From a candidate division TM6 bacterium GW2011_GWF2_30_66 (GTDB lineage Bacteria > Babelota > Babeliae > Babelales > Vermiphilaceae): a stretch of DNA of 64,000 bases. The notes beneath the pieces were generated by a model that was given only the letters and a program-made list of their open reading frames with translations, had not been told where the DNA came from and searched no databases. The stretch covers positions 5,312 through 69,311 of the forward strand of contig LBOA01000001.1 in NCBI GenBank assembly GCA_000989195.1. The letters are read 5' to 3'. The position numbers were made by a program, and so were the translations under genes. This document shows, piece after piece, positions 1-64,000 of this stretch (position 1 is the stretch's first letter; every line of letters begins with the position of its first letter).

Positions 1-78
1 TCCAAAAAACCAATACTGAATACCCCAAGTAGTTAACAAAGCCAGAGATATAGGTAAAAGCATATCTTTAAATTTCAT
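1..78 (-). CDS. 5' end (26 codons) of a membrane-protein gene that runs off the window
   Basis: The reverse strand reads GAGGA, 9 nt, ATG, then MKFKDMLLPISLALLTTWGIQYWFFG (hydrophobic N-terminus). It is too short to assign a family; YidC-like is only a guess. Confidence 0.35.
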   Translation of the reverse strand, partial: MKFKDMLLPISLALLTTWGIQYWFFG

Positions 79-268
79 TTGATTTTATCCTCGAAAAAAA
101 ACTATATTTAAACTAAACAACAACAAAACTATTAAAAACATAAATAAACATTTATGAATGATAACAAATAAATCGAAATAATGCCATAACCAAATACATA
201 TTTTAAAGATTGTTTACATATTTTTACTGTTTATATATAAAAATAATATAAAATATATTTATGAGAAA

Positions 269-316
269 GTATTATAAATAGTATTATAAAAGCGTATTAT
301 AAAAGCGTATTATAAA
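269..316 (+). repeat. Four direct copies of GTATTATAAA (spacing 12-13 bp) immediately upstream of the MerR-family gene
   Basis: Exact 10-mers occur at 269-278, 281-290, 294-303 and 307-316. The last two are part of a 13-bp tandem AAAGCGTATTATA. Confidence 0.6.
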
Positions 317-330
317 AAAAGGTAAAAGCA

Positions 331-852
331 ATGCAAATGCAAAAAAGAAAGTTTAGAATAGGCGACTTAGCACAAAAACTAAAAATAGATAAATTCGTAA
401 TTAGGTTCTGGGAAAAAGAATTTGCACTAAATTCAGGCCGATCAAACGGAGGTCAAAGATTTTATGAAGAAAAAGACTTTGAAACGTTTCAACAAATAAA
501 AACTCTTTTATATGATCAAAAATTTACAATAGCCGGCGCAAAAAAACAACTAATAGACTTAAATTTAAATTCAGACACAAATAACAATATAATTGCCTCA
601 CAAAAAACTAACATAAAAAACCAAGATTACAATAATCTCAACAAACAAAAAACAATTGTAACACAAATAGCCTTTGGCTCTCAAGACCATCAAGACTCAC
701 AAAACACTAAATTCAATAAGCAAAATGTCAACTATTATAGTTCAAAAACCCAGAAAAATCACGATCAAAATGCAAAATTACGGCCAAAAACATTAAAAAA
801 AATTATAGATTTAAAACAAAATCTAATTAAATTAAGAGAGCTACTTGATTAA
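331..852 (+). CDS. MerR-family transcriptional regulator with an N/Q/K-rich low-complexity C-terminal half
   Basis: The N-terminal HTH pattern is RIGDLAQKLKIDKFVIRFWEKEF...GGQRFYEEKDFETFQQIKTLLYDQKFTIAGAKKQL, typical of MerR-type HTH proteins. Confidence 0.75.
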   Translation: MQMQKRKFRIGDLAQKLKIDKFVIRFWEKEFALNSGRSNGGQRFYEEKDFETFQQIKTLLYDQKFTIAGAKKQLIDLNLNSDTNNNIIASQKTNIKNQDYNNLNKQKTIVTQIAFGSQDHQDSQNTKFNKQNVNYYSSKTQKNHDQNAKLRPKTLKKIIDLKQNLIKLRELLD

Positions 853-1024
853 AAAAAACAAATTTAAACAAATACTTTAACTTTAAATAAAAAACCAGCT
901 TCAAAAACATTATAAGCTTGCTATTTTTATACACTTTTATACTATTTATAATAAATAAATTATTATAAATTTATTTATGTAAATTTTTTAATTTGAAGAA
1001 TATAATATTAAAGGTTGTATTTTT

Positions 1025-2482
1025 ATGTACAAAAAGAAAGCGCACGTACACTTTGTAGGGATAGGTGGGATTGGCATGAGTGGTATAGCAATGATTTTAA
1101 AAAAACAAGGCTATACAATATCTGGATGTGATGCAGATATGCACCAAAAAAGCATAGAGGATTTAAAATCAATTGGTTGCCAAATATATGAAGGCAATAA
1201 TACCGAAGGTTGCAAAAATAAAGACATAGATATTCTTGTGTATTCTTCTGCAATAAAAAACATGAATCCTGAAATATTGGCTGCCCAAGAACGAGGCATA
1301 CCGACAATTTCAAGAGCTTTAATGCTTGCTGAACTTATGAGAACAAAGTACAGCATAGCAATAGCTGGCGCACATGGTAAAACAACAACAACGTCTATGA
1401 TATCACATATTTTAATAGATTCTAATATTGACCCAACAGTTATAATTGGTGGCCACTTAAAAAATATTTCTACCAATGCTCGCCTTGGTCTAAGCGATTT
1501 CTTAGTTGCAGAAGCTGATGAAAGTGACAAATCTCTAGTTAAATTGCAAGCGACTTTGGCTGTTGTTACAAATATTGATCTTGAACACTTGGAAACATAC
1601 AAAAATTTAGATGAAATAAAAGATACATTTAAAATATTTTTAAATAATTTGCCATTTTACGGTAAAGCATTTTTGTGCATAGACGATGCAAATATAAAAT
1701 CAATTTTGCCAATGCCACACTTAAAAATTGTTAAATATGGCTTAGACCAAGAATTAAGTGATATTTACGCAAGAAACATACAATTAAACCCAGATAATTC
1801 AATTTTTGAGATAGTAATTAAAAAAACAGCCGCTGAAGTAACTAGAACAGAAGAGCAAATTACTGTAACTCAAAAAGTTATAGTACAAACAGAAGAATCA
1901 CTCGGAAAAGTAACGTTAAACATGCCAGGAATACATAACGTTAAAAACTGTATCGCAGCAATATCCGTTTCGCTAGACGTCGGATTAAAGTTTGAACAAA
2001 TAGTAAAATCTATAGAAAGCTTTAAAGGTATAGAACGCAGATTTTGTTTTAGAGGAAATTATAAAGGCGCAGAAATTTTTGACGACTACGGACACCATCC
2101 TGAAGAAATCAGAAATACAATAGAAGTCGCTAAAAATAGAGCTAAAGGAAAATTAATTGTAGCATTCCAACCACATAGATACTCTAGAACAAAAATGCTT
2201 TGGGATAACTTTATAGATGCTTTCGTAAACTGTAAAATAGACAGATTAATTATAACTGACATATATGCCGCAAGCGAAGCACCTATAGAAAATATTAACA
2301 GCAAAAGACTCGTTGAAGAAATACTAAAAATAAAGCCAGAAATACAAATCGCTTATGGCTCTTATAATGACGATTTAACAAATATAAAAGATTATATAGA
2401 TTTGCATGTACAAGAAAATGACCTTATTCTTTCTTTGGGTGCTGGTAAAATAACTAATCTAGCAACAATTTTAAATAAATAA
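1025..2482 (+). CDS. murC: UDP-N-acetylmuramate--L-alanine ligase
   Basis: HFVGIGGIGMSGIA N-domain, AIAGAHGKTTTTSM P-loop and DDYGHHPEEI motif; 485 aa, full-length Mur ligase architecture. Confidence 0.95.
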   Translation: MYKKKAHVHFVGIGGIGMSGIAMILKKQGYTISGCDADMHQKSIEDLKSIGCQIYEGNNTEGCKNKDIDILVYSSAIKNMNPEILAAQERGIPTISRALMLAELMRTKYSIAIAGAHGKTTTTSMISHILIDSNIDPTVIIGGHLKNISTNARLGLSDFLVAEADESDKSLVKLQATLAVVTNIDLEHLETYKNLDEIKDTFKIFLNNLPFYGKAFLCIDDANIKSILPMPHLKIVKYGLDQELSDIYARNIQLNPDNSIFEIVIKKTAAEVTRTEEQITVTQKVIVQTEESLGKVTLNMPGIHNVKNCIAAISVSLDVGLKFEQIVKSIESFKGIERRFCFRGNYKGAEIFDDYGHHPEEIRNTIEVAKNRAKGKLIVAFQPHRYSRTKMLWDNFIDAFVNCKIDRLIITDIYAASEAPIENINSKRLVEEILKIKPEIQIAYGSYNDDLTNIKDYIDLHVQENDLILSLGAGKITNLATILNK

Positions 2483-2505
2483 AATTTTATATAAACATAA
2501 TTTTA

Positions 2506-2538
2506 GCCTCTGCACATTATAAATGCAGGGGCTTTTTT
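2506..2538 (+). terminator. Intrinsic terminator after murC
   Basis: A 9-bp stem GCCTCTGCA / TGCAGGGGC is followed by TTTTTT. Confidence 0.6.
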
Positions 2539-2743
2539 GTTAATAATAGCAAAACTTAAGTATAAAAAACCCCCACAAAATCCCTATAATAAACCAAAAA
2601 TATTAAAAAGTTAAATAAATCTATTGCGTTTTATAAATTACAAATAGTATAATAAAACCAGAAGAGTAGAATATAGTTTTCTACTGTAAACCAAGCAACT
2701 TAAAAATATAAAATTAAGATTGCTTAAAAAATGGGAGAACATT

Positions 2744-3082
2744 ATGAACTATAAAAATATATGCGCTAGATTACTTGTTTTATCTTTATGTGCAATAATT
2801 ACAAGCAATTCTTTTGCCAAAAAAAGAGAAAAAAAAGAATGGTCAAGAGGTAAAAAAGTTGCTGTAGGAGCTATTGTTGGTGGCGCTCTTACTTGTGGCG
2901 TTGGTGCTGCTATCGGTGCTGCTGCAGGATCTGCAGGAACTGGCGCAGCCATCGGTGCAGGAACTGGCGTAGTTGGCGGAACAGTAGTTGGTGCTAGTGT
3001 AAAATGCTGCAAATGTAAACATTGTCATCACAGACGCTGTAAATGCAGCAACCAAGAAGCTAAAGAAATAGAAACTAAATAA
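2744..3082 (+). CDS. Small secreted glycine-zipper protein with a Cys/His/Lys-rich tail
   Basis: GGGAGA RBS then ATG at 2744. Signal peptide MNYKNICARLLVLSLCAIITSNSFA. Gly-zipper segment GAIVGGALTCGVGAAIGAAAGSAGTGAAIGAGTGVVGG (Rick_17kDa_Anti-like). Tail CCKCKHCHHRRCKC. Confidence 0.7.
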   Translation: MNYKNICARLLVLSLCAIITSNSFAKKREKKEWSRGKKVAVGAIVGGALTCGVGAAIGAAAGSAGTGAAIGAGTGVVGGTVVGASVKCCKCKHCHHRRCKCSNQEAKEIETK

Positions 3083-3090
3083 AAAACATA

Positions 3091-3151
3091 AAAATTTTTA
3101 ACGAGCTAAGCTTGTAAAATAATTTTACAAGCTTAGCTCGTTAAAAATTTT
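3091..3151. terminator. Long near-perfect palindrome (about 30-bp arms), probable strong hairpin terminator
   Basis: AAAATTTTTAACGAGCTAAGCTTGTAAAAT is followed by its reverse complement, flanked by A and T runs. Confidence 0.6.
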
Positions 3152-3247
3152 CTAACTAATTTTTTATTTATAGCGAACATTTATATATAGCTGACTTTTT
3201 TATGGCTTGTTTAGATAAATAAAAAATACAATAATTTAGGGGAAAAA

Positions 3248-3868
3248 ATGAACGTAAAAAAATATTTTATAACAAAAGCCGCAATAATAGCAATAATAGT
3301 TCTCACATCACAAATTAATACTGTTTTTGCCAGAGATGGAGGTGGCCGTCGAGCACTTGGTGGGCTTGTCGGTGGAACTGCCGCAGGAGCTCTTGTAGGT
3401 GGTGCCATTGGAGGTGGTAGAGGTGCCGGTATAGGCGCTGGAGTTGGCGCTGCAGTTGGACTAACAGCCGGAGCTGCCGCTGCATCATCAAAACATGATG
3501 AAGATAGATATTACGAAGAAAGAAGACGAACACAAGCACGCCCTGCAACAGTAAAGACTGTGTATGTTGAAAGTAAAACAACTCAAAAAGATAGACCCGC
3601 AACAGCATGTGAAAAGCTAGCTCAAGATTTGGCAAATACACAAGCAGAGCTTGAAAATCTTGCAAATGAAAATGATTCACTGTCAAGTGACAATAATGCT
3701 CTTTCAATAGAAAATAGCAGCCTTGCTAAAGAAAATAAAAAACTCGAATCTTATCTTAGCGATTATGAATCAAAAGTAGAAAACCTTGAACAAGAGCTTA
3801 AAAAAACAAATAAAGAGCTAAAAGTTGCCAATAAAAAAATAAATAAATTAAGTAAAAAAAATAAATAA
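3248..3868 (+). CDS. Secreted glycine-zipper protein with a C-terminal coiled coil
   Basis: GGGGA RBS; signal/anchor segment; GGLVGGTAAGALVGGAIGGGRGAGIGAGVGAAVGLTAGAAAA; heptad-like LENLANENDSLSSDNNALSIENSSLAKENKKLESYL... Confidence 0.7.
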   Translation: MNVKKYFITKAAIIAIIVLTSQINTVFARDGGGRRALGGLVGGTAAGALVGGAIGGGRGAGIGAGVGAAVGLTAGAAAASSKHDEDRYYEERRRTQARPATVKTVYVESKTTQKDRPATACEKLAQDLANTQAELENLANENDSLSSDNNALSIENSSLAKENKKLESYLSDYESKVENLEQELKKTNKELKVANKKINKLSKKNK

Positions 3869-3911
3869 TTATATTTTTTTAAAATAAATTATTAAAGCTT
3901 TACGTTTATAA

Positions 3912-3971
3912 CTTGGTTTTTAAATTTATTGTTTTTTAAAAAAATTCGTAAATTTAAAGACCAAGTTTTTT
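3912..3971. terminator. Hairpin plus T-run between convergent genes
   Basis: CTTGGTTTTTAAATTTA pairs with TAAATTTAAAGACCAAG (1 mismatch), followed by TTTTTT. Confidence 0.5.
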
Positions 3972-3985
3972 AAATTTAAAAACCA

Positions 3986-4750
3986 TTAATTTTGAACAAA
4001 TACAATAATCTCGCATTTGTGATCACTAGAATTTTTCTTAGAACAGGCTTTACCCTTTATACCTCTTATAGAAACTGAACAGAATCTGGAAGGTTTTTTA
4101 AATAACATCATTTTTTCAATTCCATCAAAAAATAACACACTTTCCCAGCCAAAAAACTCCATCTCTTGATTATAAAATTTAGAAATAGAGCTAGCGTCCA
4201 TATAACTTTTATAACCTAAAATTATCTCATTTTTGTTTGTCTGAGACTTAAAATGTTTTAATAATGGATCAGAATTTATTGGAACAGGAATATCAGATAA
4301 TTTTGCCTCTTTTTGTTTTACTAACTGCGCATCTTCAGATTTTTTTGTAGATTTTTCAATAAATAATTCTTGAGACAAATCTGGAATCTCACGCTCATCA
4401 ATAAAATTATCTTGAACTTCTGGCTCTTCTACACTAATTTTTGGATTTACTTCTGAATCTATAATACCTATAGTCTCTTGTTTATTAGTAGACTCACCTA
4501 AACCAGAACCTTCATCAAAAACTATTTTTTGCCTTGATTTAGTATTTATATTTTCAACAAATTGCTTTGCTTTATAATCAGAAACGGGAGAGAAAACATC
4601 CTCTCCCGCAATATCTTCTTCTATTTGACTTTGATGGGAAAAACCATTTTCTAATCTATTTTTAGAAACTTTTTTAAGATCTTGCTTCTTGCAAGAGCTT
4701 AAAAACAATAAAATCACTAAAATTGTAAATTTTATGGCCTTCAACATCAT
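3986..4750 (-). CDS. Putative lipoprotein, unknown function
   Basis: Signal peptide with lipobox MMLKAIKFTILVILLFLSSC; no recognisable catalytic motif. Confidence 0.65.
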   Translation of the reverse strand: MMLKAIKFTILVILLFLSSCKKQDLKKVSKNRLENGFSHQSQIEEDIAGEDVFSPVSDYKAKQFVENINTKSRQKIVFDEGSGLGESTNKQETIGIIDSEVNPKISVEEPEVQDNFIDEREIPDLSQELFIEKSTKKSEDAQLVKQKEAKLSDIPVPINSDPLLKHFKSQTNKNEIILGYKSYMDASSISKFYNQEMEFFGWESVLFFDGIEKMMLFKKPSRFCSVSIRGIKGKACSKKNSSDHKCEIIVFVQN

Positions 4751-4783
4751 TAATAACCTTCAAAAACACAAAATTAATTATAC

Positions 4784-5209
4784 TTATGCACTTGCACGAT
4801 TAACTTTTTTTGCATTTTTCTCAGCCCTTAACTCTTTTTGCTCTTTTGTAAGAACTTTTTCTTGTATACGGGCAGTTTTACCAACTCTTTTTCTTAGATA
4901 ATAAAGCTTAGCTCTACGCTTTTTACCACTACGAATAAACTCAATAGACTCAATCAAAGGCGAATAAAAAGGCAATATTTTTTCTACTGCAACAGAATTA
5001 GCGCCAATTTTTCTTATAGTAAAAGTTGTTGAAATACCATGAACATTAAATGCTATAACGTCACCTTCAAAAACCTGAATACGCTCTTTATCACCCTCTT
5101 TTACACGCAATGAAACCGCTATGAAATCTCCAACGTTAAATTCTGGAAAATTTCTATCGTGAACGCCTAATTCACTTATTGTTTCTTTTGTATATTTCGC
5201 TGCCTTCAT
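4784..5209 (-). CDS. rplS: 50S ribosomal protein L19 with a basic C-terminal extension
   Basis: [33 protein letters not shown]...FTIRKI...[10 protein letters not shown] matches the L19 pattern; sits directly downstream of trmD. Confidence 0.95.
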
Positions 5210-5324
5210 ATTTTAGCCCTTATTAAACATTAAATTCTAAAAAAATCATTTAAATCATATGAAAATAAAAATAAAAAACCATTATTTATGATACTAGAAA
5301 AAAGCTTTTCTAGCAATCTCTATT

Positions 5325-6632
5325 TTATTTTTTTAAATTTGAACCCAGCCAACGATCAAAAATTATTGCAGCCGCAGACCTAACCGACAAATGATTATAA
5401 TCTGAATACCCTTCAACAGGAATTAAAATAAAATCTGCTAGCTCCATAATATGATCCGCAAGCCCTTGCCCAGTCCCAAAAAGGAATAATACCGGCCTAC
5501 CAAGCTCCCAAACCTTTCTGTGATCATGGTAAGTGATTATATTATCTTTTTTATAATCTTTAGCAGAGGTCACTATAACTAAAGGTTTTTTCCCCTCTTG
5601 TTTTTCTATTTGATGCAAAACCTTCTCAAGATTATCTTTTAAAAAAACACTTTTTACAGCATCAAACCGACTTTTATTATAGCTAAATCCTGGACCCTCT
5701 TTCCAAAAATCAAGCAATTTTTGTACGATCTTTTGTTGATCCAGTAAAGATGTAACAATAAAATAATTTTTAATCCCGAAGCTTTTACTAGACCTTGCTA
5801 TATCATGTATATCTATAGAAGTAACAGAAGTATTACCAATACACTTTTCATCAGATCCAACATAAACATCGTTATGCATTAAAGCTGCGTAATGTGGAGG
5901 AATAAGCTCTTTTATTAAATCTTTTTGCTCTTTACTCTCTATAAACTTAGTCCTCATCCAATCAAAATGCCTAATAACAGTCTTGGAAACAGAGCTTTTG
6001 AGACGCCACTTGCGTATCTGTTCATGATTTCCTGATCTAAGAATCTCAGGAACAACACTTCCATTCCAATCAACAGGCTCGCCATAGCATGGATAATCAA
6101 CAAATGGGCCAGAAAAGGACTCAAGCTCAACAGATTCTTGCTTTCCAACAACACCCGGAATAAGCCTTAAAAAACCCTCTAAAAACACCATTGCTGGAAG
6201 ATCACCGCCCATTAAAACAAAGTCTCCTATCGAAACCACAGCGTCAGCATAATATTCTTCTACCCGAGAATCCATGCCCTCATATCTAGCCGGAAGCAAC
6301 ATAAGATGTCCCTTGATTTGAGCTAAATTTGAAATTTCTCGCAAATAATCCTGATCAAGCTTGCGACCGCCTGGCGAGAAGAAAACTTTAAATGCTTGGC
6401 CAAAATCTTTCTCTTTATCCTCGATTGCCTTTTGAACAACCTCAGCTTTTATAACCATTCCAGATCCTGGACCAAAAGTCGGAGAATCTATTCTCTCTTT
6501 TGGAGCAACAAAAGACCGAAGGCTATCTAGATTATAATTTACCAAGCCACTTTCTTTTGCTCTTCGCACTAAGCTAGTACTCAAAAAATCATTATAAATT
6601 TCGGGAAAAACAGAAATAATTGATATATTCAT
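5325..6632 (-). CDS. trmD: tRNA (guanine37-N1)-methyltransferase TrmD fused to an additional C-terminal SPOUT-like domain
   Basis: The N-terminal ~240 aa carry TrmD motifs (ISVFPEIY, DSPTFGPGSGMVIKAEV, ARYEGMDSRVEEY, IGDFVLMGGDLPAMV, RSGNHEQIRKWR). An extra ~190 aa ends in LFLFGTGQGL...YNHLSVRSAAAIIFDRWLG. Confidence 0.9.
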   Translation of the reverse strand: MNISIISVFPEIYNDFLSTSLVRRAKESGLVNYNLDSLRSFVAPKERIDSPTFGPGSGMVIKAEVVQKAIEDKEKDFGQAFKVFFSPGGRKLDQDYLREISNLAQIKGHLMLLPARYEGMDSRVEEYYADAVVSIGDFVLMGGDLPAMVFLEGFLRLIPGVVGKQESVELESFSGPFVDYPCYGEPVDWNGSVVPEILRSGNHEQIRKWRLKSSVSKTVIRHFDWMRTKFIESKEQKDLIKELIPPHYAALMHNDVYVGSDEKCIGNTSVTSIDIHDIARSSKSFGIKNYFIVTSLLDQQKIVQKLLDFWKEGPGFSYNKSRFDAVKSVFLKDNLEKVLHQIEKQEGKKPLVIVTSAKDYKKDNIITYHDHRKVWELGRPVLFLFGTGQGLADHIMELADFILIPVEGYSDYNHLSVRSAAAIIFDRWLGSNLKK

Positions 6633-6869
6633 TTATTTTGCAATATCTACAAATAGATTATGATCTTTAAAAATCAAACTAATTATGTTTCTTATTGATT
6701 TAATGGTTCTTCCACCTTTACCAATAACCTTACCAAGATCGTTTTCATCAACATGAATCTCAAGCAAAACCCTAGTATTATCAGGTCCTTCAGCTTTTTG
6801 AGTAATGCTAACCAATTCTGGTTTTTCAACCAAAGATTTAACGATATAGTCTACAATATCTTTAGGCAT
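6633..6869 (-). CDS. KH-domain RNA-binding protein (YlqC/UPF0109-like)
   Basis: GKVIGKGGRTIKSIRNII GXXG KH motif, 78 aa, conserved position between rpsP and trmD. Confidence 0.85.
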   Translation of the reverse strand: MPKDIVDYIVKSLVEKPELVSITQKAEGPDNTRVLLEIHVDENDLGKVIGKGGRTIKSIRNIISLIFKDHNLFVDIAK

Positions 6870-6932
6870 AACTTAAAACCTTAAAATAAAGTCTAAAAGA
6901 CCCAAATTAAAAAATAACCAGCCACAATTAAA

Positions 6933-7244
6933 TTAAGCAGATTTTGCTTCAACCTTAACTTTTTTAGGCTTCTTTTCAACTTTTTCAACTACAACATCTT
7001 CTTGCGTTGTTCTTTTAGCTAACTTCATAATTTTTTTTACTGAATCTGTAATAACAGCACCTTGGCTAACCCAATAATCTAATCTATCACTGTGAAATTG
7101 AACTAATACACTTTTAAGCGCATCATATGTTCCAAGATTTTCCAAGCAAGCACCGTCTCTTTTTTTTCTTGAATCTATTGCAACTATTCTGAAAACAGGA
7201 GCTTTTTTCTTTCCTATCATTGATAAACGAATCTTAACTGGCAT
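6933..7244 (-). CDS. rpsP: 30S ribosomal protein S16
   Basis: MPVKIRLSMIGKKKAPVFRIVAIDSRKKRDG...YWVSQGA is the S16 pattern. Confidence 0.95.
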   Translation of the reverse strand: MPVKIRLSMIGKKKAPVFRIVAIDSRKKRDGACLENLGTYDALKSVLVQFHSDRLDYWVSQGAVITDSVKKIMKLAKRTTQEDVVVEKVEKKPKKVKVEAKSA

Positions 7245-7288
7245 TATTTAAATCCTCACTTTAAAATTATTTGTAATTAAAAACATAC

Positions 7289-8614
7289 TTAAAAACGTCC
7301 ATGCTTCTTAAGAAGTTTAGCATATTGCTGACTTTGTTCAAATCTCTGTAATAAAATATTTACATCTTCTACATTTACGCCAGCACCTTTTGCTATTCTT
7401 TGCTTCCTAGAACCATCCAAAATCTTAGGGAAATAACGCTCTTTTTTTGTCATAGAAGCTATTATTGCCTTAAATCTTTTAACCTCTACCTCACCTTTTT
7501 GCAACATTTCTGGAGAAATCTTTGCCCCAGCCATACCAGGAATATATTTCATTATATTAGAAAACGAACCCAGCCTGCCTACCATTTCTATCTGATTAGC
7601 AAAATCCTGCAAATTCATTTTACCCCCAGAAAAGACTCCAAACAAAGACTCTTGCTCGGCTTGATTAAACTTTTCTTCGGCCTTCTCAACTAAAGATAAA
7701 ATGTCTCCCATTCCCAATATTCTATCAGCAACCCTCTTAGGCCTAAAGACTTCCAAATCTTCTATTTTTTCGCCAGAGCCCACGAACGATATTGGTTTTT
7801 TTAAAAAATATCTAAACGCAAAAGCTGCACCGCCACGAGTATCACTATCAATTTTTGTTAATATGGCAGAATTAAATGGAATTACTTTATCAAATGATGT
7901 CGCAACACTTATAGATTCTTGACCAGTCATTGAATCAAGAACCAATATTTTACATTTTGGCTTTATATTATTATCTATTTGCTTTAATTGATCAAGCATA
8001 TCACTATCTATATGCAATCTTCCTGCCGTATCTAAAAACACAATTTCAAATCTATTATTTTTAGCATAATTATTAATTTCTTTAGCAGCTATTACAGGAT
8101 CTACACACTCTTTTGCTCTATAAAAATCTACGCCAACCTGTTTTGATAAAATTTCAAGCTGATCAATAGCCGCTGGCCTGTAAAAATCTACTGATGCTAA
8201 CAAAATTTTTCTATCTTTTCCTCTTTTTTTTGCCTGCTTTAAAATGAACAATGCAAGCTTTGCAGTTGTCGTCGTCTTTCCAGAACCCTGTAACCCCATA
8301 ACCATTACAGTTGACGGTATCTGTAATGAAAATTCATTCTCAGAAGCTTCTGCACCCAAGAAATGCAACAACCTATCATGAACAATTTTTACAAACTGCT
8401 CAGATGGCTTTATTGACTTAATAACCTTTTTGCCTATTAAATCAGTTTTTATGCTTTCTACAAATTCTTCAACTAGCTTATATGGCACGTCAGCTTCTAG
8501 TAAAGCATCTTTTACCTTTAAGATCGCTTCTTGCAAATTATCTTCTGAAAGATAGCCTTTTCCAGTCAATCTTGAAAATATAGATGAAAATTTTTCAGAT
8601 AAAAAATCAAACAT
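7289..8614 (-). CDS. ffh: Signal recognition particle protein Ffh
   Basis: GLQGSGKTTTTAKLA, DTAGRL and TKIDSDTRGGAA GTPase motifs plus a Met-rich M domain. Confidence 0.95.
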   Translation of the reverse strand: MFDFLSEKFSSIFSRLTGKGYLSEDNLQEAILKVKDALLEADVPYKLVEEFVESIKTDLIGKKVIKSIKPSEQFVKIVHDRLLHFLGAEASENEFSLQIPSTVMVMGLQGSGKTTTTAKLALFILKQAKKRGKDRKILLASVDFYRPAAIDQLEILSKQVGVDFYRAKECVDPVIAAKEINNYAKNNRFEIVFLDTAGRLHIDSDMLDQLKQIDNNIKPKCKILVLDSMTGQESISVATSFDKVIPFNSAILTKIDSDTRGGAAFAFRYFLKKPISFVGSGEKIEDLEVFRPKRVADRILGMGDILSLVEKAEEKFNQAEQESLFGVFSGGKMNLQDFANQIEMVGRLGSFSNIMKYIPGMAGAKISPEMLQKGEVEVKRFKAIIASMTKKERYFPKILDGSRKQRIAKGAGVNVEDVNILLQRFEQSQQYAKLLKKHGRF

Positions 8615-8884
8615 TATTATTAGCCTTTATAATCAGATATAAACAAAAACAAAGTTCAAATTTAACAAAACTCAAAAAAAAGTACAAGTAAAAGTCTAAT
8701 ACAAAAAGACCATTCTCATACTAATAATAACCAAAAACATTAAGTTTTGCCAGAAAAAACGCCCAAAAGAAATAATTCTTACTAATTATCTTTATAAATT
8801 ATATTATAAACACGAAAAAAATCAATTATTTTTGACAAATAAAAATATCGAACTAAGTTAAATTTATTAACCAAAGCAAGCATC

Positions 8885-8912
8885 TTGACAAATAGAAAAC
8901 TCCATGTATAAT
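8885..8912 (+). promoter_or_regulatory. Candidate sigma70-type promoter (TTGACA-16 nt-TATAAT) upstream of hflX
   Basis: Exact TTGACA at 8885-8890 and TATAAT at 8907-8912. In AT-rich DNA such matches can arise by chance. Confidence 0.3.
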
Positions 8913-9064
8913 TATCGTTATACTATGTTATTTAAAAACTGATACAGAAAAATACTTACAATAATCAATCAAAAAATAAATTTAAAAATTTGTATAAAAA
9001 TTTAAAAACAGTATAAATTGATAAAAATATAAAATTATTAAAAACAATATAGAGGTAATAAAAA

Positions 9065-10426
9065 ATGAAACATTCAAAAGCGCCCGTATCAACAAGCATA
9101 ATGCCTAAAACACTACTAATAGGCGTAGAAGCTCCTTATAATAAAATAAGAAACTTCGAATCTTATTATGAAGAATTTGAAAATTTAGCAAGATCAAATA
9201 ATATAACAGAATATGATATAGTAACTGTAAAACTAAGAGAAATAAACCCATCGTATTTTGTTGGAACTGGAAAACTAGACGAAATAAAAGACTATTGCGT
9301 AAATAATAAAATAAAACAAGTTATTATTTCTGAAACTCTTTCTGCTCAACAACAGAGAAATTTAAGCGATTATATTTATTGCAATGTTTTTGACAGAACA
9401 CAATTAATTTTAGATATTTTTGAAAAAAATGCTCATTCTGCAGAAGGAAAAATTCAAGTAGAAATAGCCATGTTGAGACATAAAAAAACTCGTCTAGCAG
9501 GAAAAGGCATAGACATGTCACAACAAACTGGCATCTCTGGAGCAATTGCTGGATCTGGCGAAACTGCTAAAGAAAAAGAAACACGAGTTCTAGATGAAAA
9601 AATAACCACTCTAAGACGAAAATTGGTTCATTTAGAGAAAATACGCGACACTCAAAGAAAAACTAGATTTAAAAATAATGTTCCACACATTTGTTTAATT
9701 GGCTATACAAATACAGGAAAATCAACACTGTTAAATATATTAACAAAAAGTCACGTGCTTGCAGAAGATAAATTATTTGCAACTCTAGATACAGCAACAA
9801 AAGAATTATATGTAGATGGCGAAAAAAAAGGAATAATATCTGACTCCGTAGGTTTTATCCAAAATCTTCCGCACAACTTAATAGAAGCCTTTAAATCAAC
9901 CTTAGAAGAATTACAATATGCAGACCTTCTTTTGCAAGTTGTAGACATATCAGATCCAAACTGGGAATTCCATATAAAAGTCGTAAAAGAAATATTGGAT
10001 GAACTAGAAGTAAAAAAGGACATGCTTTATGTTTTTAATAAAATAGATAAAATCTCTGGTAAAAAATCTAGCAGTAAAAGCGAAACTTGCGATAATACTT
10101 GCGCAGAGTGTGAATGTGACATAGAAGACTGCATTTGCGAACAAGAATTCTGGGAAAAAGAATGTACAGAGAGTGAATGCGAAAATGAATGTGATGAAGC
10201 GACCGCAGAACAATACGACAATAAACAAGAGCGTGACCAAGACTTAGACAAAACACCAGAAATTTCTGTCAAAAAAGACAAAAACCCAACGTTTACATTC
10301 GAACAAACATTAGAGCAAATAAAAAAATACGAACCAAACGTTATAATATCTGCAAAATCAAAAACCGGAATAAAGCCACTTTTAGATTATTTAAAAGCTT
10401 GGAAAAAAAAAGAATTAATAAAATAA
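9065..10426 (+). CDS. hflX: GTPase HflX with a Cys/Glu-rich insertion between G4 and G5
   Basis: HflX N-domain, then GYTNTGKSTLLN (G1), DSVGF (G3), FNKIDK (G4) and ISAKSKTG (G5). AGAGG RBS. Confidence 0.9.
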   Translation: MKHSKAPVSTSIMPKTLLIGVEAPYNKIRNFESYYEEFENLARSNNITEYDIVTVKLREINPSYFVGTGKLDEIKDYCVNNKIKQVIISETLSAQQQRNLSDYIYCNVFDRTQLILDIFEKNAHSAEGKIQVEIAMLRHKKTRLAGKGIDMSQQTGISGAIAGSGETAKEKETRVLDEKITTLRRKLVHLEKIRDTQRKTRFKNNVPHICLIGYTNTGKSTLLNILTKSHVLAEDKLFATLDTATKELYVDGEKKGIISDSVGFIQNLPHNLIEAFKSTLEELQYADLLLQVVDISDPNWEFHIKVVKEILDELEVKKDMLYVFNKIDKISGKKSSSKSETCDNTCAECECDIEDCICEQEFWEKECTESECENECDEATAEQYDNKQERDQDLDKTPEISVKKDKNPTFTFEQTLEQIKKYEPNVIISAKSKTGIKPLLDYLKAWKKKELIK

Positions 10427-10441
10427 AAAAACTAAAAATAT

Positions 10442-10475
10442 GTTAAAGCTATTTACATAAAAAAATAGCTTTAAC
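10442..10475 (+). terminator. 13-bp perfect hairpin after hflX (no T-run)
   Basis: GTTAAAGCTATTT / AAATAGCTTTAAC; lacks a downstream U-tract, so terminator function is uncertain. Confidence 0.3.
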
Positions 10476-10554
10476 AGCTAAACACAATTATTTGTAATAT
10501 TTTAAAAAATATAACTAATAAATAATTTGTAGATTGAAAAATCAGGAGACAAGC

Positions 10555-10998
10555 ATGAATAAAAAAATATTAACTATATCTTTAATTCTAACTTTAAACA
10601 CTAGCAATTTTATTAAATCAATGGAAATAATTACACCCAAAAGCAATCCATTATTGTTTAAAGAGTATCTAAAACTTGAACTTAATAAAAAATCAACAAT
10701 AAACACCTATACCTATAACAACAAAAATGAAATTCAAGCAACGCTTTTACAAATAATAAATATTATGTGTAATCCAGAAAGAGAAAAAGACTTAAAAATA
10801 ATATTAGACCCAGAATTAATAAGAAAAATTGTAGAAGCTAACGACAAAGAAAATGCTGATTTATATGAATTAATTATTCAAGAACACAAAAAAAGGAAAA
10901 ACAAGAAAAAAAGATTAGTCGCAAAAGAAAGCGATATAGAAATATTAAGTGTAGAAGAAATTCTTGAAGATTTAAACAATAAAATTAAAAATAATTAA
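10555..10998 (+). CDS. Secreted K/E-rich hypothetical protein
   Basis: AGGAGA RBS then ATG at 10555; signal peptide MNKKILTISLILTLNTSNFIKS; no known motif. Confidence 0.6.
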   Translation: MNKKILTISLILTLNTSNFIKSMEIITPKSNPLLFKEYLKLELNKKSTINTYTYNNKNEIQATLLQIINIMCNPEREKDLKIILDPELIRKIVEANDKENADLYELIIQEHKKRKNKKKRLVAKESDIEILSVEEILEDLNNKIKNN

Positions 10999-11145
10999 AA
11001 ATTAAATATGCCCAAAAAAATCTATATAAATTACTAGTGCAAATAATACAATCATAGAAAAAACATATAATATATTTACTATTCTAAAAAATTCAGATAA
11101 AAATAATAAATATATTAAACACTTTTTTACAAGGGAGAATAGTCT

Positions 11146-11793
11146 ATGAAATATACAAACAAACTTATTACACTGACAATGCTTTGCTCAGTATTTACAC
11201 AAACATCTTTTACTTGCGATAGATGCGAAGAACTAAAAGCTACTTACAAAAGCACAATCACAGATGAGCTTACTAAGTCCAGCGAAATAGTAAGTTGCTC
11301 ATGCTCACACCCAAAACCTGCAGCAAAGCCACCAGTAAAAGTTGAAGAAACTGTTGATTGCTCTTGCTCAAGACCACCAAGACCCCCAAAACCTGCAACA
11401 AAATCCGGCGAAATAGTAAGTTGCTCATGCTCACACCCAAAACCTGCAGCAAAACCACCAGTAAAAGCTGAAGAAACTGTTGATTGTTCTTGTTCAAAAC
11501 CACCAAAACCTACAAGACCTACTACAAAATCTGAAGAAGTTTGCCCATATGCAGAAGTTGAAGAAGTAATTACACAATTATCAGAAAAAATTATTTCTCT
11601 AAAAAAAATATTAGAATCTGCTCAAGCCGGAGAACAAGAAATAGTTGCAATGATAACTAAAGATTTAGATACAATAGCAGACACGCTAGAAGATATATCA
11701 AATAGCGAACTAACCCCAGAACAAGCAATGGAAGAACTTATCAAAATTAAAAAAATTATAGATGAGATAGAATATTATATAAATGCAAAATAA
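11146..11793 (+). CDS. Secreted CSCS/proline-repeat protein with an acidic helical C-terminus
   Basis: Signal peptide MKYTNKLITLTMLCSVFTQTSFT; four E-x-V-x-CSCS-x-P-(K/P)-P modules; GGGAGA RBS. Confidence 0.7.
   Translation: MKYTNKLITLTMLCSVFTQTSFTCDRCEELKATYKSTITDELTKSSEIVSCSCSHPKPAAKPPVKVEETVDCSCSRPPRPPKPATKSGEIVSCSCSHPKPAAKPPVKAEETVDCSCSKPPKPTRPTTKSEEVCPYAEVEEVITQLSEKIISLKKILESAQAGEQEIVAMITKDLDTIADTLEDISNSELTPEQAMEELIKIKKIIDEIEYYINAK
11278..11529 (+). repeat. Tandem 126-bp coding repeat x2 inside the CSCS protein gene
   Basis: 11278-11403 and 11404-11529 are near-identical. Each encodes SxEIVSCSCSHPKPAAKPPVKxEETVDCSCS(R/K)PP(R/K)P. Confidence 0.9.
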
Positions 11794-11829
11794 AAAAATT
11801 AAATAAATATAATAAAATAAAGTGTTTAA

Positions 11830-11874
11830 AGATAGAGCCCATGTGATATAAAAACATATGGGCTCTATCTTTTG
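11830..11874 (+). terminator. Intrinsic terminator
   Basis: AGATAGAGCCCAT / ATGGGCTCTATCT stem followed by TTTT. Confidence 0.6.
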
Positions 11875-11994
11875 ATATAATTTTTATATTATTATAAAAA
11901 TTATATTCATAAATTCCTAGGAAAATATCGCCTATATAATATAATTTAGTCATGAATAAATTATATAAAATTAAAATAAAAATTTTGGAAAAAT

Positions 11995-14529
11995 ATGCCT
12001 GAAAACAAGAACAATTTCCAACAATATGTGGAAAAAAACTTAAATGAACAACAATTACTAGCAACACAAGATCACAACGGCATATTTTTAGTCGTAGCCG
12101 GTGCAGGATCAGGAAAAACACGCGTTATAACATCAAGAATTGCAAATCTAATAATAAATAAAAATATTAATCCAAATGAAATTGTAGCTTTAACTTTTAC
12201 AAATAAAGCCGCAACAGAAATGAAAGAACGAATAAAAAGCTTCTTAACCCCTGGCACACCAATGCCGTTTTTGGGAACATTTCACTCATACTGCCTAAAA
12301 TTATTAAAAACAAATAGAGACAAACTTGAAAAACCATTTGAGTCTATTTTGGACCAAGATGACCAGATAAAAATATTAACCGGGATTATTACACGAAATA
12401 ATTTAAATAAGCGAATAACAGCAAAAAAACTCTCATATAATATATCACAAATTAAAAATAAAATGACCGGCAATAAAGATGAAGTCCAAGAACTTTTTGC
12501 TAGCGATAGACTAGTTTTCGAAATGTATAATGCTTACGAATACGAAAAAACTGTTAGTAAGTGCCTAGACTTCGATGATTTATTAATTGAAACAGTTAAA
12601 TTATTAAATAAAAACACCCAATTTAAACAACAGTTACAAAATCATGTACGCCATATCTTAGTAGACGAATATCAAGATACAAACGTTGTTCAACACGTTT
12701 TATTAAAACATTTAACACTTAACAAAGAAAATAAATTTAATGCAGACTCTCTATGCGTTGTTGGAGATGAAGATCAATCAATATATTCATGGCGTGGCGC
12801 AACAATTTCAAACATAATTAATTTTAAACGTGATTTCCCAGAAACAAAAATTATAAAATTAGAACAAAATTATAGATCAGTTCAACCAATTTTGGATGCT
12901 GCAAATAAAGTTATACAAAATAATCAAAAAAGAAATCATAAAAGCTTATGGTCAGATAGAGTTGGCAAAGACAGAATAAAAACTATTCAATGCTCTTCTG
13001 AGTACCAAGAAGGCGACGTTATAAGTCAATTCCTACAATTAGCCTCAAAAAAACAAAAATTAAGTACTGTTGCGATTTTATATAGAGCTCACTATCAATC
13101 AAGAGCAATTGAAGAAGCTTTGATCAGAAGTTGCATACCATATAAAATAATCGGTGGCATACAATTTTATGAAAGAAAAGAAATAAAAGACATACTAGCA
13201 TATTTAAAATTGGTACTAAATCCTTTTGATCGTGCCTCTTTTTTTAGAATAATTAATTGTCCAACAAGAGGCTTAGGTCAAAAATTTGAAGAACAATTTT
13301 ACAACTTATGGAACCAAAACATATTCTCAGGATTTAAAGAAATTGCTCAAAAAATTTCAAGTGAAAATGCACTTACGGGAATAAAAAAAGACTCTATTGA
13401 AAATTTTTTAAAAATTTTCGAAAATCTGGATGAAAATACAACTCCAGCTAATGCAATAGAAACTATTATTTCACGCTCAAATTACAAACAATACTTGCAA
13501 GATAGTTGCGAAAAAACAGAATATGAGTCACGCCTAGACAATATAAAAGAACTTGTTAGAGCTATAGAATTTATGGAAAAAAGTGGCTCAGTTACAATAA
13601 CACAACTTTTGGATGAAATAGCTCTAATGCAAGCATCTTCTCTTTTGATAGAAGATGAACAAGACGAATCAAAAAAAGATCCTGTAACGCTTATGACATT
13701 ACACGCAGCAAAAGGACTGGAATTTGATACGATAATTATAATTGGCATAGAAGAAGGCATTTTGCCTTCTTCTAGATCTTTATTTGAAGATGATGCAATA
13801 GAAGAAGAAAGACGATTATTTTATGTCGGTATTACTAGAGCAAAAGAAAGACTACTTTTGACCCATGCTGAATACAGATACTCATTTGGGCAAACAAGTT
13901 ACCAGCCACCTTCAAGATTTTTACGCGAGATACCTGAAAATTTAAAAAATGAAGAAGATTTTACAAGATCAAGTTATACAAAAATAGACTCTACCTTTTG
14001 CAGTTGGCTTGGAGTAAAACCTAAATACGAAACCTACGAATCTGGAGACTTATTTACTTTTGGGTCTTCTTCCCGCCCAAACCATGACTACACAAAACCA
14101 ACTGATAAACTATTACACGACTATGATGGGCATGCCACGCCAAGCCAAACAAAACCATCTTCAAGCGCACGATATATTTCTGGGGCAAAAATGTCATCTA
14201 CGACAAAAAATTATACTGGGCAAGCCGGCTATAATAACAACAAAAAAGTATTCAAAAAAAGCAACTTTGTAACAGGTGTGCCAAGTAGAGCAAAAACTAA
14301 TCATAGCGATACTGAAAATATAAAAATTAAATATTTAGACGAAAAAGAATCCGACACAGTCTCGCAAATAAAAAATAATTGGCGAAAAAATCAGCCAGTT
14401 TCTCATGCTGTTTTTGGCATTGGGGTTGTACAGGATGTTGAGATAAAAGGTGAAAGCAAAATTTATATTACAGCTAAATTTAAAACTGGCACAAAAAAAC
14501 TAGATTCTGAATTTTTAACAAAAATATAA
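11995..14529 (+). CDS. uvrD: UvrD/PcrA-family ATP-dependent DNA helicase with a long low-complexity linker and C-terminal Tudor-like domain
   Basis: VVAGAGSGKTRVITSRIA (motif I), ILVDEYQDTN (motif II), VGDEDQSIYSWRGA, TLHAAKGLEFD and YVGITRAKERL. The C-terminal end VSHAVFGIGVVQDVE resembles the PcrA/UvrD C-terminal domain. Confidence 0.9.
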   Translation: MPENKNNFQQYVEKNLNEQQLLATQDHNGIFLVVAGAGSGKTRVITSRIANLIINKNINPNEIVALTFTNKAATEMKERIKSFLTPGTPMPFLGTFHSYCLKLLKTNRDKLEKPFESILDQDDQIKILTGIITRNNLNKRITAKKLSYNISQIKNKMTGNKDEVQELFASDRLVFEMYNAYEYEKTVSKCLDFDDLLIETVKLLNKNTQFKQQLQNHVRHILVDEYQDTNVVQHVLLKHLTLNKENKFNADSLCVVGDEDQSIYSWRGATISNIINFKRDFPETKIIKLEQNYRSVQPILDAANKVIQNNQKRNHKSLWSDRVGKDRIKTIQCSSEYQEGDVISQFLQLASKKQKLSTVAILYRAHYQSRAIEEALIRSCIPYKIIGGIQFYERKEIKDILAYLKLVLNPFDRASFFRIINCPTRGLGQKFEEQFYNLWNQNIFSGFKEIAQKISSENALTGIKKDSIENFLKIFENLDENTTPANAIETIISRSNYKQYLQDSCEKTEYESRLDNIKELVRAIEFMEKSGSVTITQLLDEIALMQASSLLIEDEQDESKKDPVTLMTLHAAKGLEFDTIIIIGIEEGILPSSRSLFEDDAIEEERRLFYVGITRAKERLLLTHAEYRYSFGQTSYQPPSRFLREIPENLKNEEDFTRSSYTKIDSTFCSWLGVKPKYETYESGDLFTFGSSSRPNHDYTKPTDKLLHDYDGHATPSQTKPSSSARYISGAKMSSTTKNYTGQAGYNNNKKVFKKSNFVTGVPSRAKTNHSDTENIKIKYLDEKESDTVSQIKNNWRKNQPVSHAVFGIGVVQDVEIKGESKIYITAKFKTGTKKLDSEFLTKI

Positions 14530-14544
14530 ACAAATAAAATAACA

Positions 14545-14569
14545 AAGCTCGCTTTAAAATCGCGAGCTT
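14545..14569. terminator. Hairpin between convergent genes
   Basis: AAGCTCGC / GCGAGCTT stem, T-rich downstream. Confidence 0.45.
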
Positions 14570-14597
14570 GTGTTTATAATAAAAAAATTTATTTATT

Positions 14598-15263
14598 TTA
14601 TTTCGCTAGCGCAACCTGAAATAATTTATCTTCAATTTGAGCATGTTCATTTTTTGCAAAATCATCATCTGCACGAATTATATTTTCCATCATAATTCGA
14701 CTAAATTTTCCAGAACCAATACCAAGAGGAGCTGCAAGCGGCTTACCATCAAAATTCAAAAATTTCTGGTCTGTAATCATTTTTGCAATATCAGCATTTT
14801 CATCTAAAATAATATCTTTTCCCACAACTTTACCATTACTTAATTTTACACCATCACCCGGAGTAATAAAATAACCCTTTTTTGTACGTACAATTTGATA
14901 CTCTTTGCCCTGAATAGTTGGATTATCATATATATATGGACCTTTCCATTTTTTTGGATAAGCAAGACTCATAGATCCTATTTCAGAGCTTACAAAGCCT
15001 TTTACCGTCAAAAAATTAATACGTATTTTCTGATGCTCAAAATCCAAAATTTTACACTCTTTGTCTATCTCTTTAAAAATCTTAACTAGATCTCCAACCT
15101 CTTTGGCTATGACAACATCAGAAGATATTTTTACATCATACAACATTTTGTATAAAGAAATGCCTACCAAAAAAACAAAGAATAAAACCGTAAGTGCCGG
15201 TATGATAACATTTGGATTTCCCAGACTAACCCCATTTCCCCTATAAGACATCTGATTTCCCAT
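14598..15263 (-). CDS. Membrane-anchored hypothetical protein
   Basis: AGGGGG RBS 5 nt before the ATG at 15263 (the track start is GTG at 15269). One N-terminal TM helix IIPALTVLFFVFLVGISLY. A WKGPYIYD motif is reminiscent of GspG-type pseudopilins, but there is no prepilin cleavage motif. Confidence 0.55.
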   Translation of the reverse strand: MGNQMSYRGNGVSLGNPNVIIPALTVLFFVFLVGISLYKMLYDVKISSDVVIAKEVGDLVKIFKEIDKECKILDFEHQKIRINFLTVKGFVSSEIGSMSLAYPKKWKGPYIYDNPTIQGKEYQIVRTKKGYFITPGDGVKLSNGKVVGKDIILDENADIAKMITDQKFLNFDGKPLAAPLGIGSGKFSRIMMENIIRADDDFAKNEHAQIEDKLFQVALAK

Positions 15264-15413
15264 TTTCACCCCCTAGCAAATTTATATTTTCTTATTTCAA
15301 TAACAAGATATCAAAATTAATAATTTTAAAAAAAGTAACAATTTAAATATGTTCGTTTTTATTGCAAGCACCCAACTTTCTAACAAATTAATTTACATAT
15401 TAAATGCACAAAT

Positions 15414-16367
15414 TTAATTTTTACATTTAACATGTAAATCAATAAAATTATTATTATTTTTTTTAGCTAATAAATTATTAAAAAATACCTGATCCGTATT
15501 TTTTCGTGCATATTTAACATGTCTATAAATTTTACTAAAACACTTATCAATAAACTTATTTAGATCCAACTCACATAAATTATTATCTCGCAAAGTATCT
15601 ATCTCATCTCCAAAAATCTCTTGCGCATGATAATAAGCCTTTGGCATAAATTTTTTTCTAAACCTATTACTTTTTTTATTTATAGCACTTTGTATTCTAC
15701 TCTTACCTGAATTAATTAATTCAAGTAAACATACCTTTTCTTCGAGATTATTTAAACGACACTTGGAAAAATAAATACCAACTATTCCCTCAAGATTAGA
15801 CTTTTGACATATCTCAAAAAAATTATCTTTACGTAAAGAACTCAAAAAAACTAAATAATAACTAATATAATCTCTTATTAATTTACCTATTAAATTCATA
15901 CTTACTAATTTTTCCTCTAACAAATTACTATTTACTATAGATATATTGGCCCCAGATTTTATCAACTCAGCTGAAAAATCCAAATTTTCACACTTTAAAG
16001 CTAATTCTAATGGAAAATACCCATCAACATCTTTTATATTTAAAAATTTTTGCATATAAGGTAATACTTTAACAAAAAACTCCAAAAACCTTTTATTTAA
16101 GACTTTCTTGTTTCTTTCCGATAAATTAACATGCTTTAAAAAATTTATTTCTTTTATTAAAAAAGTAAGTGGCGTTTGACCATTTAACAAATAATTTACT
16201 TGTAAGATTTTAAGCCTACGAACTGACTGAAAAAATAATTCTGTATTTTTACTTTCTATAGAATTGTGCAAATCAAGCAATAAATTATCACTTGCATTGC
16301 AAGTAAAAATAAAAGAGAGACTCAAACTTGAAAATATTATAAAGATAAAATACTTTAAAATACTCAT
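15414..16367 (-). CDS. Secreted hypothetical protein with ankyrin-like repeats
   Basis: AAGGGGG RBS before the ATG at 16367; signal peptide; NGQTPLTFLIKE and DVDGYFPLELALKCENLDFSAELIKSGANI resemble ankyrin repeats. Confidence 0.55.
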   Translation of the reverse strand: MSILKYFIFIIFSSLSLSFIFTCNASDNLLLDLHNSIESKNTELFFQSVRRLKILQVNYLLNGQTPLTFLIKEINFLKHVNLSERNKKVLNKRFLEFFVKVLPYMQKFLNIKDVDGYFPLELALKCENLDFSAELIKSGANISIVNSNLLEEKLVSMNLIGKLIRDYISYYLVFLSSLRKDNFFEICQKSNLEGIVGIYFSKCRLNNLEEKVCLLELINSGKSRIQSAINKKSNRFRKKFMPKAYYHAQEIFGDEIDTLRDNNLCELDLNKFIDKCFSKIYRHVKYARKNTDQVFFNNLLAKKNNNNFIDLHVKCKN

Positions 16368-16435
16368 AGCCACCCCCTTAATTTAGATTTATTCAAAAAT
16401 CAGCCTGTTTAAATAACTCCTTAAAAAGACTGTAA

Positions 16436-16479
16436 CAAAAAAAGAAGCGTTAATTAAATAATATTATTTAATTAACGCT
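16436..16479 (-). terminator. Intrinsic terminator for the 16529-17674 gene
   Basis: Palindrome with 16-nt arms, AGCGTTAATTAAATAA / TTATTTAATTAACGCT, followed on the minus strand by a T-run. Confidence 0.55.
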
Positions 16480-16528
16480 TAAAAGCTATATAATTAGCAT
16501 CTATTAACATATGTCTAAATTCTTACTA

Positions 16529-17674
16529 TTAATTAGCAAAAATACTTACATCGCTAAACTTACAATTTTTTTTATCTTTAAGCATATTAGCTTGCAATAA
16601 CATTTTTTCTTTATGAGCTGACAACCTCTCTATTTGCCTATCAATGTACAAATCAAATCTATATAACCTATTACGCTCACCAATTTTTGAAGACAAATCA
16701 AAATATAATTTATAACGTTTTAAAAAATTAGAATTATCTAAAGACTTTAAGAAGTTTCTAATAACTCCAATTTTTTCATTTAGAAAAAAAAAGCATAAAA
16801 TCCTGCCTAAAAATGATTCATTTATAGGATCAAACCTATCTATAGAATTTACACAAAATTCACAAATACGAGCTGGATTTTTATCAAGAATATTCTTCTC
16901 GGCAGGCGTTAACCTATATATATCTGATCTAGAATTAATAATTCTATTTATATATTTATTATCTAAAAATTTAAAAGCCTCTCTTTTTCCACAAGAAAAA
17001 GTAAATTCACGCCCTTTTTGTTGAAAACTTTTTTCATAAGTCTTAATATTATTTTCTAAAACTTTTATCTCTTGGCAAATATCATTGGAATAAACTGACA
17101 TTTTTTTCTGCAATAATTTTAATATTTCTATAGAATCATAATTACAAAAATCTTTCAAATCCGGATCAAAATCATTTTTTATAAACCAACTAATAATTTT
17201 TTTAATAACCATACGTAAATTTCTTATAGATTTTTCTTTTAAATGAACGTTATTATATTTATCAAAGCAACAATTAATAATCTCATTAAACATGCTATAT
17301 TTTTTATAAATCAATTTATTCAAACAATTTCTATCTTGAAAAGACAAAATATTTTTTTTATATATCAATCTTGCAATAATATCTATCAATTCAGGACGAC
17401 AATCCAAAGACTTTTGACAATTTTCTTCAATAAGTGACTCGAAAACATCTTGACCAATTGTTTTATGTTCAAACTTATTTTGACTAATAGTCTCTATAAC
17501 TGGCTCAAGCTCATCATTATCATTAACCCTAATCCTCTCAACAACAGTATTATTATCATTTTCAGCAAATGCCTGACTTTCTGTCAATTCTATCTCTTCA
17601 CTTGTGTGCATAGAAAAAGACAATACCGGCACTAACAACAAAATAAAAATAAAAAAAATATTTAAAAACTTCAT
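16529..17674 (-). CDS. Secreted hypothetical protein
   Basis: GGGGG RBS; signal peptide MKFLNIFFIFILLLVPVLSFS; no recognisable domain. Confidence 0.6.
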   Translation of the reverse strand: MKFLNIFFIFILLLVPVLSFSMHTSEEIELTESQAFAENDNNTVVERIRVNDNDELEPVIETISQNKFEHKTIGQDVFESLIEENCQKSLDCRPELIDIIARLIYKKNILSFQDRNCLNKLIYKKYSMFNEIINCCFDKYNNVHLKEKSIRNLRMVIKKIISWFIKNDFDPDLKDFCNYDSIEILKLLQKKMSVYSNDICQEIKVLENNIKTYEKSFQQKGREFTFSCGKREAFKFLDNKYINRIINSRSDIYRLTPAEKNILDKNPARICEFCVNSIDRFDPINESFLGRILCFFFLNEKIGVIRNFLKSLDNSNFLKRYKLYFDLSSKIGERNRLYRFDLYIDRQIERLSAHKEKMLLQANMLKDKKNCKFSDVSIFAN

Positions 17675-17859
17675 GAATTAAACCCCCATAAACTTATAAT
17701 TTGTAACAAACTTAATATAAACAGTTATTATTTATATTTTAAAATATAATTGCAAATATGTCAAATTTCAAATAAAAATGCCAAATCCCGGAGAAATAAC
17801 TCCCAATTGAATGATTTCCATGTGAAAAGCTTAAACTAAAAAATATGCAGATTTTACGT

Positions 17860-17884
17860 AAAAAAGCGGCCACTAAGACCGCTT
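17860..17884 (-). terminator. Intrinsic terminator after trpS
   Basis: AAGCGG / CCGCTT stem followed by TTTTT on the minus strand. Confidence 0.6.
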
Positions 17885-17936
17885 ACAAAACAATTTACTG
17901 TATTTTTTTATAAAAAACCAAATATTTTTAAAATAC

Positions 17937-18941
17937 CTATATATAATCTAAATGTATCGCTTTTCTAACCTCCAACATAGTATCTGCAGCAATACAACGT
18001 ACCTGCTCAGACCCCTTAATAACAATATCCAAAACGGCCTCTTTATCTTGCGCAAACTCATTTCTTCTAAGTCTAATGGGCTCCAAAAAGTTATTAAGCA
18101 CTTCTATTAAATACTTCTTAACTTTCACATCACCCAAACCACCTGCTTGATATTGCGCCTTTAGAGACTCAACCATCTGTTTATCTGTATCAAATACATC
18201 AAGATAAGCAAATACCGTGTTCCCATCTATTTTTCCAGGCATATCAACCTTAATATGATCAGGATCTGTGTACATAGTCATAACTTTTTTTGCCACAACA
18301 TCTTCCGTATCGCATAAAAATATAGCATTTCCCATTGATTTGCTCATTTTAGCCTTACCATCTGTACCAGGCAATCTAGAAACTGCCGATTCTACTATCT
18401 TGATTTCTGGAAAAATATCTACATTATAAGTGCTATTGAACTTTCTGACAATCTCATTTGATTGCTCAATTATTGGATTTTGATCTGCGCCAGCAGGCAC
18501 CAACGTCCCTTTAACAATGGTTATATCTGCAGCTTGATGCACAGGATAAGTTAAAAATCCTGCGGTTAGATTTTCGCCATAACCTTTTTGTTGAATCTCT
18601 GCTTTTACTGTAGGATTTCTACCCAATCTGCTTACAGTAACAAAATTTAAATAAATAAAATAAAGTTCTGCAATTTGAGGAATAAGCGACTGAATAAAAA
18701 ATGTAGTTTTTTTCGGATCTATACCCACTGCAAGATAATCTAACATAACTTGCGTAACATTATCTCTTAACTTCTGTGGATTATCAAAATTATCTGTAAA
18801 GCCTTGCCAATCTGCTATCATAACAAACTGTTTATATTTATCTTGTAGCTCTACCCTTTTTTGCAATGAACCTACAAAATGTCCTAAATGCAATGGCCCT
18901 GTTGGCCTATCACCTGTTAAAACTATATCTTTTTTTGCCAT
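17937..18941 (-). CDS. trpS: Tryptophan--tRNA ligase
   Basis: GPLHLGH (HIGH) and KMSKS motifs; GGGAGA RBS before the ATG at 18941 (the track's TTG at 18953 is less likely). Confidence 0.95.
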   Translation of the reverse strand: MAKKDIVLTGDRPTGPLHLGHFVGSLQKRVELQDKYKQFVMIADWQGFTDNFDNPQKLRDNVTQVMLDYLAVGIDPKKTTFFIQSLIPQIAELYFIYLNFVTVSRLGRNPTVKAEIQQKGYGENLTAGFLTYPVHQAADITIVKGTLVPAGADQNPIIEQSNEIVRKFNSTYNVDIFPEIKIVESAVSRLPGTDGKAKMSKSMGNAIFLCDTEDVVAKKVMTMYTDPDHIKVDMPGKIDGNTVFAYLDVFDTDKQMVESLKAQYQAGGLGDVKVKKYLIEVLNNFLEPIRLRRNEFAQDKEAVLDIVIKGSEQVRCIAADTMLEVRKAIHLDYI

Positions 18942-19119
18942 CTTATCTCCCAAGAGTAATATAATGGTGAAATGCTAATCAAAATATATATAACTATATA
19001 AAATATATAATAAAATCACTAAAACATGTCCACCAACCGGCACTAAAAATTTTTACACCTAAAAATAGTATACAAAATGTTTATTTTTTTTTAACCTAAA
19101 AATAAAAAGGAGTAAATTC

Positions 19120-19998
19120 ATGGAGTTTTTGGATCTTGTTAAAGAACATTTTTTCGGATACAATTCATTTTTTTATTTACGCAATATTATAGAAGTAACT
19201 TTTTTTACAATAATCATATACTACTTCTCAAAATGGCTTAGCTCAGACAAAAAGAAAAACCTACTGTTATATTTTTACAGCTACTCTTTTATACTACTAG
19301 CCGCCCATTATTTACAATTAACAACTATAAGCTATTTTCTATTTTTATTCTCACCAGTTGCAGTAATGCTATTTATTTTATTTCACCAAACAACTTTACA
19401 AAAAAACTTCATAACTCTTAAAAATATTGTCCCAGAAAAAATTGTACAATCAGATTGGCCTCAAGAGATCATACGTAGTTTTTTATTTGCACTTAACAAT
19501 AATAAAACTATATATTGCGCAATAGAAAAAAATGATAACTTATTCGATTATATAAAGTCACCACTAATATTAAACGCTGATATAGAGCACGATTTAATAA
19601 ATATCTTACATGAAAGCGATACTTTTAATCAGAATAAAATAATCTGGATAAACACTCATGGACAAATAATTGGCATAAATGGCTCATGGACAGGAAGTTT
19701 TTTAGAAAATAGCGCCGTAGAATCTCAAGACGCTGGAATTATATTCAAAAAACATGCCGTACTTTTAAGCGCAAAAACAGACGCGCTATTTTTTAGTATA
19801 ACGCCAATGCAAAGAAAATTTGACGTTATATTTAAAGGCGATGTTTTCAATAATATAAACTCTGATAGCATTATAAATATCATAAAAAAATATGCTAAAT
19901 CTAAATCAAATGAAAAAACTAATCTCTCTGAAAAACTAAAAGAGGAATTTTTAAATGAACGTACTAACAATTCTTTCAAGCCGCACCAAAAACAATAA
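19120..19998 (+). CDS. CdaA-like membrane protein (diadenylate cyclase fold) apparently lacking the DGA and RHR catalytic motifs
   Basis: Three N-terminal TM helices and a collinear match by eye to the remembered CdaA layout. It lies in a conserved cdaA-ybbR-glmM gene order. NQNK replaces HDGA and FKKHA replaces TRHRA. Confidence 0.65.
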   Translation: MEFLDLVKEHFFGYNSFFYLRNIIEVTFFTIIIYYFSKWLSSDKKKNLLLYFYSYSFILLAAHYLQLTTISYFLFLFSPVAVMLFILFHQTTLQKNFITLKNIVPEKIVQSDWPQEIIRSFLFALNNNKTIYCAIEKNDNLFDYIKSPLILNADIEHDLINILHESDTFNQNKIIWINTHGQIIGINGSWTGSFLENSAVESQDAGIIFKKHAVLLSAKTDALFFSITPMQRKFDVIFKGDVFNNINSDSIINIIKKYAKSKSNEKTNLSEKLKEEFLNERTNNSFKPHQKQ

Positions 19999-20359
19999 TC
20001 TTCATATTAAAATAATCTCAGCTATACTAGGTTATGCATTTTGGTATGCAATAAGCCAATCTCATGCTGCAAAAATTTGGCTAGAAGCTCCAATTTGCTT
20101 TTATAACATTCAAAAAGATACAAAAATCTCCTGTAAAGAAAAAATATATGTACAACTTTTTGCAAAACATGCCGATCTGTATACTATAGATAAAGAAACC
20201 TTGGCGTTCCACGTTGACGCAGCAAATTTGCAAGATAAAAATACTATAATAAAATTAGAACCTGAACAATTACTTTTACCAGAATCCATTAAAATGGTAA
20301 GATGTAATCCTGCAATTATTGCTGTTTCTGTTGAAAAAGAAAAACCAGTTACAATTTAA
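19955..20359 (+). CDS. YbbR/CdaR-like single-domain protein
   Basis: N-terminal TM helix, then a beta-rich segment AFHVDAANLQDKNTIIKLEPEQLLLPESIKMVRCNPAIIAVSVEK typical of YbbR repeats. It overlaps the cdaA-like stop. AGAGGA RBS. Confidence 0.6.
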   Translation: MNVLTILSSRTKNNNLHIKIISAILGYAFWYAISQSHAAKIWLEAPICFYNIQKDTKISCKEKIYVQLFAKHADLYTIDKETLAFHVDAANLQDKNTIIKLEPEQLLLPESIKMVRCNPAIIAVSVEKEKPVTI

Positions 20360-20392
20360 ATAAAAATTAAAAAAATTATCTCAGGAAAATAT

Positions 20393-21862
20393 ATGACAGA
20401 AAAAAAATTATCTGGCCTAAAAATATTTGGTACAGATGGCATAAGAGCGAGATTCGGCGAATTCCCATTGGATAATGAAAGTATAATAAAATTGGGGCTG
20501 GCAATAGGCCAATGGGCACAAGAAAAATACGTAACCAATAATAACCAAACGCTAAATATACTAATTGGACACGATACAAGAATCTCATGCGATAGCATAA
20601 AACAAGGTCTTGCCGCAGGCCTGCTAACTCACAATGCAATTATACGCGATGCACAAGTAATACCAACGCCTGCAATAGTAAAATTTATAAATAATAAATG
20701 TGACTATTTTAATTTTGGAATAATAATTACGGCTTCGCACAACCCATACCAAGATAATGGCATAAAGATAGTAGATTCCAAAATAGGCAAACTAGACAAA
20801 AGCGACGAAGATAAAATCACAGAGTTTTTTTATAGCAACACCATTAACTCTAGATACTTGAAACTAAAAGATAGCATTAAAAATTCTGGCAATACGCAAC
20901 AAGAGCATGATACCAAATGCAAATGTTCATGTGAAAATATATCCCCCATTCGCCCTGAGTTAATCAAAGGGCCTAATGACCAATATAAAATCCTGGAAAC
21001 TCTACAAGAAGAATATGTAAAAACAATTACACGTTACTTCAAAAAAGACTTACTAAAAAATATAAAAATAGCACTAGATTGTGCAAATGGAGCTACTTAT
21101 AAAGTCGCACCAGAAATTTTCAAACAACTTGGTGCAGAAATTCTTTTAATATCTCATACTCCAGATGGAAAAAACATAAATCAAGATTGCGGCTCAACAC
21201 ATCCAGAAAATTTACAAAAATTCATGCTAAATAATAGTTGTGATATTGGCTTTGCTTTTGACGGCGATGGCGACAGAATAGCCGCGATTAGTAAAAATGG
21301 CCAAACAAAAGACGGTGACGACATATTATGCATACTTTCACAGCACCCTGAATATAAAAAACAAACTGCTATTGTCGGCACAATAATGAGTAATTATGGC
21401 CTTGAAATTTATTTAAATAAATATAATAAAGAATTAATACGTGCAAATGTTGGCGATAAAAACGTTTGTAAAGAAATGGTAAATAAAAATTTACTTGTAG
21501 GTGGCGAGCCTTCTGGACACATTGTACTAAGAGATTATCTATCTTGTGGCGATGGCATATTTGCAGCACTAAAAATAATTGAATCAATAAAACATGCAGA
21601 TAACTGGGATCTAAATACTTTTGAACGCACCCCTCAAATAACAATTAATATAAAAGTAAAAGAAAAAAAAGATCTAAACGAACCAAAATTTAAAGAAATA
21701 ATATTAAAATATAAAAATAAACTAAATAATGGTAGATTAATTGTCAGATATTCTGGAACTGAAAATTTATTAAGAATTATGACAGAAAGTAACGATGAAA
21801 ATTTAGCACGAGATATTTGCAATAATTTATCTAAAGAACTCGCACAAGAATTAAACAATTAA
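20393..21862 (+). CDS. glmM: Phosphoglucosamine mutase with a ~40-aa insertion
   Basis: FGTDGIRA, TASHNPYQDNGIK (active Ser loop), FDGDGDR, GEPSGH and RYSGTENLLRIM. Confidence 0.95.
   Translation: MTEKKLSGLKIFGTDGIRARFGEFPLDNESIIKLGLAIGQWAQEKYVTNNNQTLNILIGHDTRISCDSIKQGLAAGLLTHNAIIRDAQVIPTPAIVKFINNKCDYFNFGIIITASHNPYQDNGIKIVDSKIGKLDKSDEDKITEFFYSNTINSRYLKLKDSIKNSGNTQQEHDTKCKCSCENISPIRPELIKGPNDQYKILETLQEEYVKTITRYFKKDLLKNIKIALDCANGATYKVAPEIFKQLGAEILLISHTPDGKNINQDCGSTHPENLQKFMLNNSCDIGFAFDGDGDRIAAISKNGQTKDGDDILCILSQHPEYKKQTAIVGTIMSNYGLEIYLNKYNKELIRANVGDKNVCKEMVNKNLLVGGEPSGHIVLRDYLSCGDGIFAALKIIESIKHADNWDLNTFERTPQITINIKVKEKKDLNEPKFKEIILKYKNKLNNGRLIVRYSGTENLLRIMTESNDENLARDICNNLSKELAQELNN
20945..20973 (+). 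repeat. Palindromic-element terminus copy inside the glmM reading frame
   Basis: CCCATTCGCCCTGAGTTAATCAAAGGGCC matches the 29-nt consensus at 26/29 positions. It is translated as PIRPELIKG. Confidence 0.7.
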
Positions 21863-21956
21863 TAAACTTTTATACTGACCGCAAACAAGTAAATATAATA
21901 AAAGTAAATATTTTACAAATTAAACAATTATTTAAATAAAACAGGGATAAAAAAAT

Positions 21957-22604
21957 ATGTTATATAGTAAAGTAAAAAAACACACTAAAAAAACTTTTTT
22001 ATATTTATGGTCTCTTTTTTTAAGTGGGCTATTTACCATTTTACCGTTAACATTTACTGTAGTTTTTTTAAATTTTTCTTTCAAGTTACTTATAAAATGG
22101 CTAGAACCAATCAGAATGATAGAACCAAATTTTATAAAACATATCCCTTATTCTGAGGTTTTTTTAACAATTTTATCAATATTTTTAATAGGCATAATAT
22201 TAAAAGTATTTATATTAAAGCGAATAATTCATGCAATAGAAAAACTAATATACAAAATACCCCTCATAAGACCTATTTATAAAGGCTTAAAACAAATGGT
22301 CGACTCTTTTTATAGCGACAAAAAAACTGCTTCATTTACAAATGTTGTTTTAATAGAATTTCCAAGAAAAGAAATTTATTCAATCGGATTTTCGACTGGC
22401 GAACTCCCAGAAGAACTGTCCCCAGAAAAAAATCAACCATATTTAAATGTATTTATCCCAACATCTCCAAATCCAACAACAGGATTTTATCTAATAGTTC
22501 CAGAAAAAGACTTACTCAAAACAGAACTAACCAAACAAGAAGCTATGGCAATAATAATGTCAGGAGGAATAATTATTCCAGATAGATTTACGAAAAAAAC
22601 ATAA
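21957..22604 (+). CDS. DUF502-family membrane protein
   Basis: Two TM helices, PLIRPIYKGLKQMVDSF and IPTSPNPTTGFYLIVPEKDL. Confidence 0.8.
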   Translation: MLYSKVKKHTKKTFLYLWSLFLSGLFTILPLTFTVVFLNFSFKLLIKWLEPIRMIEPNFIKHIPYSEVFLTILSIFLIGIILKVFILKRIIHAIEKLIYKIPLIRPIYKGLKQMVDSFYSDKKTASFTNVVLIEFPRKEIYSIGFSTGELPEELSPEKNQPYLNVFIPTSPNPTTGFYLIVPEKDLLKTELTKQEAMAIIMSGGIIIPDRFTKKT

Positions 22605-22726
22605 ATCAACTTGATAATAAATTTCTATATATATATTATTATAAATATTATTTAATTTTGTGTATAATTTTAAATTTATAACGCTAAAAATAAATTGCTA
22701 TGCGTTAATACCAAAAGAGAGAAAAT

Positions 22727-24589
22727 ATGTTTGAAAAATTTAAAAAATTTATTATGGGTAAGCGTCTATCTTCATCTGCAATAAAAGATGAAAAATTTTC
22801 TATATTATTTGGATTAGCAATTTTAGCAAGTGACGCAGTTTCCTCTGTGGCTTATGCCGTTGAAGCAATACTGTTAGTATTAATTCCCGCTCTAGGAGCA
22901 GGAGCTTATGGGGTTTTGCTAGGAATATCTGGTGGAATTATCGGCTTACTAATACTTCTTGTTATCTCTTATAGGCAAACAATTAATGCTTATCCTAATG
23001 GCGGCGGAGCTTATACTGTAGCATCAGAAAATTTAGGACTTATCCCAGGCTTATTTGCAGGAGCATCTCTTTCTGTAGACTATATACTCACGGCTGCAAT
23101 TAGCACAACAGCTGGCACTGATGCTATAACTTCAGCATTCCCTATACTTTATCCCGTTAGAATAGCTGTATCTTTAGGGTTTTTACTACTAATCACAGTT
23201 GTAAATCTACGTGGGCTAAAAGAATCTTCCAAAATTTTCAGTGTTCCAACATACATATTTGTTTTTAGTACAATAAGTTTAATAATAACAGGATTAATAA
23301 AATATAAGTTATATGGCGCTCCAACAGCAGAAGTTGCTCAAATTTTACTTCCAAGCACAGGAACATTGGGCCTATTTTTATTATTAAAAGCATTTTCTGC
23401 TGGCTGTACAGCATTAACTGGTGTAGAAGCTGTAAGCAATTCTGTGCCAAACTTTAAAGAGCCTACAACAAAAAATGCCAATATTGTATTAAGTTTGCTC
23501 GCATTAATGGCTCTTGTAATATTTGGTGGTATATCTTTGCTCGCAACTATATATAGAGTTATACCTGAAGAAGGTGGCCCAACAGTTTTATCTCACATAG
23601 CGTCAGTAGTTTTTGGATATAATATAATGTATTATGTTTTTCAATTTTCTACGGCACTTATATTATTTATGGCTTCGAATACCGCTTTTAACGGCTTTCC
23701 AATGATAATGTCTATAATGGCAAAAGACGGTTTTGCTCCAAGACAATTAATGCTTAGAGGCCACAGATTAAGCTACTCTAATGGCATAATAATTTTATTC
23801 TTCATTTCAAGTTTATTAATAATTATTTTTGGTGGAAGCACACAAGCTTTAGTTCCATTATATGCTGTTGGCGTATTTAGCTCATTTACGCTATCGCAAT
23901 CAGGAATGTTTTTGAGATGGATAAAAATAAAAGGAAAATTCTGGCAATTTAAAGCATTAATAAATGGTTTAGGAGCTATATTTTCTGCAGCAACAGTATT
24001 AATATTAGGCGTAACTAAATTTTTAAGTGGTGCATGGATAGTAATATTACTAATTCCAATTATTGTAAAAATAATGCTAACTATAAAAAAACATTACGAT
24101 ACAGTTGAAAAAGATTTGAAAATAGATCTTGTAGCATTAAATAAAACAAACTTTCATATCGAATGTACGCATCATGCAATAGTTCCTATTTCAGATTTAA
24201 ACAAATCTGTTGTTGAAACTTTAAAATATGCAAAATGCTTATTTAAAAATGTAACAGCAATTCATATTGCGATAAATAAAGAAGACGCATTGCACCTACG
24301 CGATCGTTGGCACGAATGGAACCCCCAAATACCATTAATTATAAAATATTCGCCATATCGCGAAATAATAGAACCGTTAGTGGAATATATAGATAACTTG
24401 GCAAAGCAAAAAAATAATAATGAGATAATTACTATCTTAATGCCTCAATTTATTACTTTTAGCACCTGGGAAAATTATTTATTACATAACCAAACAAGCT
24501 TATTTTTAAGCCAGGCATTACTGCACAAAGAAGTTATCGTATCCAATTACCCTTATTATGTCGACTGGAAGAAAGAAATTGAATCTTAA
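22727..24589 (+). CDS. APC-superfamily permease with a ~190-aa cytoplasmic C-terminal domain
   Basis: About 12 predicted TM helices; the N-terminal SDAVSSVAYAVEAIL pattern is typical of this permease group. Confidence 0.75.
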   Translation: MFEKFKKFIMGKRLSSSAIKDEKFSILFGLAILASDAVSSVAYAVEAILLVLIPALGAGAYGVLLGISGGIIGLLILLVISYRQTINAYPNGGGAYTVASENLGLIPGLFAGASLSVDYILTAAISTTAGTDAITSAFPILYPVRIAVSLGFLLLITVVNLRGLKESSKIFSVPTYIFVFSTISLIITGLIKYKLYGAPTAEVAQILLPSTGTLGLFLLLKAFSAGCTALTGVEAVSNSVPNFKEPTTKNANIVLSLLALMALVIFGGISLLATIYRVIPEEGGPTVLSHIASVVFGYNIMYYVFQFSTALILFMASNTAFNGFPMIMSIMAKDGFAPRQLMLRGHRLSYSNGIIILFFISSLLIIIFGGSTQALVPLYAVGVFSSFTLSQSGMFLRWIKIKGKFWQFKALINGLGAIFSAATVLILGVTKFLSGAWIVILLIPIIVKIMLTIKKHYDTVEKDLKIDLVALNKTNFHIECTHHAIVPISDLNKSVVETLKYAKCLFKNVTAIHIAINKEDALHLRDRWHEWNPQIPLIIKYSPYREIIEPLVEYIDNLAKQKNNNEIITILMPQFITFSTWENYLLHNQTSLFLSQALLHKEVIVSNYPYYVDWKKEIES

Positions 24590-24833
24590 AGCTTAATTTT
24601 ATGGCTAAAGCGCAAACAATCAAAAAAAGCACCTATACGACGTAAAAATAATAACTTCAGACGATTAATAAATAGAAAAATAACTAAGCTAGAAAAAAGA
24701 CAAAAACAAAATCAGATTACAAATTGTAAAAAACAGTTGCGTCAAAATATAAAAACATGCTAATATTATTTTAGATAGATAAGCTTAAAATTAAGTTTTT
24801 GTATAATTTTATATTTTATTTAAGGAGAGAGGC

Positions 24834-25490
24834 ATGTTTAGTAAAAAAATTACCAAATTTTTAATTGTAATTCTCAGTTTAAATTCATCACATCTTTTTA
24901 GCATGAAACGTATAGATATACAAAATTTAAATCAAAATGATAAAAACATACTTTTACTTGAAAAAAATGAAGTTGACGAAATAAAAGAAAATTTTGAAGA
25001 AAATGGTGAAAACTACTATATCGAAGGCTTGTCGTCGATGTTGCAAGCACTTTCAGATTTAAAATTCTTAGGGCATATTAAAGATGCAAAAGATTTAATT
25101 ATTAAAATAAAAGATTTATTCTTGAAAAAAATAAAAAAACAACTAGAAACAGATAAATATTTAACAGAAAATGATTTAAGAAATATGCTAAATGGACTAC
25201 AAATATTGAAAAAAATTAAAAAACTAGAATCTATCAAAGAAACAATTGTATTTGATTCTCTAAATGAAACTGATTTCATTGAACTGATAAATTCAATAGT
25301 AATAAAAATTAATGAGATTAAAAAAGATAAAGAAAAAATGACTGATTTAATGAATTTAGCTAAAAAAACTGGCAAAACTTTTACAAGCCATCCAGATTCA
25401 AAAGGTAATATAAAAAAACCTAAACAACCAGAAACTTTATTTAGCGATAAAACAAAAAAAGAAATACGTGCTTTTAATGAATTTAATTAA
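24834..25490 (+). CDS. Secreted K/E-rich hypothetical protein
   Basis: AAGGAGAGAGG RBS; signal peptide MFSKKITKFLIVILSLNSSHLFS. Confidence 0.6.
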   Translation: MFSKKITKFLIVILSLNSSHLFSMKRIDIQNLNQNDKNILLLEKNEVDEIKENFEENGENYYIEGLSSMLQALSDLKFLGHIKDAKDLIIKIKDLFLKKIKKQLETDKYLTENDLRNMLNGLQILKKIKKLESIKETIVFDSLNETDFIELINSIVIKINEIKKDKEKMTDLMNLAKKTGKTFTSHPDSKGNIKKPKQPETLFSDKTKKEIRAFNEFN

Positions 25491-25541
25491 ACTTAAATAA
25501 AAATCACTAAAATAATGTGAATTTTACTATAAAATATTATT

Positions 25542-25580
25542 AGGTCTTGGATAGAAAATACTCCAAGGCCTTAATTTTTT
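25542..25580 (+). terminator. Intrinsic terminator
   Basis: 10-bp stem AGGTCTTGGA / TCCAAGGCCT (one G:U pair) followed by TAATTTTTT. Confidence 0.6.
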
Positions 25581-25632
25581 ATTAACAAATTTATTTTCAC
25601 AATAATTTTTTAAATCAGGTTAATACAAAAAA

Positions 25633-26652
25633 TTATTCAAAATTTCCGGATAAAAATCTAGAATAAAACAGGTCTATGGAAAATACGTCGCCACCATTTT
25701 TGAGCGAATAATCAACAGAGTACAAAAAGCTGTGAGCATTAACAAGTTCAATAACAGTGAAATTTTTCCAGCTTTTTTGCATAAAAGAAAATGGTAACCG
25801 AAAGCTAATTTTTTTTGCTTCTACCATCTTCTTCTCTTGCATAAGCTTTATATAATTACATGCACGCCAAACTTGCTCAGACCAAAATGTCAGCCAAAAT
25901 TGCTCAGGATATTCGTCCTTTATTTCAAGCCATAATTTTAAAAACACTTGCGCATTTTTATCAAAAAAGTATTGACTCAAAGTAAATAGTGATTTGTCTG
26001 GGGCTATTATTTTATCTAACCAGCTATCTGCAAACTCTTTGTAACTCGCGCCAGCCAAATATGCATAATTCATTATTGTACACGACTGATCAAGCGTTAA
26101 TCTACTATTTTTAGAAAAAATATCTAATATAATTTTATTAAAAGACTTTGATGAATTCAGCTTTACACCTAAAAGAAATTCGGCTAATTTTGCAAACATT
26201 TTTTGGTCAACAAAATTATCGATATCTACAATTACTTTATTTTTATTTAGGCCTAAATTTATGGAAGCATCTGAACAAAATACTATATAATTTGGACCAC
26301 TATAATTTTCTAGATAATTAATAAAAGGCACCTGTTCTTTTGGCTTTAGATCCATTAGGCCATCCAGCCAATACAACTTTTTTTGTCCCAAAAATGTAGT
26401 TTCAAGCTTTGATTTTAATATCATATTTTCACATGAAACTAAATTTATAATTTCTGAGCTTATTTGTTGTGATATTGCTTCTCTAAATTTTTTAATAAAA
26501 AATGATAAAAATATCGAAGGATTTTGTTTTTCCTGAAACTTAAAGTGGTATATAATTTGGGAAATAGCGCTAGGCTTATCAGCTTCTCCGAACTTACCAA
26601 CACTATCAAATATAGGTGTCTTAATTTTATCTATAAATTCTATAAGTTTCAT
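25633..26652 (-). CDS. holA: Probable DNA polymerase III delta subunit
   Basis: Length 339 aa. TTFLGQKKLYWLDG...YLENYSGPNYIVF and SLFTLSQYFFDKNAQVFLKLWLEI resemble delta-subunit domains I and III. Pattern-level assignment only. Confidence 0.5.
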   Translation of the reverse strand: MKLIEFIDKIKTPIFDSVGKFGEADKPSAISQIIYHFKFQEKQNPSIFLSFFIKKFREAISQQISSEIINLVSCENMILKSKLETTFLGQKKLYWLDGLMDLKPKEQVPFINYLENYSGPNYIVFCSDASINLGLNKNKVIVDIDNFVDQKMFAKLAEFLLGVKLNSSKSFNKIILDIFSKNSRLTLDQSCTIMNYAYLAGASYKEFADSWLDKIIAPDKSLFTLSQYFFDKNAQVFLKLWLEIKDEYPEQFWLTFWSEQVWRACNYIKLMQEKKMVEAKKISFRLPFSFMQKSWKNFTVIELVNAHSFLYSVDYSLKNGGDVFSIDLFYSRFLSGNFE

Positions 26653-26751
26653 GTTCTCTTGCTATAAATTAAAATTTTTAAATTTTACAAATCGAAGCTA
26701 AATTTTTAAACACTCAAGATCAAAAAACCTAATAAAACGATATAACCCTCC

Positions 26752-27199
26752 CCCGTTCGCCCTGAGTTAAGCGAAGGGTCTAGAGACTTTGTCCCTAATT
26801 TTCGATTTATTTTTTTCATTAGACAATTCTTTCAACAAATCAATCTCATCATTAATCAAAGCTTCTTTCTTTTTTCTAGACCAACCCTTAATTTGCTGCT
26901 CTGCTTCTATAGCCTCACCTCTTGATCCAACTGTATCGCTAAAAACAACTTCAACAGGACGCCTTTTGTACGTATAACATGTTCTGATTAATCCCTGCTT
27001 GTGAGCACTAATCCTAGCTTAGATATTATCAGTGTAACCAGTATAATAAGAGCCGTCACTGCATCTTAAAATATAAACATAAAAATCAAGCATGCTAACT
27101 TGTACTTCCACGATAAAAATTATTTTCAAAATTTTACAAATACAAGCTAAATATTCTTGCAAAATCTCTGGACCCTTCGCTTAACTCAGGGCGAACGGG
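26752..27199 (-). mobile_element. 448-bp cassette: GIY-YIG gene bounded by perfect 29-bp terminal inverted repeats
   Basis: 26752-26780 CCCGTTCGCCCTGAGTTAAGCGAAGGGTC and 27171-27199 GACCCTTCGCTTAACTCAGGGCGAACGGG are exact reverse complements. Confidence 0.7.
26767..27093 (-). pseudogene. GIY-YIG (YhbQ/UPF0213, URI-domain) nuclease gene with one in-frame TAA
   Basis: MLDFYVYILRCSDGSYYTGYTDNI*ARISAHKQG...RRPVEVVFSDTVGSRGEAIEAEQQIKGWSRKKKEALIN...SRPFA*. The TAA at 27019-27021 sits where family members usually have Glu. The terminal stop lies inside the left inverted repeat. Confidence 0.8.
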
Positions 27200-27269
27200 A
27201 AATAGATATTTGCCTTCAAAGACTTCATTAAATATAGCTCGCGTTATTTAAAAATAAAATCAAGATTAA

Positions 27270-28118
27270 CTAAGATTGGATATTTTGTCTATTTCCTAAA
27301 CTAAAAAGTGGGGCTTTAAAATTTTTATTATTATCTTGGTTGCCAAGTTCATTAAGTTTATCTAGATCGCTAGAATCTTTAGACTTGCCAAAATTGTGCT
27401 CAAAAATATTATCGCCAACTTTTAATAATTCTTTAATTCCAGAACAAGCTAACTCTTTGGCTTGTTCAAACTGCTCCCAAGAGACAAAATTCCCTTCAGA
27501 TGCACCTTGAATTTCAACAATCTTATTTGATTTTGTTATCACAAAATTAAAGTCTGCATCGGCGCGACTATCTTCTTCGTAGCTTAAATCTAATACGGCT
27601 AAGCCATCTACAACACCAACGGAGATAGAAGCCAAACTATCTTTTATAATTGTCTCTCTAATAATCTTATTTCTCAACCAAAAATCTACAGCTGTACGTA
27701 ACGCCAAACAAGCACCAGTTATGCATGCAGTACGCGTACCGCCATCAGCTTGCAAAACATCACAATCAATATAAATTGTACGCTCACCAAGTAAATCAAA
27801 GTCTATAATAGTTCTTAACGATCTACCTATTAATCTAGAAATTTCTACCGATCTGCCATTTTTTCGCATTACAGTAGCCTCTCGCTCAATTCTTTGCTGC
27901 GAAGACATTGGGAGCATAGAATATTCAGCTGTTAGCCAACCCTTTTTTTGCCCCTTTAAAAACTTTGGCACACCAACTTGTAGACTAACAGAACACAAAA
28001 CTTTTGTATTGCCAACTTCAAACAACACAGAACCGGCGGCATAACCAAAAGTATTAAACTCTACTTTTATTTCTCTCAAATTTTGTGGCGAACGCCCATC
28101 TTTACGAATACCATTCAT
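27270..28118 (-). CDS. rph: Ribonuclease PH with a ~45-aa C-terminal extension
   Basis: RKDGRSPQNLREIK, GSVLFEVGNTKVLC, GRSVEISRLIGRSLR and DCDVLQADGGTRTACITGA. Confidence 0.95.
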   Translation of the reverse strand: MNGIRKDGRSPQNLREIKVEFNTFGYAAGSVLFEVGNTKVLCSVSLQVGVPKFLKGQKKGWLTAEYSMLPMSSQQRIEREATVMRKNGRSVEISRLIGRSLRTIIDFDLLGERTIYIDCDVLQADGGTRTACITGACLALRTAVDFWLRNKIIRETIIKDSLASISVGVVDGLAVLDLSYEEDSRADADFNFVITKSNKIVEIQGASEGNFVSWEQFEQAKELACSGIKELLKVGDNIFEHNFGKSKDSSDLDKLNELGNQDNNKNFKAPLFSLGNRQNIQS

Positions 28119-28183
28119 AGTACATCACATTTTTATAATAAAAATAACAAAATAAAACACATAATTTTAAATAACCTTACCCA

Positions 28184-28229
28184 TAAAAAACACTTTGGGA
28201 GCAAGCCCTTTTTTGAACTTGCTCCCAAA
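28184..28229 (-). terminator. Intrinsic terminator after pnp
   Basis: 12-bp perfect stem TTTGGGAGCAAG / CTTGCTCCCAAA followed on the minus strand by a T-run. Confidence 0.65.
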
Positions 28230-28291
28230 ATAAAATCTAATTACAGGAAAATAAATCTTTCCCTTCATAACCCCGTATGAGCGTATTAGAG

Positions 28292-30388
28292 TTACTTATT
28301 TTCTTCTATTAATTTCAATCTAATTCTTCCAGTATCAGCCTCATAGCTTATAACCTCTACAAGAACATTTTGATCTATCTTGTACTCATTCATAAATGCC
28401 CTTTGTTTTTCTCTAGGGATATTTGAAACGTGAACGAGACCGTCACAACCTGGAACTAACTCAACAAATAGTCCAAAGTCTGCAATCCTTCTTATAATTC
28501 CCATATAACGAGAACCACTTTCTATATTGCCACCTAGAACCTTTACCCAAGCAATTGCCCTATCAAGATCAGCTGAGGGTCCACCGTATATTCTTACTTT
28601 TCCATCGTTACCGTCTATGTCAATAGTTGTACCAGTTTTTTCTGTAATTTCACGAATAACTTTACCACCTGTTCCGATTATTGCACCAATTTTATCAGTT
28701 GGAACTGTAATCGTAACAACTTTAGGCACTAAAGGAGAAAGTTCAGTATTTGATTGACTCATAACCTTTTGCATTTCACCCAAGATATAAAGTCTACCTT
28801 TTTTTGCTTGATCTAAAGCTGATTCAAAAACTTCTTTTGAAAAACCAGCTTTACTCTTAATATCCATTTGAATTGCACAAATACCTTTATCGGTACCTGT
28901 AACTTTAAAATCCATTAATCCAAACGCATCTTCAAATCCAGAAATATCTGTTAAAACTGCCCATGCGCCGTCTGAATAACGTCTAAGCAGACCCATAGCA
29001 ACACCACCAACCATCTTTTTCAATGGAACGCCGGTATCCATAAGGGCCATTGTTGAACCACAAGTTGTAGCCATAGAAGTAGAACCGTCAGACTCAAGCA
29101 TATCTGCAACTATACGTATTGTATAAGGAAAATCTTCTTTGCTTGGTAAAACATAAGTAAAAGAAGATGCTGCAAGATGTCCGTGACCAACCTCTCTACG
29201 TCCAGGACCTCTCATAGGTCTGCATTCACCAACTGAGAACGGTGGAAAATTATAATTAAGCATAAAAGCTGAACCTTTAGGCTCATCCATTATACCTTCT
29301 ATTTTTTGTTCATCTTGTCCACCACCCAAAGTTACACTTACCAAGGCTTGGGTTTTTCCTCTATTAAATAGCGCAGAACCATGAGTAGTAGGAAGTAAAC
29401 CAACTTCTGTTGCGATTTTTCTAACTTCATCAAAAGCGCGACCATCAACACGAGATTTTTTATCTATAACACGATCTGTAAGTTTTTCTTTCAAGATCAT
29501 ATCTAAAACATAGTCTATAACTGAATCGTGCGTTTTTGATTCTTCTATTTCTTTAGAATATTGTTTGTTAAATTCTTCTTTTAAACTTTTTTGATTTTTA
29601 CCTCTAGCAATTTTATCAGAAATATACATAGAATCTACACGGTCTAAAGTCAAGAAAGAGTCTACTCTAGCCCTCCAAGAAACCCAATCGATTCCATCAT
29701 CGTATGATTCTTCTACAACTGCTAATTCTTTTTTAATCTGTTTTTGCCACTCAACTTGTTTTTTAATTCTATCATGTGATTGAAACATAATATCTAAAAA
29801 CTCAGATTCAGATATTTGATTTAAATGGCCTTCGACCATGCAAATACCTTCTTCTGTTCCAGCAAAAACAACACGAGCATCTGATCCAACAGTAGTTTGA
29901 TCATATGATGGATCAAATATCCATTTTCCATCTACTTTTGAAACCTCAACAGATCCGACAGGCCCTAAAAATGGAACCTTAGAAACTGTAAGCGCAATAG
30001 AAGATGCCAACAATGCCAATTTTCCAGGTGTAAAATTTTTATCTACTGAATAAACAGTTACAATAACTTGTAAATTATGAAAATATGTTTCTGGGAATAG
30101 TGGCCTAATAGCCCTATCAATCAAACGAGACGTCAATACTTCTTTATCTGTAGATTTACCTTCTCGCTTGTAATAACCACCAGGTATTTTACCCGCTGCA
30201 GAAAAAGGTTCCCTATAATCTATCATCAATGGTAAAAATCCTGGAAATTCCTTTGATGGATTAGAAACAACAGTTGCAAGCAACAATGTATCGCCTTGCC
30301 TAAACCAAGCGGCACCATCAGCTTGACCAGCTACTTTTCCTATCTCAACGGAATATCCAAACTCATCTAATTTAAAAATCTTCGACAT
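28292..30388 (-). CDS. pnp: Polyribonucleotide nucleotidyltransferase (PNPase)
   Basis: Two RNase PH-like domains, a KH domain (IGAIIGTGGKVIREI) and an S1 domain (GIIRRIADFGLFVEL); 698 aa. Confidence 0.97.
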   Translation of the reverse strand: MSKIFKLDEFGYSVEIGKVAGQADGAAWFRQGDTLLLATVVSNPSKEFPGFLPLMIDYREPFSAAGKIPGGYYKREGKSTDKEVLTSRLIDRAIRPLFPETYFHNLQVIVTVYSVDKNFTPGKLALLASSIALTVSKVPFLGPVGSVEVSKVDGKWIFDPSYDQTTVGSDARVVFAGTEEGICMVEGHLNQISESEFLDIMFQSHDRIKKQVEWQKQIKKELAVVEESYDDGIDWVSWRARVDSFLTLDRVDSMYISDKIARGKNQKSLKEEFNKQYSKEIEESKTHDSVIDYVLDMILKEKLTDRVIDKKSRVDGRAFDEVRKIATEVGLLPTTHGSALFNRGKTQALVSVTLGGGQDEQKIEGIMDEPKGSAFMLNYNFPPFSVGECRPMRGPGRREVGHGHLAASSFTYVLPSKEDFPYTIRIVADMLESDGSTSMATTCGSTMALMDTGVPLKKMVGGVAMGLLRRYSDGAWAVLTDISGFEDAFGLMDFKVTGTDKGICAIQMDIKSKAGFSKEVFESALDQAKKGRLYILGEMQKVMSQSNTELSPLVPKVVTITVPTDKIGAIIGTGGKVIREITEKTGTTIDIDGNDGKVRIYGGPSADLDRAIAWVKVLGGNIESGSRYMGIIRRIADFGLFVELVPGCDGLVHVSNIPREKQRAFMNEYKIDQNVLVEVISYEADTGRIRLKLIEENK

Positions 30389-30425
30389 AAGTAAAACCTA
30401 CGATAATTAAAATATCAACTAAAAA

Positions 30426-30695
30426 CTATTTTTTTAAACCCAAACTTTTTATGAGTTCTTTATATTGATCTTTTTTCTCGCTTTCCAAATATTTTAGAAA
30501 CTTTTTTCTGCGAGAGATCATTTTAAATAACCCACGCTTTGAAGAAAAATCTTTCTTATTAATCTTCAAATGCTCTGTTAAATTACTGATATTTTCTGTA
30601 AGCAAAGCCACTTGAACTTGCTCAGAACCTGTATCATTGCTATTTATCTTAAACTTAGAAATTATATTTTGCTTTTTTTCTTTTATTATTGCCAT
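30426..30695 (-). CDS. rpsO: 30S ribosomal protein S15
   Basis: NDTGSEQVQVALLTENISNLTEHLKINKKDFSSKRGLFKMISRRKKFLKYL; the ATG at 30695 fits the S15 N-terminus better than 30713. Confidence 0.93.
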   Translation of the reverse strand: MAIIKEKKQNIISKFKINSNDTGSEQVQVALLTENISNLTEHLKINKKDFSSKRGLFKMISRRKKFLKYLESEKKDQYKELIKSLGLKK

Positions 30696-30763
30696 AATAT
30701 AAAAAACCCGCATTTCCTATCAATGTTAAACATATACTATAAAACACACCTAATATTATTTAC

Positions 30764-30838
30764 TGGTAGGCGCGAGAGGGATCGAACCTCCGACCCTTGC
30801 TACGTCAAAGCAATGCTCTACCACTGAGCTACGCGCCT
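30764..30838 (-). tRNA. tRNA-Val (anticodon GAC), CCA encoded
   Basis: The reverse complement folds as a cloverleaf: acceptor AGGCGCG/CGCGCCT, anticodon loop TTGACGT, T-loop GGTTCGATCC. Confidence 0.9.
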
Positions 30839-30862
30839 AACCTAATAATATTTCAATTTTCT

Positions 30863-33800
30863 TTATTTGCCTAGCTGTCGAGCAATCTCTTTTTCTTCCT
30901 CTTGTCTTGCTCGCAATTCTAAACTAGATATATCATCTCCAAGATATTTATTTCTAAAAGATTCTATACCGGTACCCGCTGGTATTAATTTACCAACAAT
31001 TACGTTCTCTTTCAAGCCATTTAAACAATCAATTTGTCCAGAAATTGCTGCTTCAGATAAAATACGTGTAGTCTCCTGGAAAGATGCTGCCGAAATAAAG
31101 CTCTCTGTGTCGAGCGATGCAGTAGTTATACCCATCAAAATAGGTTTAGCTATTGCGGCTTTTTTACCTTCTGATTTTAATAACAAATTAACATTTTTAA
31201 AGTGAACCTTGTCAACTCTATCTCCAACTAAGAAATCAGAATCGCCACTGTCTACAACTCTTACTTTACGCATCATCTGTCTTACAATAACTTCTATATG
31301 TCTATCATTAATTTTAATACCCTGCAGCAAATAAATTTCTTGTATGTTATCAACTAGATATTTCTGAACTGTTTCAGGGCCTAAAATTCTTAACATATCA
31401 TGTAAAACAGGAACACCTGTTGTTATAAGATCACCAGCATTAACTCTTTCACCGTTTACAACGTTGAGCTGTTTTCCTCTAGGGACCAAATAATCAAAAG
31501 ATTCTGCTCCAGAGACAACTGAGATTTTTCTCATACCTCTATGCAAGCCCGCAAAAACAACCTCTCCGTCTATATCAGATATAATTGCAGGATCTTTTGA
31601 CATTCTAGCTTCAAATAATTCTGCAATACGTGGAAGACCGCCGGTAATATCTTTTGTTTTTGTTACTTCACGAGGCATTTTAACCAAAATGTCGCCAGGA
31701 ACAACCATCTGCCCATCTTTTACATCTAAAAATGATCCTGCAGGCAAGTAATATTGAGCAACTTCTTCATTATTTTCATTCAATACACTTACTGCTGGCT
31801 GGTATTTCTCACCTTTTCTATCTAAAACAACATAATTCGAAACACCAGTTGTTTCATCAAATCTCTCTTGAATTGTAATATTTTCAATTACATCTATAAA
31901 CTCAATCTTGCCGCCTTTTTCAGTCAAAAGAACCTTGTTATTAGCATCCCATTCTGCAAGTCTTGTGCCTTTTTTAACTTCTTGACCATCTTGAACAAGT
32001 AAAACTGAACCATATTCTAGAGAATTTTCTTGAAGCTCTCTACCATCTTTAGAAACTATTAAAATTTTAGTTTTTCTACTTACAATTACTTCTTTACCAT
32101 CTTGATTGGTTAAACAACGAACATTTCTAATCTGAACAATACCATCTTGTTTTGTTGCAAAATAAGGCAATTCAGCCATACCACTAGCAGTACCACCGAT
32201 ATGGAATGTTCTCATAGTCAACTGTGTACCAGGTTCACCAATAGACTGCGCCGCTATAACGCCAACAGTTACACCGATGTCAACTAGCCCACATTTTGAC
32301 AAGTCGTAACCATAACACATTGCACAAACACCGCGCTTTGCATTACATGTCAAAACTGAACGAACATAAAGTTTTGAAATAGCAGAATCAGCTATTCGTT
32401 TTACAGATTCTCTATCAACAATTTGTCCTTGTTTTAATATAACTTCACCAGTAACAGGATCTTTTGCATCAGCAGCTAAAACTCTACCAAAAACTCTGTC
32501 TGCCAAATCACAAATAACATCTCCAGACTCTTTCAAATCTTCTAGCTCTACATATCCCAAAGATTTACAATCTTTCATTGATATAATTGTATCTTGAGCA
32601 ACATCAACTAATCTTCTAGTCAAATAGCCAGAGTTTGCAGTTTTTAAAGCCGTATCAGCTTGACCTTTACGAGCACCGTGAGTAGAAATAAAGTATTCGA
32701 ATACCTCAAGTCCATCCTTAAAGTTACTCTTAACAGGATTTTCCATAATCTCGCCGTTTGGTTTAGCCATTATACCACGCATACCAACAAGCTGCTTAAT
32801 CTGATCTTTAGAGCCTCTTGCTCCAGAAACCAACATCATAAAAATAGGGTTAAATGGTTCAAATGTTTTATCTTTATTTAAAAATGCTACTTCATTTTGC
32901 TCTTCTAAATCATTTAACATTTGATTTGCAACGTCAGCTGTTGCGTGAGCCCATATTCCTATGACCTTATTATATCTCTCACCATTTGTTATAACACCAT
33001 CTCTGTATAATTCTTCAATTTTGGAAACTTTTTTCTCTGCTTCCCTAATTATAGAATCTTTTTTAGCTGGAATTAAAAGATCTTTTATGGAGAAAGAAAC
33101 ACCGCCCATTGTAGCATTATAAAAACCAAGTTTCTTTATTCTATCTAAACATTTAGCAGTAACTTCTGATCCAAAGCCATAATAAACATATTCTACTAAT
33201 TTTATTAAATCACTTCTTTTAACAACTTTATTTATCCAGCTAAAATCTGAACCTTCAGGCAAAGAATCATAAAGAATAACTCTTCCAACGGAAGTATCTA
33301 CTATAGTTTTATCATCTAATCTAACTTTAATTTTACTATGAAGATCTACTTCTTTATGGTTAAATGCTGCTATTACCTCTTTTAGGTCAGCAAATATCAT
33401 TCCCTCGCCTTTGCTATTATTACGAATCTTGGTTATATAATGAATACCAAGAACCATATCTTGAGATGGTACAGTAATAGGCTTACCACTAGCAGGAGAT
33501 AATATATTTTTCGTAGATAAAATTAAAGCTTTAGACTCATTTTGTGCTCTTTTACTTAATGGTAAATGTACAGCCATTTGGTCACCATCGAAGTCAGCAT
33601 TAAATGCTGAACAAACAAGTGGATGCAATGTTATAGCTTTTCCATTAACCAATATTGGATAAAACGCTTGAATACCAAGCCTATGAAGAGTTGGAGCACG
33701 ATTTAATAAAACCACTCTATCTTTTACGACATCTTCCAATACATCCCAGACTTCTTCATCTAAGTTTTCAACCATCTTTTTAGCTATACGCAAATTAGCA

Positions 33801-34987
33801 GCGATTTCACGCTCCAATAAACCTGCATAAACATAAGATTTAAACAACTCAAGAGCCATTATTTTTGGAAGCCCGCATTTATCCATATCCAGCTCAGGGT
33901 TAACAACAATAACTGAACGTCCAGAGTAATCAACACGACGACCAAGCAAATTTTGTCTAAAACGACCTTGCTTTCCTCGTAACATTTCACTCAAAGACTT
34001 TAATGTTCGTCTATTGGATCCCCTTACCGGTTGTCCGCGTCTACCATTATCAATTAATGCATCAACAGACTCTTGAAGCATTCTTTTTTCATTTTTTACG
34101 ATTACAGAAGGCGCTTCTATTTCAAACAATCTTTGCAATCTTATATTTCTATTTAAAACTCTTCTGTAAAGCTCATTTAAATCAGAACTTGCAAATCTAC
34201 CGCCTTCTAATGGAACCAATGGCCTTAAATCTGGCGGTAAAACTGGCAAAGCTGTCATAATAACCCACTCTGGCCTTATACCTGCCTGCTTTAATCCAAC
34301 AAAGACCTTTATTCTTCTCATCGTTTTATGACGAATAGCTACAGAAGCAGTGCCTTTATATTCTTTTTCTAATTCTGCTATTTCTAAATCTAAATTAATT
34401 AATTCTAAAAGAGATTTAACGGCCTCGGCACCAGATTCTGCCACAAAATCTAAATCATCTGAGTGCGATTCCATATAGGTTTCGTACTCTACACCTGTTA
34501 GCAATGTTTTTCTTGGATAAGGAGAATCTCCTTGTTCAACAACAACATAGCAATCAAAATATATGATTCTCTCAAGATCTTTAATAGGCATATCCAATAT
34601 TAAGCCCAAATAGCTAGGTATTCCTTTTAAAAACCAAATATGACACACAGGAGCCACAAGTTCAATGTGTCCCATACGCTCTCTTCTTACTCGAGCCTGA
34701 ATAACTTCGACACCACATTTTTCACATGTAATACCTCTGTGCTTCATTCTCTTGTATTTACCACAATTACAGACCCAATCTTTTACTGGACCAAAGATAC
34801 GGGCACAAAAAAGCCCGTCTCTCTCTGGTTTCAAAGTTCTATAATTTATGGTTTCTATTTTTTTTACTTCACCATAAGACAAAGATTTAATTTTTTCCGG
34901 AGAAGATATACCGAGTCTTATGCAATTGAACTTGCCAACGCTTATATACTCTCTAAATCTTTCTAATATATTATTCTTATTACTCAC
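30863..34987 (-). CDS. rpoC: DNA-directed RNA polymerase subunit beta'
   Basis: ETINYRTLKPERDGLFCARIFGP, Zn finger CNCGKYKRMKHRGITCEKCG, catalytic NADFDGDQM. GTG start preceded by AAGGAGGA; overlaps the rpoB stop by 8 nt. Confidence 0.98.
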   Translation of the reverse strand: MSNKNNILERFREYISVGKFNCIRLGISSPEKIKSLSYGEVKKIETINYRTLKPERDGLFCARIFGPVKDWVCNCGKYKRMKHRGITCEKCGVEVIQARVRRERMGHIELVAPVCHIWFLKGIPSYLGLILDMPIKDLERIIYFDCYVVVEQGDSPYPRKTLLTGVEYETYMESHSDDLDFVAESGAEAVKSLLELINLDLEIAELEKEYKGTASVAIRHKTMRRIKVFVGLKQAGIRPEWVIMTALPVLPPDLRPLVPLEGGRFASSDLNELYRRVLNRNIRLQRLFEIEAPSVIVKNEKRMLQESVDALIDNGRRGQPVRGSNRRTLKSLSEMLRGKQGRFRQNLLGRRVDYSGRSVIVVNPELDMDKCGLPKIMALELFKSYVYAGLLEREIAANLRIAKKMVENLDEEVWDVLEDVVKDRVVLLNRAPTLHRLGIQAFYPILVNGKAITLHPLVCSAFNADFDGDQMAVHLPLSKRAQNESKALILSTKNILSPASGKPITVPSQDMVLGIHYITKIRNNSKGEGMIFADLKEVIAAFNHKEVDLHSKIKVRLDDKTIVDTSVGRVILYDSLPEGSDFSWINKVVKRSDLIKLVEYVYYGFGSEVTAKCLDRIKKLGFYNATMGGVSFSIKDLLIPAKKDSIIREAEKKVSKIEELYRDGVITNGERYNKVIGIWAHATADVANQMLNDLEEQNEVAFLNKDKTFEPFNPIFMMLVSGARGSKDQIKQLVGMRGIMAKPNGEIMENPVKSNFKDGLEVFEYFISTHGARKGQADTALKTANSGYLTRRLVDVAQDTIISMKDCKSLGYVELEDLKESGDVICDLADRVFGRVLAADAKDPVTGEVILKQGQIVDRESVKRIADSAISKLYVRSVLTCNAKRGVCAMCYGYDLSKCGLVDIGVTVGVIAAQSIGEPGTQLTMRTFHIGGTASGMAELPYFATKQDGIVQIRNVRCLTNQDGKEVIVSRKTKILIVSKDGRELQENSLEYGSVLLVQDGQEVKKGTRLAEWDANNKVLLTEKGGKIEFIDVIENITIQERFDETTGVSNYVVLDRKGEKYQPAVSVLNENNEEVAQYYLPAGSFLDVKDGQMVVPGDILVKMPREVTKTKDITGGLPRIAELFEARMSKDPAIISDIDGEVVFAGLHRGMRKISVVSGAESFDYLVPRGKQLNVVNGERVNAGDLITTGVPVLHDMLRILGPETVQKYLVDNIQEIYLLQGIKINDRHIEVIVRQMMRKVRVVDSGDSDFLVGDRVDKVHFKNVNLLLKSEGKKAAIAKPILMGITTASLDTESFISAASFQETTRILSEAAISGQIDCLNGLKENVIVGKLIPAGTGIESFRNKYLGDDISSLELRARQEEEKEIARQLGK

Positions 34988-37900
34988 AGACTTCCTCCTT
35001 GCCCTTCTTGAACAAATCTACGCGCAAACCTAAACTTTGAAGTTCTTTAACTAACACATTGAAAGATTCTGGAAGTCCTGGATCTGGCACTTCTTCAGAC
35101 CTAACTATAGCCTCATAAACTTTATGTCTTCCCGTAATATCATCAGACTTATAGGTTAACATTTCTTGTAAAGTATATGCAGCTCCATATGCCTCAAGTG
35201 CCCACACTTCCATCTCTCCTAATCTTTGACCACCCTTTTGAGCTTTTCCACCCAAAGGCTGCTGAGTAACGAGAGAGTAAGGTCCAACAGATCTAGCATG
35301 CAACTTATCATCAACCATGTGATTAAGTTTCATGATATACATAATACCAACAGTTACTGGCTGATCAAAACATTCGCCAGTTATACCATCACGAAGAATA
35401 AATGATCCTTCTTTTGGCAAATCCAAGTCCTTTAATAAAGGCTCTATATCTTCACTGTATCTAGCACTATCAAATACTGGAGTTTTATAAAATAAACCGC
35501 TCTTTGCCGTTTTTCTTCCAAGCTCCATAACTTCTTCACGTCCATGCTCTTTTTCATAAGCTTCTATCAAATCTGAACCATAATACTTTTTGAGCATTTG
35601 ATTAACTTCTTTGTAGCCGCCATCATCAATCAACTTGCCAAAACGTTTTCCTACTTCATAAGAAGTTAGACCTAACAAAGTTTCTAATATCTGCCCAACG
35701 TTCATACGAGATGGCACACCAAGAGGGTTTAAAATTATATCTACAGCTGTTCCATCCTCTAAATATGGCATATCTTCTCTTGAAACAATATTAGATACAA
35801 CACCTTTATTACCATGTCGTCCTGCAACTTTATCACCAACTGACACAGTACGTTTCATTGCCACATAAACCTTTACCATCTTAATAACACCAGAAGGTAG
35901 AGGATCGCCCTTTTTGAGCTTATTAACTTTTTCTTCTTTCAAACTTGCAAGAACTCTTTCCTGAATCTCTATAGTCTCAGACAAGTGTTGAATTTTATCA
36001 TTTACACTTTTATCTTGAGCTCTTAACAATAAAATTTGACTTAAAGCTAGATTATCAAGCTTTTCTTTATCATATACTCCACCAGTTAACAGTGTAGTTG
36101 ATGTCTTAGCGGCAGGTTTTTTACCTACAAGCTCTTCTACTATTTTACTTGAAACCATTTGACTTAAAAATTTAAAATGTAGTGCGAAATCTTTTTCTAT
36201 TCTTTCGCCCTTTAACTCAACTTCTTGTTTATATCTTTTGTCTTTTCTTATGCCGCTTCTTGAAAATATTTTAACATCAACAACGGTACCTTCTACCCCA
36301 GGCGGCACTCTCAATGAAGTATCTCTCACTTCTCTTGATTTCTCTCCAAAAATAGCTCTTAAAAGTTTTTCTTCTGGAGAATATTGTATATCACCTTTTA
36401 ATGTAACTTTACCTACTAAAATATCTCCAGGTCTAACTCTAGTTCCAACCCTAACAATTCCATCGTCATCTAGGCCTTCAAGCTCTTTTTCGCCTATATT
36501 TGGAATATCTCTAGTGATTTCTTCAGGCCCAAGCTTCGTATCTCTAGAATCTACAACATACTCATCTATATGAACAGATGTTAAAATATCCTCAGAAACT
36601 AAACGCTTATTAAGAACTATAGCATCCTCAAAGTTATAACCATGCCACATCATAAACGCAACAATAAGGTTTGAACCAAGAGCCAATTCGCCATTAGAAA
36701 TAGCAGAGCCATCTGTAAGAATATCACCAGCCTCTAATATATCGCCAGGCTTTACAATTGGAGCATGATGAATCCATGTACAATAACTTGAACGCTCGAA
36801 CTTTCTTAAATAGAAAGTTTCAATTCCGTTTGCTACCCAATCTTCTGCATTATTAAATGCTTCTCTGTTATATCTTAATACAATTTTTTCTGAAGAAACA
36901 TATTCAACAACACCTGGTTTTTTTGAAATTAGAACCGCTCCAGAAGCTTTAACAATTTCTTTTTCCATTCCCGTACCAACAAGAGGAGCCTGCGTTCTTA
37001 TAACAGGAACAGCTTGACGTTGCATGTTAGAACCCATAAGGGCACGAGAAGCATCATCATGCTCTAAGAATGGTATCAGTGCCGTAGAAACAGAAACCAA
37101 CTGCTTAGGAGATAAATCTATATAATCAACTTGATCAATTCCAATATTTAAATAGTTACCATCGTGTCTTACAACCATTTCACCATTTTTTAACTTAGTA
37201 TTATCTTTTGAATCAGCCGATCTTGCTTGCGCAATATAATGTTTAGCTTCCTGAAATGCATCTAAAAAGACCACTTCATCTTGTATCTTACCATTCTTAA
37301 CGCCTCTATAAGCAGTTTCTATGAAACCAAGATCGTTAACCATAGCATATGTAGAAAGAGATGAAATAAGACCAACTGTTTGACCTTCAGGAGTTTCGAT
37401 TGGACAAATCCTACCATAGTGAGAAGTATGAACGTCTCGTATCTCGTAAGTTGCCCTATCTTTTAAAACACCACCGGGCCCAAGAGCAGAAAGTCTTCTT
37501 TTGTGAGCAATCTCAGAAAGAGGATTTGTTTGATCCATAAATTGCGATAATTGACCAAGACCGAAAAACTCACGCAAAACAGCGCTTAATGGCTTAACAT
37601 TAAGAAAATCTTGAGGCATTGTCGCACCATGAGCTTCTTGCATCCTAAAGCGTTCTCTAACGATTCGCTCTATTCTTAAGAAACCTTGATACATTTGGTT
37701 TGCAAGCAACTCGCCAACAAGTCTAACTCTTCTATTTCCCAAATGATCTATATCGTCAAGTTGACCCTCGCCTCTTTCTCTAAGATTTACTAGATATCTA
37801 ACTGAAGCAATAACATCTTCCTGAGTAAGCGCAACTTTATCTTCTGGAACATTAAGACCTAGCTTTCTGTTCATTCTTATACGACCAACTTTTGTCAGAT

Positions 37901-39311
37901 CATAAAAACGCTCATTATATATAGAGTTAAACAATCTCTCTTTAACCCCTTTTATTGATGAACTATCACCTGGCCAAACTTTAGCGTGAAGCTCTTTAAG
38001 AGCATCATTTTCAGAAAAGCATTTATCTGCAGTAAGAGTCATTGCGATAGTTGGTTGAAATACATAACCAGAAGAAGAAATTAAATCAAATTCTACTTCT
38101 TTTTTTATATTTCTAAACAACCCAAAATGTTCTTCTGTAAAAACTTTACCTTGTTCTAATAAAACTTCGCCTGTCTCTGGATCAATTAAATCTTTTCCGA
38201 AGACACGATTAACCAATGACGTAGATCTAACAGGAAGCTTATCTATTTTTTCTTTTTTAAGCTGACCAACAAGCTCTTTTGTAATTTTCTTACCTAAAAG
38301 CTTTTTTTCTAAATCTTCAGGCAAGACACCTTTTTCTATACGTTGCCCAATTAACGAGTCATCAACAATTCTGTAAAAATCACCGTTTTTAGCGTAAGTT
38401 TTATCAAAACTATAAAATGTAGAAATTATATCTTCCCTTGGAACACCCAAAGCTTGCAAGAAAGTTGTAACTAAAACTTTCTTTTTTTTATCAATACGAA
38501 CATAAATATAATCACTACTATCAAACTCGAAATCAAGCCATGAACCACGCATAGGAATTATACGTGCAACGTAATAAGGTCTTCCTCTTAAATCTTTTAT
38601 TTTTTTACTTTGCGAAAATATAACACCTGGAGATCTATGAAGTTGACTAACAACAACCCTATCGACGCCATTTATTAAAAACGTACCAAAACTTCCAAGT
38701 CTATATTTGCCATTTTCTTCAAATATATCGGCCATAACAGGAAGATCTGCAAAAAATATCTCTTGTTCTTTGATATCTCTTACTGACTTATTTCCAGCAT
38801 CATCAACATCCCAACTTACTAACTGAATCTTTATTCTAAGCGGCATCTGAAAAGACTGTCCACTTGATCTACATTCATCCAGCGTCATCGGCATATTTAT
38901 AGCAACTCTAGACAAGCAACTTGGGCAAGTCTTATATTTCGCAGTTTTTTCTTTACAAAATTTACAAGAAAGATCTTCTGGTAGCCTGGAACAATCGGAT
39001 TTATCACACGAGGAACATTTCCATCTATATCTATTTTCAATACCTTCCAATTTACCACATGTACACGTCCAGCTTCCCAAGGTATAACAGACATATTCTA
39101 GAGACATTTTGCCATTATAGTCTATAGGAAAAACATCTCTTAATACCTTCTCAAGACCAATATTTTTTCTCTCAGAAGGCAAGTAATCTAATTGTGCAAA
39201 GTCATTAAAGGAGTGAGATTGAATCTCAATCAAATTAGGAACTTCTACTATGTCCTTAACAACCCCAAACGCTTTACGTATATTACCCTTGCCAATACGC
39301 AAGTTTGACAT
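34980..39311 (-). CDS. rpoB: DNA-directed RNA polymerase subunit beta, with an N-terminal Cys-rich insertion
   Basis: VVSQLHRSPGV, GRICPIETPEG, NMQRQAVP, GRHGNKGVVS and GGQRLGEMEVWALEAYGA; 1443 aa. Confidence 0.98.
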   Translation of the reverse strand: MSNLRIGKGNIRKAFGVVKDIVEVPNLIEIQSHSFNDFAQLDYLPSERKNIGLEKVLRDVFPIDYNGKMSLEYVCYTLGSWTCTCGKLEGIENRYRWKCSSCDKSDCSRLPEDLSCKFCKEKTAKYKTCPSCLSRVAINMPMTLDECRSSGQSFQMPLRIKIQLVSWDVDDAGNKSVRDIKEQEIFFADLPVMADIFEENGKYRLGSFGTFLINGVDRVVVSQLHRSPGVIFSQSKKIKDLRGRPYYVARIIPMRGSWLDFEFDSSDYIYVRIDKKKKVLVTTFLQALGVPREDIISTFYSFDKTYAKNGDFYRIVDDSLIGQRIEKGVLPEDLEKKLLGKKITKELVGQLKKEKIDKLPVRSTSLVNRVFGKDLIDPETGEVLLEQGKVFTEEHFGLFRNIKKEVEFDLISSSGYVFQPTIAMTLTADKCFSENDALKELHAKVWPGDSSSIKGVKERLFNSIYNERFYDLTKVGRIRMNRKLGLNVPEDKVALTQEDVIASVRYLVNLRERGEGQLDDIDHLGNRRVRLVGELLANQMYQGFLRIERIVRERFRMQEAHGATMPQDFLNVKPLSAVLREFFGLGQLSQFMDQTNPLSEIAHKRRLSALGPGGVLKDRATYEIRDVHTSHYGRICPIETPEGQTVGLISSLSTYAMVNDLGFIETAYRGVKNGKIQDEVVFLDAFQEAKHYIAQARSADSKDNTKLKNGEMVVRHDGNYLNIGIDQVDYIDLSPKQLVSVSTALIPFLEHDDASRALMGSNMQRQAVPVIRTQAPLVGTGMEKEIVKASGAVLISKKPGVVEYVSSEKIVLRYNREAFNNAEDWVANGIETFYLRKFERSSYCTWIHHAPIVKPGDILEAGDILTDGSAISNGELALGSNLIVAFMMWHGYNFEDAIVLNKRLVSEDILTSVHIDEYVVDSRDTKLGPEEITRDIPNIGEKELEGLDDDGIVRVGTRVRPGDILVGKVTLKGDIQYSPEEKLLRAIFGEKSREVRDTSLRVPPGVEGTVVDVKIFSRSGIRKDKRYKQEVELKGERIEKDFALHFKFLSQMVSSKIVEELVGKKPAAKTSTTLLTGGVYDKEKLDNLALSQILLLRAQDKSVNDKIQHLSETIEIQERVLASLKEEKVNKLKKGDPLPSGVIKMVKVYVAMKRTVSVGDKVAGRHGNKGVVSNIVSREDMPYLEDGTAVDIILNPLGVPSRMNVGQILETLLGLTSYEVGKRFGKLIDDGGYKEVNQMLKKYYGSDLIEAYEKEHGREEVMELGRKTAKSGLFYKTPVFDSARYSEDIEPLLKDLDLPKEGSFILRDGITGECFDQPVTVGIMYIMKLNHMVDDKLHARSVGPYSLVTQQPLGGKAQKGGQRLGEMEVWALEAYGAAYTLQEMLTYKSDDITGRHKVYEAIVRSEEVPDPGLPESFNVLVKELQSLGLRVDLFKKGKEEVCE

Positions 39312-39406
39312 TAAGCGGCTCCTCGTATTTTAAATCCCCATATTTAAAACCAAACTATCAAAAAATAATCAAGCTATTTAATTTAAAACAATTAAATTAT
39401 TTTAAA

Positions 39407-39778
39407 TTATGAAAGCTCAACTACTGCTCCAACTGCCTCTAACTCTGCTTTAATTTTTTTTGCTTCTTCTGTAGGAATTGCTTCACCAATAACTGAAGGC
39501 GCTTCATCAACAGCTTTTTTAGCGTCAGACAAACTTAATTGAGTTACCTTACGTAAAGCTTTTATATTATCTATTTTCTTTTCACCAGCAGATTTTAGAG
39601 TAACTTTATATTCTAATTTTTCTTCGCTTGCAGCAACTTCACCTGCAACTGCTACTGGAGCTGCTGCGAATTGCATTGCGCCAGAAACACCAAACTTTTC
39701 TTCTAAAGCTTTAACAAAATCAGACAACTCTAAAACTGACATTTTTTCTATTTCAACAATCAAATTTTCAAAAGACAT
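39407..39778 (-). CDS. rplL: 50S ribosomal protein L7/L12
   Basis: LSVLELSDFVKALEEKFGVS...KIDNIKALRKVTQLSLSDAKKAVDEAP...AKKIKAELEAVGAVVEL. Confidence 0.95.
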   Translation of the reverse strand: MSFENLIVEIEKMSVLELSDFVKALEEKFGVSGAMQFAAAPVAVAGEVAASEEKLEYKVTLKSAGEKKIDNIKALRKVTQLSLSDAKKAVDEAPSVIGEAIPTEEAKKIKAELEAVGAVVELS

Positions 39779-39876
39779 GATCTTCCCCGTACATAGCTAT
39801 AATAAAAATCAACATATAACCAAATATTAAGTTCAACTAATTTGCAACACTTACACTCTTTTTTATTTTAATTTAC

Positions 39877-40368
39877 TTAAGCTTCTTGTCGCTTATCTGC
39901 AATCATATTTATAACCCTAGCCAAACGCGACACAGGTCCATTTAATGTTGCACACAACATAGCAAGTAAAACTTCTCTCGAAGGCAATGAAGCTATCTGA
40001 ATAATCTTTTGCTTTGGCAAAACTTTAGATTCAAAATATCCAGCAACTAATTCCAAATTTGAATTTTCTTTTGCAAAATCAGACAAAATCTTTGCAACGC
40101 TTGCAACATCATTTTTTGCAAAAACCAAACCAATTTGTTCTTTGAAGTATCCAGAAAGAGCATCAACTCCAGCTTCCCCATCAACAGCACGCTTCATCAA
40201 TCTTGCTTTTGCCACTTTAAAACTACCATCTTTAGCACGCAAATCAGAACGCAACTGATGCAACTTTTTAACGCTTAAGCCCTTATAGACAACCAAAAAC
40301 GAAGCTTGACTTGATAACAAGTCGCCTCTCAATTCATTTACTATAAGCTCTTTTTCTTGGCGATTCAT
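39877..40368 (-). CDS. rplJ: 50S ribosomal protein L10
   Basis: N-terminal MNRQEKELIVNELRGDL...FLVVYKGLSVKKLHQLRSDLR; position between rplA and rplL. Confidence 0.95.
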   Translation of the reverse strand: MNRQEKELIVNELRGDLLSSQASFLVVYKGLSVKKLHQLRSDLRAKDGSFKVAKARLMKRAVDGEAGVDALSGYFKEQIGLVFAKNDVASVAKILSDFAKENSNLELVAGYFESKVLPKQKIIQIASLPSREVLLAMLCATLNGPVSRLARVINMIADKRQEA

Positions 40369-40384
40369 ATATGAAATCTCCTAA

Positions 40385-41080
40385 TTAACGTGAAAAATCA
40401 TCCGGGTTAACAGGAATTCCCAAACCCATACTGGACGATATCGTCATTTTTTTCAAAAATTTACCTTTGGACGAAGAAGGCTTAGAAGAAATTAAGGCCT
40501 TAAGGAAAGAGTTTAAATTTTCTTTTAACTTATCTATTCCGAAAGAAGCTTTTCCAAAAGAAAAATGCACAAGACCACTCTTATCATTTTTATAGAAAGC
40601 CCTACCTCTCTTCAATTCCTCAACAATTTCTGCAACATCAAAAGTAACCGTTCCAGTCTTTTTATTTGGCAATAAACCACGAGGACCCAAAAGCTTAGCC
40701 AATTGGCCAACCATACCCATTAAGTCCGGAGTTGCTACTGCATAATCAAAATCCATCCAGCCACCAATTATTTTATCAACAAGATCCTGCTCGCCTACAG
40801 CATCTGCTCCTGCTTTTAGTGCCTTATCTTGATAATCACCTTTAGCAAAAACAATAACTTTAACAGTTTTGCCGCGCCCATTAGGCAACAAAACAGAACC
40901 TCTAACTGCTTGATCGCCCTGAGTGGGATCGATACCAAGACTTATATGCACATCAACAGTTTCATCAAACTTGGCATAAGACAATTCTTTCATCTTTAAA
41001 AGAGCATTGTCGAAACCCAAAATTTCTTTTTTGTCCAACTTCTGAGAAACTGAGATATACTTTTTACCTCGCTTAGACAT
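40385..41080 (-). CDS. rplA: 50S ribosomal protein L1
   Basis: MSKRGKKY...FDETVDVHISLGIDP...QAVRGSVLLPNGRGK; AGGGGC RBS before the ATG at 41080. Confidence 0.95.
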   Translation of the reverse strand: MSKRGKKYISVSQKLDKKEILGFDNALLKMKELSYAKFDETVDVHISLGIDPTQGDQAVRGSVLLPNGRGKTVKVIVFAKGDYQDKALKAGADAVGEQDLVDKIIGGWMDFDYAVATPDLMGMVGQLAKLLGPRGLLPNKKTGTVTFDVAEIVEELKRGRAFYKNDKSGLVHFSFGKASFGIDKLKENLNSFLKALISSKPSSSKGKFLKKMTISSSMGLGIPVNPDDFSR

Positions 41081-41097
41081 AATTAAAGCCCCTAACA

Positions 41098-41523
41098 TCA
41101 ATCTACAACATCTATACCTATGCTGCGCGCACTTCCAGCAATTATCTTCTTTGCCTGCTCTATATCATGCGCATTCAAGTCAGGCATTTTTATTCTAGCT
41201 ATATCCTCTATATCCTTCCAAGAAATCTTTCCAACTTTGATCTCTTTAGGATTAGAAGAACCCTTAGCAAGATTAATTTTTTTCTTTATTAATTCCGTCG
41301 CAGGAGGAGTCTTTACTGTAAACGCAAACGACTTATCAGTATAAACCAGGATCTCTACAGGAACCGTTTCTCCCTTTCTGCCAGCTGTTTTAGCATTAAA
41401 CTGCTTACAGAAATCCATAATGTTTACGCCTTGCTGACCTAACGAAGAACCGACCGGAGGAGCTGGAGTTGCTGCCCCACCAGGAATTTGAAGTTTAATT
41501 TTAGCTTTTATCTCTTTAGCCAT
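41098..41523 (-). CDS. rplK: 50S ribosomal protein L11
   Basis: [43 protein letters not shown]. Confidence 0.95.
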
Positions 41524-41541
41524 CTTTACACCCAACAAGTA

Positions 41542-42063
41542 CTATTTTTTTACCTGATTAAAACTTAATTCAACAGGCGTCATTCTACCAAAAATACTAA
41601 CCATAACAGTAAGCTTTTCATTTTCACAATCAACTTTGTCAACTACGCCAACAAAACCAGAAAATGGCCCCTCACTGATATCAACTTCAGAACCAACTGA
41701 AAATCCTTCTTTTTCAGAAGAAACAATAACCTCACCTTTCACCTGAGAAACTATCTTTTCAATTTCTTTAGCCGACAAAGGCATAGGGCTTTTTCCACCC
41801 AAAAATTTATAAGCCTTAGGACTATCCAAAACAAGCTTAATTGTTTCTGGATTAATCTCTAGCTCAATTAAAAGATACCCAGGAAAAAGCTGTTGATCCT
41901 TAGCCTCATCCACAGACTCAAAAATACTCTTCATCTTCGCAGAGGGAATTAATATCTCACCAAAAAGATCCCTAAACTCAGAGTTAAAAATATGTTTTTC
42001 TAAATCAGCCTTAACCGAATCTTCATATCCAGCGAAAACCTGAAGAACGTACCAACGTTTCAT
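41542..42063 (-). CDS. nusG: Transcription termination/antitermination factor NusG
   Basis: MKRWYVLQVFAGYEDSVK...PGYLLIE...KOW motif GSEVDISEGPFSGFVGVVDKV. Confidence 0.95.
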   Translation of the reverse strand: MKRWYVLQVFAGYEDSVKADLEKHIFNSEFRDLFGEILIPSAKMKSIFESVDEAKDQQLFPGYLLIELEINPETIKLVLDSPKAYKFLGGKSPMPLSAKEIEKIVSQVKGEVIVSSEKEGFSVGSEVDISEGPFSGFVGVVDKVDCENEKLTVMVSIFGRMTPVELSFNQVKK

Positions 42064-42105
42064 TTAAAATTTGCTCCTAAAGCCTGCCTTAAATCTCTAA
42101 CAAAA

Positions 42106-42300
42106 CTAAGAAACCCACCACTCAATGAGATATTTCATGCCAAAGTCAAAGCCCTTGTCCACAAGACCCAAGTACAATGATAAAACGGTAGTCAAAAAAA
42201 CTACAACTGCTGTAGCCCCCATCCATTCATCATAACTAGGCCAAAGTACCCTAGAAAGCTCTAATCTGACTTCACTAAAAAATTTTCCCACGTCTTTCAT
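42106..42300 (-). CDS. secE: Preprotein translocase subunit SecE
   Basis: KFFSEVRLELSRVLWPS followed by one TM helix; position between tRNA-Trp and nusG. The start is ambiguous (ATG 42300 or TTG 42345). Confidence 0.8.
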   Translation of the reverse strand: MKDVGKFFSEVRLELSRVLWPSYDEWMGATAVVVFLTTVLSLYLGLVDKGFDFGMKYLIEWWVS

Positions 42301-42367
42301 TATTCTACCCACAGAAAATTTATATAATTTAAAATCGGCAAACAAAAACTATTCAATATTAATATAT

Positions 42368-42444
42368 TGGCAGGCCAGGAGGGACTTGAACCCCCAACCA
42401 TCAGATTTGGAGTCTGCTGCTCTACCAATTCGAGCTACTGGCCT
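42368..42444 (-). tRNA. tRNA-Trp (anticodon CCA), CCA end encoded
   Basis: Acceptor AGGCCAG/CTGGCCT, anticodon loop CTCCAAA, T-arm GGGGGTTCAAGTCCCTC. Confidence 0.9.
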
Positions 42445-42457
42445 AAATATATCAAAC

Positions 42458-42616
42458 CTACTTACTTTCCTTATGCTCAATATGCTTTCTACACCTAGAG
42501 CAATACTTTTTCAACTTTAAAGAGCCCACAGACCTTTGGCTGCCTACTACCTGAGTATAATTACGCTCTTTGCATTCTGTGCATGTTAAGTGAGAGATAA
42601 TCCTATTTTTAGCCAT
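42458..42616 (-). CDS. rpmG: 50S ribosomal protein L33 (52 aa, below the ORF-track cutoff)
   Basis: Hand translation gives MAKNRIISHLTCTECKERNYTQVVGSQRSVGSLKLKKYCSRCRKHIEHKESK*. It has the CxxC...CxxC zinc ribbon and the canonical position before tRNA-Trp/secE. Confidence 0.85.
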   Translation of the reverse strand: MAKNRIISHLTCTECKERNYTQVVGSQRSVGSLKLKKYCSRCRKHIEHKESK

Positions 42617-42706
42617 ATAACTCTTCTTCAAAAAAAATTAATTAATAAAACAACTATCTTATATCTGAAATGTGCGCAATTTTGAGCCTGCTACCAGATC
42701 TGAACC

Positions 42707-42745
42707 GTCCTTCGTCAAGCTCGGGATGCTCGTAATCCTTCAACA
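42707..42745 (-). repeat. Diverged palindromic-element half-site about 30 nt downstream of tRNA-Thr(GGT)
   Basis: GTCCTTCGTCAAGCTCGGGATGCTCGTAATCCTTCAAC is nearly identical to the module at 43188-43225 and 43261-43298. It is related to the right arm at 55764-55792. Confidence 0.6.
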
Positions 42746-42776
42746 CATCAAGCTATTCAACAACTATCAAATAACC

Positions 42777-42852
42777 TGGAGCCCGCGACCGGATTTGAAC
42801 CGGTGACCTCTTCCTTACCAAGGAAGTGCTCTGCCAACTGAGCTACGTGGGC
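42777..42852 (-). tRNA. tRNA-Thr (anticodon GGT), CCA encoded
   Basis: Anticodon stem-loop CTTCC-TTGGTAA-GGAAG, T-arm ACCGGTTCAAATCCGGT; one A:C mismatch in the acceptor stem. Confidence 0.88.
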
Positions 42853-43152
42853 GGCAATTACACTCTTTCCTTTCAATAGATTAATTTAAAAAAAGGAAAA
42901 AGACAAATTTATTTTAAAAAATCATTTGCATTAGTGCTCTTTGTATTTTTAGACCTAAGAATAAAAATACAAAAAAATCACCAGAAATTGCGCCTAAAGC
43001 TAAAAAATCTCATTAAGAGCTTAACATTAATTACCCAAAAAATATCTTTATATAATATTAATTAAATTATAGACAAAAAACAAGTATTTTATTATAAAAA
43101 CACCCATTTTACAAGAATAAGACAAGATTTATATATACGGCAAAAAACCAAG

Positions 43153-43334
43153 CTTCGCATATCATCCAAATAAACAAATATGGAGCTGTCCTTCGTCAAG
43201 CTCAGGATGCTCGGAATACCTTCAACTTCGCATATCATTCAAATAAACAAATATGGAGCTGTCCTTCGTCAAGCTCAGGATGCTCGGAATACCTTCAACT
43301 TCGCATATCATTCAAATAAACAAATATGGAGCTG
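43153..43334 (-). repeat. 73-bp tandem repeat, about 2.5 units, abutting and overlapping the 3' end of tRNA-Thr(TGT)
   Basis: Units 43153-43225 and 43226-43298 differ at one base. The partial third unit 43299-43334 runs into the tRNA. Each unit contains TGGAGCTG (the tRNA 3' end including CCA) plus an element half-site. Confidence 0.9.
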
Positions 43335-43402
43335 GCGATCGGACTTGAACCGATGACCTGCTGATTACAAATCAGCTGCTCTACCAACTGAGCTACGCCA
43401 GC
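43327..43402 (-). tRNA. tRNA-Thr (anticodon TGT), CCA encoded
   Basis: Acceptor GCTGGCG/CGCCAGC, anticodon loop TTTGTAA, T-arm ATCGGTTCAAGTCCGAT. Confidence 0.9.
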
Positions 43403-43416
43403 AACAAAACAAAATA

Positions 43417-43492
43417 TGGAGCGGGAAACGGGGCTCGAACCCGCGACCTACAGCTTGGAAGGCTGTCGCTCTACCAATTGAGCTATTCCCGC
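43417..43492 (-). tRNA. tRNA-Gly (anticodon TCC), CCA encoded
   Basis: Acceptor GCGGGAA/TTCCCGC, anticodon loop CTTCCAA, T-arm GCGGGTTCGAGCCCCGT. Confidence 0.9.
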
Positions 43493-43503
43493 ATCGTTAT
43501 TAA

Positions 43504-43588
43504 TGGTGGCGAGAGAAGGATTCGAACCTTCGAAAGCATAGCTAACGGATTTACAGTCCGTCCCCTTTGACCGCTCGGGAATCTCGCC
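43504..43588 (-). tRNA. tRNA-Tyr (anticodon GTA), long variable arm, CCA encoded
   Basis: Acceptor GGCGAGA/TCTCGCC, anticodon loop CTGTAAA, class II variable arm, T-arm GAAGGTTCGAATCCTTC. Confidence 0.9.
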
Positions 43589-43758
43589 TAAATTTGTTTT
43601 TTTAAAATTTCAAAATTATATTTATAAAAATAACACAAAAATAAAATCTATGCCAACATAATATTAAAAAATATATTCGCTATAAAATTCAATTTTTAAT
43701 TTCATAAATTATACTCTATCATATTTTATAAAAATTTATAGAAAAAATTATACAAAAA

Positions 43759-44280
43759 TTAATCAATAATTTCTATACTCAAAACTCTTTTTTCTATATC
43801 ACTATCATAGTCTATTTTAACTTTACACGAACCAGACGGCAATATAGACTCTATAATCTCCGGCCACTCTACAAAAGACGCCCCTTGTGTATCATTCAAA
43901 TATTCATCAAATCCTGCTCCAAAAAAATCATTGAGATTATTTAATCTATACAGATCAAAGTGATAAAACTTTGGATTACGTAAATTTTCATTAGCAACAT
44001 TCAAAGCCGGGTCTAAAGAATTTTCCAAAAAACTTGTATAATAATTCATATAAGTAAAAGTCGGACTCGCGATAGGACCCTGTACGCCACAAGATCTTAA
44101 CAATTCTCTTATAATTGTAGTCTTTCCAGCGCCTAATGGCCCATAGAAAGCGAAAACCTTACACGTTAATAATTTTTGCTTTAAAAACTTAACTATAAAA
44201 CTAATATCGCTTATGCCATAAACAATTTTTTTACTCTCACTTAATATATTATTCACAGATTCACCCTTAAAATCAGTCAT
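43759..44280 (-). CDS. tsaE: tRNA threonylcarbamoyladenosine biosynthesis protein TsaE
   Basis: FYGPLGAGKTTIIREL P-loop, SPTFTYMNYY and YHFDLYRL motifs. The start may be ATG 44280 or TTG 44286. Confidence 0.85.
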   Translation of the reverse strand: MTDFKGESVNNILSESKKIVYGISDISFIVKFLKQKLLTCKVFAFYGPLGAGKTTIIRELLRSCGVQGPIASPTFTYMNYYTSFLENSLDPALNVANENLRNPKFYHFDLYRLNNLNDFFGAGFDEYLNDTQGASFVEWPEIIESILPSGSCKVKIDYDSDIEKRVLSIEIID

Positions 44281-44297
44281 GCGCAACCCAATTTGTT

Positions 44298-44906
44298 CTA
44301 TAATTTATTAATTTTTTTCATTTTTTTCATCTCTTTTTTAGTCAGCTTATTATGCTTAACACCTTTTAGGCCAGAAAAACAGTCGCTAGGCAATTCATCT
44401 TCTAATTTTTTTGGAACAACTTTACTTCCCAGCTGCATCAACTCATCAAGCTCTTTATTTACACTTTCTGAAGTTTTCGTCGCTATAGCAAGTCTATTAG
44501 CTACTTTATCATCAAGATGCTTGCCAAGATTATTTAAGCTTACACTCATAATATAATAAAAATCTTTAGCATCCAACTGCTCAACATTAATACGCGAAGC
44601 ATGCCGACATATATCCCTGTCTGTTGACACCAAAAGTAAATCCAAGGCTTTATGCGCATCTAGATAATCTTTTATATAGTCGTCAGCAGAATCTCTATAA
44701 CCAGAATATATTACAGTTACTCCATACAACAACTCTTTTGTAGGTCTATCAGAGGGGCCACCATCAAAAACAAGCCTAGCCTTATGCCCCTTGATCTTAC
44801 AATATTTACCAAGCTGCGCAATAAAAATATCTCTTTCTTTGTCTGAAACATCATTTTTCATCAGCGCTTGCTTTACAACATTATATCCATCTATTAATAA
44901 AATCAT
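44298..44906 (-). CDS. NYN-domain protein, YacP/Rae1-like
   Basis: MILLIDGYNVVKQ..., RLVFDGG and LLLVSTDRDICRHA fit the YacP-type NYN pattern; basic C-terminal tail. Confidence 0.7.
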   Translation of the reverse strand: MILLIDGYNVVKQALMKNDVSDKERDIFIAQLGKYCKIKGHKARLVFDGGPSDRPTKELLYGVTVIYSGYRDSADDYIKDYLDAHKALDLLLVSTDRDICRHASRINVEQLDAKDFYYIMSVSLNNLGKHLDDKVANRLAIATKTSESVNKELDELMQLGSKVVPKKLEDELPSDCFSGLKGVKHNKLTKKEMKKMKKINKL

Positions 44907-45105
44907 ATTTATTACACTTTTTTTAACATGCTATATAAAAATTAAGTTTTATTTAATATTTAATTTACATAAAAACTTGAAAAACCTAAAGAAACTAAAA
45001 AAAATACAGAATAAATTGCAAAACTAACAACTAAGCATTACATTGTTTTTATATGTTATATATTAAAATACACAATTTTTATGTTTTTAATAAAAGGCTT
45101 AAATA

Positions 45106-45990
45106 ATGGCTCAACTTATTCAAATGCGTCAACGCATAAAAGCAATTGAAACTATAAAAAAAATTACACATGCCATGAGATTAATTTCTATGTCAATGCA
45201 TTCACGCCTAAGAAACAAAACTCCTCTACTTAAAAAGTATAATAAAGAAATAGAGGATTTATTCAAAAAATTGAAATTAGCCGCCCCAAAATGGCAAAAT
45301 AAAATAACTAACCCTAAAGCTACAAAAGAATCTAATCCATTATTCATAATTGTAAGCTCACAGAAGGGCCTTTGTGGAACATTTAACATAAATTTAATTA
45401 AAGAACTTGAAAAAACAACTACTCTACAAGAAATAGAGAATACAAATTTCATATTAGTAGGAAAAAAAGCTGTAGATTATTTTACTGGAAAAAATGTTAA
45501 GTCTATATTAAGACAATTTAATGAAATAAACACTAGAAATTTTACGCAAATCTCAAATGAAATCGTAGATATGATAATCAATTCAAAAACACCATACTCT
45601 AGTGTTAAAATTTTAAGCAATGAACTAAAAACATTTTTCTATCAAAAACCTAGATTAATTCAACTAATACCAATAGATAGCGACCAAGAGAATTTACCAG
45701 AAAATACTTTAGATAATAATAATAATACTGCATTTTCTTCTCAAGATTATTTTTGGAGCCAAAAAGCAGAAGAAATTTTGGATAAACTAGCGCCACAATA
45801 TATAGCTTCTAATGTAAACTCATTTCTTATAGAATCTTTACTAGCAGAACAAGCTGCAAGATTTTTATCTATGGACACAGCAACAAGAAATGCAAAAAAA
45901 TTACTTGAAGAAACAACTTTGCAATACAATAAATTAAGACAGGCAAAAATCACTAAAGAGCTTACCGAACTTGCTACAAATTTCGAGTAG
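45106..45990 (+). CDS. atpG: F-type ATP synthase gamma subunit, not adjacent to any other atp gene
   Basis: MRQRIKAIETIKKITHAMRLISMS..., SSQKGLCGTFNINL and AEQAARFLSMDTATRNAKKLLEETTLQYNKLRQAKITKELTEL. Confidence 0.9.
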   Translation: MAQLIQMRQRIKAIETIKKITHAMRLISMSMHSRLRNKTPLLKKYNKEIEDLFKKLKLAAPKWQNKITNPKATKESNPLFIIVSSQKGLCGTFNINLIKELEKTTTLQEIENTNFILVGKKAVDYFTGKNVKSILRQFNEINTRNFTQISNEIVDMIINSKTPYSSVKILSNELKTFFYQKPRLIQLIPIDSDQENLPENTLDNNNNTAFSSQDYFWSQKAEEILDKLAPQYIASNVNSFLIESLLAEQAARFLSMDTATRNAKKLLEETTLQYNKLRQAKITKELTELATNFE

Positions 45991-46143
45991 CACAAATCAA
46001 AACCTTAAAGTAAATTCTCCTAATAAATCTCAAAAAAACATTGTACAAATCCTTATTTCGTTATATAAGAATAAACAGATACTAAAATTAAAAATTTTTA
46101 AGCAAAATATTTAACATACAAATCAACAAAAAAAGGAAAAACA

Positions 46144-47376
46144 ATGAAACTAAAATTTCTTCTATTTTTTTATGTAATACTATCAACACTTTCACAAATA
46201 AATTTTATAAACGCATCTCCAGCAAAAGATAATCCGCTATTAGTGGTAAATATAATGATTAAAAATGAAGAACCTGTAATAGAAAGCACATTACAACCTT
46301 TTATTGACGCTGGAATAGACCATTTTTTAATTTTTGATACTGGATCAACAGACAGAACAATTGAAATAACAGAAGAATTATTTAAAAAAAATAATATTAA
46401 ACATGCAGTAATTAAACAAGAGCCATTTATTGACTTTGCAACATCAAGAAACAGATGCCTAGAATTAACAGAAGACGCATTTCCAAATGCAGAATTTATG
46501 ATAATGCTTGATGCAGAGTGGTACATGCACGGCATACCAGAGTTACTAAATTTTTGTGAAGCAAAAAAACACGACACATGTCCTTCATATCTTGTAAGAT
46601 TAATCATGAACGAAACACTAGATTTTTATGCTCCAAGACTAATAAAAATGTCTTCTAAATCACGGTTTTATGGAGTTGTTCATGAAACTTTGGATAATAC
46701 AACAAAATCACAGGCTCCAAGCAATTCATATTTTGAAGTAAGAACATCCCGCTTTGGCAGAGAAAAATCAAAGACTCGTTGGTACAGAGATAAAGATTTA
46801 TTAATGAAAGAACATCTAAAAAACCCAACCGACGCTCGTACCGTATTTTATTTGGCCCAAACATATGACTGTCTAGAAGACTTAGAAAATGCTCGATTTT
46901 GGTACGAAAAAAGAATTGAAACACCTGGCTGGTACGAAGAAAATTTTGTGGCTCTTTGTAGGCTTGCTCAAGTTTATGAAAATTTATCTAATAAAGAAAA
47001 AATTAACGGGAATTTAAAAAAATCTGACGAACTATTGGCAAAATCTTTATTATATTATTCAAAAGCTTATTCCAATAGACCTATACGCGTAGAACCTCTA
47101 ATAAAATTAGCTCAATATTATTTATTCTCCGGCGAAAAAGAACTTTGCTATTTATATGCAAAAAGAGCATGCGAAATACCATACCCAGAGACAGATATTT
47201 TATTTGTTGAAAAAAATCTATACGATTTCACTCGCTGGGATTTACTTGGAATATCTGCTTGGTATGTTGGCGAATATGCAATTGGAAAAGCCGCTATTAT
47301 AAAGGCAATGGAAGCTTGCCCAAACATGCCACATCTACAACAAAATTTGGCTTGCTACAATAACATAATAATTTAA
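46144..47376 (+). CDS. Secreted family-2 glycosyltransferase domain fused to TPR-like repeats
   Basis: Signal peptide; VVNIMIKNEEPVIESTLQPFIDAGIDHFLIFDTGSTDRT...MLDAEW (GT2 pattern); C-terminal helical repeats (FYLAQTYDCLEDLENARFWYEKRI). Confidence 0.7.
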   Translation: MKLKFLLFFYVILSTLSQINFINASPAKDNPLLVVNIMIKNEEPVIESTLQPFIDAGIDHFLIFDTGSTDRTIEITEELFKKNNIKHAVIKQEPFIDFATSRNRCLELTEDAFPNAEFMIMLDAEWYMHGIPELLNFCEAKKHDTCPSYLVRLIMNETLDFYAPRLIKMSSKSRFYGVVHETLDNTTKSQAPSNSYFEVRTSRFGREKSKTRWYRDKDLLMKEHLKNPTDARTVFYLAQTYDCLEDLENARFWYEKRIETPGWYEENFVALCRLAQVYENLSNKEKINGNLKKSDELLAKSLLYYSKAYSNRPIRVEPLIKLAQYYLFSGEKELCYLYAKRACEIPYPETDILFVEKNLYDFTRWDLLGISAWYVGEYAIGKAAIIKAMEACPNMPHLQQNLACYNNIII

Positions 47377-47400
47377 TAATTAATCAATACAAATAACAAA

Positions 47401-47440
47401 ATAGCAGGATTTTTGTACTAAAAAACAAAAATCCTGCTAT
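47401..47440. terminator. Bidirectional hairpin terminator between convergent genes
   Basis: 16-bp perfect stem ATAGCAGGATTTTTGT / ACAAAAATCCTGCTAT. Confidence 0.7.
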
Positions 47441-47470
47441 TAAATTTTAAACTATAAAACTTTTTAACAA

Positions 47471-48724
47471 CTAAAAGAAAAGACTAAATACGCCCTTAAG
47501 TTTATCAAACTTATCTGAAAAAAAACCTTTATTACTAATACTTTTTACATCTACTATTGTATGCGTAAAAACATAATAATACCAATGTATTAATTTTGCA
47601 AATCTATTATCCTTTGGACCACTTGAATCAAAAATAGTTAAAATAACAGGACAATTTCCCGGCCTACTTTTGTCTTTCCACTCAATTTTTAACACAATCC
47701 AATGCTCTTTAACGCACAAATGCCTATCAAAAGAATTATCCCAATTCAAACTTAAACCATTAATGCTAACTAACTGACTTGACTTACTTCCCGTTCCAAC
47801 AATCAAGTATTGAGGCGTACCATTAATTTGAAAGTCCGCGATTCTATCTTGAGGATAATTTCTTCCGCCAAAAGTAATAATTTTTTCATCACTAATACTA
47901 TTGAACATATTTATATTTTCAACAGAAATCATAACATTATTTTTACATAAATTTTTAAGTCTTTTATTAATAATTTTCGAAATTTCATTATTAGCGACAG
48001 AGCCAGTCTTACCGTTATTAAAACCAACTAAGTTATTATAAAACAACCCAAAATTTTTACGATTCAAAAATTGATCGACTTGGATCTGACCAGTATATGC
48101 CATTAAAATATTATTTATAGCGTAGTAACCACAAGAATCTTCATCACCGTTAAAAACCCCATCCTGCTTAATTTGACATAAGCTTGGATGCTGAATAACT
48201 TTATATATATTTTTATCGCCACAATTGAAACGCTGTAAATCAACTATACTCACACTATTATTATATTTTTCAAAAACTGCTTCAATTTGCTTATTTAAAA
48301 TCAAACTTCCATCTTGAGCACTTTTAATACAACCATCGCAATTTGGATCAAGATCTACGCCAACCTCACAAGATTTATATTTATTACCTGAACTAAAATT
48401 ATTAATAATAATTTTGCATATTTTACTACCTGTTATCTTATTAAAACCATTAAAAACATAATTATTATTTATTTTATCTGCTTTAAAACTCAAATCTAGA
48501 CCTATACTTGCAACCTTTTGCCTTAATTGAGCACTAAAATCTTCAATATTTATGTCTATCTTATTAGTAGCAAAGACTTGATCAATATAGCCACTAACAA
48601 AGTCAGACAATACCCTCGCTTGAGCTTTAAATCCATCTTGCGCAAACAATGAAAATGAAGACGAAATAATAAGCGACACGATAAATGCATATAATATTTT
48701 TTCAAATTTACATAAAAAAAACAT
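47471..48724 (-). CDS. Secreted protein with a C-terminal papain-fold Cys-protease-like (Josephin-like) domain
   Basis: Signal peptide. QIKQDGVFNGDEDSCGYYAINNIL (Cys198) and LCVKEHWIVLK (His341) resemble the Josephin QEGSLCAQHCLNNLL and KEHWFTVRK motifs recalled from memory. Confidence 0.55.
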   Translation of the reverse strand: MFFLCKFEKILYAFIVSLIISSSFSLFAQDGFKAQARVLSDFVSGYIDQVFATNKIDINIEDFSAQLRQKVASIGLDLSFKADKINNNYVFNGFNKITGSKICKIIINNFSSGNKYKSCEVGVDLDPNCDGCIKSAQDGSLILNKQIEAVFEKYNNSVSIVDLQRFNCGDKNIYKVIQHPSLCQIKQDGVFNGDEDSCGYYAINNILMAYTGQIQVDQFLNRKNFGLFYNNLVGFNNGKTGSVANNEISKIINKRLKNLCKNNVMISVENINMFNSISDEKIITFGGRNYPQDRIADFQINGTPQYLIVGTGSKSSQLVSINGLSLNWDNSFDRHLCVKEHWIVLKIEWKDKSRPGNCPVILTIFDSSGPKDNRFAKLIHWYYYVFTHTIVDVKSISNKGFFSDKFDKLKGVFSLFF

Positions 48725-48960
48725 ACAAAACCTCTATTTCTTCAAATTATTTACATAAAATTCCGCTATACTCGCATAGCTTTAATAAAATTATTAGCTT
48801 TAATTGAAAATAAAACAATTTAAGCCTATTTATTTAAACCTGTTTAATTATACAAATGAATAATTAATAAAAAGAAATACTTAATTTACTAGCATATAAA
48901 AATATTAACACAGTTTCACAAAACTGTCAATCCGTCCAATAAAAACCTACTATATATATT

Positions 48961-49647
48961 TTAGCTATTCTTAACTATTTTAAGATGATAAACATATGCT
49001 GGAGGAAAATTAAGAAAAATAAGATCTCTATCAAATTCAAATTTCTTTAAAAACTCTTTTCTCATTTTAATATTATTTATTAAATCTAATTTTTCATCTC
49101 CAAATAGAAACAGTTTCTTTGTTTTGCCAGCAAGAGCATACTCAAAATATGACAAAACCCCATTATCTATGATAATATTTTTAAATTTTTCCAAAATATT
49201 ACTTACAAAAAATGAATCGAATGCATTAAAAGGCAACCCCGAAACTATAAAATCATATTTATACCCGGGCTCCCAATCTAAAATAGAAACACAGTGAATA
49301 TTAACGTTTTTATTATTTTTGAACTTTTTATTCAAAATTTCACAAAGACCATAATCAATTTCTATAACATCAACTATATCATTTTGCCCAATTTTATTTA
49401 TAATCTCTTGAGTAAAAACGCCTGTTCCAGCGCCAACCTCTAATATTTTTAATGGTGCATCTTTTGCCATAATATTTTTAGTTATTTTTTTTGCCAAAAA
49501 AGATGAGCTTGGCGTAGCAGCCCCCATAGATTTTGGATTTCTAAATATGGCAGAAACAAATCCCCCTAAATCTCCAAAAATAAGCATAAATGCTAAAAAT
49601 GCTAATATTAAAAATCCAAACACTATAAAAATTTTTCTTTTTAACAA
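48961..49647 (-). CDS. Class I SAM-dependent methyltransferase, phospholipid N-methyltransferase-like (COG3963-like), with an N-terminal TM helix
   Basis: GAATPSSSFLAKKI...ILEVGAGTGVFTQEII SAM-binding motif. Confidence 0.7.
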   Translation of the reverse strand: MLKRKIFIVFGFLILAFLAFMLIFGDLGGFVSAIFRNPKSMGAATPSSSFLAKKITKNIMAKDAPLKILEVGAGTGVFTQEIINKIGQNDIVDVIEIDYGLCEILNKKFKNNKNVNIHCVSILDWEPGYKYDFIVSGLPFNAFDSFFVSNILEKFKNIIIDNGVLSYFEYALAGKTKKLFLFGDEKLDLINNIKMRKEFLKKFEFDRDLIFLNFPPAYVYHLKIVKNS

Positions 49648-49675
49648 GTTCGTCCCCTATATAAAAATAATTAAT

Positions 49676-50371
49676 TTATAAATTTTGTTTATTTATAACC
49701 CTAAGACCCTCTCTAATAGAGAGACCAGAAAGTTTATCCCTATTTTCTTCTATAAAACTTTTTACACTATCAGGATCAACATAAGAATACTGTCTTAGCA
49801 TCCAACCAATAGCTTTGCGAATAAAAAAATCTTTTTCATGCGCCATTTTTAAAACAAGTTCCTTAAGCAAGTCAAAATCTGTCTTCTCTTTGTACTTTAA
49901 TTGCAAAAGTAAGCCCGTTCGCCTTACCCAAAGCTCTTCATCTTCTATCAATTTTCTAGATATTTTTGAAATATTTTCACTACCAATCAGCGCTTTGCCA
50001 ATAAAATTTGCAGCTACATAGTCTACAATATCCCACCATCTTGTAATTCTAACTATCTCTATATAAACATCCAAATTCTCTTGCGTGATAAACTTTTTAA
50101 AATTATCAGCATATTCTATTCCGGAATACCAAAATTCACGATACTCAGCATTTTTGAATATATAAATTAGCGTTTCTCTATACTCTTGATTGCTCTCAGG
50201 AGCATATTGTTTTAAAGAACCTTTAGTTATCGCTCTAACCTGCGGCATAGTAACGCCATAATAGGGCATACTTGATTTCATATACCTCTGCTGCTGCAAA
50301 GCCCTATCTTTATCAGAATTTTTTATAAACTTTTGCTCTAATACTCTTATTAATTCTTGCGCTTTATTCAT
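49676..50371 (-). CDS. DNA alkylation repair protein (AlkD/AlkC-like HEAT-repeat family)
   Basis: QQQRYMKSSMPYYGVTMPQVRAI, WWDIVD and DFFIRKAIGWMLRQYS are typical of the family. Confidence 0.75.
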   Translation of the reverse strand: MNKAQELIRVLEQKFIKNSDKDRALQQQRYMKSSMPYYGVTMPQVRAITKGSLKQYAPESNQEYRETLIYIFKNAEYREFWYSGIEYADNFKKFITQENLDVYIEIVRITRWWDIVDYVAANFIGKALIGSENISKISRKLIEDEELWVRRTGLLLQLKYKEKTDFDLLKELVLKMAHEKDFFIRKAIGWMLRQYSYVDPDSVKSFIEENRDKLSGLSIREGLRVINKQNL

Positions 50372-50378
50372 ACATAAA

Positions 50379-51713
50379 TCAAGAATTTAAAGACTTTATA
50401 TTATTATTAATATTAATTTTGTTAAAAATATCATCATAATCTTGGCCAGATTTATATATTATAGATGCACCAAGCTTTTGAAGCTTTTTATCTAAACTAT
50501 CATAACCACGTTTAAAGTGATGAACACCTGTCATAACAGTTTGACCTTCTGCAACAAAACCAGCTAAAACTAAAGCACAAGAAGCTCTTATGTCCGTTGC
50601 GATAACAGAAGCCCCATAAAGTTTTTCAACTCCAGTTATAATAGCAGTATCATGATCAACTTTTATTTGCGCTCCCATTTTTTGCAATTCACGAACATGC
50701 AATAATCTATTTTCAAAAACAGTTTCACAAACCACACTAGTTCCATCAGCCAAACATTGTGCAGCCATCATAGGAGCTTGTAAATCTGTTGGAAATCCTG
50801 GATATGGTCCAGTTTTAAATGATACAGCTTTAGGATCAGATGTGGCTTTTAATCTAATGCCAATATCGTTAACTCCAATTTCTAATTTATGACCCATTTC
50901 TTGTAATTTCATCAAAAAAATATCCATTGCAAAAGCAGGAGCATCTGGTAAATAAATTTCACCACCAGTTATTGCTGCGGCCAATAATAAAGCACCAGCT
51001 TCCAATCTATCAAAAACAATATTATGTTCAACAGGATTTAAGCTAGAAACACCTGTAATTTCTATAGTTGCCGCAGGTAATATTGCAATATTTGCGCCCA
51101 TCTTTCTTAAAATATCTATCAAATCTAAAACTTCTGGCTCAATAGCTGCGTTAATAATTCTTGTTACACCTTGAGTAAGAGTTGCAGCCATCATAACATT
51201 TTCTGTAGCGCCAACAGATGGATATTCTAAAACAATTTTATTGGCCTGTAATTTTCCAACCCTTGTAGAAATACACTCACCACTTACGTCTACATGCACA
51301 CCCATTCTTTCAAAGCCCTTCAAATGATAATCTATTGGCCTTGACCCAATAACACAGCCACCAGGAAGAGCAATATCAGCAGAACCAAATCGAGCAAGCA
51401 GTGGCCCCATAACTAAAAAAGAAGCCCGCATTTCTTTCATTATATCTCTAGACACATGATATTTATTTACGCCAAATGTATCTACTTGAAGAAAATTATT
51501 TTCAGAATCGAAAAAAACTTTTGCGCCCAAAGACTCCAAAAGCTTTATCATATTCAAAACATCCTGAGAATTTGGAACATTATAAAGTTTCGACTCTCCA
51601 TCAGCAAGCAACAAAGAAGCCATTATCACAAGAACAGCGTTCTTAGCGCCAACTAACTTTGCCTCACCCTTTAAATTAAGTGATTGCTCTACCAATATAC
51701 ATTCATTTGACAT
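50379..51713 (-). CDS. murA: UDP-N-acetylglucosamine 1-carboxyvinyltransferase
   Basis: LKGEAKLVGAKNAVLVIMASLLLA, the active-site loop LPGGCVIGSRPID, and GFPTDLQAPMMA. AAGAGG RBS before the ATG at 51713. Confidence 0.95.
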   Translation of the reverse strand: MSNECILVEQSLNLKGEAKLVGAKNAVLVIMASLLLADGESKLYNVPNSQDVLNMIKLLESLGAKVFFDSENNFLQVDTFGVNKYHVSRDIMKEMRASFLVMGPLLARFGSADIALPGGCVIGSRPIDYHLKGFERMGVHVDVSGECISTRVGKLQANKIVLEYPSVGATENVMMAATLTQGVTRIINAAIEPEVLDLIDILRKMGANIAILPAATIEITGVSSLNPVEHNIVFDRLEAGALLLAAAITGGEIYLPDAPAFAMDIFLMKLQEMGHKLEIGVNDIGIRLKATSDPKAVSFKTGPYPGFPTDLQAPMMAAQCLADGTSVVCETVFENRLLHVRELQKMGAQIKVDHDTAIITGVEKLYGASVIATDIRASCALVLAGFVAEGQTVMTGVHHFKRGYDSLDKKLQKLGASIIYKSGQDYDDIFNKININNNIKSLNS

Positions 51714-51829
51714 ATTCGGGCCTCTTAAACATAAAAAACACAATCTACACACTTACAAATTTATTATGAATACGCAAACTCAGACTAAAATAAATACAAC
51801 TATCAAAAGCAACAAAATCAATACAAAAA

Positions 51830-51858
51830 CCCGTTCGCCCTGAGTTAATCGAAGGGTC
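51830..51858 (+). repeat. Solo copy of the 29-nt element terminus
   Basis: CCCGTTCGCCCTGAGTTAATCGAAGGGTC matches the terminus at 26752-26780 at 28/29 positions. No inverted partner lies within the 250-bp intergenic region. Confidence 0.7.
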
Positions 51859-51966
51859 AAGATATAACCATAATTTTTTGCCATCCCTATAAGCAGTTAT
51901 AAACATTACTACCCCGGCACTCCCCTCTAAGCCCCATAGAAGCGAAGAAGTAATTGTACACTGCAA

Positions 51967-52674
51967 CTATAAATCTTTGCCATCCCACTCTTCCAAAAAA
52001 TCATCCAAAAACTCAATCATTATATCATGCCTTTTATCAGCAATCTCAACACCAGTTTTTGTATTCATTCTATCTTTTAATAATATTAATTTTTCATAAA
52101 AATGATTTATACTTGTCTTTTTACTTTCAAGATATTCTTGTGCAGATTTATGTGCAACAGGCTTAAATGAAGGGTCATGCATAATATTATTTTTATATCC
52201 ACCATATGCAAAACAACGAGCTATACCAATAGCTCCTATAGCATCCAACCTATCTGCATCTTGAACAACCATCCCCTCCATAGTGTCCATCTTATGGTTT
52301 ACGCCTGCACCCTTAAAAGAAATATCTTTAATTATTTTACATATATGCAGAATATCAGACTCATCTACAGACAAAGACTCCAACCACTCTCTTGCCATTT
52401 TTGGCCCAACAGTTTCGTCCCCATTTGTAAACTTCCAATCGGCTATATCATGGAGCAATGCTGACAACTCAACAATAAATAGGTCTGCCTCTTCCATGTC
52501 GCCTATTTTTTTTGACAAAGTCCAAACACGATAAACATGCCACCAATCATGGCCTGAAGAATCGCCATCTAATCTTTTTTTTACATAATCTGCTGTTTTT
52601 TTTATTACCTGTTCTTGCCTAATTTTTTTTGGGCATTTTGAACCGCTTGAAGAAACACTGCTTGATTTATACAC
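51967..52674 (-). CDS. HD-domain metal-dependent phosphohydrolase
   Basis: GHDWWHVYRVW...LSALLHDIADWKF...VQDADRLDAIGA. Confidence 0.85.
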   Translation of the reverse strand: MYKSSSVSSSGSKCPKKIRQEQVIKKTADYVKKRLDGDSSGHDWWHVYRVWTLSKKIGDMEEADLFIVELSALLHDIADWKFTNGDETVGPKMAREWLESLSVDESDILHICKIIKDISFKGAGVNHKMDTMEGMVVQDADRLDAIGAIGIARCFAYGGYKNNIMHDPSFKPVAHKSAQEYLESKKTSINHFYEKLILLKDRMNTKTGVEIADKRHDIMIEFLDDFLEEWDGKDL

Positions 52675-53416
52675 TTCTAATCTCCCCTGCTTTTTTTAAC
52701 GCTATTACTTCGTCTTTTTTTAACACTCTCCATCTACCAACTGGCAAACCCTTTTTTATAATACCTGCATAATTTATTCTGTCTAATTTTAATACGTTGT
52801 AACCACGCTCTTTAAATATTCTTCTTACGATTCTATTTTTACCGCTATGTATTTGTATTACTACATGCCTTCTATTTCTTTTTGAATCACAATATACTCT
52901 ATCAGGCTTTATAAAACCATCTTTAAGGGTTAAGCCATTTTTTATATCTATCAAGTCTTGACCCTTAAGCTCTTGGTCCAGAACAATACTATAAACTTTT
53001 TTCACCTCAGAACTTGGATGAGACAAATTTTGTGCTAGCTCCCCGTCATTTGTCAATAATAATAGCCCTGTTGTAAGCCTATCTAGACGACCAACCGGAT
53101 AAACTCGCTCTTTTACACCACCCCTTAGCAAATCTATTACAGATCTTCTACCTTCTTCATCTTCAACTGTTGTGATATAATCAATTGGCTTATTCAAAAG
53201 TATATAAACTTTTCTTTCACCTCTTACAATAGTTCCCTTAAAATGCACCTTATCTTCTTGCGACACTTTATGCCCCGGCTCTTTTATTGCCTTGCCATTT
53301 ACCTGCACATGCCCTAATTTTATAAATTCTACGGCATCTCTTCTGGAGCAAACTCCAGCGTTTGAGAGATACTTATTTAACGGCATTAATTCACTATTAT
53401 TTTCTTGTTTTTTCAT
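52667..53416 (-). CDS. rluB: Pseudouridine synthase, RluB/RsuA family
   Basis: S4 domain LNKYLSNAGVCSRRDAVEFIKLGHVQVNG and catalytic GRLDRLTTGLLLLTNDGELA. Confidence 0.88.
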   Translation of the reverse strand: MKKQENNSELMPLNKYLSNAGVCSRRDAVEFIKLGHVQVNGKAIKEPGHKVSQEDKVHFKGTIVRGERKVYILLNKPIDYITTVEDEEGRRSVIDLLRGGVKERVYPVGRLDRLTTGLLLLTNDGELAQNLSHPSSEVKKVYSIVLDQELKGQDLIDIKNGLTLKDGFIKPDRVYCDSKRNRRHVVIQIHSGKNRIVRRIFKERGYNVLKLDRINYAGIIKKGLPVGRWRVLKKDEVIALKKAGEIRSV

Positions 53417-54020
53417 ATAAAAATCGCATTATTTAAGGTTTTTTATCGATATTTGGTGCACACAATATGCGTCTAATATAATAACCGAATATTACTTATT
53501 AGTTAACAAAAAAGATATTTTAATTGTTAAAAAAATATCCCTGAAACATATTCTCCACAAACCAATAAAATATGTGCCTAAAAATATCGCTATTTTTACA
53601 AAACCAACTTGTTTACATTTTCACTCAAACTAACACTAAACTGCTTACAAAAACCCAATTTTTTTATAAAAACATACAAAATTTCAACTAATTTTAGCAC
53701 AAAACTCTCCAAGCCAACCCTTACAAAAGCCCCTATCCAACGCACATTTACTCACCCCTCCACCTGAAATAATTACAACTTGCAATATTTTCCTTGATTT
53801 TTCTTCATCAAAACTGATAGAATTATGGTATGAAGGTAAGAGAAGCAAAAAAAAGAAGGGTAAAAAGTAGTAATACGTAAAATGGTTGTTATTAAATGGT
53901 TGATTTTAAAATATCTAATTATGGAGGTGTATTTATGGTCTAGAAAAAAATTTAATATTTATTCGCGTTTCTTAATTAGTATTTTTAATAATTAACTTTT
54001 AAATAAATAGGAGATTTATA

Positions 54021-54692
54021 ATGAAAAATCTAAAAAAACAAATTTTATTCTCAGTTGCTTTTGTCGCATTATGCATAACCCCACTCTCTTTTGGAATAAA
54101 TATTTCACAAATAATAAGGGATAAAGATATAGCTAAAATAAGAGAACTTGTCGCAGATAAAACTTTTGACATTAATCAAAAAGATATTGATGGCTACACC
54201 CCTCTTATAACAGCTTGCAGCATGGGACATTTGGAGATAGTAAAAGAATTACTTAAACATCCAAATCTTAATATTAATATGAATGATGGTAGCGAATATA
54301 AAAGAACCGCTCTTTCTTTTGCAATGTACAATAAATCCATAGAACTTGTAAAATTATTATTAGCCCATGGAGCAGTTTTAGACGAAATAGCTATTCAAAA
54401 CGCAGGGGATTACGAATTTGCTGAATGGTCTAGCTTTAAGAATGGAATAGAGACAAAACATAAAGAAAAAAATATTTATAAAATATATGCTGACTTAATA
54501 CATAAATACGATAAAGCAAAAAACAAAAAACAATTTATTGAAAAATATAAAAATGACCAAGAAAAATATGACTTATTAAATAAAAGATGGTTAAATAGCC
54601 TAAAAGGTAAAAATCCATTTTTAACCACCGGCGGACAAAGAGTATTGGAAAGCGGTCTAAAAGCCGACGTAATAATACATACACAAGAATAA
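54021..54692 (+). CDS. Secreted ankyrin-repeat protein
   Basis: Signal peptide; DGYTPLITACSMGHLEIVKELLKHPNLNIN and RTALSFAMYNKSIELVKLLLAHGA repeats. Confidence 0.85.
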   Translation: MKNLKKQILFSVAFVALCITPLSFGINISQIIRDKDIAKIRELVADKTFDINQKDIDGYTPLITACSMGHLEIVKELLKHPNLNINMNDGSEYKRTALSFAMYNKSIELVKLLLAHGAVLDEIAIQNAGDYEFAEWSSFKNGIETKHKEKNIYKIYADLIHKYDKAKNKKQFIEKYKNDQEKYDLLNKRWLNSLKGKNPFLTTGGQRVLESGLKADVIIHTQE

Positions 54693-54734
54693 CTTTAAAT
54701 ACAAAATTACGTACAATTAATTGAAAATAATTGT

Positions 54735-54778
54735 AGAGGGTTGGAATTTGTAATAAATTATTCCAGCCCTCTTTTTTA
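54735..54778 (+). terminator. Intrinsic terminator after the ankyrin gene
   Basis: 13-bp stem AGAGGGTTGGAAT / ATTCCAGCCCTCT (one G:U pair) followed by TTTTTT. Confidence 0.65.
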
Positions 54779-54894
54779 TTACAAAATATCTATAAAAATA
54801 TAGTGCTATAAATTTACTAATTTATTAAAATAGTTTTACAGTATAAACTAAAAAATAAAATTATAAAATTATAAAAATTTATATAAAAAAAGGT

Positions 54895-55536
54895 ATGCCC
54901 ATGTCAGCAGAAAATTCATCTAAAAAAGGCTCATTAGAAGTAATATGCGGACCAATGTTTTCTGGCAAATCAGAAGAATTAATAAGAAGACTAAGAAGAG
55001 CGCAAATTGCAAAACAAAATGTTTTGACATGCAAACACAGTCTGGATAATCGATACATGATAGAGTGCATAATCTCTCATGATGGTAAAAAATTAGAAGC
55101 CGAAGCTATAGGCGATGTTCATGATATTTTTCGCTTAGGTAAAGACAGCAAAATAGAAGTTATTGGTATTGATGAAGTACAATGGTTTGACGCAACAATT
55201 GTAAGTATAATTAGTCAACTTATAGAAATGGGCAAACGTCTAATTGTCGCCGGATATGAGCTTGATTTTAGAGGCAGACCTGTTGGTCAAATGCCCGTAT
55301 TACTATCAATTGCTGACAAAGTAACAAAATTACAAGCAATATGTACATTATGTGGTAAAGATGCAACATTAACACAAAGATTGGTTAACGATAAACCTGC
55401 AAAATTTAACGATCCTGATATTGTTGTTGGCGGATCTGAACAATATCAAGCTAGATGCAGAAATTGCCATCATGTTGAATATGAAGTTGAAAAAGATAGA
55501 TATACTTTTAAAGAATTTAAACTAAAACAAATTTGA
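54895..55536 (+). CDS. tdk: Thymidine kinase
   Basis: GPMFSGKSEELIRR P-loop, IGIDEVQWF, and the zinc ribbon CTLCGKDA...CRNCH. The start may instead be the ATG at 54901. Confidence 0.93.
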   Translation: MPMSAENSSKKGSLEVICGPMFSGKSEELIRRLRRAQIAKQNVLTCKHSLDNRYMIECIISHDGKKLEAEAIGDVHDIFRLGKDSKIEVIGIDEVQWFDATIVSIISQLIEMGKRLIVAGYELDFRGRPVGQMPVLLSIADKVTKLQAICTLCGKDATLTQRLVNDKPAKFNDPDIVVGGSEQYQARCRNCHHVEYEVEKDRYTFKEFKLKQI

Positions 55537-55642
55537 GAAAATAACTGAATCATTAAAAAAACGAAACTATTTTTAAAAAATAAAATTATAAAAATTAGTT
55601 ACTCTAGCTAAGAAATATTTGAAATAAAGCGAATTATAATCT

Positions 55643-55792
55643 TACCCGTTCGCCCTGAGCCTAACGAAGGGTTGTAAATCATACCAAACTTTGATAAAAA
55701 TTTGTGCATGTCTTTGTAAAAAAATTAAATACTTAGCAAAAAAATGTTTGGCAGGAAAACATATCCTTCGACAAGCTCAGGACGAACGGGTA
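55643..55792. mobile_element. 150-bp ORF-less inverted-repeat element (MITE-like) between tdk and radA
   Basis: Left arm TACCCGTTCGCCCTGAGCCTAACGAAGGG, right arm TCCTTCGACAAGCTCAGGACGAACGGGTA. The outer 10 nt pair perfectly, the inner parts are diverged, and the core is AT-rich. Confidence 0.6.
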
Positions 55793-55891
55793 AGGGGAAT
55801 TCTAAAATTCTTAGACTCTAACTCATGAAATATAGATAAATATATTCGCAAAATTCTTAGCTACAGTTAACGCAAACTTAAGTTATTATAT

Positions 55892-57241
55892 ATGAGTAAA
55901 ATAAAAACTTCATACCAATGCCAAAACTGCAACTACAAAGCAATAAGATGGCTAGGCTGTTGTCCAGAATGCAAAGAGTGGGAAACTTTTAAAGAAATAA
56001 CCTACACAGCTTCAAATGCAAGTAATCAAAAAAAAAGAATTACTAGCGAGCCAAATCTTGTAAGCTTAAATTCTATATCAATAGAAACAAAGCAGCGCAT
56101 GCTATCAGGAATATCAGAATGGGACAGAGTGGTTGGTGGTGGCATAATGCCAAGCTCGCTAATAATTTTAACTGGCGACCCTGGAATTGGCAAATCTACC
56201 CTACTACTACAAATATCAAATAATCTGGCCCAAAATTATACAGTTTTTTATTTTTCCTCAGAAGAATCTCTAAATCAAGTTAAAAATAGAGCTGAGAGAT
56301 TGGGGTGTATAAACGACAATCTATTATTTTCTGATAAAGCTGATTTGGAATCGATAATAGAAATATCAAAAAATCAAAAACCTGATTTATTAATTATCGA
56401 CTCTATACAAAACTGCTATTCAAGCGAAACAGACACAACTCCTGGCAGCATAAGCCAACTACGTGAAACTGCATTTTTATTAATGAGGCTTGCAAAAGAA
56501 AACGATATAGCAATAATAATTAGTGGTCACATAACAAAAGACGGAAATATTGCTGGACCAAAAACTTTAGAGCATATGGTAGACGCCGTCTTTTATCTAC
56601 AAGGCGAAGACAGATGGCAAACAAGAGTCTTGCGTTCAGAAAAAAACAGGTTTGGCACAATAAATGAACTTGGCTTTTTCCAAATGGAACAAAAAGGCCT
56701 GCAAGAAATGCCAAACATAAATCAACATTTAATAGAACAAGCTTCACATGCTCCTGGATCTGCACTTGTCAGCTTTATCGAAGGCTCAAGACCACTACTG
56801 CTTGAACTGCAAGCTCTTACAATATCATCTAAACTCACTATGCCTCAACGCATAATTTCCGGAATTGATCACAAGCAAGTAGCATTAATAGCTGCAATTT
56901 TAGAAAAATATTTAAAAATAAAATTAAGCTCATGTGATATATTTTTCAAAGTCGGCGGCGGCTTTAAAATTAAGGGCAGCTCGTGCGATCTTGGCATTGC
57001 ACTTTCGCTTCTTTCTAGTTACTTTCAACAAAATTTACCAGAAAAATCAATCGCTCTAGGCGAAATAAGTTTAACAGGACAAATAAAACCGGTTAATCAA
57101 GTTAATATGCATATAAAAGAGGCCACAAAATTTGGCATTGAACAAATTTTTATGGCCCATGATCAGAAATTGGAAAAAAATAGCTGCAAAAAGATCACAA
57201 AATTCAGCAGCGTTTACGAGTTATTGACACTTTTTGGATAG
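55892..57241 (+). CDS. radA: DNA repair protein RadA
   Basis: N-terminal zinc ribbon CQNCNYKAIRWLGCCPEC, Walker A GDPGIGKSTLLLQ, KNRFG motif and a Lon-like C-terminal domain. Confidence 0.95.
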   Translation: MSKIKTSYQCQNCNYKAIRWLGCCPECKEWETFKEITYTASNASNQKKRITSEPNLVSLNSISIETKQRMLSGISEWDRVVGGGIMPSSLIILTGDPGIGKSTLLLQISNNLAQNYTVFYFSSEESLNQVKNRAERLGCINDNLLFSDKADLESIIEISKNQKPDLLIIDSIQNCYSSETDTTPGSISQLRETAFLLMRLAKENDIAIIISGHITKDGNIAGPKTLEHMVDAVFYLQGEDRWQTRVLRSEKNRFGTINELGFFQMEQKGLQEMPNINQHLIEQASHAPGSALVSFIEGSRPLLLELQALTISSKLTMPQRIISGIDHKQVALIAAILEKYLKIKLSSCDIFFKVGGGFKIKGSSCDLGIALSLLSSYFQQNLPEKSIALGEISLTGQIKPVNQVNMHIKEATKFGIEQIFMAHDQKLEKNSCKKITKFSSVYELLTLFG

Positions 57242-57298
57242 GACCAATCCTACAAAAAATTTTCTACTTATTTCTCAAATATGCTACTAATAAATCTT

Positions 57299-57456
57299 CC
57301 CGTTCTACCTGAGTTAATCGAAGGGTCGCGAGATTAACATTTTTTCGCAACAATATTTTCGTAGAAAAAAACTTTAAAAAATTTATTTTTTTATTAAAAC
57401 AAAAATAAATTTTAAATAAAGTCTCAGAACCCTTCGCTTAACTCAGGGCGAACGGG
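57299..57456 (+). mobile_element. 158-bp ORF-less deletion derivative of the GIY-YIG cassette, between radA and the CPBP gene
   Basis: Arms are CCCGTTCTACCTGAGTTAATCGAAGGGTC and ACCCTTCGCTTAACTCAGGGCGAACGGG. The internal ends match both ends of 26752-27199, including a remnant of the last codons, KVSEPFA*. Confidence 0.65.
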
Positions 57457-57602
57457 AATAATTATCAACTGCAGCTTTTCATAGAAACTAAATCTAATAG
57501 CAAACGTTAAATTAAAAATTTATTGCAACACCATTACAAACACATGTAAAATTTATATTATTATTTTATAGCAAATTATTTAAAAACTTTTGGGGTAAAT
57601 TT

Positions 57603-60600
57603 ATGTTTCTAAAAAATTTTACTAGAAAACCAATCTTTTGGGCAATTTTCGTTATTCTTTCAATAGCCTGTACAATCTTTACAATAAAATATTTTTCACA
57701 AGCACAATCTATAATAAATATAGACATAAAAATGGATCGCAACCAAGCACTGCAAGAGGCTAAAAAATTATCCAAACTATACAAATTAGGACCAAATTAT
57801 TTGGACTCTAAAGATTATAAGCAAGCCATAATCTTTGAAATAGACAACAACGTAAAAACATTTATAGAGCTAGAATGTGGAGGAAAAGAGGCCTTTATAA
57901 AAATGGTAAAAGATGGTCTTTATATGCCATACAAATGGACTGTCAGACATTTTAAAGAATTTGAAAAAAACGAAGTATACATAAAATTTACACACGAAGG
58001 CAAACCATATGGCTTTATAGAAATAATATCTGACGATACGCCAGGTCAAGACATTTCGAAAAAAGAGGCTCAAAAAATTGCTCAAAAAGAAGCCTCTACA
58101 AACTGGGGAATAAATTTCGATAATTATAAAGAAACAGAATATTCAAAAAATCTAAAACAAATCAAAAGAAGCGATCATACATTTATATACGAAAGAACAG
58201 ACGCAAAAATTGGCAATAATACCAATATAGGCTATTACAGATTAAAAATAATTGTAAGCGGTGATAAAGTAACAACTATTGAAAATTATATAAAAATCCC
58301 TGAAAGCTTTATAAATAAATACAAAGAAATGCGATCTCACAACAATACTATCGCGTACATAGGCTCATTTTTATTATTAATATTATATGCTATTGGCGGT
58401 TGCATACTTGGCCTTTACTTCTTATTTAGGAGCGAATATGTTATCTGGAAAACCCCAATAATTTTAGCTACTATTTTTGCATTTTTAAATTTAGCAGAAA
58501 AAATAAATATTATCCCATGTGCTTGGATGAATTATAACACAGTAAGCTCTTCAAATAATTTTTTTATTAGCTATCTTATATCTAGTTTCATTACATTTTT
58601 ATCAAAACTATTTATTTTCGCTATATCATTTATGGCTGCAGAAAGTTTAACAAGAAAAGCTTTTGGAAATCACATATCACTATGGAAAATATGGTCAAAA
58701 GATAACGCAAGCTCGACAAAAGTCGCCGGCAGAACAGTTGGCGGCTACCTACTCGTACCATTTATGCTCGCATATGTTACAGGAACATACCTATTTACAA
58801 CAAAATTTCTTGGCTGGTGGTCTCCTGCCGGCGAAATTGTTGATCCTAATATATTATCCCACTACCTACCATGGCTAAACCCTTTTGTAACTTCACTTGG
58901 AGCCGGATTTTGGGAAGAATGTTTATTTAGAGCAGTTCCACTTTCTTGCGCAGCTTTAATAGGTCAAAAATACGGCAAAAAAAACTGGTGGATATTAGGC
59001 GCATTTATTTTACAAGCAATAATTTTTGGAGCATGTCACGCAAACTATCCAGTACAACCATCCTATGCAAGGCTAATTGAACTTATTTTACCATCGTTTA
59101 TGTTCGCAGGAGTTTATCTTTCATTTGGACTTTTACCATCAATTATTACTCACTATATATATGATCTTATACTAATATCATTACCTCTTTTTATTTCTTC
59201 TACTAAATACGCATTTATAAACCAAACAGTCACTATTTTACTTGGCTCAATTCCAATTATTATAATCTTGTTTGCTAGATTAAAAACAAAAAAATGGACC
59301 GAAATAAAAGAAGAATATTTAAATAAAAACTGGCTAAAACCTGAAAAATTTACAAGCCAAAAAAAAGAAGAAAATATAATCCAAGAAAAAGTATCTATAA
59401 ATAATAAAATAATTTTGTCAATTTTTTTAGGCGCAATAATAGGTATTGCATCATACTTATATTTTACACCATTTAAGCACAATGCAATTAAAATAAATAT
59501 TTCTCAAAAAGAAGTAATAAAAGTAGCACGCGAAAATTTAAACAAACGAGGCCTAAACTTAGAAGCCTGGAATGCATATCCAATATTAGCAGCTAACTTT
59601 GAATCAGGCTATGGCTTAGAAAAAAAACTTCAAAAACAAAGCTATAAAATGCAACACAAATTTATTTGGCAGCATGACAAAAATCTATACAAAAAACTTC
59701 TGGGAACATATCTAAATGAACCTCAATGGATTGTAAGATTTATTAAATTCACAGGAACACAACAAGAAAAAACCGAAGAATATATTGCCTTTATAGACAA
59801 CAATAAAGATATTGCAAGAATTTATCACAAAATACCTGAAAATATAGCCGATGAAAAATTATCAGAAAAAAAAGCCCGAATAATTGCTCAAACGCACCTT
59901 TCACAAGCACTAAAACTTAACCCAAAAAATTTAAAAGAAATAACCGCAAAATCCGAAAAATTAAAAGATCGCACAAACTGGAAATTTATCTTTGTAGATC
60001 CTAGCATTATATCTATAGACAAAACAGAGGGGCGAATAGTAATAAAAATAGACGGCGATAATATAAGTGATTCCTATAGATATATAAAAGTTCCAGAGCA
60101 ATGGTTAAGAATCGAAATAAACAAACAAAATCTACTTTCTATTTTGCAAACAATACTTCTTTTGTTATTTACATTTCTTTCAATGCTTTTGGTAATAATT
60201 GTCGGAATGAAAGTTAAACAAATCTCAAAAAAATACGCTATAATAGGCTTATCTACGTATTTCACAGCTAACTTATTACTTAATTTAAACCTAATTTCAA
60301 ATATAATCGCAACTTTTGACCCGATAAAACCATTTTACTCACAATTACTACAAACCATAAGCTCAATATTTCTATCAACAACAGTTATGTCAATATTTTT
60401 TGGCCTAGCATTTGGTCTTATTATAAAATTAAAAAATGGCACAATTTTAAGCAATAATAAGCTTATTTTAATATCCTCCTCTATAGGGATTGGCTTAATA
60501 ATAATTGGCATAAATGCTTTCATTTCCTATTTTAAACCTTCAATTGAACCTATATGGCCAGATTATGGCAATCTTACGGGCTACTTGCCAATTCTCAGTA

Positions 60601-61016
60601 TTATAATAAAAAATACTATCCAATACCTGAAATTTACAGGTTATACTATAATTTTTATAATGGCATTAAATTACATTTATAATAGCTGGCAAAAAAGCTT
60701 AAAATACAAATATTTGTTAATCACTTTACTATTTATTCTATCAAGTTTTGCAATAACAGAATGCAATATAGATTACCTGTCTTTTTGGGTAATAAAAAGT
60801 CTTGCTCTTGCAATAACCGGTATCATAACTTACATTTTCTTTGTAAGACTAGATTTGCGAATAATACCTTTTATTGTTGCTATAATAGCAATATCAGGAA
60901 TATTTAAACAAATAGTATTCAATGCATACCCGTTAGTTATTTTTGGAAATATTAGTGCAATATTAATTATAATACTTTTAGCTATTTTTTTATCGAAAGA
61001 ACTAAATAAAGCATAA
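57603..61016 (+). CDS. 1137-aa polytopic membrane protein with a CPBP (CAAX protease / Abi) intramembrane metalloprotease domain
   Basis: GFWEECLFRAVP (EExxxR), IIFGACHANY (FxxxH) and ITHYIYDL (HxxxD). Two large extracytoplasmic domains each precede a multi-TM block. Confidence 0.8.
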   Translation: MFLKNFTRKPIFWAIFVILSIACTIFTIKYFSQAQSIINIDIKMDRNQALQEAKKLSKLYKLGPNYLDSKDYKQAIIFEIDNNVKTFIELECGGKEAFIKMVKDGLYMPYKWTVRHFKEFEKNEVYIKFTHEGKPYGFIEIISDDTPGQDISKKEAQKIAQKEASTNWGINFDNYKETEYSKNLKQIKRSDHTFIYERTDAKIGNNTNIGYYRLKIIVSGDKVTTIENYIKIPESFINKYKEMRSHNNTIAYIGSFLLLILYAIGGCILGLYFLFRSEYVIWKTPIILATIFAFLNLAEKINIIPCAWMNYNTVSSSNNFFISYLISSFITFLSKLFIFAISFMAAESLTRKAFGNHISLWKIWSKDNASSTKVAGRTVGGYLLVPFMLAYVTGTYLFTTKFLGWWSPAGEIVDPNILSHYLPWLNPFVTSLGAGFWEECLFRAVPLSCAALIGQKYGKKNWWILGAFILQAIIFGACHANYPVQPSYARLIELILPSFMFAGVYLSFGLLPSIITHYIYDLILISLPLFISSTKYAFINQTVTILLGSIPIIIILFARLKTKKWTEIKEEYLNKNWLKPEKFTSQKKEENIIQEKVSINNKIILSIFLGAIIGIASYLYFTPFKHNAIKINISQKEVIKVARENLNKRGLNLEAWNAYPILAANFESGYGLEKKLQKQSYKMQHKFIWQHDKNLYKKLLGTYLNEPQWIVRFIKFTGTQQEKTEEYIAFIDNNKDIARIYHKIPENIADEKLSEKKARIIAQTHLSQALKLNPKNLKEITAKSEKLKDRTNWKFIFVDPSIISIDKTEGRIVIKIDGDNISDSYRYIKVPEQWLRIEINKQNLLSILQTILLLLFTFLSMLLVIIVGMKVKQISKKYAIIGLSTYFTANLLLNLNLISNIIATFDPIKPFYSQLLQTISSIFLSTTVMSIFFGLAFGLIIKLKNGTILSNNKLILISSSIGIGLIIIGINAFISYFKPSIEPIWPDYGNLTGYLPILSIIIKNTIQYLKFTGYTIIFIMALNYIYNSWQKSLKYKYLLITLLFILSSFAITECNIDYLSFWVIKSLALAITGIITYIFFVRLDLRIIPFIVAIIAISGIFKQIVFNAYPLVIFGNISAILIIILLAIFLSKELNKA

Positions 61017-61030
61017 ATTATTTTTGGCAT

Positions 61031-61067
61031 AAAAAAACCTCGAAGATTTTAACTCTTCGAGGTTTTT
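61031..61067. terminator. Bidirectional terminator between the CPBP gene and the 5S rRNA gene
   Basis: A-run, 10-bp stem AACCTCGAAG / CTTCGAGGTT, T-run. Confidence 0.7.
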
Positions 61068-61075
61068 AAATTAGA

Positions 61076-61189
61076 TCTGGCAGTATCTACCTTTCCAGCC
61101 CGTTACCAGGCAAGTATTCTCGACGCTGTAGACTTTACTACCGTATTCGGAATGGGAACGGGTGTTTCCCCACAGCTATACCCACCAGA
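61076..61189 (-). rRNA. rrf: 5S ribosomal RNA
   Basis: The reverse complement reads TCTGGTGGGTATAGCTGTGGGGAAACACCCGTTCCCATTCCGAATACGG...CTGCCAGA, with helix I pairing and the conserved CCGAAC/T loop. Boundaries are within a few nt. Confidence 0.9.
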
Positions 61190-61309
61190 AAGTTTCTAGA
61201 ATCAGCGATTCTTAGAATCAAGATTCAAATTTTTAAACTTGTGAAAAATATTTGTAGATCAAGTAGCGATTAAGCAAACCTTACGAACAATAAATAAGTA
61301 CTTAGTATG

Positions 61310-64000
<2,691 letters not shown>

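Follow-up and report, generated by a model that had tools for sequence, protein, structure and literature searches.

The locus described here raises a simple question: is a short stretch of the housekeeping gene glmM, which resembles the end of a dispersed repeat, native to the gene, or did it arrive as mobile DNA and survive in frame? The gene lies in a 64,000-nt stretch of contig LBOA01000001.1 (assembly GCA_000989195.1), hereafter the window, from candidate division TM6 bacterium GW2011_GWF2_30_66, a member of the Dependentiae. The reading that we favour, with a probability of roughly 85%, is that a solo unit (~30-36 nt) of a hairpin-ended repeat family was inserted into a linker of glmM, survived in frame and is now decaying, with spread of the family by a GIY-YIG nuclease proposed by analogy. 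Several observations support this directly: the segment is homologous to the family, lies in frame, leaves the gene intact and falls in a loop; an orthologue has a copy of it; and the GIY-YIG gene is physically linked to the unit.

The repeat-derived segment and its host gene

The host gene, glmM (phosphoglucosamine mutase; 20393..21862, + strand), is an uninterrupted reading frame of 489 aa that runs through the repeat unit. All four Pfam domains (PGM_PMM_I to IV) are found in its product, the top PDB matches are phosphoglucosamine mutases (2e-69), and the AlphaFold (AF2) model has a pLDDT of 92.4 and a TM score of 0.90 against S. aureus GlmM (6gyz_A). The neighbouring genes (a DUF502 gene, then a permease) are syntenic with those of the orthologues. 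Invariant columns in a 67-sequence alignment cover catalytic and binding positions, namely S115/H116, D290/D292/D294/R295, E372/G375/H376 and R452/S454/G455/T456. The window GlmM is predicted to be a functional enzyme with ~12 extra surface residues. A second, independent assembly of the exact allele was not found, P0001 being the window's own protein.

Within glmM, CCCATTCGCCCTGAGTTAATCAAAGGGCC is located at 20945-20973 on the + strand. It forms the core of a repeat-derived segment at 20942..20977 (edges uncertain by ~6 nt), which we recognize from shuffles, a leave-out profile, an orthologous copy and its loop position. Translation of the segment gives SPIRPELIKGPN, aa 184-195 of GlmM (S184 P I R P E L I K G P194 N195, with PIRPELIKGP at aa 185-194), and as judged from the open frame these residues should be translated as part of the enzyme. 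The original prediction had described an in-frame SPIRPELIKGP within an open GlmM frame with intact catalytic motifs, and the 489-aa ORF, the Pfam domains and the invariant residues bear this out.

At up to three mismatches, the core has one other match in the window. This is a solo intergenic terminal unit at 51830..51858 (+ strand; found by profile and mismatch search), the nearest copy to the glmM unit, identical at 26/29 positions. None of 100 dinucleotide shuffles matched the 29-mer at the same threshold. When the glmM copy was left out and an nhmmer profile was built from the seven other termini (26752+, 27199-, 51830+, 55645+, 55790-, 57456-, 57299+), the profile matched 20944-20972(+) with E = 1.3e-6 and 24 bits in the 64-kb window. 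The 26/29 match that had been reported by eye is thus real, and it holds in a formal significance test. In addition, 15 of the 29 bases are G or C, compared with ~30% in the surrounding region.

The unit sits in the linker between Pfam domain I (ending at residue 147) and domain II (starting at 206). The 10-residue blocks from 161 to 200 have pLDDT values of 73, 48, 53 and 76, the sole internal low-confidence stretch of the model. By Pfam and AF2 the position is structurally permissive (an inter-domain linker and a low-pLDDT loop), and the insert maps to a loop between domains 1 and 2, as had been expected. Only one of the + strand frames of the repeat unit is open (PVRPELxEG); the other two meet TAA or TGA. 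Taken as a mechanism, a single terminal unit (~30-36 nt) would have entered the flexible domain 1-2 linker and landed in its only stop-free + strand frame. The inserted unit would have amounted to a whole number of codons, in a linker that was probably already tolerant of large length changes, and the insertion probably survived because of these three circumstances. From then on it would have been co-translated as ~12 extra surface residues and would have decayed mostly from G/C to A/T.

Linker length and history among orthologues

The linker of the window GlmM is unusually long, in agreement with the original prediction. SHNP and DCANG lie 114 residues apart, whereas the mode among the 120 nearest homologues is 77-80, and residues 141-217 align with B. 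subtilis GlmM 126-168, leaving ~34 extra residues. The prediction had placed the terminus within a longer segment (20834-21007), roughly 40 aa in excess of the corresponding E. coli linker. Repeat-derived sequence is confined to ~12 codons at 20942-20977; aa 148-183 (20834..20941, + strand) belong to an earlier expansion of the domain 1-2 linker that is specific to the lineage, homologous to P0005 and not detectably repeat-derived. Homology of GlmM aa 148-184 to the linker of P0005 extends as far as ...CENI, with a local score of 56 that none of 2000 shuffles reached. P0005 shares the upstream linker through ...CENI and then carries on without the unit. By blastn, the aa 148-183 stretch has no significant similarity to the repeat element bodies. 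Of the ~35 extra linker residues, then, ~12 appear to come from the repeat, the remainder being the older expansion common to the unit-free P0005.

The closest orthologue, P0002 (locus L001; 79% aa identity, syntenic), has a decayed unit, CATTCGCAATGAGTTAACCGAAGAATC, at the same site and in the same frame (profile E = 0.05). A G-to-A change at unit position 2 is common to the window and L001 copies, and CGAAG and the final TC are kept in the L001 copy and lost from the window copy. The shared change and the different retained bases argue for independent decays of one ancestral unit. L002 (P0003, 71%), L003 (P0005) and a further 16 Dependentiae GlmMs in the alignment have no unit at the glmM site. 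Of the 120 nearest homologues of GlmM, only the window protein and, in decayed form, P0002 carry the peptide at the linker site, and the orthologue alignment speaks against an ancestral sequence. The unit appears to be an insertion in glmM, probably made before this Dependentiae lineage split from the nearest relative sampled. The linker of GlmM homologues is hypervariable and low in complexity; a clean empty site was not found among the orthologues, where divergence of the linker hides the exact boundaries and any target-site duplication.

Could the segment instead be the last remnant of a complete 120-160 bp MITE that was inserted in frame and otherwise decayed or was deleted, so that the entire 35-aa excess is element-derived? 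Two-armed copies of 146 and 158 bp are present in the window, the linker excess (~105-110 nt) is of comparable size, and L001 shows that deletions happen in this linker. However, the glmM unit lies in left-arm orientation, so the body of such an element should lie downstream, in a stretch that in fact aligns to the native GlmM of L001 and L002. The upstream 37 residues, for their part, are homologous to the linker of the unit-free P0005. When both flanks were compared with all element copies by blastn, neither a second arm nor an element body came to light in glmM; the matches were AT-rich words 7-21 nt long (E >= 0.06, the best at E = 0.06). Moreover, solo units are common elsewhere (51830, the tRNA-adjoining copies described below and a MetRS gene of L134). 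We consider a whole-element origin improbable, and the alignments indicate that the glmM copy is a solo unit and not an entire palindromic element.

An 8-mer upstream, ATTAACTC at 20843-20850 (TINSR versus SINSGR), might have been what is left of an inverted unit, but this idea was discarded: the neighbouring bases mismatch, the profile is silent there, and the stretch is common to P0005.

It is less probable still that the unit has been co-opted, either for a peptide role (e.g. a partner-binding loop) or as a DNA or RNA hairpin site (a nuclease target, recombination hot spot or transcription pause). The unit has persisted across a speciation event, and the window copy retains a small GCCCU/AGGGC stem (-8.2 kcal/mol, z = -2.2). 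There is also a precedent in Neisseria, where NTS repeats modulate transformation and cluster near important genes (PMC11893778). Yet the L001 copy has lost the stem (-0.8 kcal/mol) and half of its residues, a pattern expected under neutral decay; AF2 gives the segment no confident structure; and most GlmMs work without the unit. We infer that the glmM unit is neutral, with no detectable function of its own.

As for a native linker resembling the repeat by chance or convergence, the linker is hypervariable and the match short, but the leave-out profile and shuffle results, the G+C-rich 29-mer in an AT-rich region, the in-frame units in other genes of related contigs and the absence of the unit from the GlmMs listed, except the nearest orthologue, make this very hard to credit.

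The repeat family and its GIY-YIG gene

The solo-unit reading places the glmM segment in a family whose unit consensus is CCCGTTCGCCCTGAGTTAAKCGAAGGGTC, beginning with CCGTTCG. In its full form, the family consists of a unit, a single-domain GIY-YIG gene (~95-105 aa) and an inverted unit. The window holds one full-form element of 448 bp (26752..27199), identified from inverted repeat I2 (95% complementary), translation and Pfam. Its terminal units lie at 26752-26780 and, inverted, at 27171-27199. Between them, on the - strand, a GIY-YIG pseudogene runs from 27093 down to 26767 with one in-frame TAG (Pfam GIY-YIG, 9.7e-17). Present mobility of the family in this genome is at most putative, the window GIY-YIG copy being a pseudogene.

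Two intergenic, non-autonomous MITE-like copies have inverted units at both ends and were found with the profile: one of 146 bp at 55645..55790 (also inverted repeat I3) and one of 158 bp at 57299..57456. The same two-armed form (inverted ends, short non-coding body) is seen at 6036-6190 of L125; the glmM copy is a solo terminus. A divergent variant of the unit, GTCCTTCGTCAAGCTCGGGATGCTCG..., adjoins a tRNA gene at 42702..42736 (- strand) and belongs to direct-repeat families D3 and D8, as do two further divergent copies at 43183-43217 and 43256-43290. The profile matches of these tRNA-adjoining variants are weak (E = 0.007 to 0.17). Across the copies, the flanks contain no consistent direct repeat, and the inverted repeat seems to reach (C)TT(A/C)CCCG.

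Ten of the 11 units in the window lie in the ~16% of the sequence that is non-coding, and the peptide signatures of the unit occur in no other long ORF of the window. Together, these two observations point to selection against genic copies.

Single units fold modestly (-3.5 to -9.5 kcal/mol, z from +0.9 to -2.2), and the idea of the glmM copy as a structured RNA or DNA element was dropped, individual units being only modest hairpins. At the gathering threshold, Rfam reported nothing on the repeats of the window. At relaxed thresholds, both MITE-like copies matched plant and animal miRNA-precursor models far below the cut-offs, which we set aside as generic long-hairpin matches.

The bracketed GIY-YIG arrangement also occurs with intact genes in L137, L139 (two copies) and L141, and in a Proteobacteria MAG (L113) whose copy was read solely as a tblastn match. 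In ~50 of the 120 nearest GIY-YIG homologues, the unit is translated at the C-terminus. One of ~120 genome loci carrying the GC-rich unit has a GIY-YIG gene within 8 kb; most units thus lie far from a nuclease gene, as is expected of dispersed repeats. Several phyla carry members of the repeat family. For the GIY-YIG protein itself, Pfam gives GIY-YIG alone, the best PDB matches are the UPF0213 proteins 1zg2 and 1ywl, and NCBIfam has no family.

In related contigs, units are also found in frame in other genes. The MetRS gene of L134, a related AT-rich contig, contains the unit in frame twice. This case rests on an exact 26-nt match and an intact ORF; against the PDB the insert is not cleanly delimited, as the homologue has a segment of similar length. 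The MetRS gene of L129 has an in-frame unit with six 54-nt tandem derivatives, L132 has a SufBD-core ORF with an in-frame unit, and in L135 the unit forms the C-terminal tail of another GlmM. These ORFs show what appears to be recurrent in-frame capture of units in essential enzymes of Dependentiae. The core of the original prediction, an RPE-like insertion in frame in a housekeeping gene, is supported and extends to MetRS, a SufBD-core ORF and another GlmM.

Relation to known repeats and wider meaning

The kind of event seen in glmM is already known, from RPEs and from intragenic REPs; the host group is new, and the repeat family is a different one. RPE-1 to RPE-10 are palindromic elements found in frame in Rickettsia genes (Ogata et al. 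2000, 2002, summarised in PMC10969869 and PMC3733652), and RPE-1 inserts are whole elements of ~100-150 bp encoding 30-50 aa (PMC10969869, PMC3733652). The likeness is broad: in both cases the bacterium is obligately intracellular or depends on a host and has a small AT-rich genome, a dispersed palindromic repeat lies in frame in its housekeeping genes without breaking the ORF, the added residues occupy a place that the fold can accommodate, and several unrelated genes are hit, including tRNA-related enzymes. The differences are that whole elements of ~100-150 bp are inserted in Rickettsia and a solo ~30-36 nt unit (~12 aa) in a Dependentiae host here, and that the unit sequence is distinct, as set against the descriptions of RPEs. 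For example, a CGTC tag is reported for RPE-4 and RPE-6 (PMC3733652), and the glmM-type unit is without one.

The closest match in size and context is instead the intragenic REPs. Known genes can contain single stem-loop REP units from the GTAG and CGTC superfamilies, each adding ~8-10 aa (Di Nocera et al. 2013, PMC3733652); in Sphingopyxis alaskensis the genes include those for pyruvate dehydrogenase E1 and E2 and tRNA synthetases (PMC3733652). Such units are argued to be neutral and to lie in flexible linkers or loops (PMC3733652). Intragenic REPs, however, have a GTAG or CGTC tag, and the present unit has neither at its ends and begins with CCGTTCG. The strings RPEL, LSLSK, LRQAQ and FDKLR are not in the intragenic-REP table of PMC3733652, where the CGTC-1 peptides are VIPAKAGI or VAPAQAGA. 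The "element terminus" of the original prediction is thus a terminal unit of a dispersed family, as claimed, with a size nearer to the 8-10 aa REP units than to a 100-150 bp RPE. REP/RAYT REPtrons and REPINs are similar in having hairpin singlets and inverted doublets that are mostly extragenic, and in bracketing a single-copy nuclease or transposase gene (PMC2817692, PMC3116915). They differ in that a GIY-YIG nuclease is bracketed here, not an HUH Y1 (IS200/IS605-like) transposase, and that there is no GTAG tag. Other MITEs (ERIC, BOX, Coxiella QMITE1, Anabaena) are likewise small non-autonomous repeats that are sometimes translated in host ORFs (PMC10969869), but they belong to other sequence families, depend on DDE-type or unknown enzymes, and are usually inserted as whole elements.

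In architecture, the family resembles the Ssn/NTS system. Ssn proteins are single-domain GIY-YIG proteins, flanked by hairpin repeats, that cut ssDNA site-specifically beside them (Chenal et al. 2025, PMC11893778), and an IS-like architecture, many phyla and an enrichment in symbionts are described for them (PMC11893778). In both systems a single-domain GIY-YIG gene (~94-105 aa) lies between copies of a dispersed hairpin repeat (PMC11893778). The part of that source available does not describe in-frame genic copies for Ssn/NTS (PMC11893778). In contrast to Ssn/NTS, the units of our family fail the published SRM string, and nuclease activity is predicted. A regular-expression search with HGTCWYN(0-2)YYVSBRHN(0-5)WNVSBRGN(0-2)RNCYNB found no match on either strand of the window or of representative AT-rich and GC-rich units. 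Since the unit fails this motif and the nearest solved relatives of the GIY-YIG protein are UPF0213 proteins, the Ssn mechanism can be carried over by analogy only. On that analogy, the GIY-YIG nuclease is likely the agent that recognizes and spreads the units, probably through single-stranded DNA.

The NTS/dRS3 class has been linked to RPE-4 and RPE-6 (PMC3733652), so the analogy with RPEs could reflect a shared element class. The claim of an unrelated element family thus holds at the sequence level, as far as compared, and is weakened by an architecture that is that of Ssn/NTS, the class tied to RPE-4 and RPE-6.

The unit is widespread across phyla and lies outside the published SRM motif, which suggests that the known Ssn repertoire may be incomplete. 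To our knowledge, CGTC-type repeats were still without a known enzyme in 2013 and had to wait until 2025 for one to be proposed. Tentatively, the unit could be the recognition site of a second, undescribed Ssn-like GIY-YIG branch, whose CCGTTCGCCCTGAG-N5-CGAAGGG repeats would occur across many phyla, repeatedly colonise Dependentiae enzyme linkers (GlmM, MetRS, possibly SufBD) and expand there in tandem. If so, repeats driven by GIY-YIG enzymes would quite generally supply host-dependent bacteria with new protein segments, and 'selfish DNA in genes' of the RPE type would be one example of this class.

The glmM insertion shows that such in-frame selfish DNA, best known from Rickettsia, also occurs in a second lineage of host-dependent bacteria whose genomes are small and AT-rich, the unrelated Dependentiae. 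There it is physically tied to a small GIY-YIG gene that lies between copies of the glmM-type repeat. A literature search with the nucleotide and peptide strings of the unit returned no paper. The characteristic unit peptides (PVRPELxEG, PSxNSGRT, LRQAQGER and FDKLRxNG) lead to inflated or extended ORFs in gene prediction and can serve as flags in annotation.

A repeat unit in frame within glmM

The segment CCCATTCGCCCTGAGTTAATCAAAGGGCC, on the + strand at 20945-20973 and inside glmM, is a real copy of the terminal unit of the window's dispersed repeat family. The window holds a single other match with three or fewer mismatches (51830-51858), and none of 100 dinucleotide-preserving shuffles matched at this level. 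An nhmmer profile made from seven other window termini, with the glmM copy excluded, recovered 20944-20972(+) at E = 1.3e-6 (24 bits, 64 kb window). The resemblance on which the original prediction was built thus survives a formal profile test, and the in-frame unit itself is confirmed in an intact ORF (20393..21862, 489 aa).

This ORF encodes the phosphoglucosamine mutase GlmM. The best solved relatives of its product are GlmM proteins (2e-69), and its closest named homologues belong to Candidatus Dependentiae/Babeliales. The frame is open and the catalytic motifs are intact, as had been claimed: all four PGM_PMM Pfam domains were found, and the catalytic Ser-His, the DGDGDR metal loop, the GEPSGH sugar loop and the RYSGTE phosphate loop are invariant columns of a 67-sequence alignment. 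The unit peptide (P185-I-R-P-E-L-I-K-G-P194) follows Pfam domain I (end 147) and precedes domain II (start 206), where a loop had been expected. An AlphaFold2 model from the same alignment has a mean pLDDT of 92.4 and a pTM of 0.91, and its sole internal low-confidence stretch spans residues ~161-200 (pLDDT 73, 48, 53 and 76 in 10-residue blocks; below 50 at residues 175-183). Superposed on S. aureus GlmM (6gyz_A), it gives a TM of 0.90 (target-normalised). Given this position, low confidence and superposition, the unit lies in a flexible loop between two domains of an enzyme that is canonical elsewhere.

Within the window, which has ~31% G+C, the terminal unit of the family reads CCCGTTCGCCCTGAGTTAA[G/T]CGAAGGGTC. 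Inverted copies surround a GIY-YIG pseudogene in a full element of 448 bp (26752-27199); there are also two short two-armed copies (55645-55790 and 57299-57456), a solo unit at 51830 and three divergent units beside tRNA genes. Ten of the 11 window units are intergenic, although ~84% of the window is coding, as would be the case if most insertions into genes were lost and only those in frame and in tolerant loops persisted. The proposed search of predicted proteins for the signature peptides was positive in glmM and negative in every other long ORF of the window. Of the unit's + strand frames only PVRPELxEG is open, the other two meeting TAA or TGA; the - strand offers two open frames, PSxNSGRT and LRLTQGER.

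Three tandem 73-nt repeats occupy 43153-43371, the third reaching into the 3' end of a tRNA gene (43330-43402, -), and in each of the first two a further copy of the tRNA 3' end (TGGAGCTG) precedes a divergent unit (TCCTTCGTCAAGCTCAGGATGCTCGGAAT). A unit similar to TCCTTCGTCAAGCTCAGGATGCTCGGAAT, at 42702-42736, adjoins the tRNA gene at 42780-42852. Together these look as if insertion had occurred several times at the 3' ends of tRNA genes, duplicating the target.

Descent and extent of the glmM copy

The DNA of the closest orthologues (L001-L003) was fetched and the linkers were aligned. In L001, whose GlmM (P0002) shares 79% amino acid identity with that of the window and is likewise followed by a DUF502 gene, CATTCGCAATGAGTTAACCGAAGAATC stands at the equivalent site and frame (IRNEL...), with a weak profile match (E = 0.05). 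Unit position 2 has changed from G to A in both copies; of the two, only L001 still has CGAAG and the final TC. The L001 copy differs from the consensus at six positions, five of them by G/C to A. The two copies are therefore descendants of one ancestral unit, each decaying on its own. The aligned L002 linker (P0003, 71% identity) has no unit, nor have L003 (P0005) and 16 other aligned Dependentiae GlmMs. If the peptide were simply ancestral to GlmM, it should also occur in lineages without the element. This is not the case: in a regex scan of 120 homologues, just two had it at the linker site, the window's own protein and P0002.

The unit stem is gone from the L001 copy (-0.8 kcal/mol; window copy, -8.2), as are half of the residues, and this decay supports the view of the unit in glmM as selectively neutral. 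The glmM copy is probably translated.

The repeat accounts for only a small part of the linker. The original prediction placed the unit in a segment roughly 40 aa longer than the E. coli GlmM linker. The linker is indeed longer, with 114 residues from SHNP to DCANG against a mode of 77-80 in the 120 nearest homologues (only P0005, with 120, and P0048, with 109, are comparable), and the unit lies inside it. However, the 37 residues that precede the unit (aa 148-184) show no sign of coming from the element: their local alignment to the linker of P0005, which extends to ...KCENI, scores 56, a value that none of 2000 composition-preserving shuffles reached. Past ENI, the P0005 linker runs on without the unit. 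Downstream, from ~20978, the window sequence aligns with the native GlmM of L001 and L002. The unit has the orientation of a left arm, so that the element body would be expected downstream, yet native sequence is found there; compared with all element copies by blastn, both flanks gave a best E of 0.06. Since native GlmM sequence holds the body-side position, the repeat-derived part is ~12 codons (20942-20977, +/- 6 nt), and the copy is a solo unit inside an older, lineage-specific linker expansion. With this refinement, the reading as an in-frame insertion of the kind known from Rickettsia palindromic elements (RPEs) is supported.

Other Dependentiae GlmMs carry large lineage-specific inserts of their own. 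In P0005 (L003 10001-11623) the linker is expanded by 45 aa and a further 40 aa are inserted ahead of the RYSGTE loop; a short LNSG-type duplication occupies this second site in P0003, and the P0048 linker has a 30-aa insert. The repeat profile matches none of them.

Units in other genes

The in-frame unit in glmM is not a one-off. A metagenome scan for the lineage-specific unit yielded ten AT-rich contigs, and a profile scan of these plus L001-L003 (~100 kb in total) detected 17 copies of the unit below E = 1e-4. Every one of these is on the ten contigs, and five fall within long ORFs. For example, the 683-aa MetRS of L134 (53-2101, -) reads HPSINSGRTG at aa 147-156, in its catalytic domain (tRNA-synt_1g, a single stretch at residues 13-389). 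The linker ahead of its tRNA_bind domain contains another unit (TPVRPEFIEG) together with an inverted one whose loop is expanded. In a partial MetRS on another AT-rich contig (L129 251-2131, -), DPSINSGRTG is followed by 6.2 tandem copies of a 54-nt derivative of the unit, beginning GTTCGCCCT (705-1037), all in frame in the same linker.

A stop-to-stop ORF with a C-terminal SufBD core (L132 8596-9579, -; start codon uncertain) wholly contains a 319-bp two-armed copy, with units at 9192-9223 and 9478-9510. Its SufBD Pfam match begins at profile position 61, so the element may have replaced or split the N-terminus. In another Dependentiae lineage, GlmM itself (P0117, L135 10001-11383) ends in a unit (11338-11365): its last 15 residues (...ETLRQAQGERIQRRT*) are the translated unit between glmM and the downstream DUF502 gene, whose ATG overlaps the glmM stop codon.

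Several copies show a loop variant of the unit with an AT-rich insertion of ~20-25 nt (CCCGCTCACCCTGAGTGATTTTTTCTTAAAAATTGTATCGAAGGGTT), at L135 8893-8940, 18568-18615 and 20403-20449 and at L134 ~430-480.

The GIY-YIG element, related systems and other window features

The pseudogene between the inverted units of the full window element lies on the - strand and has one in-frame TAG, at codon 25. Intact GIY-YIG genes (103-138 aa) occur in an equivalent layout on Dependentiae-like contigs, at L137 2947-3366, as a tandem identical pair at L139 2927-3485 and 3738-4296, and at L141 175-733; a tblastn match (60% aa identity) places the layout in a Proteobacteria MAG as well (L113 3684-4135, ~452 bp). 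The protein has 2553 homologues at E < 1e-10, with UPF0213 proteins as best solved relatives. In ~50 of the best 120 of these homologues the unit is translated at the C-terminus (...PVRPELVEG...HPSTSSGRT, LRQAQGER, FDRLRTNG), and therefore it abuts the GIY-YIG gene in many genomes. The unit would be spread by this nuclease, probably via single-stranded DNA.

A scan of one genome per species (596 Gb, both strands) for GTTCGCCCTGAG-N5-CGAAGGG found it in at least 120 contigs of many phyla, where by our arithmetic 19 fixed bases should give ~4-10 chance matches. Burkholderiales, Sphingomonadales, Dehalococcoidia, Methylococcales, cyanobacteria, Nitrospirota, Anaeromyxobacter, Sulfuricurvum and others are among the matches listed, in which the units mostly form two-armed elements of 60-90 bp (CCGTTCGCCCTGAGC[C/T]TGTCGAAGGG, a spacer, then GCTTCGACA[A/G]GCTCAGCCCGAACGG). 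A sequence-string search of the literature for this cross-phylum unit found nothing.

Insertion of small palindromic repeats in frame is already a known kind of event, established for RPEs and noted for ERIC, BOX, QMITE1 and Anabaena MITEs (PMC10969869). For housekeeping genes, Di Nocera et al. (PMC3733652) list single REP units that encode 8-10 aa, and they argue for neutral insertion into linkers or loops. They equate RPE-4 and RPE-6 with CGTC-tagged REPs and dRS3 with CGTC-1, and report that a dedicated transposase was lacking for the CGTC REPs. In contrast to GTAG and CGTC REPs, the unit of the window family has neither tag, and its peptides are absent from their 2013 intragenic-REP table. 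Chenal et al. later showed (PMC11893778) that ssnA is bracketed by NTS/dRS3-type repeats (SRM). Its product, a single-domain GIY-YIG protein of 94 aa (cd10448), cleaves ssDNA beside the repeat, and the pairing of repeat and gene, whose IS-like architecture the authors remark on, occurs in many phyla. The window element likewise has a GIY-YIG gene bracketed by repeats, but its unit differs, and the published SRM string matches neither the window nor representative units. Given this difference and the UPF0213 relatives, we liken the element to the Ssn/SRM system, in whose manner it may work, and do not class it as a member. The newer lead is a GIY-YIG-associated repeat, widespread across phyla and outside the published SRM definition, that repeatedly enters essential Dependentiae genes.

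Two further repeats were seen in the window. The product of a + strand ORF at 11146-11793 is Cys/Pro-rich, has 215 aa and includes a 42-aa repeat present twice in tandem (SCSCSHPKPAAKPPVK.EETVDCSCS...), matched in the DNA by a 126-nt tandem repeat (11272-11523, copies 89% identical). Between + strand ORFs ending at 3082 and starting at 3248 sits a perfect 61-nt palindrome (3091-3151; 30-nt arms, 100% complementary, 1-nt centre), which may be a terminator-like hairpin.

Follow-up and report, generated by a model that had tools for sequence, protein, structure and literature searches.

A decayed GIY-YIG nuclease gene between inverted hairpin repeats in a Dependentiae genome, and its likeness to Ssn units

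We have analyzed a 448-nt cassette that lies alone between rph and holA, in a chromosomal intergenic interval of a 64-kb stretch of DNA (64,000 nt, referred to here as the window). It consists of an inactivated gene for a GIY-YIG nuclease enclosed by inverted hairpin repeats, and it belongs to the published Ssn kind of nuclease and hairpin, with a hairpin that falls outside the published definitions and a protein clade that appears to do so as well. We think it probable that the cassette is a decayed hairpin-nuclease unit, that the intact protein would cleave single-stranded DNA much as the Ssn enzymes do, and that units of this kind are turned over as selfish elements resembling insertion sequences (IS) or REPtrons. 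The HolA protein encoded beside the cassette shows 100% identity to a protein of candidate division TM6 (Dependentiae) bacterium GW2011_GWF2_30_66. Attention had been drawn to the cassette by a first-pass annotation made from the letters of the window alone.

Results and discussion

The cassette and its terminal repeats

The features of the cassette are as follows, in the direction in which its gene is read.

27160..27199, minus strand: gene-proximal (upstream) terminal repeat, containing the exact 29-mer and forming one arm of the 40-nt inverted repeat; its order is 5' tail CCCGTTCG, hairpin CCCT-GAG-TTAAG-CGA-AGGG, ~11 nt of subterminal repeat (covariance-model match at 27165-27199, 38.9 bits, E=4.4e-9)
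27113..27155, minus strand: promoter-like AT-rich stretch upstream of the GIY-YIG start, a direct repeat with 77% identity to 26664-26706 upstream of holA
26767..27094, minus strand: single-domain GIY-YIG nuclease pseudogene, 108 codons including one internal stop (translation; PF01541)
27019..27021, minus strand: premature in-frame TAA, which replaces a nearly invariant Glu at position 25 (alignment of relatives; three assemblies)
26752..26791, plus strand: gene-distal (downstream) terminal repeat, an inverted copy of 27160-27199 (covariance-model match at 26752-26786, 39 bits)

In the window sequence the 29-mers at 26752-26780 (plus strand) and 27171-27199 (minus strand) are exact reverse complements of each other, an inverted match for which the chance expectation in the window is 0. 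Exact 29-bp termini had been claimed in the first-pass annotation; they are confirmed, and the inverted repeat in fact reaches 40 nt at 95% identity (26752-26791 / 27160-27199). The contrast in base composition that the same annotation had described, with ends much richer in GC than their surroundings, is also evident, the hairpins having a G+C content of 0.57-0.60 against ~0.31 for the window. The upstream repeat folds on the sense strand of the GIY-YIG gene and the downstream repeat on its antisense strand, so that the tails of both repeats point outward. Comparison of rph-holA sites places the boundary of the unit immediately 5' of CCCGTTCG. To judge from its composition and position, the stretch at 27113..27155 may act as the promoter of the cassette gene. 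No transposase or integrase ORF is found among the ORFs of the 448-nt unit, in agreement with the earlier description, and neither a target-site duplication nor a common target motif was found at any junction of the window copies or of loci L001 and L005, which are described below.

The GIY-YIG pseudogene and its protein family

The frame runs on the minus strand from an ATG at 27094-27092 to a TAA at 26769-26767. The loop of the downstream (left) hairpin contains this terminal stop codon; translation, which gives a C-terminus of ...SRPFA directly before the stop, thus bears out the earlier claim that the left repeat itself supplies the end of the ORF. With its internal stop repaired, the protein matches PF01541 with an E-value of 2.7e-17 (63.3 bits, against a cutoff of 22.6) over residues 4-76, as expected from the identification of a minus-strand GIY-YIG frame between the repeats. 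GIY-YIG is the only family to exceed its curated Pfam cutoff in this protein; T5orf172 scores below cutoff. The superfamily is recognised by its GIY and YIG motifs, a catalytic Arg and a metal-binding Glu; among 24 relatives the residues Y7, Y17, G19, H31 and E65 are invariant and R27 is nearly so, and all of these are kept in the window copy. Apart from its one domain the protein has just a short basic tail, and auxiliary, NUMOD and other DNA-binding domains are lacking.

The best named relatives are the UPF0213 structures 1zg2 (E=2.6e-14; ~40% identity over 79 residues) and 1ywl (E=3e-12), which are B. halodurans BH0048 and E. faecalis EF2693, respectively. The fold of the window protein is fixed by these sequence matches to solved structures. 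Its nearest intact relatives are 80-85% identical, and intact relatives have lengths of 95-110 amino acids. At a cutoff of E<=1e-10 the family comprises 1,114 clusters at 50% identity, with members in Dehalococcoidia, Burkholderiales, Campylobacterota, Bacteroidota, Nitrospinota, Dependentiae and other groups. Gene calls often run into the hairpins and acquire protein tails such as VRPELVEG and PSTSSGRT; peptides derived from hairpins are present in 35 of 150 cluster representatives, and reading into hairpins is a common reason why predicted proteins carry spurious extensions at the N- or C-terminus.

The internal TAA at 27019-27021 recurs unchanged in L089, L090 and L091, which are three assemblies of the strain made independently. 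It is therefore not a sequencing error, and the gene is truly dead. The annotation had proposed just this, an inactivated copy with a stop codon where relatives usually have Glu, and the window copy of the gene is indeed inactivated.

Structure and folding strand of the hairpin

The structure was assessed over 92 aligned hairpin copies. The conserved structure begins with a 5' tail, yCCGTTCG, of which CCGCTCA and CTGTCA are variants. The tail is followed by a stem of 5-6 bp (R-Y-C-C-T / A-G-G-R-Y) and by an invariant GAG...CGA, which can form tandem G.A/A.G pairs and a G-C pair beneath a loop that is usually 5 nt long. Pair 14-32 covaries (C-G in 51 copies, U-A in 32, U-G in 6), and the conserved structure outscores all shuffled and slid controls. 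At the two variable stem pairs G.T outnumbers A.C by 70 to 18, which indicates that a single strand folds. Pairing between the tail and the 3' flank extends about half of the copies into a long solo hairpin; copies of the terminal-repeat type lack it.

Another fold of the 29-mer, CC-G-TTCGC / GCGAA-GG, was considered and set aside as the family structure. It is thermodynamically preferred for the window copy and is 87% paired in the family, yet it displays no covariation; it is retained as a possible alternative conformer. Searches of the window and 17 loci against Rfam, at gathering and at permissive thresholds, gave no family, and no copy of the hairpin was found in E. coli genomes. A second repeat, GATAATGTCATCAACTTAAG, adjoins cassettes in relatives; it is absent from the window and is thus not part of the cassette unit.

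Hairpin copies in the window

The covariance model finds 11 hairpin copies in the window, namely the cassette pair and nine others, one of them weak. A degenerate pattern finds 10, where 0.01 would be expected. The first-pass annotation had counted at least nine further related termini, a figure that the covariance model reproduces. The 11 copies can be grouped into the cassette pair, two gene-less inverted pairs, two solo hairpins, and three divergent hairpins beside two tRNA-Thr genes. Those outside the cassette are listed here.

20945..20979, plus strand: solo hairpin in frame within glmM (..SPIRPELIKG..), in a variable linker (covariance model)
42700..42734, minus strand: weak divergent hairpin ~40 nt 3' of tRNA-Thr(ggt) (covariance model, 15.2 bits, E=0.031)
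43181..43288, minus strand: two divergent hairpins with the tail CCGAGCA (covariance model, 27.9 bits each)
51830..51864, plus strand: solo hairpin with loop TTAAT, intergenic (covariance model, 42.1 bits)
55645..55794, unstranded: 150-nt inverted hairpin pair with loops CCTAA and CTTGT (covariance model and degenerate pattern)
57299..57456, unstranded: 158-nt inverted hairpin pair without an ORF, MITE/REPIN-like (covariance model), with ~36-40 nt per end in common with the cassette

The two hairpins at 43181..43288 belong to a 73-nt tandem repeat that begins in the 3' end of tRNA-Thr(tgt). In the 55645..55794 pair the second hairpin carries CTTGT, which is the pan-phylum consensus loop. Two miniature elements sharing internal sequence with the cassette had been proposed. 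The two elements do exist, as the inverted pairs of 150 and 158 nt; the sharing is confined to the terminal ~36-40 nt in the 57299 element and to the hairpin core in the 55645 element, and the spacers of both gene-less pairs have nothing in common with the interior of the cassette.

The same layout elsewhere in the genome and in other phyla

The same genome contains an intact GIY-YIG paralogue (P0007, at locus L005) that is 71% identical to the window copy. It adjoins a peptidase M17 gene and is bracketed by inverted repeats of the same kind, with the loop TTTAT in place of the TTAAG of the window cassette. Throughout L001-L008, which are loci of close relatives and of the same genome, the upstream hairpin is on the plus strand and the downstream hairpin on the minus strand.

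A wider sample of 80 loci was fetched from the GTDB species-representative genome collection with a profile built from the 24 relatives; its sources include Dehalococcoidia, Burkholderiales, Sulfuricurvum, Flavobacteriales, Sphingomonadales, Nitrospinota, Dependentiae, Kuenenia, cyanobacteria and others. A hairpin was considered adjacent if it matched the hairpin model with E<=1e-3 no more than 200 nt upstream or 250 nt downstream of the gene. By this definition 65 of the 80 loci (81%) have an adjacent hairpin, and 35 (44%) have the canonical arrangement on both sides, with the upstream hairpin sense, the downstream one antisense and the tails outward. The nearest upstream hairpin is on the plus strand at 43 loci and on the minus strand at 10; for the nearest downstream hairpin the counts are 39 minus and 17 plus. 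Next to the gene there are 3.8 hairpins per kb, 22 times the 0.17 per kb of the outer flanks. In different genomes the gene occupies unrelated loci. The interpretation of the cassette as mobile had been tied to the occurrence of other copies with an ORF between paired termini, and intact ORFs in this position are found both in P0007 and at the 35 loci just mentioned.

Collections of phages and plasmids yielded only distant GIY-YIG matches, with the exception of one Sphingomonas plasmid from an annotated isolate, which displays the same layout with compensatory stem changes (GGCT/AGCC). When metagenomes were scanned with the TM6-type hairpin, 81 stretches were recovered, with G+C contents of 29-66%. 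A GIY-YIG match covers most of the protein in five and only an N-terminal fragment in three more; most hairpin copies in these stretches have no GIY-YIG gene nearby.

These distributions bear on the idea that the hairpins act as RNA, whether to terminate transcripts, to stabilise them or to regulate the GIY-YIG mRNA in cis, the link to the gene being a regulatory one. The hairpin is also stable as RNA and the upstream copy is in sense orientation, but the downstream copy is antisense, and solo hairpins downstream of genes display no sense bias (7 on the same strand, 15 on the opposite strand). Most hairpins, moreover, are far from any GIY-YIG gene and have no Rfam family, and Ssn proteins do not act on RNA (PMC11893778). 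We consider a role of this sort highly improbable.

Relationship to the Ssn system

The first-pass annotation could match the organisation of the cassette to no described IS or transposon class. A described counterpart does exist, in the NTS-ssnA-NTS / SRM architecture of the Ssn system (PMC11893778). The Ssn proteins described by Chenal et al. in 2025 are single-domain GIY-YIG proteins of ~94 amino acids (cd10448) that are flanked by NTS/SRM hairpins; SsnA of N. meningitidis is NMV_0044/NMB0047 (PMC11893778). These enzymes recognise the hairpin solely in single-stranded DNA, and only one of its strands, cut a few nucleotides 5' of the conserved flank, and are inactive on duplex DNA and RNA (PMC11893778). 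The authors note a resemblance of the unit to an insertion sequence or a REP/RAYT pair (PMC11893778). Searches of the literature for GIY-YIG together with MITE, REP, RAYT or TIR, for COG2827, UPF0213 and YhbQ, and for the hairpin and the peptides derived from it, gave nothing relevant.

The two systems are alike in several respects. Both have single-domain GIY-YIG proteins, of ~95-105 residues, and in both the gene lies between inverted, oriented hairpins with a conserved 5' flank and outward tails. Many gene-less copies of the repeat occur in the genome in each case, and one strand is apparently functional. The frequencies of flanking repeats are also comparable: a repeat is found at 71% of loci of Ssn homologues, and on both sides at 42% (PMC11893778), against 81% and 44% in the window clade. 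Ssn is enriched in symbionts (PMC11893778), which fits the Dependentiae host of the window cassette. The layout with outward tails recurs on a viral contig (L231), which has an NTS on the plus strand, a 104-codon ORF and an NTS on the minus strand, in that order.

The hairpins themselves differ. The tail is CCGTTCG in the window clade and CGTCA in the Ssn NTS. The stem and loop are YCCT with tandem G.A and a 5-nt loop in the window clade, and TTCCCGCG with a GMAV loop in Ssn. The published SRM pattern, HGTCWYN(0-2)YYVSBRHN(0-5)WNVSBRGN(0-2)RNCYNB (PMC11893778), has 0 matches in the window, 0 among 184 hairpins and 0 beside the gene at the 80 loci; the same pattern does match NTS. Conversely, the window-clade hairpin model has no match beside NTS-flanked genes.

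The proteins differ as well. The Ssn family is delimited by the cd10448 clade or by homology to N. meningitidis SsnA at E<1e-10 (PMC11893778); five viral-contig ORFs flanked by exact NTS repeats were used as a proxy for both. An all-against-all comparison gives three clusters, the window clade, the NTS-flanked Ssn proteins and the UPF0213 structures. Scores within clusters are 100-150 bits for the window clade and 100-160 bits for NTS-flanked Ssn; between clusters, the window clade scores 35-60 bits against the proxy proteins (~31% identity) and 55-74 bits against UPF0213 proteins. On these scores the window clade appears to be a protein branch separate from NTS-flanked Ssn, and it is closer to UPF0213.

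Gain, loss and duplication

In all contigs of the GW2011_GWF2_30_66 strain the rph-holA interval is filled and measures 617 nt. In a relative with 79% HolA identity it measures 212 nt and holds no gene and one expanded, hairpin-like remnant of ~60 nt, which is situated at the same point as the upstream end of the cassette and has a conserved 14-nt flank, GCAAATATCTnTTT. In a relative with 57% HolA identity, rph and holA are 3 nt apart. The reading of the cassette as mobile had also been linked to variation at the orthologous site, and that site is filled, bears a remnant or is empty according to the relative. The cassette family undergoes gain and loss.

A second cassette follows that of P0007 in loci L007 and L008 and is absent from L005/L120 and L006; as far as the breakpoint of the second cassette, L007 and L120 agree at 99.9% of positions over 2386 nt. 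Metagenome assemblies can be chimeric near repeats, which weakens the comparison of L005 with L007. In L001 the whole cassette unit is tandemly duplicated. A treatment of L001 and L003/L004 as different contexts was rejected, as their flanks are the same and they thus represent one locus with a tandem duplication.

The glmM hairpin is kept, but degenerate, in a relative whose GlmM is 83% identical; it is absent from the 77%-identical GlmM relative and from the more distant ones aligned. The inverted pairs at 55645-55794 and 57299-57456 display no presence/absence variation among near-identical strains (nine contigs).

Some of this stability would suit a domesticated host device, such as has been proposed for SsnA/NTS in Neisseria, one that trims single-stranded DNA, whether incoming or exposed, and so shapes recombination; the hairpins would then spread by other means and the gene would not be mobile. 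The 150-nt inverted pairs of the window are fixed among the sampled strains, and the in-frame hairpin in glmM is tolerated and has been retained in the relative with 83% identity. In addition, SsnA restricts transforming DNA that contains NTS in N. meningitidis, and its describers raise domestication themselves (PMC11893778). Against this, the window copy is a pseudogene that is fixed in the strain, with the 71%-identical paralogue, which has a different loop, elsewhere in the genome; the number and presence of cassettes differ between close relatives; and the gene is found at unrelated loci in different genomes. We therefore regard domestication as unlikely. The fixed pseudogene and its paralogue, the variable presence and the unrelated loci are signs of turnover and not of a fixed host gene, and we judge the unit in the Dependentiae lineage to be a selfish, IS/REPtron-like element in turnover.

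A further alternative is a homing-type spread, in which the nuclease cuts gene-less hairpin pairs and recombinational repair, with a gene-bearing copy as template and the hairpin ends of 26-40 nt as homology, copies the gene in, so that the gene parasitises an older repeat family. The window protein has no separate DNA-binding domain, its characterised relatives cut only single-stranded DNA and not duplex (PMC11893778), and arms of 30-40 nt give recombination only a short stretch of homology. Nor do the spacers of the gene-less pairs have any sequence in common with the interior of the cassette. These points weigh more with us than those in favour, which are that GIY-YIG enzymes are classic homing endonucleases (PMC1564403), that the gene lies between two inverted hairpins and gene-less inverted pairs also exist, that the orthologous site in a relative has a hairpin without the gene, and that a cycle of invasion, decay and loss would fit the pseudogene. 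Spread by homing thus appears quite improbable.

A possible mechanism

In the reading that we prefer, a selfish hairpin-nuclease unit, the unit would consist of a gene for a single-domain GIY-YIG protein of ~100 residues, with its own promoter, and two inverted structured repeats. By analogy with Ssn, the intact protein would recognise the hairpin solely in single-stranded DNA, on the strand with the 5' tail, and would cleave a few nucleotides to the 5' side of the tail; on each strand this position corresponds to the outer edge of the unit. Further copies are dispersed over the genome as solo hairpins and 150-nt inverted pairs. Judged by this analogy, the most likely activity of the intact paralogues is to cleave single-stranded DNA, on one particular strand, 5' of the hairpin, and we infer that the nuclease would spread or maintain the hairpins. 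The flanking frequencies, the strand bias and the boundary directly 5' of the tail all fit the Ssn mechanism; given ~31% identity to the NTS-flanked proteins and 0 of 184 hairpins with the SRM pattern, that mechanism is transferred by analogy only.

To our knowledge, hydrolytic GIY-YIG nucleases have no known strand-transfer or strand-joining chemistry. The proposal of an autonomous mobile element in the first-pass annotation must therefore be divided. A repeat-bounded family with gain and loss is upheld; autonomy driven by the nuclease is not, in view of this chemistry and of junctions without target-site duplications.

A bolder suggestion, which we offer tentatively as a possibility, is that the hairpin CCGTTCG-YCCT-GAG-N5-CGA-AGGR and its UPF0213-like clade form a second hairpin-nuclease system, present in many phyla and outside the published Ssn/SRM definitions. 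It would be a true selfish element, in which a hydrolytic single-strand nuclease together with host replication or repair moves the 30-nt hairpin, the 150-nt doublets and the 450-nt unit. If true, this would be a route of transposition without a transposase of any known class, and it could account for the widespread VRPELVEG, PSTSSGRT and LRQAQD peptides in gene calls.

Significance

The role of Ssn beyond Neisseria and the mobility of the repeat-gene-repeat unit are questions left by the 2025 description (PMC11893778). The locus described here contributes a hairpin unlike that of Ssn and what appears to be another protein clade, arranged in the same architecture. Several signs of turnover bear on mobility: a fixed pseudogene with an intact paralogue, sites that are filled, hold a remnant or are empty, tandem duplications, and an in-frame insertion in glmM. 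On the practical side, the clade offers further pairs of enzyme and hairpin for single-stranded DNA tools.

Comparison with other known systems

By the classical criteria the unit would not be called an insertion sequence or transposon, since it has no transposase ORF and its junctions, where examined, have no target-site duplications. A closer likeness is to the REPtron (RAYT/TnpA-REP), in which a single small nuclease gene also lies between two inverted hairpin repeats. In both systems there are dispersed solo hairpins and inverted doublets (REPINs) and a short conserved tag 5' of the hairpin foot, and recognition of a single strand is likely. They differ in the enzyme, which is a hydrolytic GIY-YIG nuclease in the window clade and an HUH Y1 transposase with a covalent intermediate in the REPtron, and in the tag, which is CCGTTCG (consensus yCCGTTCG) in the former and GTAG or CGTC in the latter. 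The window gene is, moreover, multi-copy and decaying, whereas RAYTs are typically single-copy.

The UPF0213/Slx1-like proteins (BH0048, 1zg2; EF2693, 1ywl; B. subtilis YazA; E. coli YhbQ) share the minimal single-domain form. The yazA loci are tight trmNF-yazA-rsmI operons with overlapping ORFs, and the window-clade hairpin model has no match beside yazA; the yazA gene is thus an operon member without hairpins, whereas the window gene is the only one between rph and holA and is flanked by repeats of its own. In a 2006 survey of the superfamily, the Slx1-like proteins of prokaryotes were regarded as housekeeping genes passed on by vertical descent (PMC1564403).

Homing endonucleases such as I-TevI and the Seg proteins resemble the window clade in their catalytic fold, in their selfish mode of life and in a cycle that leads from invasion through decay to loss. 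The window protein differs from them in that it is without a DNA-binding or NUMOD domain and is not in an intron or phage. Homing endonucleases also keep to one cognate allele, whereas the window clade is dispersed at unrelated loci and bounded by inverted hairpins.

Finally, the Rickettsia palindromic elements and Correia-type MITEs resemble the hairpins described here, as short palindromes in a reduced symbiont genome that are occasionally found in frame in essential genes, in this case glmM. What distinguishes the present family, with its unit hairpin of ~30-35 nt, is that a cognate nuclease gene with the same termini can be identified.

Altered copies of the hairpin and cassette

Several stretches carrying the hairpin, the oriented structured repeat that bounds the GIY-YIG cassette, hold copies of hairpin or cassette that are expanded, fused or truncated:

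L093 152-210, hairpin with insertion or fusion
L134 3685-3760, hairpin with insertion or fusion
L001 2577-2630, hairpin with insertion or fusion
L098 257-460, truncated cassette; left repeat, then only the first ~17-24 codons of the gene
L134 3481-3582, truncated cassette; 34-codon N-terminal fragment ~100 nt from an insertion-bearing hairpin

Some hairpins have an insertion of ~30 nt in the loop or stem (TAGCTTT(T)AGC is present in several of these insertions), and others are joined head-to-head to a hairpin of a different type. The insertions and fusions suggest nested insertion or expansion among these very small repeats. The two truncated cassettes add to the number of decayed copies, and both come from the same aquifer sample.

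The outer edge of the cassettes in relatives is adjoined by a second repeat (GATAATGTCATCAACTTAAG...), which forms 47-nt tandem arrays upstream of the cassettes; no copy of it was found within the 64-kb window. Its sites in three loci of relatives are:

L001 3480-3720
L007 1510-1566 and 2393-2447
L101 3252-3488

Hairpins within glmM and beside tRNA genes

Individual hairpins of the window also lie within or next to host genes:

20393-21862, glmM, with a solo hairpin at 20945-20979
42700-42734, weaker hairpin copy, 40 nt 3' of tRNA-Thr(ggt)
43153-43298, 73-nt tandem repeat, ~2.5 copies, directly 3' of tRNA-Thr(tgt)

The glmM reading frame continues through its hairpin, translated as ..SPIRPELIKG.., inside a variable linker of ~34-45 residues that joins domains 1 and 2. 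In the GlmM alignment a degenerate trace of the hairpin (IRNELTEES) is seen in a relative with 83% identity; the hairpin is absent from GlmM of a 77%-identical relative and of the more distant relatives aligned. Each 73-nt unit comprises the last 7 nt of tRNA-Thr(tgt), a 28-nt trailer and a divergent hairpin with the tail CCGAGCA, and this arrangement may have arisen either by insertion at the ends of tRNAs or simply by duplication in tandem.

Other features of the window

3091-3151, 61-nt perfect palindrome with a plus-strand ORF on either side
11272-11523, 126-nt tandem repeat, copies 89% identical, within ORF 11146-11793
61075-64000, minus strand, 5S rRNA gene and partial 23S rRNA gene, at the window end

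An AT-rich stretch of 43 nt located 5' of holA (26664-26706) shares 77% identity with 27113-27155, upstream of the GIY-YIG start in the cassette, and the two stretches are one element length apart. The 61-nt palindrome contains a related AGCTTGTAAAAT motif; this motif and the AT-rich stretches may represent a host promoter consensus. The product of ORF 11146-11793 is a Cys/Pro/Lys-rich repeat protein with a signal peptide (SCSCSHPKPAAKPPVK...). GC skew is negative over nearly all of the window, which therefore lies on one replichore.

Follow-up and report, generated by a model that had tools for sequence, protein, structure and literature searches.

An intergenic inverted doublet of a hairpin repeat downstream of radA in a TM6 bacterium, and its putative association with a small GIY-YIG nuclease

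We identified a 158-bp element (57299-57456) in the intergenic region following radA in the window, that is, the entire 64,000-nt stretch of DNA analyzed from a candidate division TM6 bacterium. The element starts 57 nt past the radA stop codon and is separated from the following gene by 146 nt; both genes, as well as the element as described here, are on the + strand. The host is a draft genome of 1.11 Mb with 30.5% G+C in 53 contigs. The element is bounded by two inverted arms and there is no ORF within 57299-57456, as expected from the original prediction that the nuclease body present in a related cassette is missing here. That cassette (26752..27199, - strand) carries a GIY-YIG gene between arms that are perfect over 29 nt and continue to about 42 nt. 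The window also contains a second gene-less pair of arms, of mixed subtypes, upstream of radA (55645..55790) and a solo arm of the same family (51830..51858, + strand, 1 mismatch).

The arms of the 158-bp element are real, far beyond chance. The two ends, 57299-57327 and 57428-57456, differ from the cassette arm GACCCTTCGCTTAACTCAGGGCGAACGGG at 3 and 1 positions, respectively, and dinucleotide shuffles of the window gave 0 matches to the cassette arm. Compared with each other, the left and right arms differ at 3/28 positions (4/29 over 29 nt), which agrees with the three mismatches originally reported for the inverted repeat, and the identity noted between the right arm and that of the cassette holds over 57429-57456 (28/28).

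From the outside inward, an arm consists of a 5'-CCCGTTCG box, a hairpin of the form CCCTGAG-N5-CGAAGGG, and an inward extension of the form TCNAGNGAYTT. The hairpin contains four Watson-Crick pairs, a tandem G.A/A.G and a closing G-C pair. In the 158-bp element, the left arm reads in this way on the + strand and its partner on the - strand. In the left arm, the outer box (CCCGTTCT, 57299..57306) is mutated in the last base of the family consensus (…TTCT), and in the hairpin core (ACCTGAG-TTAAT-CGAAGGG, 57307..57325) the first stem pair is broken, with an A opposite a G. The inward extension of this arm (TCGCGAGATTAAC, 57326..57338) follows the family pattern. In the right arm, both the outer box (reverse complement CCCGTTCG, 57449..57456) and the hairpin core (reverse complement CCCTGAG-TTAAG-CGAAGGG, 57430..57448) are intact, and its extension (reverse complement TTCTGAGACTTTAT) lies at 57416..57429. 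Because the box and first stem pair of its left arm are mutated, this copy is probably decaying. Between the extensions is an AT-rich core with 12% G+C (57339..57415, - strand). The whole element folds into one long hairpin in single-stranded DNA (z -8.9 and -8.6 on the two strands). When the spacer downstream of radA was scanned for promoters and terminators, nothing above shuffles was returned inside the element. A possible promoter-like TTGnTT-17-TTTAAA motif can be seen by eye in the core that the element shares with other copies; such motifs are common at 12% G+C.

The stem shows extensive covariation. We collected 53 distinct arms from this genome and its relatives, picked by the outer box and the GAG...CGA frame only. 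The outer box is invariant or nearly so among them, and the four inner pairs of the stem take the forms CCCT/AGGG, TCCT/AGGA, CCCC/GGGG, TCCC/GGGA, TACT/AGTA, TGGT/ACCA and TGTT/AACA. All of the variable stem pairs (4/4) change on both sides, and 98.9% of the cells pair; at pair 9-27 the sole unpaired cell is the left arm of the 158-bp element. There are 32 doubly compensated cells where 8.6 are expected, a number that 0/500 shuffles reach, and slid controls of the stem covariation collapse. The arm is a directional, structure-constrained hairpin repeat.

The genome-wide census that the original prediction proposed identified 50 arms with the outer box. Twenty of these form ten inward-facing pairs, three of which are gene-bearing and seven gene-less, and the remaining 30 arms are unpaired. 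The gene-less pairs measure 146, 158, 154, 179, 320, 149 and 164 bp, with 6/7 falling within 146-179 bp. There is no target-site duplication at the 158-bp element, nor at 8/10 pairs overall, and the other two pairs have only chance matches of 1-2 nt at their flanks. The four gene-less copies that share a core (the 158-bp element and copies on contigs C3, C26 and C33) are all intergenic, and other copies of the family are found within long ORFs. A pair of arms on contig C16 (19280-19599) is within a 328-aa ORF, and a stretch resembling the short elements, identified by a profile search with them (contig C10, 30769-30910), is within a 790-aa ORF; both are apparently translated. Translated arms explain recurrent spurious peptides in annotation (…PFDKLRANG…, …VRPELVEG…).

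Hairpins of this type are also found inside one another. Seven arms of different subtypes (C12 604; C26 21449; C33 5819, 6005, 8338 and 14663; C44 529) contain, at the identical internal position between CTC and AGGG, a nested arm-like hairpin module of 33 nt, CCAGCCTTCGCTAAAAGCTATGGCGGACACGGC, as if one hairpin had been inserted site-specifically into another. On contig C31 (7362-7582), three arms in the same orientation form a 96-bp tandem array. At 42708-43280 of the window (C1 48019-48591) and on contig C10 (51013-51158) there are tandem copies of a variant hairpin whose outer box differs (CCGAGCA-TCCTGAGCYTGACGAAGGA) and which is followed by a tRNA T-arm-like sequence (CGGTTCAAATCC).

Three of the arm pairs enclose a small gene. 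In the window cassette its ORF is interrupted by an in-frame TAA (27019-27021, + strand), and the gene-bearing pair on contig C44 is partly masked. An intact copy on contig C48 (5393-5701) encodes 103 aa and matches PF01541 at 6e-16 over positions 2-76 of the 78 in the model. Pfam assigns the protein between the arms the GIY-YIG nuclease domain PF01541 alone, as a single-domain protein. No NCBIfam family matches it, and its best relatives of solved structure (PDB) are UPF0213 proteins. Inward-facing arms flank the gene in five Dependentiae genomes, this one included. A second type of small GIY-YIG protein (MHYVYLIKS...GRAFAKKRFW) is encoded without arms at three places, C6 17838-18053, C26 2052-2255 and C21 13847-14002; the C6 and C26 copies adjoin tRNA-like sequence, and the C21 copy has an in-frame TAA.

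The 158-bp element was originally predicted to be an internal-deletion derivative of the 26752-27199 cassette, based on similarity extending inward from both arms. The letters are as stated: AAAGTCTCAGAACCCTTCGCTTAA translates on the + strand to KVSEPFA*, corresponding to DKVSRPFA* at the end of the cassette ORF, and both GCAACAATATTT in the element and its counterpart GCAAGAATATTT in the cassette are found. With the 29-nt arms removed and dinucleotide shuffles as the reference, the two sides score z=2.0 (p=0.057) and z=1.0 (p=0.20) in the proposed orientation, and the flipped orientation falls below zero. This weak excess arises because the arm extension supplies the similarity. The matching GAGACTTT block falls inside TCNAGNGAYTT, an 11-13 nt extension that the window cassette has at each of its ends (TCTAGAGACTTTG, TCCAGAGATTTTG), as do many solo arms. 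Since the extension is common to all of these, the orientation of the element relative to the cassette rests on 2-3 nucleotides. With 40-nt arms removed, the 78-nt interior is no more similar to the 70 nt inside each end of the window cassette than shuffles are (z=0.15 and 0.60), and the same is true in comparison with the intact C48 cassette (z=-0.25 and -0.28). Judged by real AT-rich DNA (3000 windows of this genome with <=20% G+C), the comparison with the window cassette gives p=0.49 and 0.35. What had been read as a sign of descent from the cassette is therefore the arm extension, and past 40 nt (p 0.35-0.5) the sub-terminal similarity is no better than the AT-rich controls suggested with the prediction itself.

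The interior does match those of other gene-less copies. It is similar to C3 13629-13782 (z 4.3) and to C33 5886-6049 (z 4.2), with empirical p 0.0003-0.005, and the other gene-less interiors are likewise similar to one another (C3 vs C26 z 5.7; C3 vs C33 z 6.6). These matches hold in one orientation and are not significant when flipped. Comparisons of the 158-bp element with C26 and of C26 with C33 are not significant. The element therefore belongs to a lineage of gene-less doublets with a ~75-nt AT-rich core. It descends from an older unit that was already gene-less, and is not a fresh deletion of the 26752-27199 cassette, an origin that is unsupported. For the window this corrects the original prediction, in that the element is a member of the family rather than a deletion product of the neighbouring cassette.

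We searched for related elements around radA in other genomes. Among the radA loci of 19 relatives, arms are found near radA only in the sister species, whose RadA is 82% identical, so the element is not a fixed feature of this site among distant relatives. The sister species has an element upstream of radA at the same offset as 55645..55790, whose arms share ~78% identity and whose interior is unalignable. Additionally, it has an element ~70 nt downstream of radA that is longer and has a different arm subtype, beyond which the gene order differs. At this second element (locus L002, 2887-3205), the inverted repeat reaches ~34 nt outside the hairpin arms and synteny breaks immediately after it. 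The site of the gene-less C26 copy lacks the element in the sister species, where ~38 unaligned nt separate the same two genes compared with 297 nt here, and the intergenic DNA is too diverged for placing boundaries. The flanks of the C3 copy are on two different contigs of the sister species. An empty site with nucleotide-exact boundaries was not found in the sister species at the C3, C26 or radA-downstream sites.

The hairpin core is present in 52/151 genomes of the phylum, at counts ranging from 0 to 140 (0-66 inside one genus), and a reversed-pattern control across the same 151 genomes gives about 0. The surveyed genomes are drafts or MAGs, and these counts come from a narrow arm pattern that misses other arm subtypes. 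At least five arms and a close homologue of the GIY-YIG protein occur together in 29 genomes; 12 of the 41 arm-rich genomes lack a close homologue, 20 genomes have the gene and few pattern-matching arms, and 90 have neither (odds ratio 10.9, p 2.6e-9, uncorrected for phylogeny). Given this association and the flanking of the gene by arms, the hairpin repeat is physically and statistically linked to the small GIY-YIG gene. The family is dynamic rather than static, as originally proposed, with 50 arms in this genome, 0-140 across the phylum, the C26 site vacant in the sister species, and a module nested in seven arms. One genome (G056, loci L208-L216) provided nine sampled doublets of 112-116 bp. 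Their arms are near-identical, each a self-complementary two-tier hairpin, and the ~27-nt spacers are unrelated, so the arms are conserved independently of the intervening DNA.

Exact copies of the box-plus-hairpin motif also occur outside of the phylum, among the matches listed, in Sphingomonadales, Burkholderiales, Chloroflexota, cyanobacteria, Methylococcales, Moraxella, Dadabacteria and others. The genome of Altererythrobacter fulvus has these arms on both sides of a gene whose 94-aa GIY-YIG product shares 48% identity with the protein of the TM6 genome.

A comparable association has been described for Ssn, a group of single-domain GIY-YIG nucleases acting on single-stranded DNA, the genes for which are flanked by directional, genome-dispersed hairpin repeats known as NTS/SRM (Chenal et al. 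2025, PMC11893778). The plan of SsnA/NTS is a 5' box, a 7-nt stem, a short loop and a 7-nt stem, with the gene flanked by the repeats (PMC11893778). The published SRM search pattern has 0 matches on the five arms of the window, each taken with 20 nt of flank at either end, and 1 match in the whole TM6 genome compared with 0.8 in shuffles. Separate small GIY-YIG genes with true SRM/NTS-like flanking repeats are found in the same Sphingomonas and Altererythrobacter genomes that carry the arms described here. Using these SRM-flanked paralogues as stand-ins for Ssn, the protein of the TM6 genome has <=33% identity to them or no BLAST hit. Such values, set against 48% identity to the arm-flanked protein and best PDB matches among UPF0213 proteins, point to the arm-flanked protein forming a sister clade to Ssn. 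The presence of SRM/NTS-type repeats and the studied arms in the same genomes indicates that two GIY-YIG-plus-hairpin systems can coexist. At L190 (Sphingomonas gilva) and other alphaproteobacterial loci the two kinds of repeat occur together, even at the same gene.

We consider the 158-bp element to be a non-autonomous inverted doublet of the directional hairpin repeat, which would be the cognate site of the small single-domain GIY-YIG nuclease. We place the probability of this reading at roughly 0.6. By analogy with SsnA and its NTS, the nuclease may recognise the folded hairpin together with its 5' box in single-stranded DNA and cut nearby. An inverted doublet would then present one cleavable arm on whichever strand is exposed. 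The arms might be kept through selection or through nuclease-stimulated repair or gene conversion templated on other copies, while the interiors drift. The G056 doublets, with their constant length and unrelated spacers, fit poorly with simple copying of the whole unit.

Three other explanations have to be considered. An internal-deletion MITE, retaining both termini and the sub-terminal leader and ORF end of a GIY-YIG cassette and mobilised in trans by the protein of the cassette, would account for the arms shared with the cassette, including the identical right arm, for the KVSEPFA*/DKVSRPFA* and GCAAnAATATTT matches that adjoin the arms, and for the weak excess in the proposed orientation (z 2.0 and 1.0); rapidly drifting interiors could also have erased the similarity of an old derivative. 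However, the matching block is the arm extension, which both cassette ends and solo arms possess, and beyond 40 nt the element resembles neither the window cassette (z 0.15/0.60 against shuffles, p 0.49/0.35 against AT-rich DNA) nor the intact C48 cassette. Its interior instead matches other gene-less copies, 8/10 pairs lack target-site duplications with 1-2 nt chance matches in the remaining two, and Pfam finds the nuclease domain alone, all of which makes this origin unlikely. It is just as improbable that the element is not a unit, and that two independently gained hairpin repeats face each other by chance across ordinary intergenic DNA. While 30/50 arms are unpaired, the near-identical arms of the G056 doublets enclose unrelated spacers, and the hairpin module inserts alone into existing arms, a chance arrangement does not explain the significant similarity of the interior to those of C3 and C33 in one orientation only, the clustering of 6/7 gene-less pairs at 146-179 bp, or the fixed 112-116 bp length of the G056 doublets.

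Slightly less probable still is a mainly RNA-level role in the radA transcript, as a stem-loop that stabilises or terminates it and is comparable to Correia elements or to the REP/BIME elements mentioned in PMC11893778; the link to the nuclease would then be incidental. The position 57 nt after the radA stop codon on the strand shared by both flanking genes, the very stable long hairpin, and the lack of any predicted canonical intrinsic terminator elsewhere in the spacer are consistent with such a role. However, there is no T-run after the stem, arms have both orientations and are located within ORFs as well as upstream of genes, and the exact sequence, not the fold alone, is conserved across phyla together with the nuclease gene. 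The element also belongs to no Rfam family; sub-threshold matches to plant miRNA precursors were the only ones obtained and reflect generic long hairpins.

Extending the reading of the 158-bp element as a doublet of nuclease target sites to the whole family is more tentative, and we regard it as somewhat less than an even chance. The combination of CCCGTTCG-CCCTGAG-N5-CGAAGGG with a UPF0213-like GIY-YIG gene may represent a second nuclease-plus-cognate-hairpin system that parallels Ssn/NTS and extends from Dependentiae to Alphaproteobacteria (for the hairpin alone, to further lineages). The gene-less doublets would be its dispersed, strand-symmetric targets, with arms held near-constant by selection or nuclease-driven gene conversion and interiors decaying, making it a GIY-YIG counterpart of REPIN-RAYT. 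If this holds, Ssn is no one-off, and a sister GIY-YIG clade with its own sequence-conserved hairpin is spread over distant phyla, with expansions in genomes that are reduced and host-associated. Such a clade might provide another specificity with which single-stranded DNA can be cut at defined sites, and would be a natural system for studying the multiplication of hairpin repeats in the absence of a transposase. The difference between arms that are conserved and interiors that decay can be measured directly.

In its organization the 158-bp element resembles REPIN and NIME units, and the system to which it belongs is probably a sister to Ssn. REPINs and the RAYT genes were reportedly described by Bertels and Rainey in 2011 and by Nunvar in 2010. 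The features in common are non-autonomous doublets of inverted hairpin repeats, a long fold, and a presumed partner gene that is itself flanked by the repeat. However, the partner here is a hydrolytic GIY-YIG nuclease and not an HUH/Y1 (IS200/IS605-type) transposase. The HUH/Y1 transposases of the IS200/IS605 type can cut and rejoin single-stranded DNA, and GIY-YIG enzymes hydrolyse DNA and are not, to our knowledge, able to rejoin it.

The neisserial intergenic mosaic elements (NIMEs) are intergenic units of 50-150 bp bounded by inverted dRS3/NTS hairpin repeats. The likeness is in the short intergenic units between inverted copies of a hairpin repeat, whereas the hairpin sequence, the bacterial phylum and probably the protein clade are distinct. 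A subset of the dRS3 repeats, the longer NTS form, is the target of a GIY-YIG nuclease (PMC11893778). With classical MITEs the element shares terminal inverted repeats in common with the cassette (1 and 3 mismatches) and is short, gene-less, palindromic and multi-copy. However, it has no target-site duplications, no transposase partner and no internal homology to the cassettes beyond the repeats. The original description of a non-autonomous, MITE-like derivative can thus be retained in part: the element is ORF-less and non-autonomous with termini common to the cassettes, but without target-site duplications and with a nuclease as partner it fits the term MITE-like poorly. Rickettsia palindromic elements are also short, gene-less, palindromic and multi-copy, and are located inside ORFs, as are other copies of the present family but not the intergenic 158-bp copy.

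A close parallel is provided by Ssn. The arms described here fail the published SRM motif, and the hairpin and probably also the protein clade are distinct. However, in both systems a single-domain GIY-YIG gene product of ~100 aa is encoded between inverted, directional hairpin repeats, copies of the repeat number tens to hundreds and are scattered, with a patchy distribution that is expanded in host-associated bacteria, and the number of repeats is tied to the gene across genomes (here with the odds ratio of 10.9, uncorrected for phylogeny).
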